Source: Zygnema circumcarinatum SAG 698-1b (lineage: Eukaryota; Plantae; Zygnematophyceae). From it: 64,000 nucleotides of DNA. The position numbers and the translations under genes were made by a program. The notes below the pieces were generated by a model. The model did not search any database. It saw only the letters and a list, made by a program, of their open reading frames with translations, and was not told the DNA's origin. Where the stretch lies: the NCBI GenBank assembly GCA_037447605.1, contig CM074812.1:1674001-1738000 (forward strand). Direction: 5' to 3'. Positions 1-64,000 of the stretch are shown piece after piece; the first letter of the stretch is position 1, and every line of letters starts with the position of its first letter.

Positions 1-160
1 GAATCCATAGTACTCCTTTTATTCCTATTAATTAGTCCTTACCTATACACCCCACGAACTCTAAAACTATAATATTCCATACGTTTAGCCCCCTGAATGC
101 CTTTCAAAACCTTTTTTTAAGCCTTTTTTAATTGGAACTTGTAAATGTGTTGGCTTGCAG

Positions 161-4885
<4,725 letters not shown>

Positions 4886-6096
4886 CGGAGTATCGGTTTC
4901 CCGCGTCTTTTGTCATGGAAGTGTTCCAATTTCCCGTTCCGTTTCATTCCGTTACATTTCTCCCTTCTATGCGATTCGACTCTAATAGAAGGATGTAACT
5001 TTGTGAGTAACGGCGATCTGGTCCGTTCTGATTCTGAGCAAAGACTATGGCGTTTCTATATAGAGCATAGATCGCCATTCCAGTGGTAAAAGTACTAACG
5101 GAGGCTGTACAGATCACATGGAGCATGAGGCGAAGGATGGCTGTGGGAAGCCTGAAACCACGGAGCGGTTTTTTTCCTTAGTTTGAATGGTGACTGACTT
5201 TCTGACTTTCTGCGGAGACCACAGAAAAATGTTTCGGGGGTTTGTGCTAATGGATATGGCCGTTCACCTAACTCTAAGACCCTCACCCTACAACTCCAAA
5301 ACTCCAAACACTTGAACCCTTCCATGGTGATGGCTGCCATGTACGTGTTAGGTATGCATGCGCCGAAGTCATACTATCCTCGGGAAAGGTTCAGGGCGAG
5401 AGACGATGGGAGGGTTGAGGGAGGAGGAAATCAAAGAAGGTTTGGAGCAGATAGTGGGTAGTGTTAAGGTGTTGAGGGACCAGGGCTTAGACACAAGAAT
5501 ATGAGATATTCCGCCCTTAGATTCTTTCATTTTTGCTTAGGTCCATAGCGACCAGTCCATCGTGGTTCCACATGCTGCTTTAGTCCATGTACATTTGATG
5601 GCCTGCCATCGTGAGCTCCATGCTATTTCCCCTTTGATCCCATTGCAACATGAACTCATTTACTTTTGCTGAATACAAACGCTGCAATGTAGTAAGATGT
5701 GCTATTGTACAAAACCTTGAACCCTTAAAAAAAAGACCAACAAAACTCTGGACCACCAGTTCAGAAACGTTTGGTATCGGCCCTGCATCCTTCCATCCAC
5801 ATGTCAATGCATACATAGACATGTGAATAAATGCAACCATATGCGCATCCATCCATACATCCAGGATCAAGTTTCAACAGGGCAGCCCAAACAAAAGACG
5901 ACAAGTGGATCAATCAAAGAGTGGTAAGAGTCACTCCCTTTCAAATTTCCGATTCCACTTTTTTCCATGGGTAGCTGCCCTACAACTGCTGCCTCCGGCA
6001 CAGGATTTCTGCAACCAAAACTGCAGTTTCCAGAATACATTTTCCGACAGCCCGAAACATTTCCGAAACAAATTCCAGATCTGTCTCCACTTCTCC

Positions 6097-6819
6097 TTAT
6101 GCCTTGAACCCTCGGCTGTTACGTCGCCCACGGGCCTTCTCAAATTTCCGGCCCTTCGATTCAATGTACGGCCTAAAGAAAAAATAAAGGAAAAGAGAGG
6201 GAGAGTGTGAGAGAGAAAGAAAGAGCGAGAGAGAGAGAGAAAGAAAGAGAGAGTGTGAGAGAGAGAGAAGGGAGAGAGAGAGAGAAAGAGCGAGAGCGAA
6301 AATGAAAATAATCTTTGCGAAAAGCGAATAATGAGAAAACCCTAAAAAATAAGCCCCAACGCCTCTCAATTCTCAATACCATTCCCTGTCAGTGAAAGGA
6401 TTTTTCTTCCACATTTTGCATATGCAAACATAAGAAAACAAATCCAAAAAAGCCACAAAAGGGAGTCGAATGACGAGATAAAAGGGAACATAAAGACATC
6501 AGCGAGGGAGTTAGAAAGAGGAGGGGTAGAGAGAGGATCATACTTGGTCCTGCTGTGCGGTACTCCCGGAGCTCTCCCAAAGTGCCTGTCTGCTTCGCGG
6601 GCAGTTTTACGACCACGCAGAAGTACCTGCAAAATTTAAGGGGAAAAAGAAAAACTTGCAGAAGATTTTAGTCCAAAAGACTTCAAATTAAAAGCCCTCT
6701 TCAACCCAACAAAACCCAAAAAGAAAAAAAAAATGGGGCAGGAGGAGAGAGCTGAAGGAGAGGGCGAGAAAGAGAGAAATGGAGAGAGTGAGAGAGGAGA
6801 GAGAGAAAGAGAAAGAGAA

Positions 6820-6880
<61 letters not shown>

Positions 6881-8334
6881 GAGAGAGAGGAGGGGTGCAC
6901 CGTGTTAGCTCCTGTGGGTGCGTTGAGCGCCAACTGATCGAAGGTGAGGCACTCTCCTCCTGCCTTCACAATTCGCGCCCTCGCAGTTTCCGTAAAACGG
7001 AGCGCACACACCTTCAAGGCAGGAAGCTCATAGAGCCGCACATCGTCGGTCACAGTTCCCACAACCACAGCCGTCTTCTCCTCCTGAAAATCATCGAACA
7101 TATTGGCAAGAGAAAATTAATAGAGAAGTAGTCACAGGTCGAGAATCAGAAAATGGGGTTCTAGAAAAAGGAAGGAAAATAATACGAAGGAATGGTCGGT
7201 TTGGTGGTGATTGGGGTTCAGAAAGGAATAGTTCGGAGGTACAACATCTTGAATACAACTGAAGTATATGGAGGGGAACGAGAGAGAGAGAGAAAAAGGT
7301 TATCGAATATGTAAATTAAAAAAATAAATGAATAGGAGGATTATGGGAAGTCTCTGACCTTGTCCTTCATGTAGTTAGTGAGGCGGGAGAGAGAGAGAGG
7401 AGGGCGGTTCGTCCGGCTCATAAAAAGACGCTTCAGAACTACCTTGTTGAAGGGAGCCTCTGTTCTCCGGACCAGGAAACGGTAGAGCTGCAGGGAACGG
7501 CAGAAATTCGAATTCATGCGATGGGTTAACTTTCATTTAAGCCCCACTTTACATTAAGACCATTCTAACCCCAATCTCACCTCAAATTACAGCCAGAAGA
7601 ACGAGAGGACCAAAGCCAAACGCCCGCCTACAGAATGAAAACAAGCATCTGCTCAGCCTTATTGACCAAAACCCTGCACTTTGCTACTAGGACAGTCGAC
7701 AAAAGGCAGCATTTCCAACTAAATACTAAGGTAGATCTAAATTTCACCGGCTTCCGATCAAAAGCCAAAAGCCAAAACCTTCACCAAAGTTTCCTACACA
7801 GCTAGAACGACAGCTTCTCACATTCATAAAGCAAAAAGCGTGAAGGAAAGTGGAAATGGGGAAAGACAGGGAAAACCTAAAAGTCAACCTAAAACTCAAA
7901 CTCTTTGTGGTAAACTAAGAGCTACAAACTGTCGTCGTTTAAAAACACTAACAGAAAGCAATGCACATGGAAATGCGCAAAATGAGAGCTACAAACTGTC
8001 ACCTGTTACAAACCCTAACGGAAAATTGTGCACATAGAACTGCGAGCACCTTGACCAGCAGCTTGAGGTACACATTGTTGCTCTTCGGAGCCGTGCGGTG
8101 CGTCTTCTTGTTGCGCCCTCCGGCCTTCAGATCGATACCCTGCATATGAATGAACAAAGAACGCCCAGAGATGAATAGAGGAATTAGATATCTCATAAAC
8201 AGAAGAAGGAGAACCCAATTCAGGAAAAGGAAAACCCACTTAGGGGGAAATGGAACGGCAGAATTTGATGAAGAATGAGGCATTGAAGGTGAGGTCAAAA
8301 TGTGACGGGGAAGGTGGCGGCGATGGGGCGGGGG

Positions 8335-8402
<68 letters not shown>

Positions 8403-9078
8403 ATGAGAGAGAGAGAATAGCGACGAGGGGATAAAACAAAGAGAAATTCAAGGAACAAGGAACTTTCTTCGAAAAAGTTAGTTCTGGGGATGTAGGGATG
8501 GAAACCTGGAGGTTGAATTGGGGTTAGGGTTTCGGACGGAGGGAGAGAGCGGGAGAAAGAGCGACACAGATAGGGAGCGAGAGAGAGAGAGAGGGGGTGA
8601 AAATAAAGGAAAGAAGGAAACAATGCGCAGAGACAGAAGGGTCAGTGGTAAAGAGGAGGAGAGAGAGTGGGAACGTGGAGAGAAAAAGGGAGAGAATAGA
8701 GAAGGCGCATGACAGCAAGCAAGGTGAAGACGAAGAAACAGCGACAGAGAGAGAACGTGCGACACGGAGACGGAATTGGAGAGCACAGAGAGAGAGAGAA
8801 AGAGAGCGAGCGAGAACGAGCGAGATATACCGCACGCATAGGAGCGCACGACCATGTGTATGTGTATGTGAGAGAGAGAGAGTGAGAGAGAGAGATTGAG
8901 AGAGAGGGAGAGAGAGCGAGAGAGCGAGAGAGCGAGAGAGAACGAGCGAGCTATGCCGAATAGGAGCGCGCGCCCATATATATGTGTATGTGTGAGAGAG
9001 AGAGCGAGAGTTAGAGAGAGAGTGAGAGAAGAGAGACTGAGAGAGAGAGAGGGAGAGAGAGAGAGAGATACTGACCAT
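6097..9078 (-). CDS. RPL18: 60S ribosomal protein L18 (eL18), 187 aa, 6 exons
   Basis: complement join 9076-9078 (ATG only), 8050-8139, 7359-7487, 6901-7083, 6544-6626, 6097-6172 = 564 nt. Reads [83 protein letters not shown]; all introns GT-AG. Confidence 0.98.
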
Positions 9079-9086
9079 GGCTGCCG

Positions 9087-9096
9087 GATTTAGGGT
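9087..9096 (-). promoter_or_regulatory. Telo-box (AACCCTAAA) in the RPL18 leader
   Basis: Minus strand reads ggctcAACCCTAAAtccggcagccATG. Telo-boxes are established elements of plant ribosomal-protein genes. Confidence 0.55.
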
Positions 9097-9259
9097 TGAG
9101 CCGCGGAGAGGACGCGGAGGAGCGCAGCGGAAAGAGGACGCCTTAGGGGCTCTGCGCGGCCTTAAGGCGCGTTCGGCGAACGGCAGCCGTCGATCTTCAG
9201 AGGGACGCAATCCTCGCCGTCGATGTCAGTTTTCCGCAATTCCAATTTATTTTCGCCTT

Positions 9260-10290
9260 TTTGCCCTAGCGGACGCTTCCAATCTCACTCGCTACTTTCG
9301 CCTCCTCTCCCTCAGTCTCCCACTCTCTCTCTACATGTCTCCCTTGTTCCCACTCGCTCTCTTTCGCTCTCCTCCACTCCAGCTCCCTCTCTCCGCGCTC
9401 CCTCCCTCTCTCCCCGCTCTCTCCCTCTCTCCCTGCTCTCTCTCCCTCTCCCGCGGCCACACGCTCCTTTCTAATCGCCTCGTCTCCTGCCTCTCTTCCC
9501 TGTTCCTTTTTTGTCCTCGTTTCCTTCGCGCTCCTCCTTCCCTCCCTCCCTCTGCATTTCCATCTCCATCTCCTTTCCCTCTCCATCACGCTCTCCCTCT
9601 CCCTCTCCCTCTCCCTCTCCCTCTCCCTCGCCCTCTCCATCTCCCTCTCCCTCTCCCTCTCCCTCGCCCTCTCCCTCTCCCTCTCCCTCTCCCTCTCCCT
9701 CTCCCTCTCTCCCTCTGCATCTCCATCTCTCTCTCCCTCTCTCCCTCTTGATCTCCATCTCCATATCCCTCTCCCTCTCTCCCTTTGCATCTCCATCTCC
9801 ATCTCCATCTCCCTCTCCCTCCCTCCCTCTGCATCTTCATCTCCCTCTCCCTCTCTACCTCTGCATCACCATCTCCATCTCCCTCTCCCTCCCTCCCTCG
9901 CCACTGCATCTCCATCTCCCTCTGCATCTCCATCTCCATCTCCGTCTCCGTCTCCCTCTCCCTCTCCCTCTCCCTACTGCATCTCCATTTCTCCTTCCCT
10001 CTCTCCCTCTCCATCTCCCTCTCCCTCTCCCTCTCCTTCTCCCTCTCCCTCTCCCTCTCCCTCTCCCTCTNNNNNNNNNNCGCCCTCGCCCTCGCCCTCG
10101 CCCTCGCCCTCGCCCTCGCCCACTCCCTCGCCCTCTCCCTCTCCCTCTCCCTCTCCCTACTGCATCTCCATTTCCCCCTCCCTCTCTCTCTCTGCATCTT
10201 CATCTCCCTCTCCTTCTACATCTCCATCTCCCTCTCCCTCTCTCCCTCTGCACCTCCATCTCCAGCTCCCTCTCTCTCTCCAAGCAGTTC
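9260..10290. repeat. Intergenic polypyrimidine low-complexity tract, mostly (CCCTCT)n with (CCCTCG)n/(CCATCT)n variants; contains a 10-N gap
   Basis: Directly visible; source of the spurious [12 protein letters not shown] ORFs. Confidence 0.9.
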
Positions 10291-10834
10291 TCAAAGTAGT
10301 GGTGGTATCCAGGCAGACAAACTAGAGTTCTTGTTTTGATCTGTTTCATTCAGTTAAACAAAAGTAATAAATTATAACTCAGCCAATCACAGCATCATCG
10401 TGTGCTGATTGACCAATTCGAGAGCTTTGAACCGCCTCATTTACACAAGTCAAATATTTCATCACCATGCGATCGGCTTTTGGCAGACATAAAGTACTGA
10501 CATGGAACCGCTTCATTACAGCCGTCTGAATATTGAACAAACTGTCATTGGGTTTCTATGGTTTTTAGGGTTTGTTGTTCCGAACTGCCCCAGGACTTTG
10601 GTGTCCCATGTTCCCAATGTGCCCTTCAAAGGTATAAATAGAAATTGATAGAATAAAACTCAACACATTTAAAACAAAGTGTGAAGGCAAAACACCTTTA
10701 TTGCGACCACCACAAACCACAAAAGCAGGCTAACCCTAATCCTACCTTTAACTAACTCTTCACTAACTTCGACTAGCCTTTGATTAAACCCTTAAGAACG
10801 AAAATCTGAACCCTCTGCACCCTCTACCGCCAAT

Positions 10835-11226
10835 TCAGCTCACTTTACTGAGCAACTTTTTCACCATGGAGCGTTGCAAAGCAGGAGACAAAAAAGCTGA
10901 GTTCAAAATTGCATTCGCAATCAGAATGGTGGTCTCGCACTTGGCAGAGTTCACCTGTCAAAGCATTGAGACATGGAAAAAAAAATAATTAGATTTATGG
11001 CCCTCCCCATTTGACTGAGATGTGGGTTTCTAATGAATTTCAGCCCAAATAAGCCATAAAAGAAGCCCAAAAGCTTTATTTGAGCTGAGGGGAATTTAGG
11101 GTTTCAATTGAAACTGACCCACACTCGCCCGTTCATTCCGACGGCGAGTTCGAAGGAGAGGGCTTCTCCGAGAGCAGCCAGCACCGGGCAGGTTGGGCGA
11201 GACAGGAGGCTGAGAGAGAGAGAGAG

Positions 11227-11275
<49 letters not shown>

Positions 11276-12451
11276 GAGAGAGTGTGAGGGAGAGAGAGNN
11301 NNNNNNNNAGTTTGACAGACAGGGAGAGTGGGTGGGAGGGGAGCGAGGGAGAGGTTCAAAAACAAGTCAAAAACTCCGGAGACAGAGAGGGAAGGCACGC
11401 AGAGAACGAGGAAAGAATAGGAGCGGAGAGAGAGGGGGAGAGAGAAAGAGAGAGAGAGGGAGAGAGGGAGAGAGAGAGGAGCTGCTGAGAACTTACGTTC
11501 GAGCCAGTCCTGTAGAACAAGAGAAGACGTAGCCTCCAGTCAGAGGGCCAAAACCAGCCGCTTTTCCAGCCTCTGTCAGCCAATCCCCAACGAGGAATGA
11601 GAGATGGAGATGATAATTTTTTTTGTTTTTAAACTTTAATGAAGACATTTCATCTGTTCTATTCATTCTCATTCTCCCCTTTTGCTCTGTCTTTCCAATT
11701 CCCTCTTTCTTACTCCTTTTCCTCTCTCTCCCTCTTCTCTCTCACTCCCTACCATCCTCAACTCCTGTAAGGGCCAAGAAAGGGAAAAAAAAAAAGAAGA
11801 AATTCAACAATTCTTACTTCCTCATACAGTAAGTACTACAGAAAATAAGAATGTCAATAAACGTTTCAAACACAGAAGTAAATAAACTTAAAAATTGAAA
11901 ATTTGACACTACCTACCGTCGGTGCAGGAGAGTTCTGGAGAGCGATCCAAATTGTGAAGGGCCACGCGAGCATACACAGCAGCTCCCACCTGCAACAAAA
12001 AAAAAAAAAAAAAAAAAACGCAGTTCCATGCGCCTCCGTTCAGTTCCGTTCAGTTCAGCTCTCCATCCACTCTCTTCGCTCACTCGCCCTCTCTCTCTCT
12101 CACTCTCTCTCTTTCTCTCTGCCTCTCCCTCCTTCGCTCTCCCTTTCTCTCTCTCTTCCTCTCCACCCTCTCTCTCTCTCTGTCTCTCCCTCGCCCTTTC
12201 GCTCTCCCTTTCTCTCTCTCTCTCCCTCTCCACCCTCTCTCTCTCTCTGTCTCTCCCTCGCCCTCTCGCTCTCCCTTTTTCTCTCTCTCCCTCTCCACCC
12301 TCTCACTCTCTCTCTGTCCCTCCCTCACCCTCTCGCTCTCCCTTTCTCTCTCTCTCCCTCTCCACCCCCTCTCTCTCTCACAATCTCTCTCTGTCTCTCC
12401 CTCTCCCCTTCGCTCTCCCTTTCTCTCTCTCTCCCTCTCCACCCTCTCTCG

Positions 12452-12530
<79 letters not shown>

Positions 12531-14053
12531 AGTGATTCAACACTTCAACCAATGAGATAAATATCAGAAAAAAATCCTTAATTCATGATTTTCTCGACAA
12601 ATGACTTTAAAAAGGATCAAAAATGGATTACAGGAATGTTCGGCCGGTTGCGCCGAGCTGCTCCCTCAAATGCCAAAACAGGAAGCAGGGCTTCCGCGGG
12701 TCCTTTGATGTCAACATCAAAATTCTGAACATGCAACCCATACATATTCAGTCATATTAACTTTATTTTTCCAAGAAATATAATACACATATATGTACAC
12801 ATGAACAAACAAAAACAACATAGAAAGAAGCAAGAGTTCAAGCAATATAGAAAAAGGAAGGATTGGAAGGAAATAGACATGAAAGTGCATGTTTTTGTGT
12901 TAGGGTTTGGTTTGGAACCTCCGCGTGACGATCTGTCACAACTCCAATCACGACATCGCCGACAGCTGGCAAGTACTGGCTGCCATGAAACCCCAATCAT
13001 TTTAGGTTTAGGGTTTAGGATTCAGGGTTTAAGGTTTAGGGTTTAGGGTTTAAAGTTTAGGGTTAGGGTTTGGGAGTTAGGGTTTAAGGTTTAGGGTTTA
13101 GGGGTCAGGGTTTAGGGTTTAGGGTTTGGGGTTAGAGGTTAGGGTTAGGGTTTACGGTTTAGGGTTTAAGGTTTAAGGTTTAAGGTTTAAAATTTAAGGT
13201 TTAAGGTTTAGGGTTAGGGTTTAATGATGAAGGGTGGAAGGGTTCTAAGTACAAGGGTGGTTTTTTTTTAAAACATGGCAACCCCTCCTCCAAAACAAAA
13301 GAAGAAGAAAAAAAATCTCAGAGCCTTTGAATACTTCTTTAAAGCAAAACTTTTCTTCACAGTACACCTCCTCGGACTTCTGTCACGCGAGAGGGAGAGA
13401 GAGGGAGAGAAGGGAAAGGGAGCGAGAGAGGGAGAGTGGGGAGGTAGGAAACGCGAGAGAGAGAGAGAGGGAGGAGGGCAAGAGCGAGCGGAGCGAAGGT
13501 AGGGAAAGGGAGAGAAAGGGAGAAGGAAAGGAGGAAGAGAGAGAGAGAGCGTAGGTGTAGAAAAAGGAAGAGAGTGAGGAAGGGAGACAAAGTAAGAGAG
13601 AGAGAGAGGGAGAGAGAGAGAGAAAGGCCCACAAGCCTGAGAATGGCAACTTACCCTCTTCTGAGAACCCTCTATCCAAATTTTATTATTTTTTGCTGTC
13701 TGGAGCCGCCCGGCCCTCACCGCCACTACGGAATCTCCTTCCTGCAGCTTTCCAAACCCTAAATTTGAAGCCCTCAATGCCGAACGAAAAAACTGAACCC
13801 TAAAAGGCTACAGGGAATCTGAGACCTTTTCAAGTGATGATTTTTCAGAGTAAGAAGATCAAGCACAACAATAACCTGCAATTACAATGTACAGTAAATA
13901 GCCTCAAGCAAAAACAAGTTAAAAAAAAAGACCAAGAGGATTACAATTGAAGCCCACCTGGCGCAGGCCCCCCCCTATGCGCACTACCTTCCCTGCAGAG
14001 CGCAGATCCAACACTCTGTCGCCGGGGGCCTGCTCCCTCCCTCCCTCTCTCAT
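10835..14053 (-). CDS. RRP40: Exosome complex component RRP40 (EXOSC3), 230 aa, 8 exons; not shown by the ORF track
   Basis: complement join 13958-14053, 13655-13741, 12919-12975, 12632-12724, 11917-11989, 11497-11572, 11119-11209, 10835-10954 = 693 nt, all GT-AG and in frame. Reads PGDRVLDL..GGLRQ..WIEGSQKRYLPAVGDVVIGVV..FDVDIKG..LPVLAFEGAARRNRP..VGAAVYARV..PELSCTD..FGPL..CPVLAALG..FELAVGMNGRVWVNS..IANAILNS, matching plant RRP40. Exact start codon is less certain. Confidence 0.95.
13000..13222 (+). repeat. Degenerate interstitial telomere-like array (TTTAGGG/TTAGGG/TTTAAGG) in RRP40 intron 2
   Basis: About 30 imperfect units visible, e.g. tttagggtttagggtttggggttagaggttagggttaggg. Confidence 0.9.
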
Positions 14054-14120
14054 CAGCTCTCTCTCTCTCTCCCTCTCTCTTTCTCGCCTCTCTCACTCTT
14101 TCTCTCTCTCTCTCCCTCTC

Positions 14121-14850
14121 TTTTTCTCTCGTCCCATCTTTCATCACTCTCCTTCTCTTTTACCCTTTCCTCTAATCCTTCCGTTGCCCCTACTCCCCTC
14201 TCACTCCCGCTCTCTCTATCCTTCTCTCTCTCTCTCTTTTTCTCTCGTCCCATCTTTCATCACTCTCCTTCTCTTTTACCCTTTTCTCTAATCCTTCCGT
14301 TGCCCCTTCTCCCCTCTCACTCCCGCTCTCTCTATCCTTCTCTCTCTCTCTACCCTCCCTTCAACTTCAAGTATTGGCACATGCTTCCATTTCCCCCTTC
14401 TTCTCTCTCTCTCTCCCCCCTCTCTCTCTCTCTTCTCTCTTCTCTCTCTCTCTCTCTTTTTCTCTCGTCCCATCTTTCATCACTCTCCTTCTCTTTTACC
14501 CTTTTCTCTAATCCTTCCGTTGCCCCTTCTCCCCTCTCACTCCCGCTCTCTCTATCCTTCTCTCTCTCTCTACCCTCCCTTCAACTTCAAGTATTGGCAC
14601 ATGCTTCCATTTCCCCCTTCTTCTCTCTCTCTCCCCCCTCTCTCTCTCTCTTCTCTCTTCTCTCTCTCTCTCTCTTTTTCTCTCGTCCCATCTTTCATCA
14701 CTCTCCTTCTCTTTTACCCTTTTCTCTAATCCTTCCGTTGCCCCTACTCCCCTCTCACTCCCGCTCTCTCTATCCTTCTCTCTCTCTCTACCCTCCCTTC
14801 AACTTCAAGTATTGGCACATGCTTCCATTTCCCCCTTCTTCTCTCTCTCT
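14121..14850. repeat. Higher-order minisatellite (A-A-B-A-B-A-B; period about 219 bp) just upstream of RRP40
   Basis: Unit A marker GTCCCATCTTTCATCAC at 14131, 14247, 14467, 14685; unit B marker TCAACTTCAAGTATTGGCACATGC at 14361, 14581, 14799. Confidence 0.9.
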
Positions 14851-15521
14851 CTCTCCCCCCTCCTCCTCTCCCTCTCTCTCTCTTTACTCCCCTGAATCTT
14901 AAAGTGTTGCCACATACCACAACTCTCCCCACCAGCGAGAGAGGCGTCTCCTTCTCCTCCACCCCTCCGTCGCTCATCTCTCCCCTTCCCACTCTCTCTT
15001 TCCCTCTCCCTCTCTCTCCCTCTTTCTCTCCCTCCCTCCCCCTCCCCCTCCCCTCCCCTCCCTCCCCCTCCCCCTCCCCCTTTCCCTCTCCCTTCCTGTC
15101 TCTCCCCCTCCCCGGGGACAGCAGCCCTCAGAAGGACGAAATTCCAACGGATAGCCTGCTCCGTTCCAGCACATGCACGCGACTGAACTAAATAACTGTA
15201 ACTGGTCGAGTCACAACTAACTTCCGACAGGACTCCAGCTGTCCTCGTTAAACAGCTTCAGCTGGAACTGTGCATATAAACTCGACATGGATCCTCCGCA
15301 GAACACTCCCCCGTAGCTTACGACGGTTCGCTATCACGATGCGGCCGAGGATTCACAGCCGTCAGATACCGTCGCTATGCGACGAAGAAACGGTCCCAAC
15401 ATGACGTCGCAGTGCGAAAAAATCCATAGTGCGATCCTGTGTCGTCGCACGGCGTCGCTCTATGGAATGGCCCGACTTAGGTACCGTACCGTCTGCCGAG
15501 TATGTGTCGTAAAAAAAAATG

Positions 15522-15594
15522 CGATCACGATGGGACTCGAACCCACAATCTCCCGCTCCGGAGGCGAGCGCCTTATCCATTAGGCCACGCGATC
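15522..15594 (-). tRNA. trnR-CCG: tRNA-Arg (anticodon CCG)
   Basis: 73 nt GATCGCGTGGCCTAATGGATAAGGCGCTCGCCTCCGGAGCGGGAGATTGTGGGTTCGAGTCCCATCGTGATCG. Cloverleaf, A box and B box (GGTTCGAGTCC), followed by a T9 Pol III terminator. Confidence 0.97.
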
Positions 15595-16202
15595 AATGCC
15601 TATATTTTTTGTATAATTTATTTTATTCTTTTAATTAATTTTTTAGGGCTCTTAAAAAGTTGCGCTTGTCAGCACCGCCCTCGCCCGCCCGTGCGCGCGC
15701 TACAGCTGCCACTACTGTACAGACGGCTGCTCCCCCGCTACAGGCGGCCGTGCGCGCGCTACAGCCGGGGGGGCGGCCGCTTCCCTCTCTCCCTCCATGG
15801 CGGGCCGCCTCTTTGTCTGAGCCCCTCCGCGCCCCTCGCGCTGCCACGTGGCGCGCTCTGGGGCTGCGCCGCCCCGAGCCCGGCGATTGGGCGGGGGAGG
15901 AGCCCTAGGCCGCACGTGCGGAGAGAAGGGCAGAGGGAGGGAGGGGAAGTCGCGGGCTTGGAAGGGTTTTGGAGGGGGAGGATGGAAGGGGAGGAAGGGT
16001 ATATGGGAGGGTGAGTGGAGGGAGGGAGGGAGAGAGGGAGGGAGGGAGAGAGAGTGGGAATGGGAAAGGAAGGAGGGGAGAGGGAGGTGAGGAGGGTGGA
16101 TTAGGATTGGGATTTGGTGAATGTTTTTGGTGAGAGGGAGAGAAATGAGAATGAATTAGGGTTTGATGTGGACTGACTAAGCAATAGTGTGTGTGTGAGA
16201 GA

Positions 16203-16248
<46 letters not shown>

Positions 16249-16253
16249 GGTGG

Positions 16254-24083
<7,830 letters not shown>

Positions 24084-25073
24084 GGGGGAGGGAGGGAGAG
24101 AGGAGGGGGAGAGAGAGGGAGGGAGAGAGGGAGGGAGAGAGGGAGGGAAAGAGGGGGAGGGAAAGACCTCCCCTAACTTTCTTCTTCTGGTGGGAAATCG
24201 AGGGCACATTGTGGAGGTAAAAATTTGTGCAGCATTATCTTATCCCAGCTAGAGGGTGCTTGTGTAGTGAGGGAGAGAGAGGAGGGAGGGAGGGGCTCTG
24301 GTTGGCTGAGATGTAGTGTGTGTGTGCAGGTGAGGAAGTTGTATAGGTCAATGAATCCCTCTCTTCATCCTTGGTACAGAATAGAGAGAGAGAGAGAGAG
24401 CGAGAGACGAGGGGGAAGCTGTAGAGAGAGATCAACGAGGCAGCGAATGGGAGGGTGACACGTGGCGATCTTGGCTCGGCTTTCCGTACATAGCTGTATG
24501 ATTCTATGGCCTCCTCTCCTCATCTCTGTGGTGTCCACGCTGCGCCACTCTGAGGCGTTCTGTGTATGCTTTCCGTTCCGTCAATTGGAGCTTCTCCGTG
24601 TAATTACAGTCACTCATGTGGGGGGGGAGAGATAGCTTCCCTGCATGGGCGGAGAGGGGGCGTAGGAGGGGGGGAGGGAGTGGGAGAGGGAGTGGGAGAG
24701 GGAGAGGGAGAGGGGGCGGGGGAGAGGGAGGGAGAGAGAGGGGTAGGGGGAGAGGAAGGGGGGGTGGGGGGGGGGGAGACTCAAGTCTGGCAGAAGCAGC
24801 CTTGTGGTTCGAGGATGGTGCTACTTTGGCAAACAGGGCAACGCAATGATATATTGTTTTTGCTTGCTTGGAAATTGCGATGCCATGTGTCGTTCCATGT
24901 GATGGGATGGGATGGGATGTCAAGTAAATGATGTTGTGATGTGTGGTCCTATGTTGATGTATGTCGCAGGATATGTGCATGCACTTAGTGCATGGTGATG
25001 AACTCTTGACTCTTGGTCGTTAAACTCGTGATGCATTGGCACTCATGTATGTGTGGTTACATGATGCGTTATG

Positions 25074-25125
25074 TATGATGTATGATGTATGATGTATGAT
25101 GTATGATGTATGATGTATGATGTAT
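25074..25125. repeat. (TATGATG)n heptamer microsatellite, about 7 copies
   Basis: Directly visible downstream of APUM. Confidence 0.85.
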
Positions 25126-25866
25126 GTATGATGCACAAGGGCAAAGTGTATGATGTATGATCTGGCAGTGTGAGGATTTACTTCCTCTATGTGAAGCTAG
25201 CTTTGCTGTACAGCCTCTGGTGACATGCATTCTTTTGGCAACAACAGCAATCCATCTTAGACTGCAATGTCGATGCGCCGCAGTCAACCATGAGAGCAAC
25301 AAGAAGTCCGGTCATGCTCCTCTCACGCGGCGATGTTCTCGACAACAACAAAACCGACAAAAGTGCAACAACAACATTCAAGGTTCTACCAATGGTTAGT
25401 ATGACAAAGTTGGCTTGTTTCATGCCCCATTTACCTCTCCACCCATCCACAACCACCCATCCACATCCTCGCCCACCCAGGTCACTGAATCCCTCTCGTC
25501 ATCCTCGGTACAGAAGAAAGACACAGAGAGAGAGAGAAAGAAAAAGAGAGTGACATCCATCCATCCATCCATCCATCCATCCATCCATGCATCCATGCAT
25601 GCACATCATCAACACATGCCATGTAGCCATGTGAAAACCCTAAACTAAAACGTGACATGTTGTAGCGTGACGTGACATCCATGTCCTTGCTCGACTCCGG
25701 CTCCCAACAGCCATGTCGAGGGCGAGGGGAGAGAGGGAGGGAGGCAGCAGCCATGGCGTCGGGTGGGCCCTGCAGGGGATGCGTGCCGGGGAGAGAGGAA
25801 GAGCTTCAGGTATCTCTGTCCAGGAGCTGCAGGACGAGGCTGTGAGAGCTTCGTTTCGTCGCCGCT

Positions 25867-28800
25867 ATGGCGGCGGATGTCGCTGAGGGAGCAGCAGCGA
25901 AGGGTATGAAGGCGCCACGTGGCGGCTATGGAGGTACGGGAGGAGGAGCTGCCGGTCCTCCTGTTTCTAAAGAGGCGCTTGCGTTGGCAGGGCGTAAGAA
26001 GGTAAGCAATCCTAATCTCAACCGTAATCTTAACCCTAATCCTAACCTCTATTCTACCCCTAACCCTTACCCCCATCCTAACCCTAACTCCGGACATGGT
26101 CCTAGCCATTTTCATGGGCGTATTCATTTCCTGACGAATAGCCATTCTCATGGCTACTCATTGGCATATTCATGATCATGGCCTTTTTGGAGCCGTAGCT
26201 CTATCAAAAGCAGGAGCAGGAGCAAAGTCTGCGTATGCTTGCAAGGCACTTCGTCTCCTGACCTTCTCTCGGCCTGAAAACTGGCAACATCGGTCATCCA
26301 GGGCGATATTGATATTGTTACTATGTTGATACTGATATACTGAAAGGGATTGATATTGATATTATACTGATATTGTTGTCAGCAGATCAGCAAAGTGCGG
26401 AAGAAGCATCTCTCCTTTATTATGAGCAAAGAAAGAAGAAAAGGTCGAGGATTGACAAGGAGGTCCTTTGTCCGGGTGGCAGCTGGATGAGTTTCGGAGG
26501 AAGAAGGCGAGTGAGAAACTTGCAGCTGCCAAGAAAAAGCAGGCAGCAGCTGTCTCTGCAACATCTTCTTCGACAAGTAACAACGGAGAAGCACTTCCTC
26601 CTTCACTCAATGCATTCACAGTTCCGTCAGAGCAAACGTCTCCATCAACAAGTGAGCCGCCATTACTTACTGCTGTACCTCCTTCTTCAGGAATTCTCTC
26701 AGCGGAGGCAAGTGCACTTTCAGTGCAGAGCAGTGGTGATATTTCTTCATTAAAAAGCGAAGAAATCGCATCGATCGATGCATCTTTGCTCCTATCAGCA
26801 GAAGTTGAGAAAGATGGAAGTCTTGAAGATGCAGGAGTTCATAGCAGTATCTCCACACCCCCTTTACCTTTACCTGATATCCCACCCTCCAGCCTCGTCC
26901 TTGAACGTTCTGTTGGCTCCACTTTATCAGAAGCAAAGGTTATTCCTAAAGATGACATCATCATATCTGAGGATGACGTCAGAACACCAGCCTCTCCAGT
27001 GGAATCAGCAGTCCCTTTCAAGAATGACATCAGCATATCTACGTCTCCTTTGGAAATCAGAATCTCCCCCAGTGATATCAGTATTTCGGCTGCAATGCGA
27101 TCTTCGAAAAGTGACTTCAGTACCTCGACTCCATCATCTGTCAGACTGGTTGAGAAACCACGGGTGGAATTTCCCGTTGGACTTTCGGATATGGCAGTGA
27201 ATAGCAGAGGAGAAGCTGTTAAGTCAAGTGAAGCAGAAGCGGTGAATGGGCTGTTGAAGGCCCCAAGCATGCAGAAGCTACCATCCGTCAGGTTAATTGA
27301 GAAACCACCAATAGCATCTCCGTTCAAGCAGTCAGATATGCCTTCCATCAAAAAGGAAACTGGCAAGTCAACGGAGGATTTAGCTATGAACGCCTTGCTG
27401 GAGACCCCAAGCATGCAACAGGAAGAAACTGCCATGAACCCAAAAAGACTATCGCAATTTCAGCCATCAATCTCTTCACCGGAAGCTAGAACCTCTGCTA
27501 TGTTTCCTCCTTTACCATCCGCCAGATTAGTTGAGAAACCACCGATAGCATCTCCATTTCAACCGTCATCTATGCCTTTCAATAAGAGAGAAACTCGCAA
27601 ATCTTTTGAAGAGACAGGGCTGAACGGCTTGTTGAAGCCCCAAAGCATGCAGCAGGAGGAAGCATCCATGCCCTTGAAAAAAGCACCACATTTTCAGTCT
27701 TCTATCCCTTCACCGGACACTGCGATATCTGCTATCTCGACTGCATTACCTTCTGCCAGATCTATTGACAAACCACCCGCAATATCTCCATTTCAACGAT
27801 TAGATATACCCTTCAAACCAAAAGAAACTGGCAAGTCATCTGAAGAGCCAGTAGTGAACAAATTGTTGAAGGCCCCATACACCCAGCAGGAGGAAGCCTC
27901 CTTGACCCTTAAGAAGCCATCACATTTTCAGTCATCCATCTCTTCATCAGAAGCTTCAATCTCTGCTATCTCGAATCCTTCACCGTCTTCAAGATTAGTT
28001 GAGAAACCATCAATGTTGTTTCCATTTCAAAAGTCGGATTTGGCAGTGAACGACAGACGAGAAGCTGCCAAGTCATATGAAGGAGCTCGGGTAAATGGAT
28101 ACTTGAAGGGTTCAGGCAGGCAGCAGGAGGAAGAATCTCTGCCCATGACAAGGCCACCTCCTCCGTGGCTCTCCCGCCCAGTCCACTCTCCCTCCCGCCC
28201 TCCCTCTCTCGCGCCTCTCTCTGCGCCTCTCCCTTTCCTCAGTGCTTCCTCTCTCTCAAAACCTCAACCACTAGGAGATGATTTGAAAGGAGCCGATGAA
28301 TTCAGGCGTACAGAAGCAGACCGGAAACGAGGGGACTTCACTTATTCATCAGCTGTTAATGACTTTGCAGCTTTAGAGCAGGTACTGAGTATAGTCGGAA
28401 ACAAGGTTGTCTACTTCACAGAGATGGGTCCTTACTATAGTTCGTTGCTGTTGGGGCTTCCTTTCTTAGGGGCATAATTGAATGCCTTTCCTTCACAGAA
28501 TGAGAAGTGTGTTTCAAAAGCTTATTTAGCATTGCTGTATTGTGTTCCTGAACTTACGAAACAGCCATAGCTTATAAGGATGCTGTTTGCCCTTGTTTGT
28601 GGTTTGGAAACTTTGTGAATGCAGCATATAGAGGATTTGACAAAGGAGAAGTTTACTCTGAAGCAAGGCCTTGATGCTGCCTGTGTTTTGGCGGAATCTC
28701 TGGCAAAAGAGAATAACGTTCTTATGGATGATTACAACAGTCAGGTAAAAAATATCTCTATCTTTATCACCAGCTCTTTTCCACTTCCTCCATCCTTGAA

Positions 28801-31800
28801 GCGGGGATATAAGATGGCTACCATTTCACCTTCATCCTCCGCCCTTGCGATTCTTTGTTTCATTCATTCACGGAGTAAACTTGGAGGCTGGAAATTTGCA
28901 GGGAGCCACAGTCAACCAGCTCAAGCAAGAGATAGAGCGTTTGGAAAAAGAAATTCAGGCACAAAAGGTGAATTTTGTTCTCCAAACTAAGTCTATTCCA
29001 TTTCATTCTTGCTGGATCTTTCGCTTCCGTTATTGCATGTTTGGAGACACTTTTCTTTGTACTTTTCTGGCATAGGGGGCATGATTCAGATCATATTATC
29101 ATCTGTTTTCCTAGCCAGACTGTTTAGGCTGCAGAATACTGTTTACTATGTGTAAGTTTGGGGCGAGTTTGCAGGTTGTGCTGGCCAGCTCGCGGGCAGA
29201 GAGAGAGAGAGCGATGGATGAGAAGAGCTCTGCAGTGGAGAGGTCGCAAGCTCTTGCTTCCGAAGTTATTGGGCTGGAGGAAAAGGTAGGGTTCAAGGAA
29301 ACAGTGAAGCAAGCATAAAGTTAAAAAAAAAACTCTTGTGATGGAGGAAAGCTGTGCGGAATGTTTGGTTTTCTGTTAAAGACGGGATAAATAGCTGGCA
29401 AAGATTATTTGTTAGGGTGTAACTAGAACTTCACAGAAAATTCATTAATCTTTTTCAATTACTTTTATGTTTGCAGGTTCTGAGAATGCGATCTCAAGAG
29501 CTTAAGTTGAAGCAAACAGCCGAGCGTTTGACGTCAGATATGGAAGCACAGAAGTGAGTTTATTTATCATGAATATTTGATATTGCAACTACTGCTGTTT
29601 GGCAGCCAGTCTATGTAAAACTGTTTTTTTTTTTTTTTCACTTATGAAGTTCCCGTTCTGCAGGAGGACATTAGGCTCTTTGGAAAAAGATCGCACCAAT
29701 TTGAGGGCTCAAATTGCGAGTTTGCAGGAAGGTGTGTGAAATTCTCAGGACGTGGAACTGTGTATTATGGAATTCATGTAGTTCATTTTTGTCTTATAAT
29801 GGCTTCACTTGTTGAAATAATGGACTAAAGACTGAAAAATCGATATTCAGTTTGTCTTGAAGGAAAGACTAACCTATTTCGCAAGGAGTGTACCGATTTC
29901 GAATCCCAAAAGTGTGTCTGAATATCTATGTATCTCTGTATGTATGTATCCTGCTTTCTCCATACAGAGAAAGGGTCCCTTCAAACCCGACTCCGAAAAG
30001 CAGCAGTTGGTGGAGCTTTGAGAGATGTGGGTGCTTCTTCAAGCAGCCATGAACCCCGGGGGGGAGTAGAGGCTGCTACTTCTACAGAGGATCTTGGTAT
30101 GAGCCTCCTCCTCCCTCCATTCTGCATATATAAAATGTGAATTTTTCACATTAAATTTTGGTGGAGCAGTATATGAGCACATGAAAGGGTGTCCTTGTTC
30201 ATTTTACTGGTCAAGAAGCAGTTTTGTTTGGACGGAATTGGCTTCGGATGGGAGCCGAGTAGTTTGTTCAGACGTGGTAGAAGGGGAGAGGGGGGAGCGA
30301 GAGGGAAGAGTGGGACGAGAGGGGAGATTGGGGAGAGAGAGGGGAGAGGGAGGAGAGGTGGAGGAGAGTGGAGAGGAGATCTGTTGGCTGTAGGTCGCCT
30401 TGATCGGCGTGGAAAAGAAAGGTTTTGAAGTATAGCCTTATAATTTTCAGTACTCGGGCATTGGTGGAATGCTGGCTTATATATGCAGTAGTGATTAGAT
30501 GAACCTTCTCACCGTAACTAGCTTTCAGTCCCCTCTCTTCTTCCCCTGCAAGATTTGATGTTTTAATCTCCGCTCACGATTTATTTTTCTTTTTAACCAC
30601 TCCTATCTGCAGAGCCACCACCCAGCTCTGCTAACAGCCGAATACCTGAAGCTGAAAGAGGAGCGGAAGTGGGAGAAGGAGAGAGCAGTGAGGCGCGAGA
30701 GGGGCCTGTCTCTGAGGGAGGGAGAGAAAGTAGAGACTCGGATGCTGCACAAGCAGCAGTAAGGGGCTCGTTGGACGCAGGGGAGGCAACGAGAGAGGAG
30801 GAGAGATTGGAAGAGAGAGGAGCGGAGGAGGAGGAGGAGGACGAAGAGGAGGAAGAGGAGGAGGAGTATATGGGAGTGACTGCCAACTCCAGTATAAAGC
30901 GTGTAACTTCAGCCATGGCTGCTGCTTTTGCTGCTGCTTCCTATACCACAGGAGCAGCTATTCAGCCTTCCCTTATACCTCTATTGCCGGATGCGAGTGA
31001 GGATTTACCCGGAGAGGAGCGGCAAACCATTCAGGCGATTGATGATCTTCTCGATGAGGTAGGCACTCTGTTCCTCTCCTACTCTCTCTCGCCCTGTCTC
31101 TCTCGCTCATTCTCTCTCTCTCTCTCTCTCTGAGCACTTACATTTGCATGTTATCGAAGTGATACTTCAAAGACAAGGGCTGCTGTTGTACTCTTTGTTT
31201 TATTTGATGTCTGCATTGGGAAAGCCACAGGATTCGATAGTGTTAACAATAGCTAGGTCATGCATTCTCTAATGGGGCAGCAACAATCTCTCTCTCTCGC
31301 TCTCTCTCTCGCTCTCTCTCTCGCTCTCTCTCTCGCCCCCTCTCTCTTTTCCCCTCTCGCTCCCCCCTTCCCCTTCCCCTCCCCATCTCCCTCTCCCTTT
31401 CCCTCTCCCACCCTCCGTCTCCCCCCTATCCTGCCTCTCCTTCCCTATCTCCCACCCCCCCTCTCTCCTCGCCTTCTCTACCCCCCATCGCCCTCTCCCT
31501 CTCCCTCNNNNNNNNNNCCCTCTCCCTCTCCCTCTCCCTCTCCCTCTCCCTCTCTCTCTCCCTCTCCCTCTCCCTCCCCCTCTCCCTCTGCCCCACCCCT
31601 TATGAAATCTGCAGATGAGGGAGGAAAGGCGAGCTATGGTGCGGGCTTTAAATGCGGAGGCAGCAGCAGCTGCAGAGCTCAGAGTACGGCCCCTTCCTTT
31701 ATGCATTTTTAAATTTCTGGTTTTTAGAGTTTCTCTTGTGTTTAAAACGTTTCTCTATTTTTTGCTCTCACAATGCAACTTTCCTTTTCTTTTGAGTGCT

Positions 31801-32669
31801 CCAGAAAAGCTTCGAAAAAAATACACAAACATGTTCTCTAACAACTAAAAATGAATTTTATCTCATTCAAATCGTCGAAAACTCCTGAAAAGGTCTCCCC
31901 TTTCTATGAAGGGCAACGCATGTCTCTCTCTGTCTCTCTCTCCCTCTCTCTCTCTCTCGCTCTCTCTCTCGCTCTCTCTCTCCCTCTCTCACAGGGAGTG
32001 TGCGGGTGAGGGAGGGGTGTGAGAGCAGGCTTCCAATGCAGACCTATCCCGCAAGCTCGCCATGCAGACGCAGAGGTTGGAGCTTGCTGTGGCTCAGAAT
32101 ATGAGAGCTGCCTCCCTCTCTCTCTCCCTCAATGAGAGCAGCACTCTGGGAAGTGCCCGGTTCGGGCAGGAATACATAGACGAGAGTGATGAGGTGAGTA
32201 GTAGTCCCTACGCTGTTTTAAGGTTTGTAAGGATATGCTTTAGTTCTTTTTGAGGGGGTAAGAGATTCCATATGTTGAACTGCAGCTCCTATGTTTTCGG
32301 CTCCGTGGTTTCAACAGAGTAATGACTGTGGGCTCTCGCTCTCTCTCGTCTCTCCCTTCTTCTATCTCTCCCTCTCACACACACAAACATTCGCACACTC
32401 TCTCCCCACACTCTCTTCTCTCTTTCCTCACTCTCTCTTCTGAGATCTCCTACCCTCAACTTAAAGCATATGAGTTGGAACGCCATTCTCCTTTCAAAGC
32501 AGAAACATAAATCGAATCAGTGATTTTATCAGTCTATTTAAGTACTCCGTTTTTCTTAGTTCAACTTCATCTGTTGGCATCTTTTCCTTTTTGTATGCAG
32601 GTGGCTGAACGTGTGCTGACGTGGATATTGCGGTTATTCCCAGGAGGGAGGAGTAACTCAAAGCAATGA
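25867..32669 (+). CDS. BLI: BLISTER-like coiled-coil protein (PRC2/IRE1-associated in Arabidopsis), about 1117 aa, 12 exons
   Basis: join 25867-26001, 26483-28381, 28625-28744, 28902-28967, 29175-29285, 29477-29553, 29664-29731, 29968-30096, 30613-31058, 31615-31683, 32029-32193, 32601-32669 = 3354 nt. Motifs AGRKKLDEFRRKKA, DFAALEQHIEDLTKEKFTL, SQALASEVIGLEEK, QAIDDLLDE, LSRKLAMQTQRLEL and DEVAERVLTWILRLFPGG match BLISTER. Confidence 0.9.
26008..26090 (-). repeat. Degenerate (CCCTAA)n telomere-like array at the start of BLI intron 1
   Basis: + strand aatcctaatctcaaccgtaatcttaaccctaatcctaacc...cctaaccctaact, immediately after the donor at 26002. Confidence 0.7.
27150..28130 (+). repeat. Coding tandem repeat in BLI exon 2: five copies of an RLVEKP-core module, 234-nt (78-aa) period
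   Basis: E/D-K-P anchor codons at 27152, 27299, 27533, 27767, 28001 (spacings 147, 234, 234, 234). Confidence 0.9.
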
Positions 32670-33894
32670 GGACTCCACCTCCATTTTTAGGGTTCAGGAG
32701 ATTTTAGGGTTTGGCAACGCGCCTGCAAACTCTAATCAACTGAAGGCCAAATCAAGCCAGCCATGTGTGCGCTCTATGTAGAAAATCAATTCTTCAGTTT
32801 GCACTTTATTGGATTTATAAGCTTTTCCTGCCCCCTTCTGTTTGTGCTTTGCTGGTCTCCTCGTGGCCGCTGATTGGTCGTTCAGTTAGGGCTACGTCCT
32901 GCAGCTGACGTGGAAGGCGCAAGGACGGTCATATGACGTCAGTGGGCGCCGCCCGACAAAGTCGCCTTCGAATCATACTTTCCTTTTTTAGAACTAGTAC
33001 ATTTCAGCGGACGTATCAGTCGATCTTTAATATACTCGTTTTGATTTGTAGCTGAGGAACGCTTTTTTTTGGAACAAAAACGGAAACTGGACTTTTTCGT
33101 TCAAAATTGACGAGATGACAAATTACGACAGCTGTTTAGCGGGAAATGTCGATGGCGTGGCAGCTTATAAATGGGCCAACGAAATCAACAACGACAAAAC
33201 AATCTGCGGCCTGGATTATACGGACCGTACGCACGTTTGGACGTTTCCGCCGACACACTCCCAGGAATTGGTCCATTCAAACAGTGCCGCGTGGCATTTA
33301 ATAGTCAACTCTTCCGGATGGATTGAGGGAGTCCAAAAGATTCAAAAGGTCGCGAATTTTTCTAATAATAACATTTCCTGCCCATAAAGGAAGACAATTG
33401 CAACAAATTTAAATACGTTGGTCCAATCCGACTCCACCACGTCACGAACAAAATATATTTCAACTAATTAAAAGTTTTCAGAGTACAAATTGAACTTTTT
33501 GCAGCTTTCAACTGAAAACTTTATCAAGGACTGTCCGCGACTAAGAAAAACGTTTTGCTGCCCCCGTTCGTCCGCCCCCGCCGTACGCCCTTCCCCTCCT
33601 TCACTGCCGCCCTCCCCCACACCCCCTTCCCTCCCCCGTACCTTCCTCTCCCTCCCTCCCTACATTCTCTACGTTTTCCCTTCTCAAATTATCTCTTTTC
33701 TCTCTCTCCCTTTCCCCCTCCCTCCCCCCCTCCCTCCCTCCCCCATCCCACCTCCCTCCCTCCCTCCCCTCCCTCCCTCCCCCCTCCCACCTCCCTCGCT
33801 CCCTCCCTCCCCNNNNNNNNNNCCTCCCTCCCTCTCTCCCTCCCTCCCCCCCATCCCCCCTCCCTCTCTCCCCTCTTCCCCCCTCCCTCCCTCC

Positions 33895-34445
33895 ATGGCT
33901 ACCCTCCGTGAGTCCACGAGCCTCCTCATGGCGGCGGAGTACGGGCAGGGCCTCTCCCACTCGTGGGCCCACGTCCCCCTCCCTTCCTCCTCCGACGACC
34001 GCCCGACCCCTCTCGTCCTCGCCCGCCCCGCCACGCTCGCCTCCTCCTCCCGCTCCTTCCAGGCCAAGGTCCTCGCCCTCTCCTCCCTCCTCCTCCTCTG
34101 CCTCATCGCCATCACCCTCCTCGCCCTCCAGCCCGCCCCCAAGCTCCGTACATCTCGTAAGGCCCGTACGGTCCATGATGCAGGAGTGCCGCTACAGCAG
34201 TCGCTGCAGCAACATCACATTGGTGATGTTGAAGGAGGCAGGGAGGGGCGGAAAGAGGAGGGAAGGGAGGGGGCCATGGCCATGGCGGCGGTCGAGCTGC
34301 GAGTTGCGTATGGAGGGAGAGAGGTGTCCGGAAGTGCAGCGGTAGAGAGCGGAGTGATGAAGGAGCAGCCGGACGTGAGAGTGGGAGGGACGCCGGGGAA
34401 ATTCTACGCTCTTGTGAGGACTCTCTTTCTCTCTCTCTCTCTTTT

Positions 34446-34495
<50 letters not shown>

Positions 34496-35352
34496 CCTCT
34501 CTCTCCATTCTCTATTCTTTCTATTCTGTAGTCAGTAACTGACTGACTAGCACTGTGGTTAGATGAGAGGCTGAGTCATACCGTCTCACCTGGGGAATTT
34601 GAACTTATCTGACAAACGAATTTTCTCAAGAAAAAAATTATCTGTCTGATCGAGGTCCTGTGCCCATTTTTCTGCTCAATTTTTATCAAGACCCAATACT
34701 TCTTGAAAGAATATCATATGAAACTAGAACTTAAAGGAAGAGGGGACTAAAATGTCGCGGTACACGCTCGAGGATTCGCAGGTTTTGCACTCCTCCCGCG
34801 GCAGTGGTGATGCTGAACCCAAAAATGCACAGGCTCTACACTGGTGAGTGCCACCCCCTCCCTCCTCCCCTTCTCTCCCACTCCCACTCCCACTCCCACT
34901 CCCACTCCCACTCCCACTCCCACTCCCACTCCCACTCCCACTCCCACTCCCACTCCCACTCCCACTCCCACTCCCACTCCCACTCCCACTCCCACTCCCA
35001 CTCCCACTCCCACTCCCACTCCCACTCCCACTCCCACTCCCACTCCCACTCCCCCTCCCACTTCCTCTCCCTTCCCCTTCCCCTATCTCCTTATCCTTCC
35101 CCAACCCCCCCCTCTTTCATCGCCCTTGTGTCCCCTCGCCTCTTCTCTCTCCTTTCCCTTCAGATTAAGTGCGCAGGAATTTTTTCCTAGTCAATTTCTA
35201 TTCGTTGAAGGTCCTGCTTTCTTGCTCTGCTAAAAATAAAAAATAAAAATGAAAAAAAAGGTTCACCTTTTGCATTCCTCGTGGTTTCAGGATCGTGCTC
35301 AACATCCCGAGCGGTAGCTCTGCCGATAAAGGTACAAATTTTAATATAAATT

Positions 35353-35389
<37 letters not shown>

Positions 35390-35813
35390 TCCTCATTTCT
35401 CCACACTCTGTTCATCTTTAAAACGCTGCTAGTTAGAGAAACTTTATGCCAAAGATAAAATATAAAAAAAATAATTTGAATGCTCGGTATTTTCTGACTA
35501 TTTTTTGTCGGGTATATGCACCCCAATTAAATAATTAAATAATTAATTGATTAATTAATTATTTAATTATTTGCTGCCCCTCTTTGCAGGAATCACAATT
35601 CTTGAATACCTTCAACCTCTATCTTTATCAGAGGCCAATTTTTACACCTTCACACTATACGAGCAAACCCATCTCTTGCTTTCTGAAGGCGCCTTCAACA
35701 ACAACAACATGGGTGACCTTCACTACTTCTTGGAGACTCGTGGGCTCAGCGTCCCTGTGGGGGCATTGCACCTTCTTGTTAATGGCGGCTCGGAAATTAA
35801 GCTCTCTAGATGA
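33895..35813 (+). CDS. Divergent FT/TFL1/MFT-family PEBP protein with N-terminal transmembrane anchor, 281 aa, 4 exons
   Basis: join 33895-34413, 34782-34843 (62 nt), 35291-35331 (41 nt), 35590-35813 (224 nt) = 846 nt. Exon 2-4 sizes and junctions equal those of FT. Aligns to FT: [27 protein letters not shown]|V..LHW|IVLNIP..G|..[21 protein letters not shown]. Hydrophobic segment aa 59-78. Confidence 0.85.
34876..35052. repeat. (CCCACT)n hexamer, about 29 copies, in PEBP intron 2
   Basis: Directly visible. Confidence 0.95.
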
Positions 35814-36232
35814 TGTTAGGCCATGCCCTAGTTGTTGTTGTTGTTGATGTTGGCACTTCATGCACAATGTCTAAAGGTTCTAGGGCTATTAGAGTATGTA
35901 GAGTGTACAGGGTTTTTGTAAAGTAATGGTATGTTTGGTGGAGTCCTCCTATAGCATGATGAAGATGGCATGAAATTGTTGGGAACACTAGAAAGGTTAG
36001 TTCGGTGTATATTGACCTTAAACGTTATATGCGGCTCAAAGGTTGGTCGTTTGTATAGTTCGATCGAGAGGAGTAGAAAGGACTGTTGTTAAACACAGAG
36101 TTGAGAGCAACTTGCTAGAACATGGGACTTCATGAACCATGTGTGCGCATAGGTCGAGCTTCCCTTCCTTTCACCGAAATGGTCACTTCGATGTACATTT
36201 TGTATTGTATAAAAACAAATCAGTTGTGTGTC

Positions 36233-36265
<33 letters not shown>

Positions 36266-36302
36266 CCCTGCGGCTGTATGCGGTCGATTTTGCCACGTGT
36301 CA

Positions 36303-36354
36303 GATCCAACGGCCGAGATTTGTCGTTTCCGGAAAATCCGGCGATCCAACGGCT
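36303..36354 (+). promoter_or_regulatory. Pair of MSA-like (MYB3R) elements GATCCAACGGY upstream of LUC7
   Basis: GATCCAACGGCC at 36303-36314 and GATCCAACGGCT at 36343-36354 match the YCYAACGGYY consensus; function is inferred. Confidence 0.35.
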
Positions 36355-37084
36355 CTCCCAAGCGCATCGCAGCTTGACGGATCTAAACTGGATCCGCTGG
36401 AATTGGATTGCATGTAGACGCTGCAACATAGGGATCTATGTGGTGTTGCTGTTCTACGGATTTCGGGACATGTAGTCTTGGAAGCGGCCGTAAACTGGTT
36501 CCTGCTTCCAGACCTTTCAGGGTCTTCACTTGAATCCATGGCGGCCTAGCCCAGCTAGGGTTAGGAGCCCTGCGCCTCTTTGTACCGGCCTCGTTACCCT
36601 CTCCTTCCTTGCCTCCTTCTCCCGTCTCTTCTCTCTCTCTCTTCCTTTTTCTCTCTCCCTCTGTTCTTCTTCCCTTTGCTGCCCTCGTCGTCCATTTACC
36701 GTTCCTGCCCCTACTACAGTCGCCTATCTTCCCCTCACTCCCTTCCTTCTCTGCACACTCTCTCCCTTTTGCCCGCCTATATTTCTCCATCCCTCTCTAA
36801 TAACCTCAAAGAACCTCTCAAACTCGGATCCTCTCCTGCCTCCCTCTTTCCTCCTGTATTACATTCACAGCGATCAGAGCCCTCTCCTCCTTGCTGCCCC
36901 TCCCTTTTGCCTCTCCTCCCTTTCCCTTTCCCTTTCCTCCCATCCCTCTCCTTCTCCCCTCTCTTCCCTTTTCATTCCACTTCGTCCCTCCCTCTCTCCT
37001 GTGTGATGCGCCTCTAGCCTCTCTCTCTCTCTCTCACAACCGGCCTCCACCTCGCTGTGCCTAAGCCACTGCCACTTGGCAGCC

Positions 37085-40000
37085 ATGGACGCCTTCAGGA
37101 AGCAGCTGGATGCTCTCATGGGCGCCAACCGCAACGGTGACGTGGCGGAAGTGAAGAGGAGCTACCGTGACAGAGACGTTTGCAGACTCTTTTTGTGCGG
37201 GCTCTGTCCCAACGATTTGTTCCAACTCACGGTCAGTTTTCTTGGAAAATAATGTATTTGGGTAATAGTTTGATGAACTACTGGTGGCATTACAGCTTCC
37301 AAAGGTTTTGATTCACTACGAGTTATGTTACCACGCACGTATACTTGATAAAATATCAAATAACTAGTCATACTAACGTCCATAATTGGTGCAGGACCTT
37401 GCTGGCATGCTTTTAGGGTTATTTGGATGCGCATCAGCAGGAATGATTGGATAATTTTGATGTTTTTTTATAAACTGTGAGTGATATTAAGTGTTTAGCG
37501 CAGTGTCTCGCTTATTTTTGTGGCATCAGCAGGGATGCGGGAATGATTGGAGGATATATTTGATTTTTTGGTTTAGACTTGCATGTTCAGGGTTTGGAAT
37601 ACAGTAATCGATTCATTTTGTTTGGTTATTGGACTGCGGAATTGTCTGGTCACGGCAATGTGTCAAGAGGTTGATGGATAGGCTGGAAGGGATTCTATTA
37701 AGGTTCTATAAATGCCTTTTTTCTGCAATTTACTTTTGCCTGCATTGCATTATCAGTTCTAGTCCACGTCTCTTGATGCGAGTGCTTTCTGGCTGATGTG
37801 TCATTTGGGCAGAAAATGGACCTCGGGCAGTGTCAAAAAATTCACTCCTTGGAGCTTAGGAAAGAGTATCCGCCAAGATGGTTCCCTCGCCGTTTTCCCT
37901 CTCTCTCTTTCGCTGCCTTTCTCTCTTGTCCCTTTCCCTTTCTCGCGCCTGTATGCACGTTATTAGATAACACGGAATTGCATCTGTATTGTACCCGCAC
38001 TTATGTGCTTTCTCTTGATCTACTATGGATGCCTGCAACCTTTTGTTAAAGTACTGTAAGCGAAAATCTGTATCATGTTATTAGAACTGAACTGAACTAC
38101 AAAGAGGGGATCTCTGCTAGTATTTCCTTAACTCCTGGATAAAGATATGAGGAAGCGCGATCGAAAGGGAAGGACAACTTCGAGCGTGAGATGGAGGAGT
38201 CGCTGGAGAAGCACGTGGTCGAGTGCGACCGCAAGATACAGCGCGCTCTCAAGCGGCTAGAAGACGACAATCAGGATGGGGGCACCGCCATAGCCGTGTC
38301 GGAGGTCACCAAGGTGACCGGGCCTTGGAAAGAGGAGGGAGTAAGGGAGTGAGGGAGAGGGGAGGGATGTTGAGAAGTGAGGGAGGGAGGGATGTGGGGG
38401 AGTGAGGAGGGAGATAGGGGTACAGTGGGGAAGGGGAGACGGGGAGGGAGGGGAGAGGGTGAGGGGAGGGGAGACGGGGACGGAGGAAAGAGGGTGGCGA
38501 AGAGGGAGGGGAAAGTTGGACCGGAGGGAGGAGAGGTTGAGAGACCCTAGATGGGGAGGGAGGGATGAGGGGGTGGACGAGAAAGTGGGAGTGGGAGATG
38601 GAGGGGAAGGACGGGGAGGGGAGATGGAGGGTTGAAAGGAGGGAGTCAAAGGACAAGGGATTAGTTGTAGGCGAGGGAGGGGGGCTTGCGGGGCTTAGAG
38701 GGAGACGAAAGGATGATGGAATGGAGAGGAACGGGGGTGAGAAAGGGTAGTGCGAGAGGGGTGCTGAGCGAACTGTAGGGAAATGAAGAAATTTGGAGGA
38801 AAGGAGACGAGAAAAAAGAGGAAGTTAAAAATCGAATCGGGAGGGAAAGAGAGAGTTGAGATGGATTGTTATAAGAGTGGGTGGGTGATATGTAGTGATA
38901 GACAGAAGTCTTACTACTTTCTCTCTTTCTGATATCTGTAGCTGGTAAGCTTTAACCAAGTGTTAATGGGAGCTTATCGGTCCATGTGATCTTGATGAGG
39001 TTCTTTTGTCATATTTATATGTTTATGGCATGATCTGACCTTTCCCTTTTGAATTCTATTTGCAGTCTGATGAATCCGATGAGCTGTCAAGGCAAATTAA
39101 TGAAAAGTTGAAGGAGGCGGAAGAACTTGGTGAGTTCAACTCTACCACTTGATCATTCGGCATCTGCAAGACTTTAGAAGTCCGAAAATTGCAGGAAGTG
39201 AATTAAATGGACGGTCATGGATTGCAGTCTATTTCATGTACTCTCACAGCAGAAAATCTCGTTTTTTAGTAGAAAGTTAAACCCACAACTTTAAGAACTG
39301 TCCGGAGCACATTTTTAGTAAACATTTGTTATCTGGTGACTCAGTTCTTGAGGACCTTCTCATGAGTGCATAGAACTAAGTTGGATACTGCGGAATGTCT
39401 CGTCATGTCTTTCAAGTATGGGGGAAGTCTCGCCCTCTCTCGACTTCCCCTGACGCTTGCCTACTCGTGATGGCTACCTTACTTGCATAGACCTTGCTGG
39501 AAATACGGATGACAAGATTCGCATCATGGATGTGATCGAAGATCTTCGACAAAAACGGGCAGACCGCCAGGTATGGAAGCTGTTCAAATTTGCTTCTCCT
39601 TTTCTTTTCAAAATTTCGTTGCAGAATGTTTTCATATTGCGTTTTTGCAGAATGTAGGGTTTCAGCAAGTTTAGGGTGGTTTGTTCAGCCCTGCCTTGAT
39701 TTCGATCCGAGACGACGTTCGGCGACGTGTTACGTTTTCATTTTTCTCGTCTTTGCCTCCCTCTCCCTCTCTCTCATGCCCTCCCTCTTTGCATTGCATG
39801 CATCGCTCTCTCGTCCTCCTCTCTCCTTTCCTCCCTTACCACCTCTCTGAATTTCCCCCGCTATCAACTCCTCCCTTCTCTTTTCCCTTTCCTTATGCCA
39901 GCTTTGCAGCCTCCTCTCTCTCTCTCCTCCCCGTTTTTCCTCTCCCTCCATTGCAATCACTCTCCTTCTCACTCCCCCCTCGCTCTCTTTCCCTTCGCTC

Positions 40001-43000
40001 TCCCCCCTGCAGGCGCAGTCTTTGCTTGAAGCTTTCAATAAAGACCGTCTGAATGCTCCTCCCATGACTGGACCCCCCCAATTGGCTCCACTCCCAATGG
40101 CTTTTCCTGGAACTCAGTTAGTTTTGGGACCCCCCGATGCACGCACTCAAGAAATGATAAAGGAGAAGCTCAAAGAAGCAGAGGAATTGGGTAAGGAATT
40201 TCGAAAATCTCTCTTTGCATCCTAACGTTTCTTAATTCTAACTAGTGAATGGGGTTTTGTGTTTGAATGTGTTGAGGGCTTCATGTTTGTTGGGCTGGTT
40301 TTGTAAGCAGTTACGTTGCTGGATGCTATTTCCCCCCCTCTCTCTCTTTCTCTCCCTCTCTCTCTCACTCTTCTTCCTCTCCCCTCTCCCTCTTATTTCT
40401 GAATATTGACATCTGTTGAGTGGCACTTTGCAGGAGAGGAAGGGAAGGTGGATGAAGCGCAGAAAGCAATGGAAGAAGCGGAAGCGCTTAAAAGAGTACT
40501 GAACGGAACTTGGAATTATATTAGGAGATTGGAGTTTTATATGCTTAAGTTTTTGGGACGTATGTGAAGCTGTGGATGAGAAGATTGTGAGACAGAATTT
40601 TGGGCCAATTTGGATTTTGGGTGTAGAGATACTGCAGTTAACTGCTGCAAAAATTGAGATTTATTGGTTTTTTTGGGGTGTTGGATGAAAACAGCTTGGA
40701 TCTCGTCCAGACCCTGGTCAGCTTCTACCTATTGCAGGCGGTAACATACAGATTGTAAGTCAACTTCCTAATTTTCTCTGAATTAATATCTGAATATATC
40801 CTCCCTGAATGTATCCTGAATATATCTTTCCCCTCCCCCTCCCTCTCCACCTCGCCCTTCTCACGCTTGAAGTGAAATGGTTGGGAGAGCAATGCAGGCT
40901 GACCAGAAGCTTCGAGTTTGTGATATTTGTGGAGCCTTTCTCAGCATCTATGACAGGTGGAATTTGCCCTTGTTCTGTTCATACATCTTACAACATATTT
41001 CTTACATATACTCTGTATTCTATACGTTCCGATTTGGTGCAACTTCTGATTACATTTTTGCAGATTTTGCTTTCAAAGTTTATCCTTGTTCTGTTGTTGT
41101 TGTTCTGTTTCTGCTTTCAAGAACCCTAGAATCTTGAACACTTTCGAATCAAAATCTCCAAGAAAAAAATATTACTTAGATTGCAATGAACTCACCCTTA
41201 TTGCTCTTTGTGGTGCCTCTACCGGCTGAGCAGCGACAGGCGTTTAGCTGATCATTTTGGCGGAAAATTACATCTTGGGTATATGCAAATTAGGGAGAAG
41301 CTGAAGAATATTAAGGTACGGCGGAAAAAGGCTTTACCTTAGAGAGAGATGGAATCATTATGCATCATGCGCAAAATATATTTTCATTTTCAGTTCATCT
41401 TGCTGAAGTTGTATTTCTTTGCATTCTCTTATTGGGGTGGATTTAACTGTTGGACTGAGTGATTTTTCTGCACTCTTTTTTTATTGATTTACGGCTTCTC
41501 TGTTCATCTCCCTCTTTCATCGCTTCTCTCTTCCTTTCTCATGAGTACTGTTAAGCAACGATTTCCATGTGCTGGTTTTCCTGCAGGAGGGTCGCAAAGC
41601 TTCCCTTCGGAAACCGACGACAGATGATGAAAAGTGAGCTCAAGCCTCGTCCTCTTTTGCTCAATATTTAGCGAAAAAGTGCAAAACAAGACGCACTAGT
41701 TTAGACCCCTCATCATTCAAAACATACTTTTCAAAGATGACTTCCATTCATTCATAGCTCTTTTCAGCATTAGCATCCCTATGGTCACCGTTTTATCTTG
41801 AAAGCTCTCCTGTCCAACAATATCTAATCTTGTTTTTTCATATCAATAATCCATCCATTCGTACGAAATCGGCATATGCTGCAGGGACGGGAGCAAAGAG
41901 AGGAGTGAAATTCAGAAGGATCGGAGTACGGAGAGAGAGAAGGAAAAAGAGAAAGATGTTCGAGATAGAGATAGAGATAGAGATCGCGAGCGTGATCGTG
42001 ACAGGGATCGGCATCGGGACCATCATCGAGATCGCGATAGAGGGAGAGATAGAGAGAGGGAGAGAGACAGAGACCGCGACAGGGACCGTGATCGACGAAG
42101 GTATTTAAGTGTGGCGCAGATTTTTGTAATTTTTAGGAAGAATGTTTAACTTCTGGAAATTGTAGGGCTTGAAAGGTGTTAGGGATATGTAAGATTGTTC
42201 CATTTTGCAATTACTTGCGCACAAGCTGTGTCTGAAATGGGATTTACATGAGGGGGAAGGAGGAGGGGAGAGAGGGAGAGAGAGAGGGAGTGCGAAAGGG
42301 GCAGGGTGAGGGGAAGAAGAGAGAGGGAGCGAAAGGGAGGGGGAGAGGGAGAGAGAAAAAGAGACAGGATGGAGAGGTAGAGGGAGAGGGAAAGGGAGAG
42401 AGAAGCGGAAGAGGGAGGTGTGATGGAGAGGGAGAGGGAGAGAGACTCACTAAGGGTTGCACTTGCTCTGCAGGACGAGATCGAGATCACGAGATCGTGA
42501 CGAGCGGAAAGATCGGCATCGGTACGGTCCATCATTACCGTTTCGATTCTTCCTCTGCTTTGGTCCTCAAGCTTATCGTAATTGCAATTTAATTTATACT
42601 AATCTTGATTCTGCTTTGTTTAGTTCCCGGACCCGAGAGGAAGTTACGGTGTCTTTTAGGATGTTCTGGAACAGATGGAGAGGGAGAGAGGGAGCAAGAG
42701 AGGGAGAGAGTGGGAGAGGGAGATGACGACGAGCCGGGGGTGGGGGGAGGGAGAGAGGGAGAGGGTGAGGGAAGGAGTGGGAGTGGGGTAGCGAGGGAGT
42801 GACGGAGTGGGAGAGATAGAGAGAGCCAGCGCTTGAGTGAGAAAAACTTAGGCTTGGAAGTTTGAAACATGTCAGAGTTGAGTTTTTGACTATTTGGATT
42901 GTTCCTAATAAACTCAGACACTGAAGCCCCGAGAACGCCTTCAATCCCAATGTCCCTAAGCTTCTAAATACCCTAATTTGTATTCCTCTTAAATCGAAAC

Positions 43001-43091
43001 CCCTGACCCTTCAGGACCACATGTGTGCTCGCATTGCAGGGACAGAGACGACAGACGAAAGCATGATCGGCACGACCGGGACCGACATTGA
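37085..43091 (+). CDS. LUC7: U1 snRNP-associated LUC7-like splicing factor, 14 exons
   Basis: join 37085-37231, 37813-37865, 38145-38313, 39066-39129, 39491-39570, 40013-40190, 40434-40495, 40695-40740, 40890-40956, 41234-41315, 41587-41633, 41885-42100, 42474-42521, 43040-43091. Has [19 protein letters not shown], ZnF1 (C..C..C..H), ZnF2 [35 protein letters not shown] and an RD/RE/RS-rich tail. The exon 8/9 boundary is uncertain. Confidence 0.95.
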
Positions 43092-43502
43092 AAATTCTCT
43101 CAAATTCGGGCAAATTTTGAAGGAAGCATGCTTTGGGCCTGAAAAATATGGCACAGATGTTCCAAGGTTTGTAGGATTAAGCGTTACCGGGTGTTAGGGA
43201 TTATGGGTTTTCCCTTGCAGCCTTTTATGAGGGAACACTCACTTGGTTGACCGAGAAGGTCGGACTAGTAAGCAGCCGGCTTAAAGCGAATGAGGAAGGT
43301 TTGCAGTTTNNNNNNNNNNNNNNNNNNNNNNNNNNNNNNNNNNNNNNNNNNNNNNNNNNNNNNNNNNNNNNNNNNNNNNNNNNNNNNNNNNNNNNNNNNN
43401 NNNNNNNNNTNNNNNNNNNNNNNNNNNNNNNNNNNNNNNNCTCTCTCCCTCTCCCACTCCCTCTCTCTCCTCTCTCTCCTCTCTCTCCCAGCCTTCTCCC
43501 AC

Positions 43503-46500
43503 CGTGAAGTACATATGGCGCATGCAAAGAGGGAACGACTGATGGGCCAACGCTTCCAAATCTGAGAGTGCCACGTGGCCTCTATTTTCCGACTGAAAAA
43601 AAAGCCCAGATCCCCGAAAATTAAAATCAGCATTGCAGGAGTGGTATTAAGGAAAACATGGGAGATGAGAGCACGAGGGGACGGAGAGAGAGAGGGAGAG
43701 AAAGGCAGGGTAGGAGAAGAGAGAGGGCCAGGGAAAGATGACAGAGCAAGAGAGAGTGGGGGGAGAGAGAGAGAGCGGGAGAGAGAGAGAGGGAGAGGGA
43801 GAGAGAGAGGCCCAAGCCCACATGCGAATAGTCGCTCCCAAGGTATCGCTGACTCAGACCCTCCACAAGCTGCCCCATTGCACCCTCCAATAAAAAATTT
43901 ACACGTCAGCTGTAGAATGTGTAGGCTGCCTGGACTAGGAACCTTTCAAAGGAGAGGGTAGAGGGGCAGAGAGGTAGAGAAAGGGAGAGAGAGGGAGAGA
44001 GAGGGAGAGAGAGGGAGAGAGAAGGGTACGCGGGAAAAGATCGGACAGGAAAAGGAAGGGAGAGAGGGGAAAGGACAGGGCGGCGAGCTAGGAAGAGGAA
44101 AGGAGAGGGAGGGACAGAGAGAAAGAGCGCGAGAGAGGACGAGAGAGGGGGGAAAAGAGGCACGTACGGGAGTAAGGCGGTCCCTCTCTTCCTCAGCGAT
44201 GCTGGCAGCCCACTTCCTGGAAACCAACCCCTCAATTTTCGTTTTGTAAGTAACCTTAACCTGCACATAACCATGCTCTAAATCCTTCTAACTCCATCCC
44301 TCCCTCCTCCCGCTCCCACTCTCCCCTCTCCCTGACCTGTTTCTTTCGTGGATCCTCGATCGTTAATCTACCCCTTCTCTATTATAATTTTGATCTCCNN
44401 NNNNNNNNGAAAAAGGGAGGGGGGAGGGGGAAGTGAGGGAGGGAAGGGTGAAGGGAGGGAGGGTAAGGGAAAATGGGGGGAGAGGGGGGGTGGGGAGGGA
44501 AGGAGTGCGGGAGGGGGGAAAGGGAGGAAGGGAGGGGGGAGGGAAGGGGGAAAGGGAGGTGGGGAGGGAGGGTTGAAGGGGGAAGAGGGAGATAGAGGGG
44601 GGAGGGGGGAGGAGACGAAGTTAGAAATGTTGGGGAGGACAAGATAAAGAGGGGGTGGAAAAGAAAAGTAATTAAAGAAAAGAAATACGCTCGCGAAGTG
44701 AAAACGAGAGGAAATGAAAAAAAAACGAATGCATTTGAAAGGCAGGAGAAGGTTCAGATTCAATTGCTGCCAATTTCTTTATTTTCAGTTTGACCTTTTT
44801 GGTCGATTATTGTGTTGGTTTTTTGGAAGTTTGGGAGGAGGAAAGGAGTGGGACGAGTACCTTATAGTATACACTGTCAGCTGGGCAGCAAGAACCATAA
44901 AAGGGAAAAAAAAGGAAACGAAAAAGGGAAAAAACAGGGTTCAGTGGAGAGAGAAAGGGAGGGGGGACGGGAGTGGGAGAGGGTGAGGGAGAGATGTAGG
45001 GAAGGGAAGGAAAGAGGGACAGAAAGAAGGAAAGAGGTAGAGTGGGAGAGAGAGAGAGAGGGTAGAGAGGATTGGATTAATAACCTGTTGGAAGCGCCTG
45101 ATTTAATGAGCGGGCCACTTGACTTAATTTTTCTTTGACTGCCTGCCCGCACCAAATCCTCTCCCCCCCAAACAAAAAGAAAAGAAAACGAATAAAACCT
45201 GTTGAATAAATATAGTGGTGCTCTATGGTTAAGGGCACAGAAGTTTTTAAGGCTTAAAGGTTTTAAATTGTTGACGGTTTCAGAGCTACTGGAGGGTCTA
45301 GGTCTGCAAATTATTTGGATCTTTTGAGATATCTGAAAATTTAGAGTTTAGTTTTTTAGGGTTTCAGCTGCAGGGTATTCACTTCGAATTCGGTGGATCC
45401 GATAGCTCGATATGGAAGCTTGTTTTCCGCCAGGAACTTCTTCTGTAAGGGTGGAGAAAGGGAGAGAGAGAGAGAGAGTGAGAGAAAGTACAGAGAAAGA
45501 GGGAGGGAGTCAGAGCGGAAGGAAAAGTGGGGTGGATAAGGTAAAAAATATCAAGTGTTGGTGATTGAAAGAAGATTGGAAACAGGCAGAATTGCTTCAC
45601 AGGGAAAGGAAGCGGACGGAGAGAGCGGAGGGAAGAATTAAGTGGGAAGGGAGGGAGAGAGAGAGAGAGAGAGGGAGAGGGGGGAAGGAGGGAAAGAGGG
45701 ACGGAAAGGGAGAGGGGAGGGAACGAGAGAGGGAGGTGAGAGGGGTGGAGGGGGAGAGAGTGGGGAGAGGGAAGGGGAAAGGGAGAAAGAGGGGAAGGTA
45801 GAGAGGGGGGGCGAGAGAGAGGTGGAAAGAGGTCGGAAGAGAGAGAGAGGAAAGAGGGAGTGGGGGAGAGAGAGCGAGCGAGAGAGAGAACCTGCTGTTC
45901 CGGGGACTCATTTCGGAAGCGGTGCTGAAAGAGAGCTACTTCCTTTGACAGAAACCATTTTCTGAGCTCCTCTCTGCTTGCACCATCCCGAAAGCGTGAA
46001 ATTTTCGCAATCTACTGCGAATTTATTCAATGGATCAAAGCAGAAATATCTCAAACCCGAAACTCAAAGATGAAACCCTAAACGCTGAAGTTTAACCCCT
46101 CGGCCCTACGATGCAAGCCTCAAGAACTGCAGAGGGAGAGGGAGAGGGAGAGGGAGAGGGAGATGGAGAGGGAGAGGGAGAGGNNNNNNNNNNTTCTTTA
46201 TTTTCAGTTTGACCTTTTTGGTCGATTATTGTGTTGGTTTTTTGGAAGTTTGGGAGGAGGAAAGGAGTGGGACGAGTACCTTATAGTATACACTGTCAGC
46301 TGGGCAGCAAGAACCATAAAAGGGAAAAAAAAGGAAACGAAAAAGGGAAAAAACAGGGTTCAGTGGAGAGAGAAAGGGAGGGGGGACGGGAGTGGGAGAG
46401 GGTGAGGGAGAGATGTAGGGAAGGGAAGGAAAGAGGGACAGAAAGAAGGAAAGAGGTAGAGTGGGAGAGAGAGAGAGAGGGTAGAGAGGATTGGATTAAT

Positions 46501-49091
46501 AACCTGTTGGAAGCGCCTGATTTAATGAGCGGGCCACTTGACTTAATTTTTCTTTGACTGCCTGCCCGCACCAAATCCTCTCCCCCCCAAACAAAAAGAA
46601 AAGAAAACGAATAAAACCTGTTGAATAAATATAGTGGTGCTCTATGGTTAAGGGCACAGAAGTTTTTAAGGCTTAAAGGTTTTAAATTGTTGACGGTTTC
46701 AGAGCTACTGGAGGGTCTAGGTCTGCAAATTATTTGGATCTTTTGAGATATCTGAAAATTTAGAGTTTAGTTTTTTAGGGTTTCAGCTGCAGGGTATTCA
46801 CTTCGAATTCGGTGGATCCGATAGCTCGATATGGAAGCTTGTTTTCCGCCAGGAACTTCTTCTGTAAGGGTGGAGAAAGGGAGAGAGAGAGAGAGAGTGA
46901 GAGAAAGTACAGAGAAAGAGGGAGGGAGTCAGAGCGGAAGGAAAAGTGGGGTGGATAAGGTAAAAAATATCAAGTGTTGGTGATTGAAAGAAGATTGGAA
47001 ACAGGCAGAATTGCTTCACAGGGAAAGGAAGCGGACGGAGAGAGCGGAGGGAAGAATTAAGTGGGAAGGGAGGGAGAGAGAGAGAGAGAGAGGGAGAGGG
47101 GGGAAGGAGGGAAAGAGGGACGGAAAGGGAGAGGGGAGGGAACGAGAGAGGGAGGTGAGAGGGGTGGAGGGGGAGAGAGTGGGGAGAGGGAAGGGGAAAG
47201 GGAGAAAGAGGGGAAGGTAGAGAGGGGGGGCGAGAGAGAGGTGGAAAGAGGTCGGAAGAGAGAGAGAGGAAAGAGGGAGTGGGGGAGAGAGAGCGAGCGA
47301 GAGAGAGAACCTGCTGTTCCGGGGACTCATTTCGGAAGCGGTGCTGAAAGAGAGCTACTTCCTTTGACAGAAACCATTTTCTGAGCTCCTCTCTGCTTGC
47401 ACCATCCCGAAAGCGTGAAATTTTCGCAATCTACTGCGAATTTATTCAATGGATCAAAGCAGAAATATCTCAAACCCGAAACTCAAAGATGAAACCCTAA
47501 ACGCTGAAGTTTAACCCCTCGGCCCTACGATGCAAGCCTCAAGAACTGCAGAGGGAGAGGGAGAGGGAGAGGGAGAGGGAGATGGAGAGGGAGAGGGAGA
47601 GGNNNNNNNNNNGGAGAGGGAGAGGGAGAGGGAGAGAGAGAGCACGTTTGGCAGAAGGCGAGGCGGAGGGCGAAGTGGGAGATGGCGTCCCTTCGAGCGG
47701 TCTCCGCCGCGTCCCCTCCGCGCAGGTGTCTCCGCACGGCGTCAGCAATCTGCACCAGATGACGTCAGCGTGCGTCAGCGAGAGGGAGAGGGAGAGGGGG
47801 AGGGAGATAGGAGGGATTGGAAGGAAGGTTGAGAGAAGCGAATAGAGGAGGGAGGAGGAGGGGTAGAGAGAGGTCGGGAGAGGGAGGTAGGGAAAGAGGT
47901 GGAAGGGAGGAGGGAAGAGGGAGGAAAGAGGGAAGGAGAGAGGATAGGAAGTGGAAGGAGGAGGGAAGGATAAGCGTAAGGAGAAAGGAGGGCAGAGTGG
48001 AGGGGAGTGATGAGAGAGGGTTACAACCAGGTCATCCATCTCGTCCTGCTTTTTCCCCCGCGATTTCCCCTGCTCGATGATTTTCAGAACTGCATTTTTT
48101 AAGAAATGGAAACGACGAACCCTTGTCGAGATTCATTTGTTTGATTAATGAAGATAATACAAAGATTAACGATTAAGATTTTTTTTAAATGGGCGGGTTG
48201 GTAGGGAGTCAAATTTCAAACACAAGAGGAAGTTTGAAATAAAACAGCCATGTATACGTAGAATGTTTCACATGTTCACTAAGGGAAGAGAAATGGAAAA
48301 CATGTTCGACTAGAAATGGGTGTAGAGAAAGAGAGAGAGGGGTGGGCGGAGAGAGCGAGAGAGAGGGAGAGGAGAGACGGGGAGATGGAGGGAGGGAGCG
48401 AGAGGAGGGGGGGGAGAGAGGAGGGGGGGGAGAGAGAGAGAGAGGAAGGAGGCCGACGAGAAAGGAGAGCGGGATGGGAGGGAGAGGGAGGGAGGGGAGG
48501 AGAGCTAACCCTACACTTGATTCCTCAACCCTAAGCCTTCAACCCTTGAACCCGAAACTTTAAAACCTTCCCTAATCCTAACCTTCAATCCAGGAACCCT
48601 AAAGTTTACCCTAATCCCCAAACCCTAACTACTAAACCTGCATTTCCGAAACCCTAATCAACCCTAACCCTAGTCCATATCACTAACCCTAACCCTAGTT
48701 TCTAAACCCTGAGCCCTAAACCCTCAACTTAAACCTTAACCCCCAAACCCTAAACCCGAAACCCTTAACCCGAAACCTAAACCCTGGTCCCTGAACCCTA
48801 AACCCTAAGCCCTTAACCCTAAACCCGAAATTCTGAACCCTAAACCCTAAACCCTACTATACCCTACACCCTACACCCTACACCCTACACCCTACATCCT
48901 ACACCCCTAAACCCCTAAACCCCTAAACCCGGCCCATAAATACCCCGGAGGCGGTCGAGAGCGAAGGATTCAAACTCCTCGAGAGAGATCTCCTCGTTGC
49001 CAGGTGGCACGTTGTACATGGACACGTGGCAGCCTGCGATTGGTCCTCCGTGGCTGCTCCGCCTCTTATTGGAGGTCACGTTGAACTCCAT
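43503..49091 (-). CDS. PRIM2: DNA primase large subunit (p58/PriL), incomplete in this assembly
   Basis: Exons 48944-49091, 48028-48089, 47646-47749, 47311-47392, 46802-46861, 46504-46561, 46280-46299 (duplicated copies at 45892-45973, 45383-45442, 45085-45142, 44861-44880), then missing exon(s), 44168-44216, 43822-43869, 43503-43592. Motifs PPGNEEISLEEFESFALDRLRVLK, DAISHFALRLAFC.TEELRKWFL, RKW..EERDRLTP, YLGSDYS, SFPLCMRH. The 3' part runs into the N gap at 43310-43440. Confidence 0.9.
44775..47602. repeat. Exact 1409-bp tandem duplication (44775-46183 = 46194-47602), probably an assembly artefact
   Basis: Offset 1419 throughout, with identical ORFs repeated in the track. The second copy is exactly the contig between two 10-N gaps, and both copies end at a gap at the same base. 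Confidence 0.9.
48525..48930 (-). repeat. Degenerate interstitial telomere-like array (CCCTAAA/CCCTAA/CCCTACA on +) in PRIM2 intron 1
   Basis: About 400 bp of imperfect units, ending in (CCCTACA)n and (CCCCTAAA)n next to the donor at 48943. Confidence 0.9.
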
Positions 49092-49360
49092 GGCGGCTCT
49101 GAACCCTCTCCGAAAACTTTTTTTTGGGTTCAAGGAAACAGAAAGACCCTAAAACCCTCCAAAAAAAAGGAAGGTTGGAGGCGAAAAACAGAGCACTCGT
49201 TCAGAAAGATTAAAAGTGTCTCCTGGCAGCTCAAAAAACCGTAAACTGAGTTTATCGCGAGAAACTAAAACGCTGTCACTTCATAAAAAAGAAAAAAAAA
49301 GGAAATAAACAAAAAGTCTTTTCCTGGTCGCCTTTCTCCCGCCATTTTTTGTCAAATTCA

Positions 49361-49661
49361 TTTCCCGCCAAAAATCCTGGGAGTTCCCAAACGACGATAT
49401 ATTCTCTCCAATATATTGCGAATGTTGCGATATGTGCAGATATGCCTAGAGATATTCCGATATACAGTAATCCGATTCTCAAAATCTCACTTGGTCGGTA
49501 TTTGACGATGGGACCTTTCTCGTATCGGATTCAGCCGGTTGACCTGTCAACGGTACACGTGGCGACCGGTGAATGGTAGTATGTTCTAAATCTCGCGCGT
49601 GATTGGTTCACGTCAATTCTTTGACCGTTGCTTACTTTCCCGCCAACTTTTTCAACGGTCA
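49361..49661. promoter_or_regulatory. E2F sites and MSA-like motifs in the PRIM2/TrmB bidirectional promoter
   Basis: TTTCCCGCC at 49361-49369 and 49636-49644 (plant E2F consensus). The second is flanked by the inverted pair TGACCGTTG (49622-49630) / CAACGGTCA (49653-49661). Consistent with E2F control of replication genes. Confidence 0.55.
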
Positions 49662-49797
49662 GCTTGTAACTTCAATACGATATGTACCAATGCGATACAG
49701 AACGATATTTTCTAAGCTATCTTATCGTTAATGTCGCGATATATGCTGCGATACGTAAGGCACTTGATCTTGGCTTCCGTTTCCCGACTTCCTCGCC

Positions 49798-52700
49798 ATG
49801 GCCGCCATGGCGACCCCACTCCCTCTCCCTCTCCCTGTCTCTCTTTCTCTCCCACTCTCCTTCCCTTCCCTCCGCACAGGTGCTCCACCTCTCTCTCTTC
49901 TTCGCTCTTCCTTACAGGTTATCTTCGCGGCACGTGGCATCCGTACAACTCACCTCCGACTCCAGCAACGGTGGAAGCAGCTCTCCTCTTCCGTCCCTTC
50001 CTCTCCCTCTCCCTTTCCCTCTCCATACTCCTCTCATTTACGTTCCTCTTACTGTTCTTCGAACTGTTCGTCTCCGACATCCTCTCTCTCTCACACTAAT
50101 TCTCCCTCTTCCACTTCCAGTAACTTTCCCTCTTCATCTAACTCTCACTCTCCCTCTCCCTCTCCCTCTCGCTCTCCCTCTCCCTCTCCTTCTCCCTCTC
50201 CCTCTCCCTCTCCCTCTCCCTCTCCCTCTCNNNNNNNNNNCCCTCTCCCTCTCCCTCTCCCTCTCCCTCTCCCTCTCCCTCTCCCTCTCCCTTTCCCTCT
50301 CCCTCTCCCTCACTCTCTCTCGCTCCTTCTCCACTCCCTCCCTCTCCCTCTCCCATTCCCTCCCCCACGCCATCTCCTCCTTCCTCTCCCGCAACGAGAG
50401 TGTTCGTCGATTTGAGGAAGGCATATGAAGATTTCGATTTAAGGCCAATCCAAGATAAGGTAAACATCGACAGTTGTTGACCTGCATATGCACATTAGCC
50501 GTTAAAAGAAACAGATTCATTATTTCTTCGAATCTTCATTCTGAAACGCAAAATCCGAATTTTATGACTTGCATATTCTCTAAAGACAATATGGGCACTT
50601 GTCTGTTCATTTATGATTAAAAAAAAAGAAAAATTTACTCTTCTCCTTTTTTCCCCCAATTCTTTTCCCCCCCGCTCTTTTTCCCGCTATTTCTCCCTCT
50701 CGCAATTCCAATAACTCTACCTATCCATCTACGTCTCACCCTCCCTCTCCCTCACTCTCTCCCCCTCCCTCTCCCTCACCCGCTCCCCCTCCCACTCCCT
50801 CTCCCTCGCTCCCTCCATCTCCCTCACTCCCTCACTCCCTCGCTCTCCCTCTTCCTCTTTCTCTCCTTCACTCCCTCCCTCTCCCTCTCCCTCACTCCCT
50901 CCCTCTCCCTCTTCACTCCCTCAACGAGGGTATTCCTTAACTTGCAGGTGGGCAGTGTGCGAGTACGGCAGCATGCCAACCCGTTGAGTTGGGCCTCTCT
51001 GGTGAGGCTCACAAATAAAAGGGATAGAAACTCCCCTTACTATGTTTCCACAACTGTTGAGCCTACTTGGTATGGATAACTCGTAGTGTTTTCCTTAAAA
51101 GGCCTGAAAGATCACCCAAGACCTCAAAGTCTGTCCATGTAGCCTCGGATTCATTCAATTTTCTTACACGGTAAACTTATCCCCAACTCCGATTTAACAA
51201 AAGGAAAGGAACTCAAAGCTTTGAAAATCCCCTGATTGTTTATCTTTTGTTTTGTCGACATTTTAAGAAATTTGCCTATTATGTTTGCTCGTTAGGGTTT
51301 CAGAAGCCGGTGGAGCTTCCGATTTGGGAAGACGTTTTTGAAGACCCGACGCGGCCCCTCTTTCTCGACATCGGCTGCGGTGAGCTGACCTCCTTCAAAC
51401 CCTAAACTTCTAACCCTAATCTTCTAGTCCTAGTTTTCTTGCGTCGTATATCTCATACTTTCGTGTGTTTTCCTTTTTCCCCTTTTTTTTTTTGCCTGTG
51501 CAGGAAGTGGACGTTTTTTGATTGCTCTTGCACGACGTGAAGGCGAGAAGAAAAACTTTTTAGGTCTTGAGATCAGACATAAGGTGAGCGCAATAGATTC
51601 CCCCCATTTTTTAAATTTAAACGATAGCATAGGAAGGCAGCAATTTAAATTCAAATTGAATGCCTGAAATTGGAATCGGAATTGGAATCCATCCCCTTCC
51701 CCTCCCCCTCCCCCCATCCCCTCCCTCTCTCCTCTCGCTTCCACTCCCCCTCCCCCCTCCCTTCCTTCTCTCCTCTCGCTTCCACTCCCCCTCCCCCCTC
51801 CCTTCCTTCTCTCCTCTCCCTTCCACTCCCCCTCCCCCCTCCCTTCCTTCTCTCCTCTCTCTCCCTCACATTGTACATTTCGTGATGGTGCGGAGCAGCT
51901 GGTTGGACGATCCGTAGCGTGGGCGCGAGAACTGGGCATCCCCAACATGTGAGTTGATGCCATTTTTGTGTGTTGAGATTTTGTCCCACAGATATTTCCT
52001 TCCCTCCCCCTGTTTCCCCTCTTCCCCGGCCCTTCTTGTTTTTCTATTTTGCTCCCGTACGTGTTTTTCTTCTTCGGCCTCGAAGTAGTATAGATCAATT
52101 TGCTTGCTTCCTATTCATAATATGTTTTTCCCCATTGTGCTCCTCATCCTTCCCTCTCTCTTTTCATCTCGTTCTCCTTTCTCCCTCTTCGTTCTCTTCT
52201 TTCTCTTCTTTTCTTGAAGTTATTTCATTTTTATCCCTCCCTTTTCTTTCCCTTGTCCGAGTAACAGACATTTTTTATTCGCTAATGCGAACGTTTCTCT
52301 AGCAACAATATTGGACTCGTATCCGGGCCCTCTACACTACGTCACTATTCTGGTTGGCCTGCAAACCCTAATGCAACTTTTCCGCCAAAAATATTAATTG
52401 TTTCCAGTCAGTGTTAAGAATTTCTAGACCTAATCTGTTGTATTTCATATGCGAGTTTCTTCAATAGCGTAGAATGAGAGGAGGGAGGGGGGATAGGAAA
52501 ATGGAGAGAATTCCTGTTCTTACAAGCCTAAGGAAAAACAGGATCTTCAGTTACCAGCTCCTAGAAAAGTTCATTGACAAGGCTAGAAATTTCCAATAAC
52601 TTTTCAAGCAAGCCTTCAATGAAACAATGGCCTGCCTACGGAAATAGGGCATCGCTTGAAGGCGAGTCTAGCGGTTTCCTTTTCTCGTCGAGGGAGGGAG

Positions 52701-53205
52701 GGATGGAGGGAGAGAGAGGGAGAAAGTGAGAGAGAGTGAGAGAGAGACTACGTTTGCAACGTATTGTAGAGGGATGTGCTTATATTCCCTCTATGGAATG
52801 CGCTCTCTTTCAGTGTCCAGATCCGCACTTCAAAGTGAGGCACCGAAAGAGGCGAGTGGTGCAGCCGCAGCTCGTTGCCACCATCGCTCAAAATCTCATC
52901 TCGGGAGGGCATGTGAGCTTCTTTGTCTTAGTTCTTGCTTTGAGAAAGTGTGCGTGAGGGAGGGAGAGGAGGGGGGGATGAACAGTGAGAGGGAGATGGA
53001 GAGGGCGATGGAGAATGTGAGTGAGGGAGAGGGAGAGGGAGTGGGAGAGGGAGAGGGAGGAAAGGGAGACGGAGACAGGGAGGGAGGGGGAGACGGAGAT
53101 AGACAGGGAGAGGAAGAGGAAGATGGAGAGGGAGAGACCGAGGTTGGGACAGTTTCCGGTTTTGGTTACTATGCCATGTTTGGTTTTCATGGTCGCTCTG
53201 CTTTT

Positions 53206-53243
<38 letters not shown>

Positions 53244-53472
53244 ACTGCAGTTATACGTCGCGTCTGACGTGGAGGAGGTGGCAGTCGACATGCGACATCA
53301 AATTGAATTGGGAGGAAGCGGTGGCCACTTCACGTGTCACCATAGCACAGATTGCTGCACTGATTCCAAGAGCTGGCTGACAGAGAATCCGTTACCTGTA
53401 CCGACAGAGCGTGAGTTAGCTGTGCTCACAAACGGCGGATGCATGTACCGTGCTTTGTATAGAAAAGTCTGA
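49798..53472 (+). CDS. trmB: tRNA (guanine-N7)-methyltransferase, bacterial/organellar TrmB type
   Basis: Exons 49798-50459 (spans a gap; alternative 49798-49879 + 50401-50459), 50948-51001, 51304-51379, 51504-51583, 51899-51948, 52268-52352, 52814-52912, 53251-53472. Motifs RVRQHANPL, LFLDIGCGSGRFL, NFLGLEIR, FANA, CPDPHFKVRHRKRRVVQ, SDVEEV, PVPTERE. The N-terminal extension looks like a transit peptide. Confidence 0.93.
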
Positions 53473-54239
53473 TTCAATTTCAATCTGTTTACTCTGGAGG
53501 ATTCCAAAACTATCTCAGAGGGAAGGGGAGGATGGAGGAGCACAATGGGGAAAAAACATGCTCTTGCAATAGACTCCAGTCAATAGAAAATCAAGAATCT
53601 AACGAATAAGGAAAAAGCAAAAATAAAGGGGTGGGGGATGGGGAGGGGGGGAGGGAGAGGGAGGGGGGGTGGAGGGGAAGAGGGGAAGTGGGAGAGGGAG
53701 AGGGAGAGGAAAGAGGGAGAAGGAGGAAGAGGGATAGGGAAGGGGTGAGGGAGAGGGAGAGGGAGCGGGAGGGGGATTGCCACGGTGGGCATTTCGGCAA
53801 AGGGCGGAAGGTCTGCCGCAGAACCGTAAAGATCCAAGATTCCAGAGTCACACGTATCGCCCACATACCTCGATATCCCTGATCCGGAAACCTCTTCGTA
53901 TCGTACCGTACGTACAATACGACCGTTGGAGCGGTCAACAGGAAAGTCGGAGATACGACGCTCGGGAAAGTCACCTGCACTTTACGATAAAGTCATGATC
54001 CTACTAAGTACGTCACGTAGGTGTCACGTGCGGCTCCCTTGAACCTTAGCGGCTCGCAAGTGCGGACGGTTTGAAAATTGGACTCGGATCCACCGGTGAG
54101 AGAAAGTTGAACCGTGTGAATGACCCTCTGTCTCAGAGAGAGGTCGCGCTGGGCGGTTATCAAGTTAAAATAAACGGGTACCAAAATGACAAATTAATTT
54201 TAATGTTATAAATACTTAAATCTACAGATTTCTTTTATT

Positions 54240-54312
54240 GATCGCGTGGCCTAATGGATAAGGCGCTCGCCTCCGGAGCGGGAGATTGTGGGTTCGAGTC
54301 CCATCGTGATCG
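54240..54312 (+). tRNA. trnR-CCG: tRNA-Arg (anticodon CCG), identical to the copy at 15522-15594
   Basis: Same 73-nt sequence; upstream TTATAAATA at about -34; downstream TTTT terminator. Confidence 0.97.
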
Positions 54313-55238
54313 TGTTTTGTTCTTTGACTTCCCTGTTCTTACTTTGAAGTTCTCCTTTGCATAAGAGAGAGCGAGTCCCATTCCCTCCTCTCACTTTTCC
54401 CTCTTCAGCATTCACTCGCGCGCAGAGGCCCACATTCTGCATACCTTGTTGCATGCGGGCGAGTCTCATCTTTTGTTTAGAGATGGGATCATGATTCATT
54501 GCCAGTTTACAACATAACAACTATGCCATGCCATGCCATGCCATGCCATACTCTGCATGTGCCATGCATCAATGGGTCCATACATGCATGCATGCATGCA
54601 TGTATGTATGGATGCATGCCTCATTCCTCAACAAGTGATGTGTGTAAGTGAGGCTACTAAGGGCCCCACCTTACATTGTTTTCACAAGTTCTAGGACACT
54701 TCGTTGACTTGCACACGGACATGGGCGGACTTGTACTTCCCTCCCTCCCTCCCTCCCTCCCTCACTCTCTCCCTCTCCCCCGTTCTTGTATCATTCTTGA
54801 TGATCATCAACGCAAAGAGAAGTAATAATTTCAAAAAGAATAAAAGATCAATTTTAAAAATAAAAATCAACCATTGGCATTTCTGGTCTTTGCTTAGGTG
54901 CTATTCCTCCCTGCTACTAGAAAATAAACGATGGAATTAAGCCTTCATTTAGAAGCTGAGCTACCCTCTTCTCGCTCACTCTCTCTTGCCCTCTCGTCTG
55001 TCGTCACCTCTCTACGCCTCTCTCTCCCCGCCACTCTCACCTCCCCTTCCTCACTCTCCATCTCCCTCTCCCTAACCCACTCTCTCCCACGTCCCCTCCC
55101 TCCATTCTCCTCCTCCTCCTCTCTCTCTCTCTCCCTCTTCTTCCCGCCTTCTCTCTCGCTACCTCGTCCCACCTCCCCCCTCTCTTCCTTCCCCTCTCTC
55201 CCACTCCCTCGTTCGCACCCACTACCTCCTCCCACCTC

Positions 55239-56145
55239 CTATGTCTCCCCCCCTTTCTCCCCCCCCTCTCTCTCCCTCTCCCTCTCCCTCTCTCTCACAC
55301 GTGCCGCCATCTCCGCAACTTCCCCACTCCTCTCATAGTCGCCCTCCTCCCTCCCCTCTCCCACCCCCTCACACCTCCTCTCTCCATGCACCGGCAACCC
55401 CCGAAAATGTGCAATGAACCCATCTTTAGTATCTAAATTTACCCCATTTTTCGACGACTGGTAATGCATGATCCAATGAATCTGCGGCATTAAAACACTC
55501 TTTAGATTTGCGCCCCATTTTCTGTGCCCCTCCCCATAAAGGCATTTTTCCTTTTTTTCTCCTTTTTTCACACAGTGCGGCGTTTTTTCTCTGAAAACCA
55601 TTCTCTCCGCCGCGAAATCTTCTTCCTTTTCTTTTTTTAAGCAGTGGCGAATGGAATACCACCAGCTGCCGAATGTGACAAAAGGTTCATCCGCGTGTAC
55701 GGACAGGAGAGTTTCTATGCTCAAATTAGGGTTTGGAAGGTGCAGGTACTCGTCGTAGTCGAAGTTGAAGGCCCACCTGTGGGAGCGAGAGAGGAAGAGA
55801 GGGAGAGAGAGGAGTGGGAGGAGGAGGGGGAGGGGAGAGATGTGGGGAGAGAGGTGGGAGAGGGAGAGGGAGGGAGAGGTTGGTGTGAGAGAGGGGGTGA
55901 GGGGGAGGACTTAGTTTGGGTAGTTTGGGAGGGAGGGGGTTTGAAGAGAGGGAGGGGGGGCAGGGGGAAGGGGTCAGGAGTCAAGAGAGTAGAGGGGCAG
56001 AACGATAGCGAGTGGGAGAGGGAGCGAGAGCGTGAGAGAGGGAGCGGGTGTGAGAGAGAGTCAGGGAGAAAGAAGAGAAAGAGAGATAGAGAGAGAGAGC
56101 GAGACAGACACAGAGAGGAAGAGGGGAGAGAGAGAGAGAGAGAGG

Positions 56146-56184
<39 letters not shown>

Positions 56185-58398
56185 GGGGGAGAGAGGCTCT
56201 CACTGTGCGAGTTGCCTGGAACGGTGAACGCAGTCGACCAAAAAGAGTACTTGGTTGGCTAACCAGCTCTCGTAGACGCTCTGCTCTCTCACATCAATGA
56301 GTGTGACCAAACCTCTCTTACTAAAGGGGAGTAAAATTTGCTTAACTTCATCGCTCGCCCCTCCCGCATCATATATAAAGAAATGGGACTTTTCTGAAAA
56401 TAATTTATTGTACCACAAAAGCCACTCATAAATAGGTCTCCCACTTATATTACCATAAAGAGGGGCCCCACACATTACATATTGGTATTTATAAATTCCA
56501 AGTTTTGCTCCATACTTAATTTGGGGAAGTGATGTTTCTTGCAAAACAGGGGAAATGTCGATTTCTTCGGAAACGGCCGACTCTGGATTGGCTGCGCAAA
56601 TTTCGATTAAATGGTCCAAGAAAACAATGTCAGAGACTTAAAATATTTCCTTTCTAAGCCCTTCCTCTTGCCTCTCCTTTTGGCCCACTTCCTGTCTCTC
56701 GCTTCGCCTCCCTTCCCTCTCACACCCTTTCTCTCCTCTCTCTTCCCCCTCCCTCTCTCCCTCCTCTCTCCCTCCCTCCCTCTCTCCCTCCTCTCTCCCT
56801 CTCTCCCTCCCTCCCTCCCTCTGCCCCCTCCCTCTACCACCTCCTCCCCCCAACTATCTCTCTCTCCCTCACCTTCCAACCCTGGACTACCCCTTACCTC
56901 CTCCTCTCTCCTCTCCCTTTCTCCCTCCCTCCCCATCTCTCACCTCTAACTCCCCCCCCCCCCCGGTCCCCNNNNNNNNNNCCCCCCCCCCCCCGGTCCC
57001 CCCAAAATAACATAAAGCAAGAACAAAAACAAAATAAAGAGCCCCAATAGCCCCCAATAAAAGCCAACCCAAATACTTCATTACCTAAATGCGTTGGAAC
57101 TTTTGCGAAGAGAGTTCCTCCATTTTCACTTCTCACATCTTTTTTGAAATCACATTTTACGACAACTGTCTCGTAATCGTTTCCATGCGCCTCCAACTGA
57201 TTGCCGCGGATCACTTTGGCGGGCGCGACATCACTGACATCGGAAACATAACGACATGCCATCGGCAACATCACTTTCAGACATACATACCATCTTGCTT
57301 CTTCACCCTCTAAATGTTCCCTTTTTCCGAACGGTGCTGGGCAGGAAATGGCATAGAGTGAGGGAGAGAAGAGGGAGGAAAGACGTAGGAAACCCTAAAA
57401 CTGCAAAGGAAAAGAATCAGATTGTAAGAAACTGAAGTTTTTTTTTTAAGGAGAAACAGGGAGAAGTGCAAAAATGTTACCTTTCTGTGAGTGGTGAATT
57501 GTGATTCTCTCCCTCCGACACCCAGAGGCATTCCCTTACGGGAGGTCCGAGTTTCTTTTGCAAAGCAATGGAAGAAAGGCCGATGATGAAAAAGGTACTC
57601 GGACTATCTCGATATGCGCTGCTCCATTTATAAAACGAAAGGGTTGGAAGGGGAAAAAGGAAAGAGGGGGAGGGGGAGGGGNNNNNNNNNNGGGGGAGGG
57701 GGGGTTAAACAAATTACAAAACTGGCCCTCAATTCTCACCTGTACCGTACAAACAGATGATAGGAATGTCCAGATTCGATGAATCCCTGGAATTGCAAAA
57801 CCTCTTTTGAGGGGACCTTATTGCGCGGGAATATTTCTTGTTTCGTTTTAAAACCGTTCCACCAAAAATGTTCATTTAATAGCCGCCTTCCGGGACTGTA
57901 AAAATTGGAGTTTTTCCGCCGCTGCAGACCTTCAAAACAGCGATGAACATCATCAAAGATTTTCTCATTTATAATTTTTGGAAAAAAGGGAAAACGAAAT
58001 CATTGGGAACGAAAATCAAGGAAGCAAAATTTGAAAAGAAACAGAATGAAAACTTGAAATCATTCTATGTTTTTCTTTTATGATTAAAAAAAAATTAGAC
58101 ACCAGAAGGGAAAGAAGAGAAATGGGGTTACTATTTCCCTCTTACCATTAAAGGCCATTTCTAAAAATTTAGGCTCAACATTTTTCTTCGAATTGTACGA
58201 AATAGTTTGGCTTTCTGCATTTCGAGAATTTCTGGATTCTTTGTTGAGATAGAATTTAAATGGGTCGAGATTTTGTAAATTTTCTGCTGGAGACCCAGTT
58301 TGCAGTTCCGTCGCAGGTGATTGAACGGCGAGCGTTTGCATAGAAATAGAGAGAAAAAGGAAGAGGCAAATTTTGAAGTGGGGGTTAAACAGGCACAT
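55239..58398 (-). CDS. GT92-family glycosyltransferase, beta-1,4-galactan synthase (GALS)-like, about 551 aa, 6 exons
   Basis: complement join 58146-58398, 57740-57929, 57481-57618, 57085-57233, 56204-56591, 55239-55776 = 1656 nt, in frame. Motifs SAYRDSPSTFFIIGLSS, C.W, YETVVVKC.F..NGGTL, KYQYVMCGAPLYGNIS..EWL..KSHFFIYDAGG, NQ..LVDCVHR, WAFNFDYDEYL (DxD) parallel GALS1. N-terminal hydrophobic segment present. Confidence 0.87.
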
Positions 58399-58953
58399 GT
58401 TGCGGGGGAGACAGAGATGACAGGGGGAGAGAGGGGGAGGGGGAGAGAGAGGGAGAGGGAGAGGGAGAGAGGGAGGGAGTTGGAGATGGAGAGAGGGAGG
58501 GAAAGGGAGAGAGGGAGAGAGAGAGAGAGGGAGAGGAAGGGAGTGGGAGAGTGGGAGAGTGGGAGAGTGGGGGAGGGAAAGAGGGAGAGGGAGGCAGAGG
58601 GAGGGAGAGAAAGGGAGGGCGAGAGAGGGAGGAATAGGTAGAGGTAGAGATAGAGAAAGGGAGGGAGTGGAAGAGAGGGAGGGGGAGGGAGGGAGGAAGA
58701 GACAAGGATGGAGAGATGGGGAAGGAGAGGGAGAGGTCCAGGGAGCGGGAGAGTCGGTGGGAGAGGGGGAGGAAAGCGTGACGTGATGCTACGGAGAACT
58801 GGAAGTCGTTATGGCAGTTTAATGTGGACGGTTCGTACGGTCCCTTAAATTGACGTCGGTTGGTCAGATGTGTACGGAGGCCGATTGCTAATTTACCGTT
58901 GGCCACGGTACAAAAAGCCGTACTATAACCGTACAGTATATGGGCGCCACGTA

Positions 58954-59515
58954 CAGTGGGGGGTCCTCGTATTTACGACCCTAAGGAGTGCGTCCTCAAT
59001 ATTTTCGCCCCGATTTTGCCGAAACCACCTTTTTGTACGGTAACTTGTGTTAGCCGTACTATTCGTACTGACCGTACTGTTCGTACTGTCCGTACTATCT
59101 GTACTAGCCGTTACGGGCTTACGCAAAACTCACCTAATCTCCCCGCTCGTGCCGCCGTAAGAGGCGCTCGCTCTTCTCCCCGTCTTCTTGACTTCGACAC
59201 GATACGATACGATACGATATCGTCAATACGATACGAAACTTCCCGATACGGTACTATCCGTAGTACGGCATCATCAATGAGACGATGTCCTAAAAACAGT
59301 CCTAAAAACTACGCTTATGCGTCACGATATATCACGATACGATACGATTCTAAATGATACGGTACGATACGGTACGGTACGATACGTACGGTTCAACATG
59401 AACTCTAACATAATACCGCCCGTCTATTCGTAACACGAACCTTATATATGCAAATTTAATATTTTCGCCTCATTTTGCCCGGAACCAGGGTGGAAAATAT
59501 GAGGACCCCCTACTG
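58954..59515. mobile_element. Non-autonomous Tc1/mariner-superfamily (pogo-like) MITE, 562 bp
   Basis: 29-bp TIRs CAGTGGGGGGTCCTCGTATTTACGACCCT vs CAGTAGGGGGTCCTCATATTTTCCACCCT (25/29 identical). TA on both sides (58952-58953, 59516-59517). No transposase ORF; internal GATAC/CGTAC repeats. Confidence 0.8.
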
Positions 59516-59865
59516 TAGTCCGTGTCGTACAGTATTGTAGGATAAGCGGTCACAAAAACAACAACCAATAAAAAGTACGTCACGTGGCAGAGGATAAAAT
59601 CTCGTCGTCCAATGGCCGCCACGCTTGAAGTAATTCCATTTTTCCCTAAATATTAAAAAATAGATTTACCCCATTTTTGAGTTCGGATATTGTGACGCTA
59701 CAAAGTTTGGAAACGGAAATTTGGAAGGCGGGCTTGTTTGTGATGATGACGTACGCAAAACGTCAGAACGTTTGCTAGAAGAAACTTGCCCACTGGAAAC
59801 CGCCCTCCTCCCCCCCCCCCTTTGCCCCTCTGAACTCTCTCCCTCTCTCACCGAAGGGCGCAGCC

Positions 59866-61494
59866 ATGGCGGGCGGAGTCTCCACCGCCTCCGCCCGCCC
59901 GCCATGGCTCCTCTCCCCCTTCCTCCCTCTCTCGCCTCTCGTGCGGAGGTCTCTGCCCGCGCGGAAGAGGCCTCAAAGGCTCCTCCTTGTCGCTGCATCA
60001 GAGGGCGGCGCCTTCAGGTAGTCTGAATTAGGGGAAAATTTAGGGCAAACTGTGGGCTATTGACAGGTTGAGGTTTGTTTATTGTGAGGTTATGAACCCT
60101 AATTGTTCCCTCCTGCATTGTGGTTTGTTTGTCAGATATGAAAGGAGCGATCCTGCTGTGCGCTGGGGAGGTCGCTTTGCGTTGTCCGTGGAGGAGGTAG
60201 ACGCTGAAGAAGCAGGAGCAGCAAAATATGTTCGTGATAAAGATCTTCGGAAGGACCCTTCGCGATATTCCATCAATGAACAAGAGCTTTCTGAGAAGGA
60301 AGTGGTGGAAAAGGAGGAGTTAGGGCAAAATGAATGGGGTTCAAATGGGGTTGTTACGCAGAGCAGGCGTGCAGCTCGAGGATCGAACTTGGGTCCTCGA
60401 TTTCAGAGAGGTCCGCAATGGGAGGCTCGCATAGGAATTAGGGTAGAAGATGTATGTCAGGCTCCCAAAAACAATGTGCGTGGAAAGCCTTCTGGGACAT
60501 TGGTTAAAAGAGGTGAAGGAGAGGAAGACAATGCTGGAAATGCGGCGGCGGTTTTGGATAATGTGACCGACAATGTGAATGATGAAGCACTTAAAGTACG
60601 GCTTCAAGAGACGCTGCAACGTGGGGCAAGAGGAGGGGGGGAACGAGCTCGTAAACGTGTCGTTGTGGAACGGAGAAAGTCGGAAAGAGAGAACGAAAAA
60701 GTTTTGAGTGGGGCAGCAAAGAAGTTTGCAATAGGCCCCGCTAGGGTCGATACTGAAGAGCTTGCCTTCCCTATTGAAGGAAGGAGGAGAGAAGGAGAGA
60801 GGAGGCAGCCATGGCAGAGAGTGGTAGCGGAGGAAGCAGCGAAGCGGGTCCAGCTTTTGGTGGAAAAAGTGAACTTTCTTCGACAGGATCAGCCTATTAA
60901 GGACGCCGTGCTCTCGTAAATCCATTAAACTATTAAGTCCTTCAAATGAACTTAACACTAACCCCAAAAAGTAATTCATGTTGTTGAGTGAGCTTGGCTT
61001 TCTGAGTTGCCTTCGAGTGGAGGGAGGGGAGAATGTGAGGAGGGAAGAGGGGGGTGGAGGGAGCGCTAATAAAAACAGTCTATGCGACCGACTACGTTTC
61101 AAATCGACCTTTTTTTAAAACAAAATGCTGTCTTTTACATTGTTGAGAGTGAAAAGCTTTTTAACTTCTTGAATTTGTTTACATTCAATTGCTCTCTAGA
61201 TATGTGATGTGATCGGCTTCCGTTTGTGAATATGTGAAGGTTACCGATGCAGTTGACTCCTGCGGATTACAGTCGCGCCATAAAGGAGATTGGTTCGAGT
61301 GGGAACTGGCAAAGAGGATTGGAGCTCTTCCATTGGCTGCCCTCTGTGACGCGTCGCCTGCCAAGGTGAGCGGGCAGGCAAAAAAAAACCATTTTAATAC
61401 TGTTATGTATCGTGGAAGTCTGTTGTAATCGCAAAGCACTCGACCGTATTTTCGAACGAAGTGGAATGAGATTCATTAGAAAGCTGTGTGAGAA

Positions 61495-61554
<60 letters not shown>

Positions 61555-61564
61555 NNNNNNNNNN

Positions 61565-61612
<48 letters not shown>

Positions 61613-64000
61613 CTCTCTTTCTCTCCCTTTTGTTCTATTTTTAATTGACTTAGTCATTGTGAAGAAAGCTCGAGTTACTGGGGGGTTCTTCGCCAGCCCG
61701 CAGATGCTTGCAGCTATAATAGGAGTGCTGGGCAGAGCAAAGCAAGTGGAGAAAGCAGAGCAGCTCTACTTCCACTTTGTTGGACCTCCCATGGAACATT
61801 CATCCCCAGCTACATCACCCATGACTTTATCAAATGCTCCAAATACTTCTACGGAACGGGCTCCGGAAGTTGCCATCTCCATACGAGAGCAGCAAAAGTA
61901 CGAACTGAGTGGAGCTCTCCACGTGCACAATGCGATGATGTGTGCATACATTCGAGCGGGGGAACATAGAAAGGTGGAGGGAGTTTTGCGGGAGATGAGG
62001 AATAAACGATGTGAGCCGGACCTGTTCAGCTTCAATATTGCAATTCATGCTAGTTGCAAAGCAGGGCTGAGAGAGGGAGAGGCGGAGGTGCTGTTGGGGA
62101 GAATGGAAGCAGCGGGAGTCAGAGCAGACAGCGTTACCTTCAACACTCTCATCCATGGCTGCTTTCGAGCAAGGAGGTGGGAACAGGGTGGGGTTTCTCT
62201 TTGCAATCAGAGGCCGGAAATCCTTAAACATTGGAAATTTGGAAGTGAGGGGAAAAGTTATTGACTTTGTGAAGGGTTCGGAAACGTCACAAACCTGATT
62301 GTGTGAAGACTTTTAGTGGGCTGACTTTGGGTTTTTGAAACCTGCATGTTCGGTGCTCGTTGAAAGAGGAGTTACGGAGGTGTCATGGAAAGGTGGAAGG
62401 AAAACGGGGATTGCAGAGAGGGAGAGGGAGGGAGAGAGAGAGACAAGGGAGGAGTGGGAGACTGTCTCCAGTTTCTTAAGAGTGGTGGAGTGTTTTCCTC
62501 CATGGCTGAGCAGGTTTCGTGAAGTGAGGTGGCTTTATGAGGAGATGGGAAGGAGAGGCTGTGAGAGAGATACGGCAGCGAGTGCAGCCTCTCTCACTGC
62601 CTGCCTGCATTTGAAGGACTTTGGGGGAGGGGCTATGGCTCTCACACGCCTACTGGTACATTCTATAACTCTAAAAGAAAAGGTTCTAAACTCTAAGAGA
62701 AAAGATTGTGAAATCTAAAAGGAAAAAGATTCTAAAACTCTAGAAGGAAATATTGTAATTGGTCTGCAAATCCTACACTCTTGAGGTTGCACAAGCTTCA
62801 AGTGGCTTTCTAAACCCCATAGCGCTGCATTTTGGGAGTCTTTGAAACCCCAATTGCCTGAATGTCGGCATTCTGAACCTCCCAAGGAATGGTAAAATTT
62901 GAGAGTTTGATTGGATAGTGAGAGCTTACAAACCCTGCAAAAGAAAGTGGTGGGTTTTTCATCTTCTTTGAACTCACAATAAGGCTTAGGTATTTTTGCT
63001 GTTAGACGCAAAATGGATTTTGAGATTATTTCATGACTTTTTTTTACGAAAGTATTTGTGGGGAGGTTGTTTTCTGACTGCGGATGAGCAGGAAATGGGC
63101 CATAAAGTGGAAGAGAAACAATATACGCAGCTGCTTCTTGGCTTAGCGAGAGAGGACCGGATTTCAGAAGCAGAGGAGGTTTTTCAGCTTCTCTCTAAAG
63201 CAGGGAGAGGACTGGATGAGGTGGGTTTTCTCCCTCTCCTCTCTCACTTGCTTCGATAGCTTCAGAAAGTAGCAAGGGAAAAATTGGCAGGGATAAGTTT
63301 GATTTATTAGCTTGCTCAAATGTGTTTTTCCTTCCTTTTGCTTTGGGTTTGACGTTTTGCAGGAAACTCAGAGCGCCATCATGGGCATGTATGCACATGC
63401 AGGGTATCCGCATCGAGCTATGCAGGTAAACCTGTAGTTTACAGTTTTAATAGGCTAATCTGCAGACAGCTTATAGACAGTTAAAAAGTATCGGACCAAC
63501 AGATTGAATGTCATTCAATACTTCATTGCATTCTTTATCGTTTGAGCTTCCTTTCGAGTGTAGAAGCTTGAAATTATGAAATATGGAGCGCTATAGAATC
63601 CTCAAGGGGGAAGTCTTCCGCCCCTCGTGCAGGTGGTGAGAGGAAGGGAGAGGGATGGGGAGAGAGATAATGCAGAGAGCTTCTCCTCCGCCATTGTCTC
63701 TCTCACTGAAGGAGCGGCTATGAAGGTAGCGGAGGAAGCCATGGCTTCTCTCCTCCACTCTAAAATGGAACCCTCTGTTTCCGCTGGGGAAGCCATGGAA
63801 AGGACCTCTGGAGGGGGGGAAACAATGGGGGACGAAGTGCGGCAAGAGAGAGAGGAGGAGAGAGAGGGAGAGGGAGAGAGCAAAGGGGACGGGACTGGGA
63901 GAGGTGTGCGATGGGAGGATGAAGGGAAGAGGAAGGTGTGGGGGAGGGAGACGAAGAGGGAGGGAAGCACAGAGGATGCAGATGCGCTTTGCAGAGATAA
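59866..64000 (+). CDS. P-class pentatricopeptide repeat protein, EMB1270/At3g18110-like, 3'-partial
   Basis: Exons 59866-60017, 60136-60915, 61240-61365, 61697-62187, 62525-62655, 63092-63220, 63363-63425, 63633->64000 join in frame. MQLTPADY..WQRGLELFHWL..SPQMLAAIIGVLGR..HVHNAMMCAY..RCEPDLFSFN..GVRADSVTFNTLI parallels the EMB1270 N-terminal repeats. Transit-peptide-like N-terminus. Confidence 0.85.

Follow-up and report, generated by a model that had tools for sequence, protein, structure and literature searches.

A locus of Zygnema circumcarinatum SAG 698-1b is an expressed gene whose product is an extremely diverged plant EuPEBP (FT/TFL1/MFT family) that has lost the family pocket and probably carries an N-terminal extension in frame with the PEBP-like domain. 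On balance, a single-pass, membrane-tethered 'pseudo-PEBP' is the most likely product. The gene and all features described here are on the forward strand of the window, i.e. the entire 64 000-nucleotide stretch of DNA that was analysed, and positions are those of the window. Plant PEBPs such as FT, TFL1 and MFT are soluble and some are mobile, and they require a conserved pocket and surface for their activity. For this normally soluble family, no layout with a membrane anchor was found described in the papers searched.

The gene has five exons, one 5′ non-coding and four coding. RNA evidence comes from the assembled contigs of three runs (X1, X2 and X3) on positions 32600–34870. Spliced contigs of the locus were found in all three runs, and in two of them the contig depth is approximately that of the neighbouring gene. 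A first-pass annotation of the sequence had proposed a four-exon gene, and its four coding exons stand. These exons (33895–34413, 34782–34843, 35291–35331 and 35590–35813) have GT–AG borders and yield a stop-free 281 aa, and their translation gives the junction residues that had been claimed, FYAL/V, LH(W)/I and (G)/I. What the four-exon model lacked is a fifth, 5′ non-coding exon, which extends from 33185 (or further upstream) to 33582. This exon is seen in an X3 contig of 1646 nt in which 33185–33582 is joined to 33913; the shorter side of the 33582/33913 joint is 255 letters long. An upstream ORF of two codons is found within this exon at 33318.

The 5′ intron (33583–33912) is 330 nt in length as assembled, begins with GT and ends with AG, and shows no codon periodicity. 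It is built of (CCCT)n, as detected by TRF, and includes an N gap at 33813–33822. The intron is removed in X3 and is retained in X2, where contigs continue uninterrupted across its donor and its acceptor site. This bears on the start codon. The ATG at 33895–33897, previously taken as the start, is intronic together with the first 11 codons and half of the ESTSLL motif, and all of these are removed in X3. It is an alternative start codon used only with the 5′ intron retained, and transcripts that retain the intron would start here and give a 281-aa form carrying ESTSLL. In the spliced mRNA the first substantial AUG, which is also the first in-frame ATG, is at 33928–33930. From here an ORF of 270 codons continues in frame into the PEBP part, and translation of the spliced mRNA would most likely begin at this position to yield 270 aa without ESTSLL.

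Exon 2 (34782–34843, 62 nt) keeps the L-H-W residues and has both of its junctions in RNA contigs. Exon 3 (35291–35331, 41 nt) encodes IV.NIP, and its 5′ junction was obtained from loose contig ends in X1, X2 and X3 as well as from the profile alignment described below. Contigs of the three runs carry the two predicted junctions, 34413/34782 and 34843/35291. The coding part of exon 4 (35590–35813) is 224 nt including the stop codon. Its 5′ junction, 35331/35590, is deduced from two observations: the profile alignment runs unbroken across it, and contigs X3-9 and X2-7 would end at 36233 and 36254, respectively, within a microsatellite, only if intron 3 is removed. The microsatellite is a (CCATGC)n array at 36232–36265 (TRF). 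The lengths of the same two contigs suggest a 3′ UTR that extends from 35814 to at least 36254. A 179-nt (CTCCCA)n array is present in intron 2.

By its profile score and its exon architecture, the gene is a true, extremely diverged member by descent of the plant EuPEBP family. The profile was constructed from 20 non-redundant plant FT/TFL1/MFT proteins rebuilt from their loci, four contiguous ones of which were confirmed as PF01161. As the first-pass annotation had anticipated, the spliced protein matches this PEBP profile, with 57–59 bits (E about 1e-19 for one target) compared with 3.3 bits for the best of 2000 shuffles. The match spans positions 22–160 of 172. An ungapped alignment to FT had also been claimed, and it is found to cover FT residues 64 to approximately 133 with 26% identity (Arabidopsis FT, locus L051). 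The best pairwise match, of 48 bits, is to MFT-like proteins.

The exon architecture is that of the family, as originally noted. Exons 2–4 are 62, 41 and 224 nt, the phases are 0/2/1 as in canonical loci, and the introns fall directly behind FYxL, within the W codon of LHW and within a G codon. In 44 canonical loci, which were rebuilt with the 62- and 41-nt exons fixed, the commonest exon 4 is 218–230 nt. According to the profile alignment, the exon 1 part of the PEBP-like domain is at 34282–34413, and it ends at FYAL, which is the family exon 1 boundary. In a phmmer search of the PDB, the exon 1 tail aligns in the correct register with Hd3a (residues 27–67, E 0.28) and with FT (E 1.7), matches that are too weak alone.

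The divergence is such that a maximum-likelihood tree assigns the gene a branch of 9.7 changes per column, approximately 80 times the median, and because of this branch there is no placement in the MFT, FT or TFL1 clade. A branch of this length shows very relaxed or altered constraint, which counts against the membrane-tethered reading given above. Pfam on single exons gave no PEBP/PF01161 match. Exon 4 has no match in the PDB by phmmer, in an exhaustive HMMER search of 1.84 billion representatives, or among metagenome contigs with tblastn confirmation, and its language-model look-alikes were uninformative. A homologous-protein search revealed no relatives of exon 1, either whole or with the PEBP part alone. 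In the public collections searched there is no close relative of the gene, and the exact product of the unspliced ORF from either ATG is not on record. Within the window, tblastn of the gene model detected no paralogue, and Pfam on the neighbouring ORFs gave nothing useful.

The pocket signature DPDxP...H...GxHR is no longer recognizable, with only H87 and W88 kept. In exon 2, DPDxP is replaced by SSRGS (D71, P72, D73 and P75 to S, S, R and S), and in exon 4, GIHR is replaced by EANF (G116-I117-H118-R119 to E-A-N-F). Twenty-two of 66 near-invariant residues survive, and these are residues of the β-core, i.e. the structural core. Columns P8–F22 and F162–R173 have no counterpart, most of the conserved N-terminal DPLxVGxVIGDV segment is lost, and so is the conserved C-terminal segment. 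The family form is a soluble protein of about 175 aa; the protein here is 270 or 281 aa. The gene is a member of the family by descent; going by the pocket residues, it is not a canonical functional PEBP.

Depending on the start codon, the coding length of the first coding exon is 486 or 519 nt, compared with 195–207 nt in the 44 canonical loci, and the exon carries about 120 extra in-frame codons. These would encode an N-terminal tail, a hydrophobic helix, a basic juxtamembrane cluster and a G/E/R-rich linker, in that order, followed by the PEBP-like domain. The tail (33928–34068) is 47 aa in length, is rich in S, P, A and L, and has a GC3 of 0.96. The helix is at 34069–34128, 20 residues as had been annotated; it is proline-free and leucine-rich with a mean Kyte-Doolittle value of 2.79 and a GC3 of 1.0, and is a candidate signal-anchor or transmembrane segment. 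The basic stretch (34129–34173) has a net charge of +5 in 15 residues. The enlarged exon 1 with its in-frame hydrophobic helix and basic stem, as proposed in the first-pass annotation, is supported at the RNA level, as both helix and stem are in the mature mRNA and the helix is present in spliced contigs.

The linker contains a short IGDV sequence (34219–34230), perhaps a vestige of the family N-terminal (V/I)GDV segment, and a low-complexity insert of 13 aa rich in G, E and R (34234–34272). When the insert after IGDV is deleted, the profile score rises from 59.1 to 65.4 bits. In a control with the upstream residues shuffled (n = 500), the scores have a 95th percentile of 61.8 and peak at 65.6, which places the observed score in approximately the top 1%. 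There is no in-frame AUG between the transmembrane segment and IGDV.

In the extension, GC3 is 0.96–1.0 over 33928–34128, and the adjoining CT-rich intron has no periodicity; of CT-rich control windows, 1.4% reach that GC3 contrast, the strongest being microsatellites. The proline-free hydrophobic peptide is produced by one frame only, and the other two frames give S/P-rich peptides. The only AUG before 33928 in the spliced mRNA is that of the two-codon upstream ORF. The order of AUGs, the codon periodicity and the IGDV vestige together suggest that the hydrophobic segment, which is in the mature mRNA, in frame and downstream of the first usable AUG, is quite probably translated.

Several properties of this region should be pointed out. 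The extension is of low complexity and adjoins non-coding CT-rich repeats. Its 3-periodicity may partly come from trinucleotide-like repeats, and TRF detects a weak 24-nt period in the transmembrane region. Over 33908–34345 another reading frame is open as well, and for this reason the open frame was not accepted as a sign that the CT-rich part is coding. PEBP homology is detectable from just after M128/M130, whose AUG has the best Kozak context (34276, with G at -3 and G at +4), and this speaks against the extension being coding.

These properties raise the question of whether the gene instead encodes a soluble, truncated PEBP-like protein that starts at M128 (ATG 34276), perhaps on transcripts that begin internally, with the CT-rich part as a long open 5′ UTR. 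Such a product would account for the start of profile homology at residue 130, for the strongest initiation context being at ATG 34276, and for the lack of relatives of the extension; moreover, CT-rich DNA cannot encode stop codons, and the other frame is open too. However, the assembled transcripts carry 33928 upstream and in frame, and no stop codon separates the two positions. To initiate at M128, ribosomes would need to pass over four AUGs; three of these are out of frame, lie between 33928 and 34276, and open ORFs that overlap 34276. In addition, the GC3 of 0.96–1.0 begins where the ORF begins, the IGDV vestige is upstream of M128, and a protein initiated at M128 would miss the first 22 or so residues of the PEBP domain. 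A soluble form is thus considered rather unlikely. A transcription start downstream of the transmembrane segment had been named in the first-pass annotation as an observation that would overturn the tethered protein, and it was not borne out, as the segment is part of the assembled transcripts; the contigs would also be compatible with a further, internal start site. A different concern is that the locus is a transcribed relic, a decaying and functionless PEBP duplicate with an unusual N-terminus that arose by chance from the simple repeats next to it. The loss of the pocket and of two-thirds of the near-invariant residues, the length of the tree branch and the absence of exon 1 and exon 4 relatives from the collections searched are all in line with decay. 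Against this, the frame is intact across all coding exons at saturation-level divergence, with an uninterrupted ORF over 154 diverged codons, where about seven stops are expected in 154 random codons. The splice sites are all canonical and in use, the contig depth is comparable to that of the neighbouring gene in two runs, and the residues kept are those of the structural core, and a relic appears very improbable.

A tethered protein could have either topology. The first-pass annotation favoured a type II protein, with a cytosolic tail that carries a working acidic dileucine signal and a domain that is lumenal or vacuolar, or, more speculatively, is released by cleavage of the basic stem. The arrangement of tail, transmembrane segment and domain does resemble type II anchored plant proteins, and a language model ranks LEA_2/NHL clusters as most similar to exon 1 (with a score of 0.72, this is no more than a lead). 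ESTSLL is indeed present at 33910–33927 and is found in intron-retaining transcripts, and animal PEBP4 is a PEBP able to enter the secretory pathway (PMC9369291). However, ESTSLL straddles the splice acceptor 33912/33913 and is untranslated from spliced mRNA, being encoded only when the intron is retained. The pattern is also near chance level: it occurs again inside the PEBP domain at aa 232, and shuffling generates it in 6% of cases for the tail and in 48% for the whole protein. The protein also has no RRxL motif. The dileucine motif was rejected as a signal on the basis of this frequency and of the splicing. With respect to the domain, the C-terminal flank of the hydrophobic segment is more basic (+5) than the N-terminal flank (+3), and the domain has neither an N-glycosylation sequon nor a cysteine. 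The flank charges, by the positive-inside rule, and the lack of sequons and cysteines lean weakly to the cytosol, so that a cytosol-facing PEBP-like domain is slightly favoured over a lumenal one, and the type II arrangement is regarded as improbable. The preferred reading remains a single-pass, membrane-tethered 'pseudo-PEBP' with the domain more likely facing the cytosol, and its role might be that of a membrane-bound scaffold or decoy and not that of a ligand-binding mobile signal.

Charophyte proto-MFTs are reported to be canonical and about 50% identical to AtMFT (Bennett and Dixon, 2021; PMC8408984). The gene described here shares with the MFT-like ('proto-MFT') EuPEBPs of streptophyte algae and land plants the exon architecture, the junctions and the β-core residues. 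It differs in being 24–26% identical, in the absence of DPDxP, GxHR and the conserved N- and C-terminal segments, and in the enlarged first coding exon with its hydrophobic helix.

In animal PEBP4 and the 'conserved secreted' PEBP clusters (Atlas), as would be the case in the protein described here, the PEBP domain is preceded by an N-terminal hydrophobic targeting sequence, and PEBP4 sets a precedent for a PEBP that enters the secretory pathway (PMC9369291). The signal peptide of PEBP4 is short, cleavable and located at the extreme N-terminus, and PEBP4 has kept its pocket. In contrast, the hydrophobic segment here consists of 20 residues from residue 48 (59 in the long form), followed by the basic cluster and a linker of about 50 residues; there is no hydrophobic core within the first 30 or so residues, as would be expected of a cleavable signal peptide. 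Judging from its plant exon structure, the gene is of an origin independent of PEBP4. LEA_2/NDR1-HIN1-like type II proteins have a similar layout with a short tail, a single transmembrane segment and a β-rich domain, but there is no sequence homology, and the exon 1 score mentioned above is below a meaningful level. No description of a transmembrane FT/TFL1/MFT-type PEBP was found in the papers searched.

If the tethered reading is correct, algal relatives of land plants have also used the EuPEBP family as a tethered module that works independently of a ligand, and the gene would offer a natural way to test which PEBP functions require the pocket and which require solubility. A broader scenario can be envisaged, one we regard as highly speculative: a streptophyte-algal clade of membrane-anchored EuPEBPs, of which this locus is a pocket-less member, in which regulated 5′ intron retention would switch an acidic dileucine on or off in the tail and thereby change sorting of the tethered domain. 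Such membrane-bound proteins might be either ancestral to the mobile florigen-type signal or its counterpart. The locus also calls for caution in annotation, as single-exon searches miss the gene and the start codon depends on the 5′ intron.

The locus is a real, expressed and extremely diverged paralogue of the FT/TFL1/MFT family (EuPEBP), and its product is probably membrane-tethered by an added N-terminal anchor and carries a degenerate pocket. The coding exons proposed in the first-pass annotation lie on the forward strand at 33895–34413, 34782–34843, 35291–35331 and 35590–35813. All borders are canonical GT-AG, and the four exons translate without a stop into 281 residues, as had been described. 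The window has a eukaryotic look: its GC content is ~49%, simple repeats are frequent, and assembly gaps of 10 N occur. Microsatellites crowd the introns and 3′ UTR of the gene: (CT)42 at 34421–34505, (CTCCCA)33 at 34875–35071, (AT)16 at 35355–35386 and (CCATGC)6 at 36232–36265. Intron 2 carries a 179-nt hexamer array, which blocks read mapping across the gene.

Single exons of the gene are nearly invisible to searches. Pfam finds no match to any of them, and a phmmer search of the PDB finds none for exon 4; the tail of exon 1 aligns there with Hd3a (E 0.28) and FT (E 1.7) in the correct register. No match was returned by a word search of 5.8 billion clustered proteins with exon 1 or its PEBP part, by an exhaustive HMMER search of 1.84 billion representatives with exon 4, or by a search of metagenome contigs with exon 4. 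A family set was built by searching with a degenerate DNA pattern that describes exon 2 of the family; it recovered 120 metagenome loci, one of them (L051) Arabidopsis FT itself. From the recovered loci 46 proteins were rebuilt, and Pfam assigns four contiguous ones to PF01161. Against a profile of 20 non-redundant family sequences the spliced model scores 57–59 bits (single-target E 1e-19); the top score among 2000 shuffles is 3.3 bits. The match spans positions 22–160 of 172, unbroken over all three splice junctions, and the assignment to the FT/TFL1/MFT family is thus borne out.

Divergence is nevertheless extreme. Identity to FT is 26% (36/138 columns), with a gap-free alignment from FT residue 64 to ~133, and the top pairwise score, 48 bits, is to MFT-like proteins. 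In a maximum-likelihood tree the branch has 9.7 changes per column versus a median of 0.12, and the placement lacks resolution. The canonical set has 66 columns with conservation of 90% or more, and the protein retains 22 of these, nearly all of them core residues (V30, V37, P52, V54, G58, L67, P80, H87, W88, V90, I93, P94, G102, Y108, P111, L124, Q127, F147, L153, P156, V157 and A159). The pocket signature is gone: D71/P72/D73/P75 are replaced by S/S/R/S, and G116–R119 by E-A-N-F. N-terminal columns 8–22 and C-terminal columns 162–173 are missing. A decayed pseudogene might be considered, but the frame is intact despite the divergence and the canonical splice sites are in use, both of which argue against it.

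Spliced contigs of the gene are found in three public RNA runs (X1, X2 and X3), all of which therefore contain RNA of Zygnema circumcarinatum. Contigs were placed on 32600–34870 only. Junction 34413/34782 is seen in all three runs, and loose contig ends at 34844 match the beginning of exon 3 and so confirm junction 34843/35291; both had been predicted. Support for junction 35331/35590 is indirect: with intron 3 removed, the lengths of contigs X3-9 and X2-7 would put their ends at 36233 and 36254, in each case within the (CCATGC)n array, a typical assembly breakpoint; with intron 3 retained, their ends would fall in unremarkable sequence.

The exon count of four does not hold. An X3 contig (1646 nt, depth 53) runs from 33185 to 33582, then from 33913 to 34413 and on into exon 2 and beyond, and its GT..AG skip of 330 nt reveals a further 5′ exon (to 33582, from 33185 or earlier) and a 5′ intron (33583–33912). 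This intron holds (CCCT)n repeats, a 10-N assembly gap (33813–33822) and the proposed start, ATG 33895. X2 contigs cross its donor (to 33656) and acceptor (from 33871) with no drop in depth relative to the exons; thus the intron is spliced out in X3 and kept in X2. As assembled, its 330 nt preserve the frame and have no in-frame stop, with the true length uncertain given the N gap. Transcripts of the upstream gene stop near 33052–33070, ~115–130 nt before the first seen base of the 5′ exon. In X2, a single 4731-nt contig leads from the upstream gene through the 5′ exon to 33656, which leaves the transcription start site uncertain; it could represent read-through or overlapping transcripts.

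In the spliced leader, the sole ORF ahead of AUG 33928 is a uORF of two codons (33318). The ORF that begins at AUG 33928 has 270 codons and shares its frame with the PEBP part, and under the scanning model of translation initiation this AUG is the likely start codon of the spliced mRNA. In transcripts that keep the intron, translation would begin at 33895 and the protein would gain 11 residues, so that retention shifts the start codon. Before the AUG of M128 (34276), a methionine numbered in the 281-residue form, come three out-of-frame AUGs (34175, 34178 and 34226), whose ORFs overlap 34276.

The coding part of exon 1 is 486 or 519 nt, versus 195–207 nt in 44 canonical genomic loci, and it must be asked whether the extension N-terminal to the PEBP domain is coding. 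An open frame says little here, because stop codons are absent from CT-rich DNA and another frame, too, is open (33908–34345). Base composition is more telling. Third-position GC is 0.96 in 33928–34068 and 1.0 in the hydrophobic segment, against 0.62–0.66 and 0.35–0.70 at positions 1 and 2; the neighbouring CT-rich intron is aperiodic (0.63–0.74 in every phase). Of control windows rich in pyrimidines or purines, just 1.4% show such contrast, the strongest being microsatellites. Six regions of the 64 kb are equally periodic; 33889–34166 is the least repetitive, and its start coincides with that of the ORF. The predicted 20-residue hydrophobic stretch (34069–34128) is present, free of proline and with a Kyte-Doolittle mean of 2.79; neither of the other two frames encodes a hydrophobic peptide without proline. 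Upstream of M128, IGDV stands at the family's (V/I)GDV place, followed by a 13-residue G/E/R insert. The profile score is 59.1 bits with the insert and 65.4 bits once it is taken out in silico; scores for 500 shuffles of the upstream residues have their 95th percentile at 61.8 and peak at 65.6. There is no in-frame AUG between the hydrophobic segment and IGDV, and therefore if IGDV is in the protein, so is the segment. On this evidence the extension is probably translated. In the DNA of the helix (34070–34128), TRF detects a weak period of 24 nt, or 8 codons (2.5 copies, 71% match); tandem duplication in frame is a possible route by which the helix grew.

The proposed architecture of anchor plus PEBP domain stands, and its sorting and orientation fare less well. 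ESTSLL is indeed encoded at 33910–33927, but it straddles the acceptor and is translated only from the intron-retaining form. As evidence for a dileucine sorting signal it was rejected: [DE]xxxL[LI] recurs at residue 232, inside the PEBP domain, and shuffling produces it in 6% of tails and 48% of whole proteins. A lumenal domain had been suggested. The 15-residue flanks of the hydrophobic segment carry charges of +3 before and +5 after, and the PEBP domain has no N-x-S/T sequon or cysteine. By the positive-inside rule, these features lean weakly, not decisively, the opposite way, to N-out/C-in with a cytosolic tethered domain.

Klebsormidiales, Coleochaetales and Zygnematales are reported to have canonical 'proto-MFT' EuPEBPs with ~50% identity to AtMFT (Bennett and Dixon, PMC8408984), a paper in which the word 'transmembrane' is absent; a literature search for a transmembrane FT/TFL1/MFT-type protein found no report. 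Animal PEBP4 is a secreted protein with a signal peptide (PMC9369291). The intronless metagenome locus L018 (187–861, forward strand) encodes a 225-residue PEBP (PF01161) whose N-terminus is first basic, then hydrophobic, and resembles a signal peptide. This protein contains cysteines and several N-x-S/T sequons, with PEBP4 and arthropod 'conserved secreted protein' clusters as look-alikes. Secretory-pathway PEBPs are thus already known, but the present gene differs in its tail, anchor, linker, plant exon structure and pocket loss, a layout not described in the papers searched.

Two other metagenome loci, L003 (4470–5114, reverse strand) and L081, encode an intronless PEBP (PF01161) with an N-terminal extension of ~40 residues, which shares the variants RVAY, LHWIV.NIP.G and ..EQ with the Zygnema protein. 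Elsewhere in the window, GC in a CAG-rich stretch at 18361–18626 follows a strong 3-base period, with at least 0.92 at one phase; the stretch may encode poly-Q in another gene.
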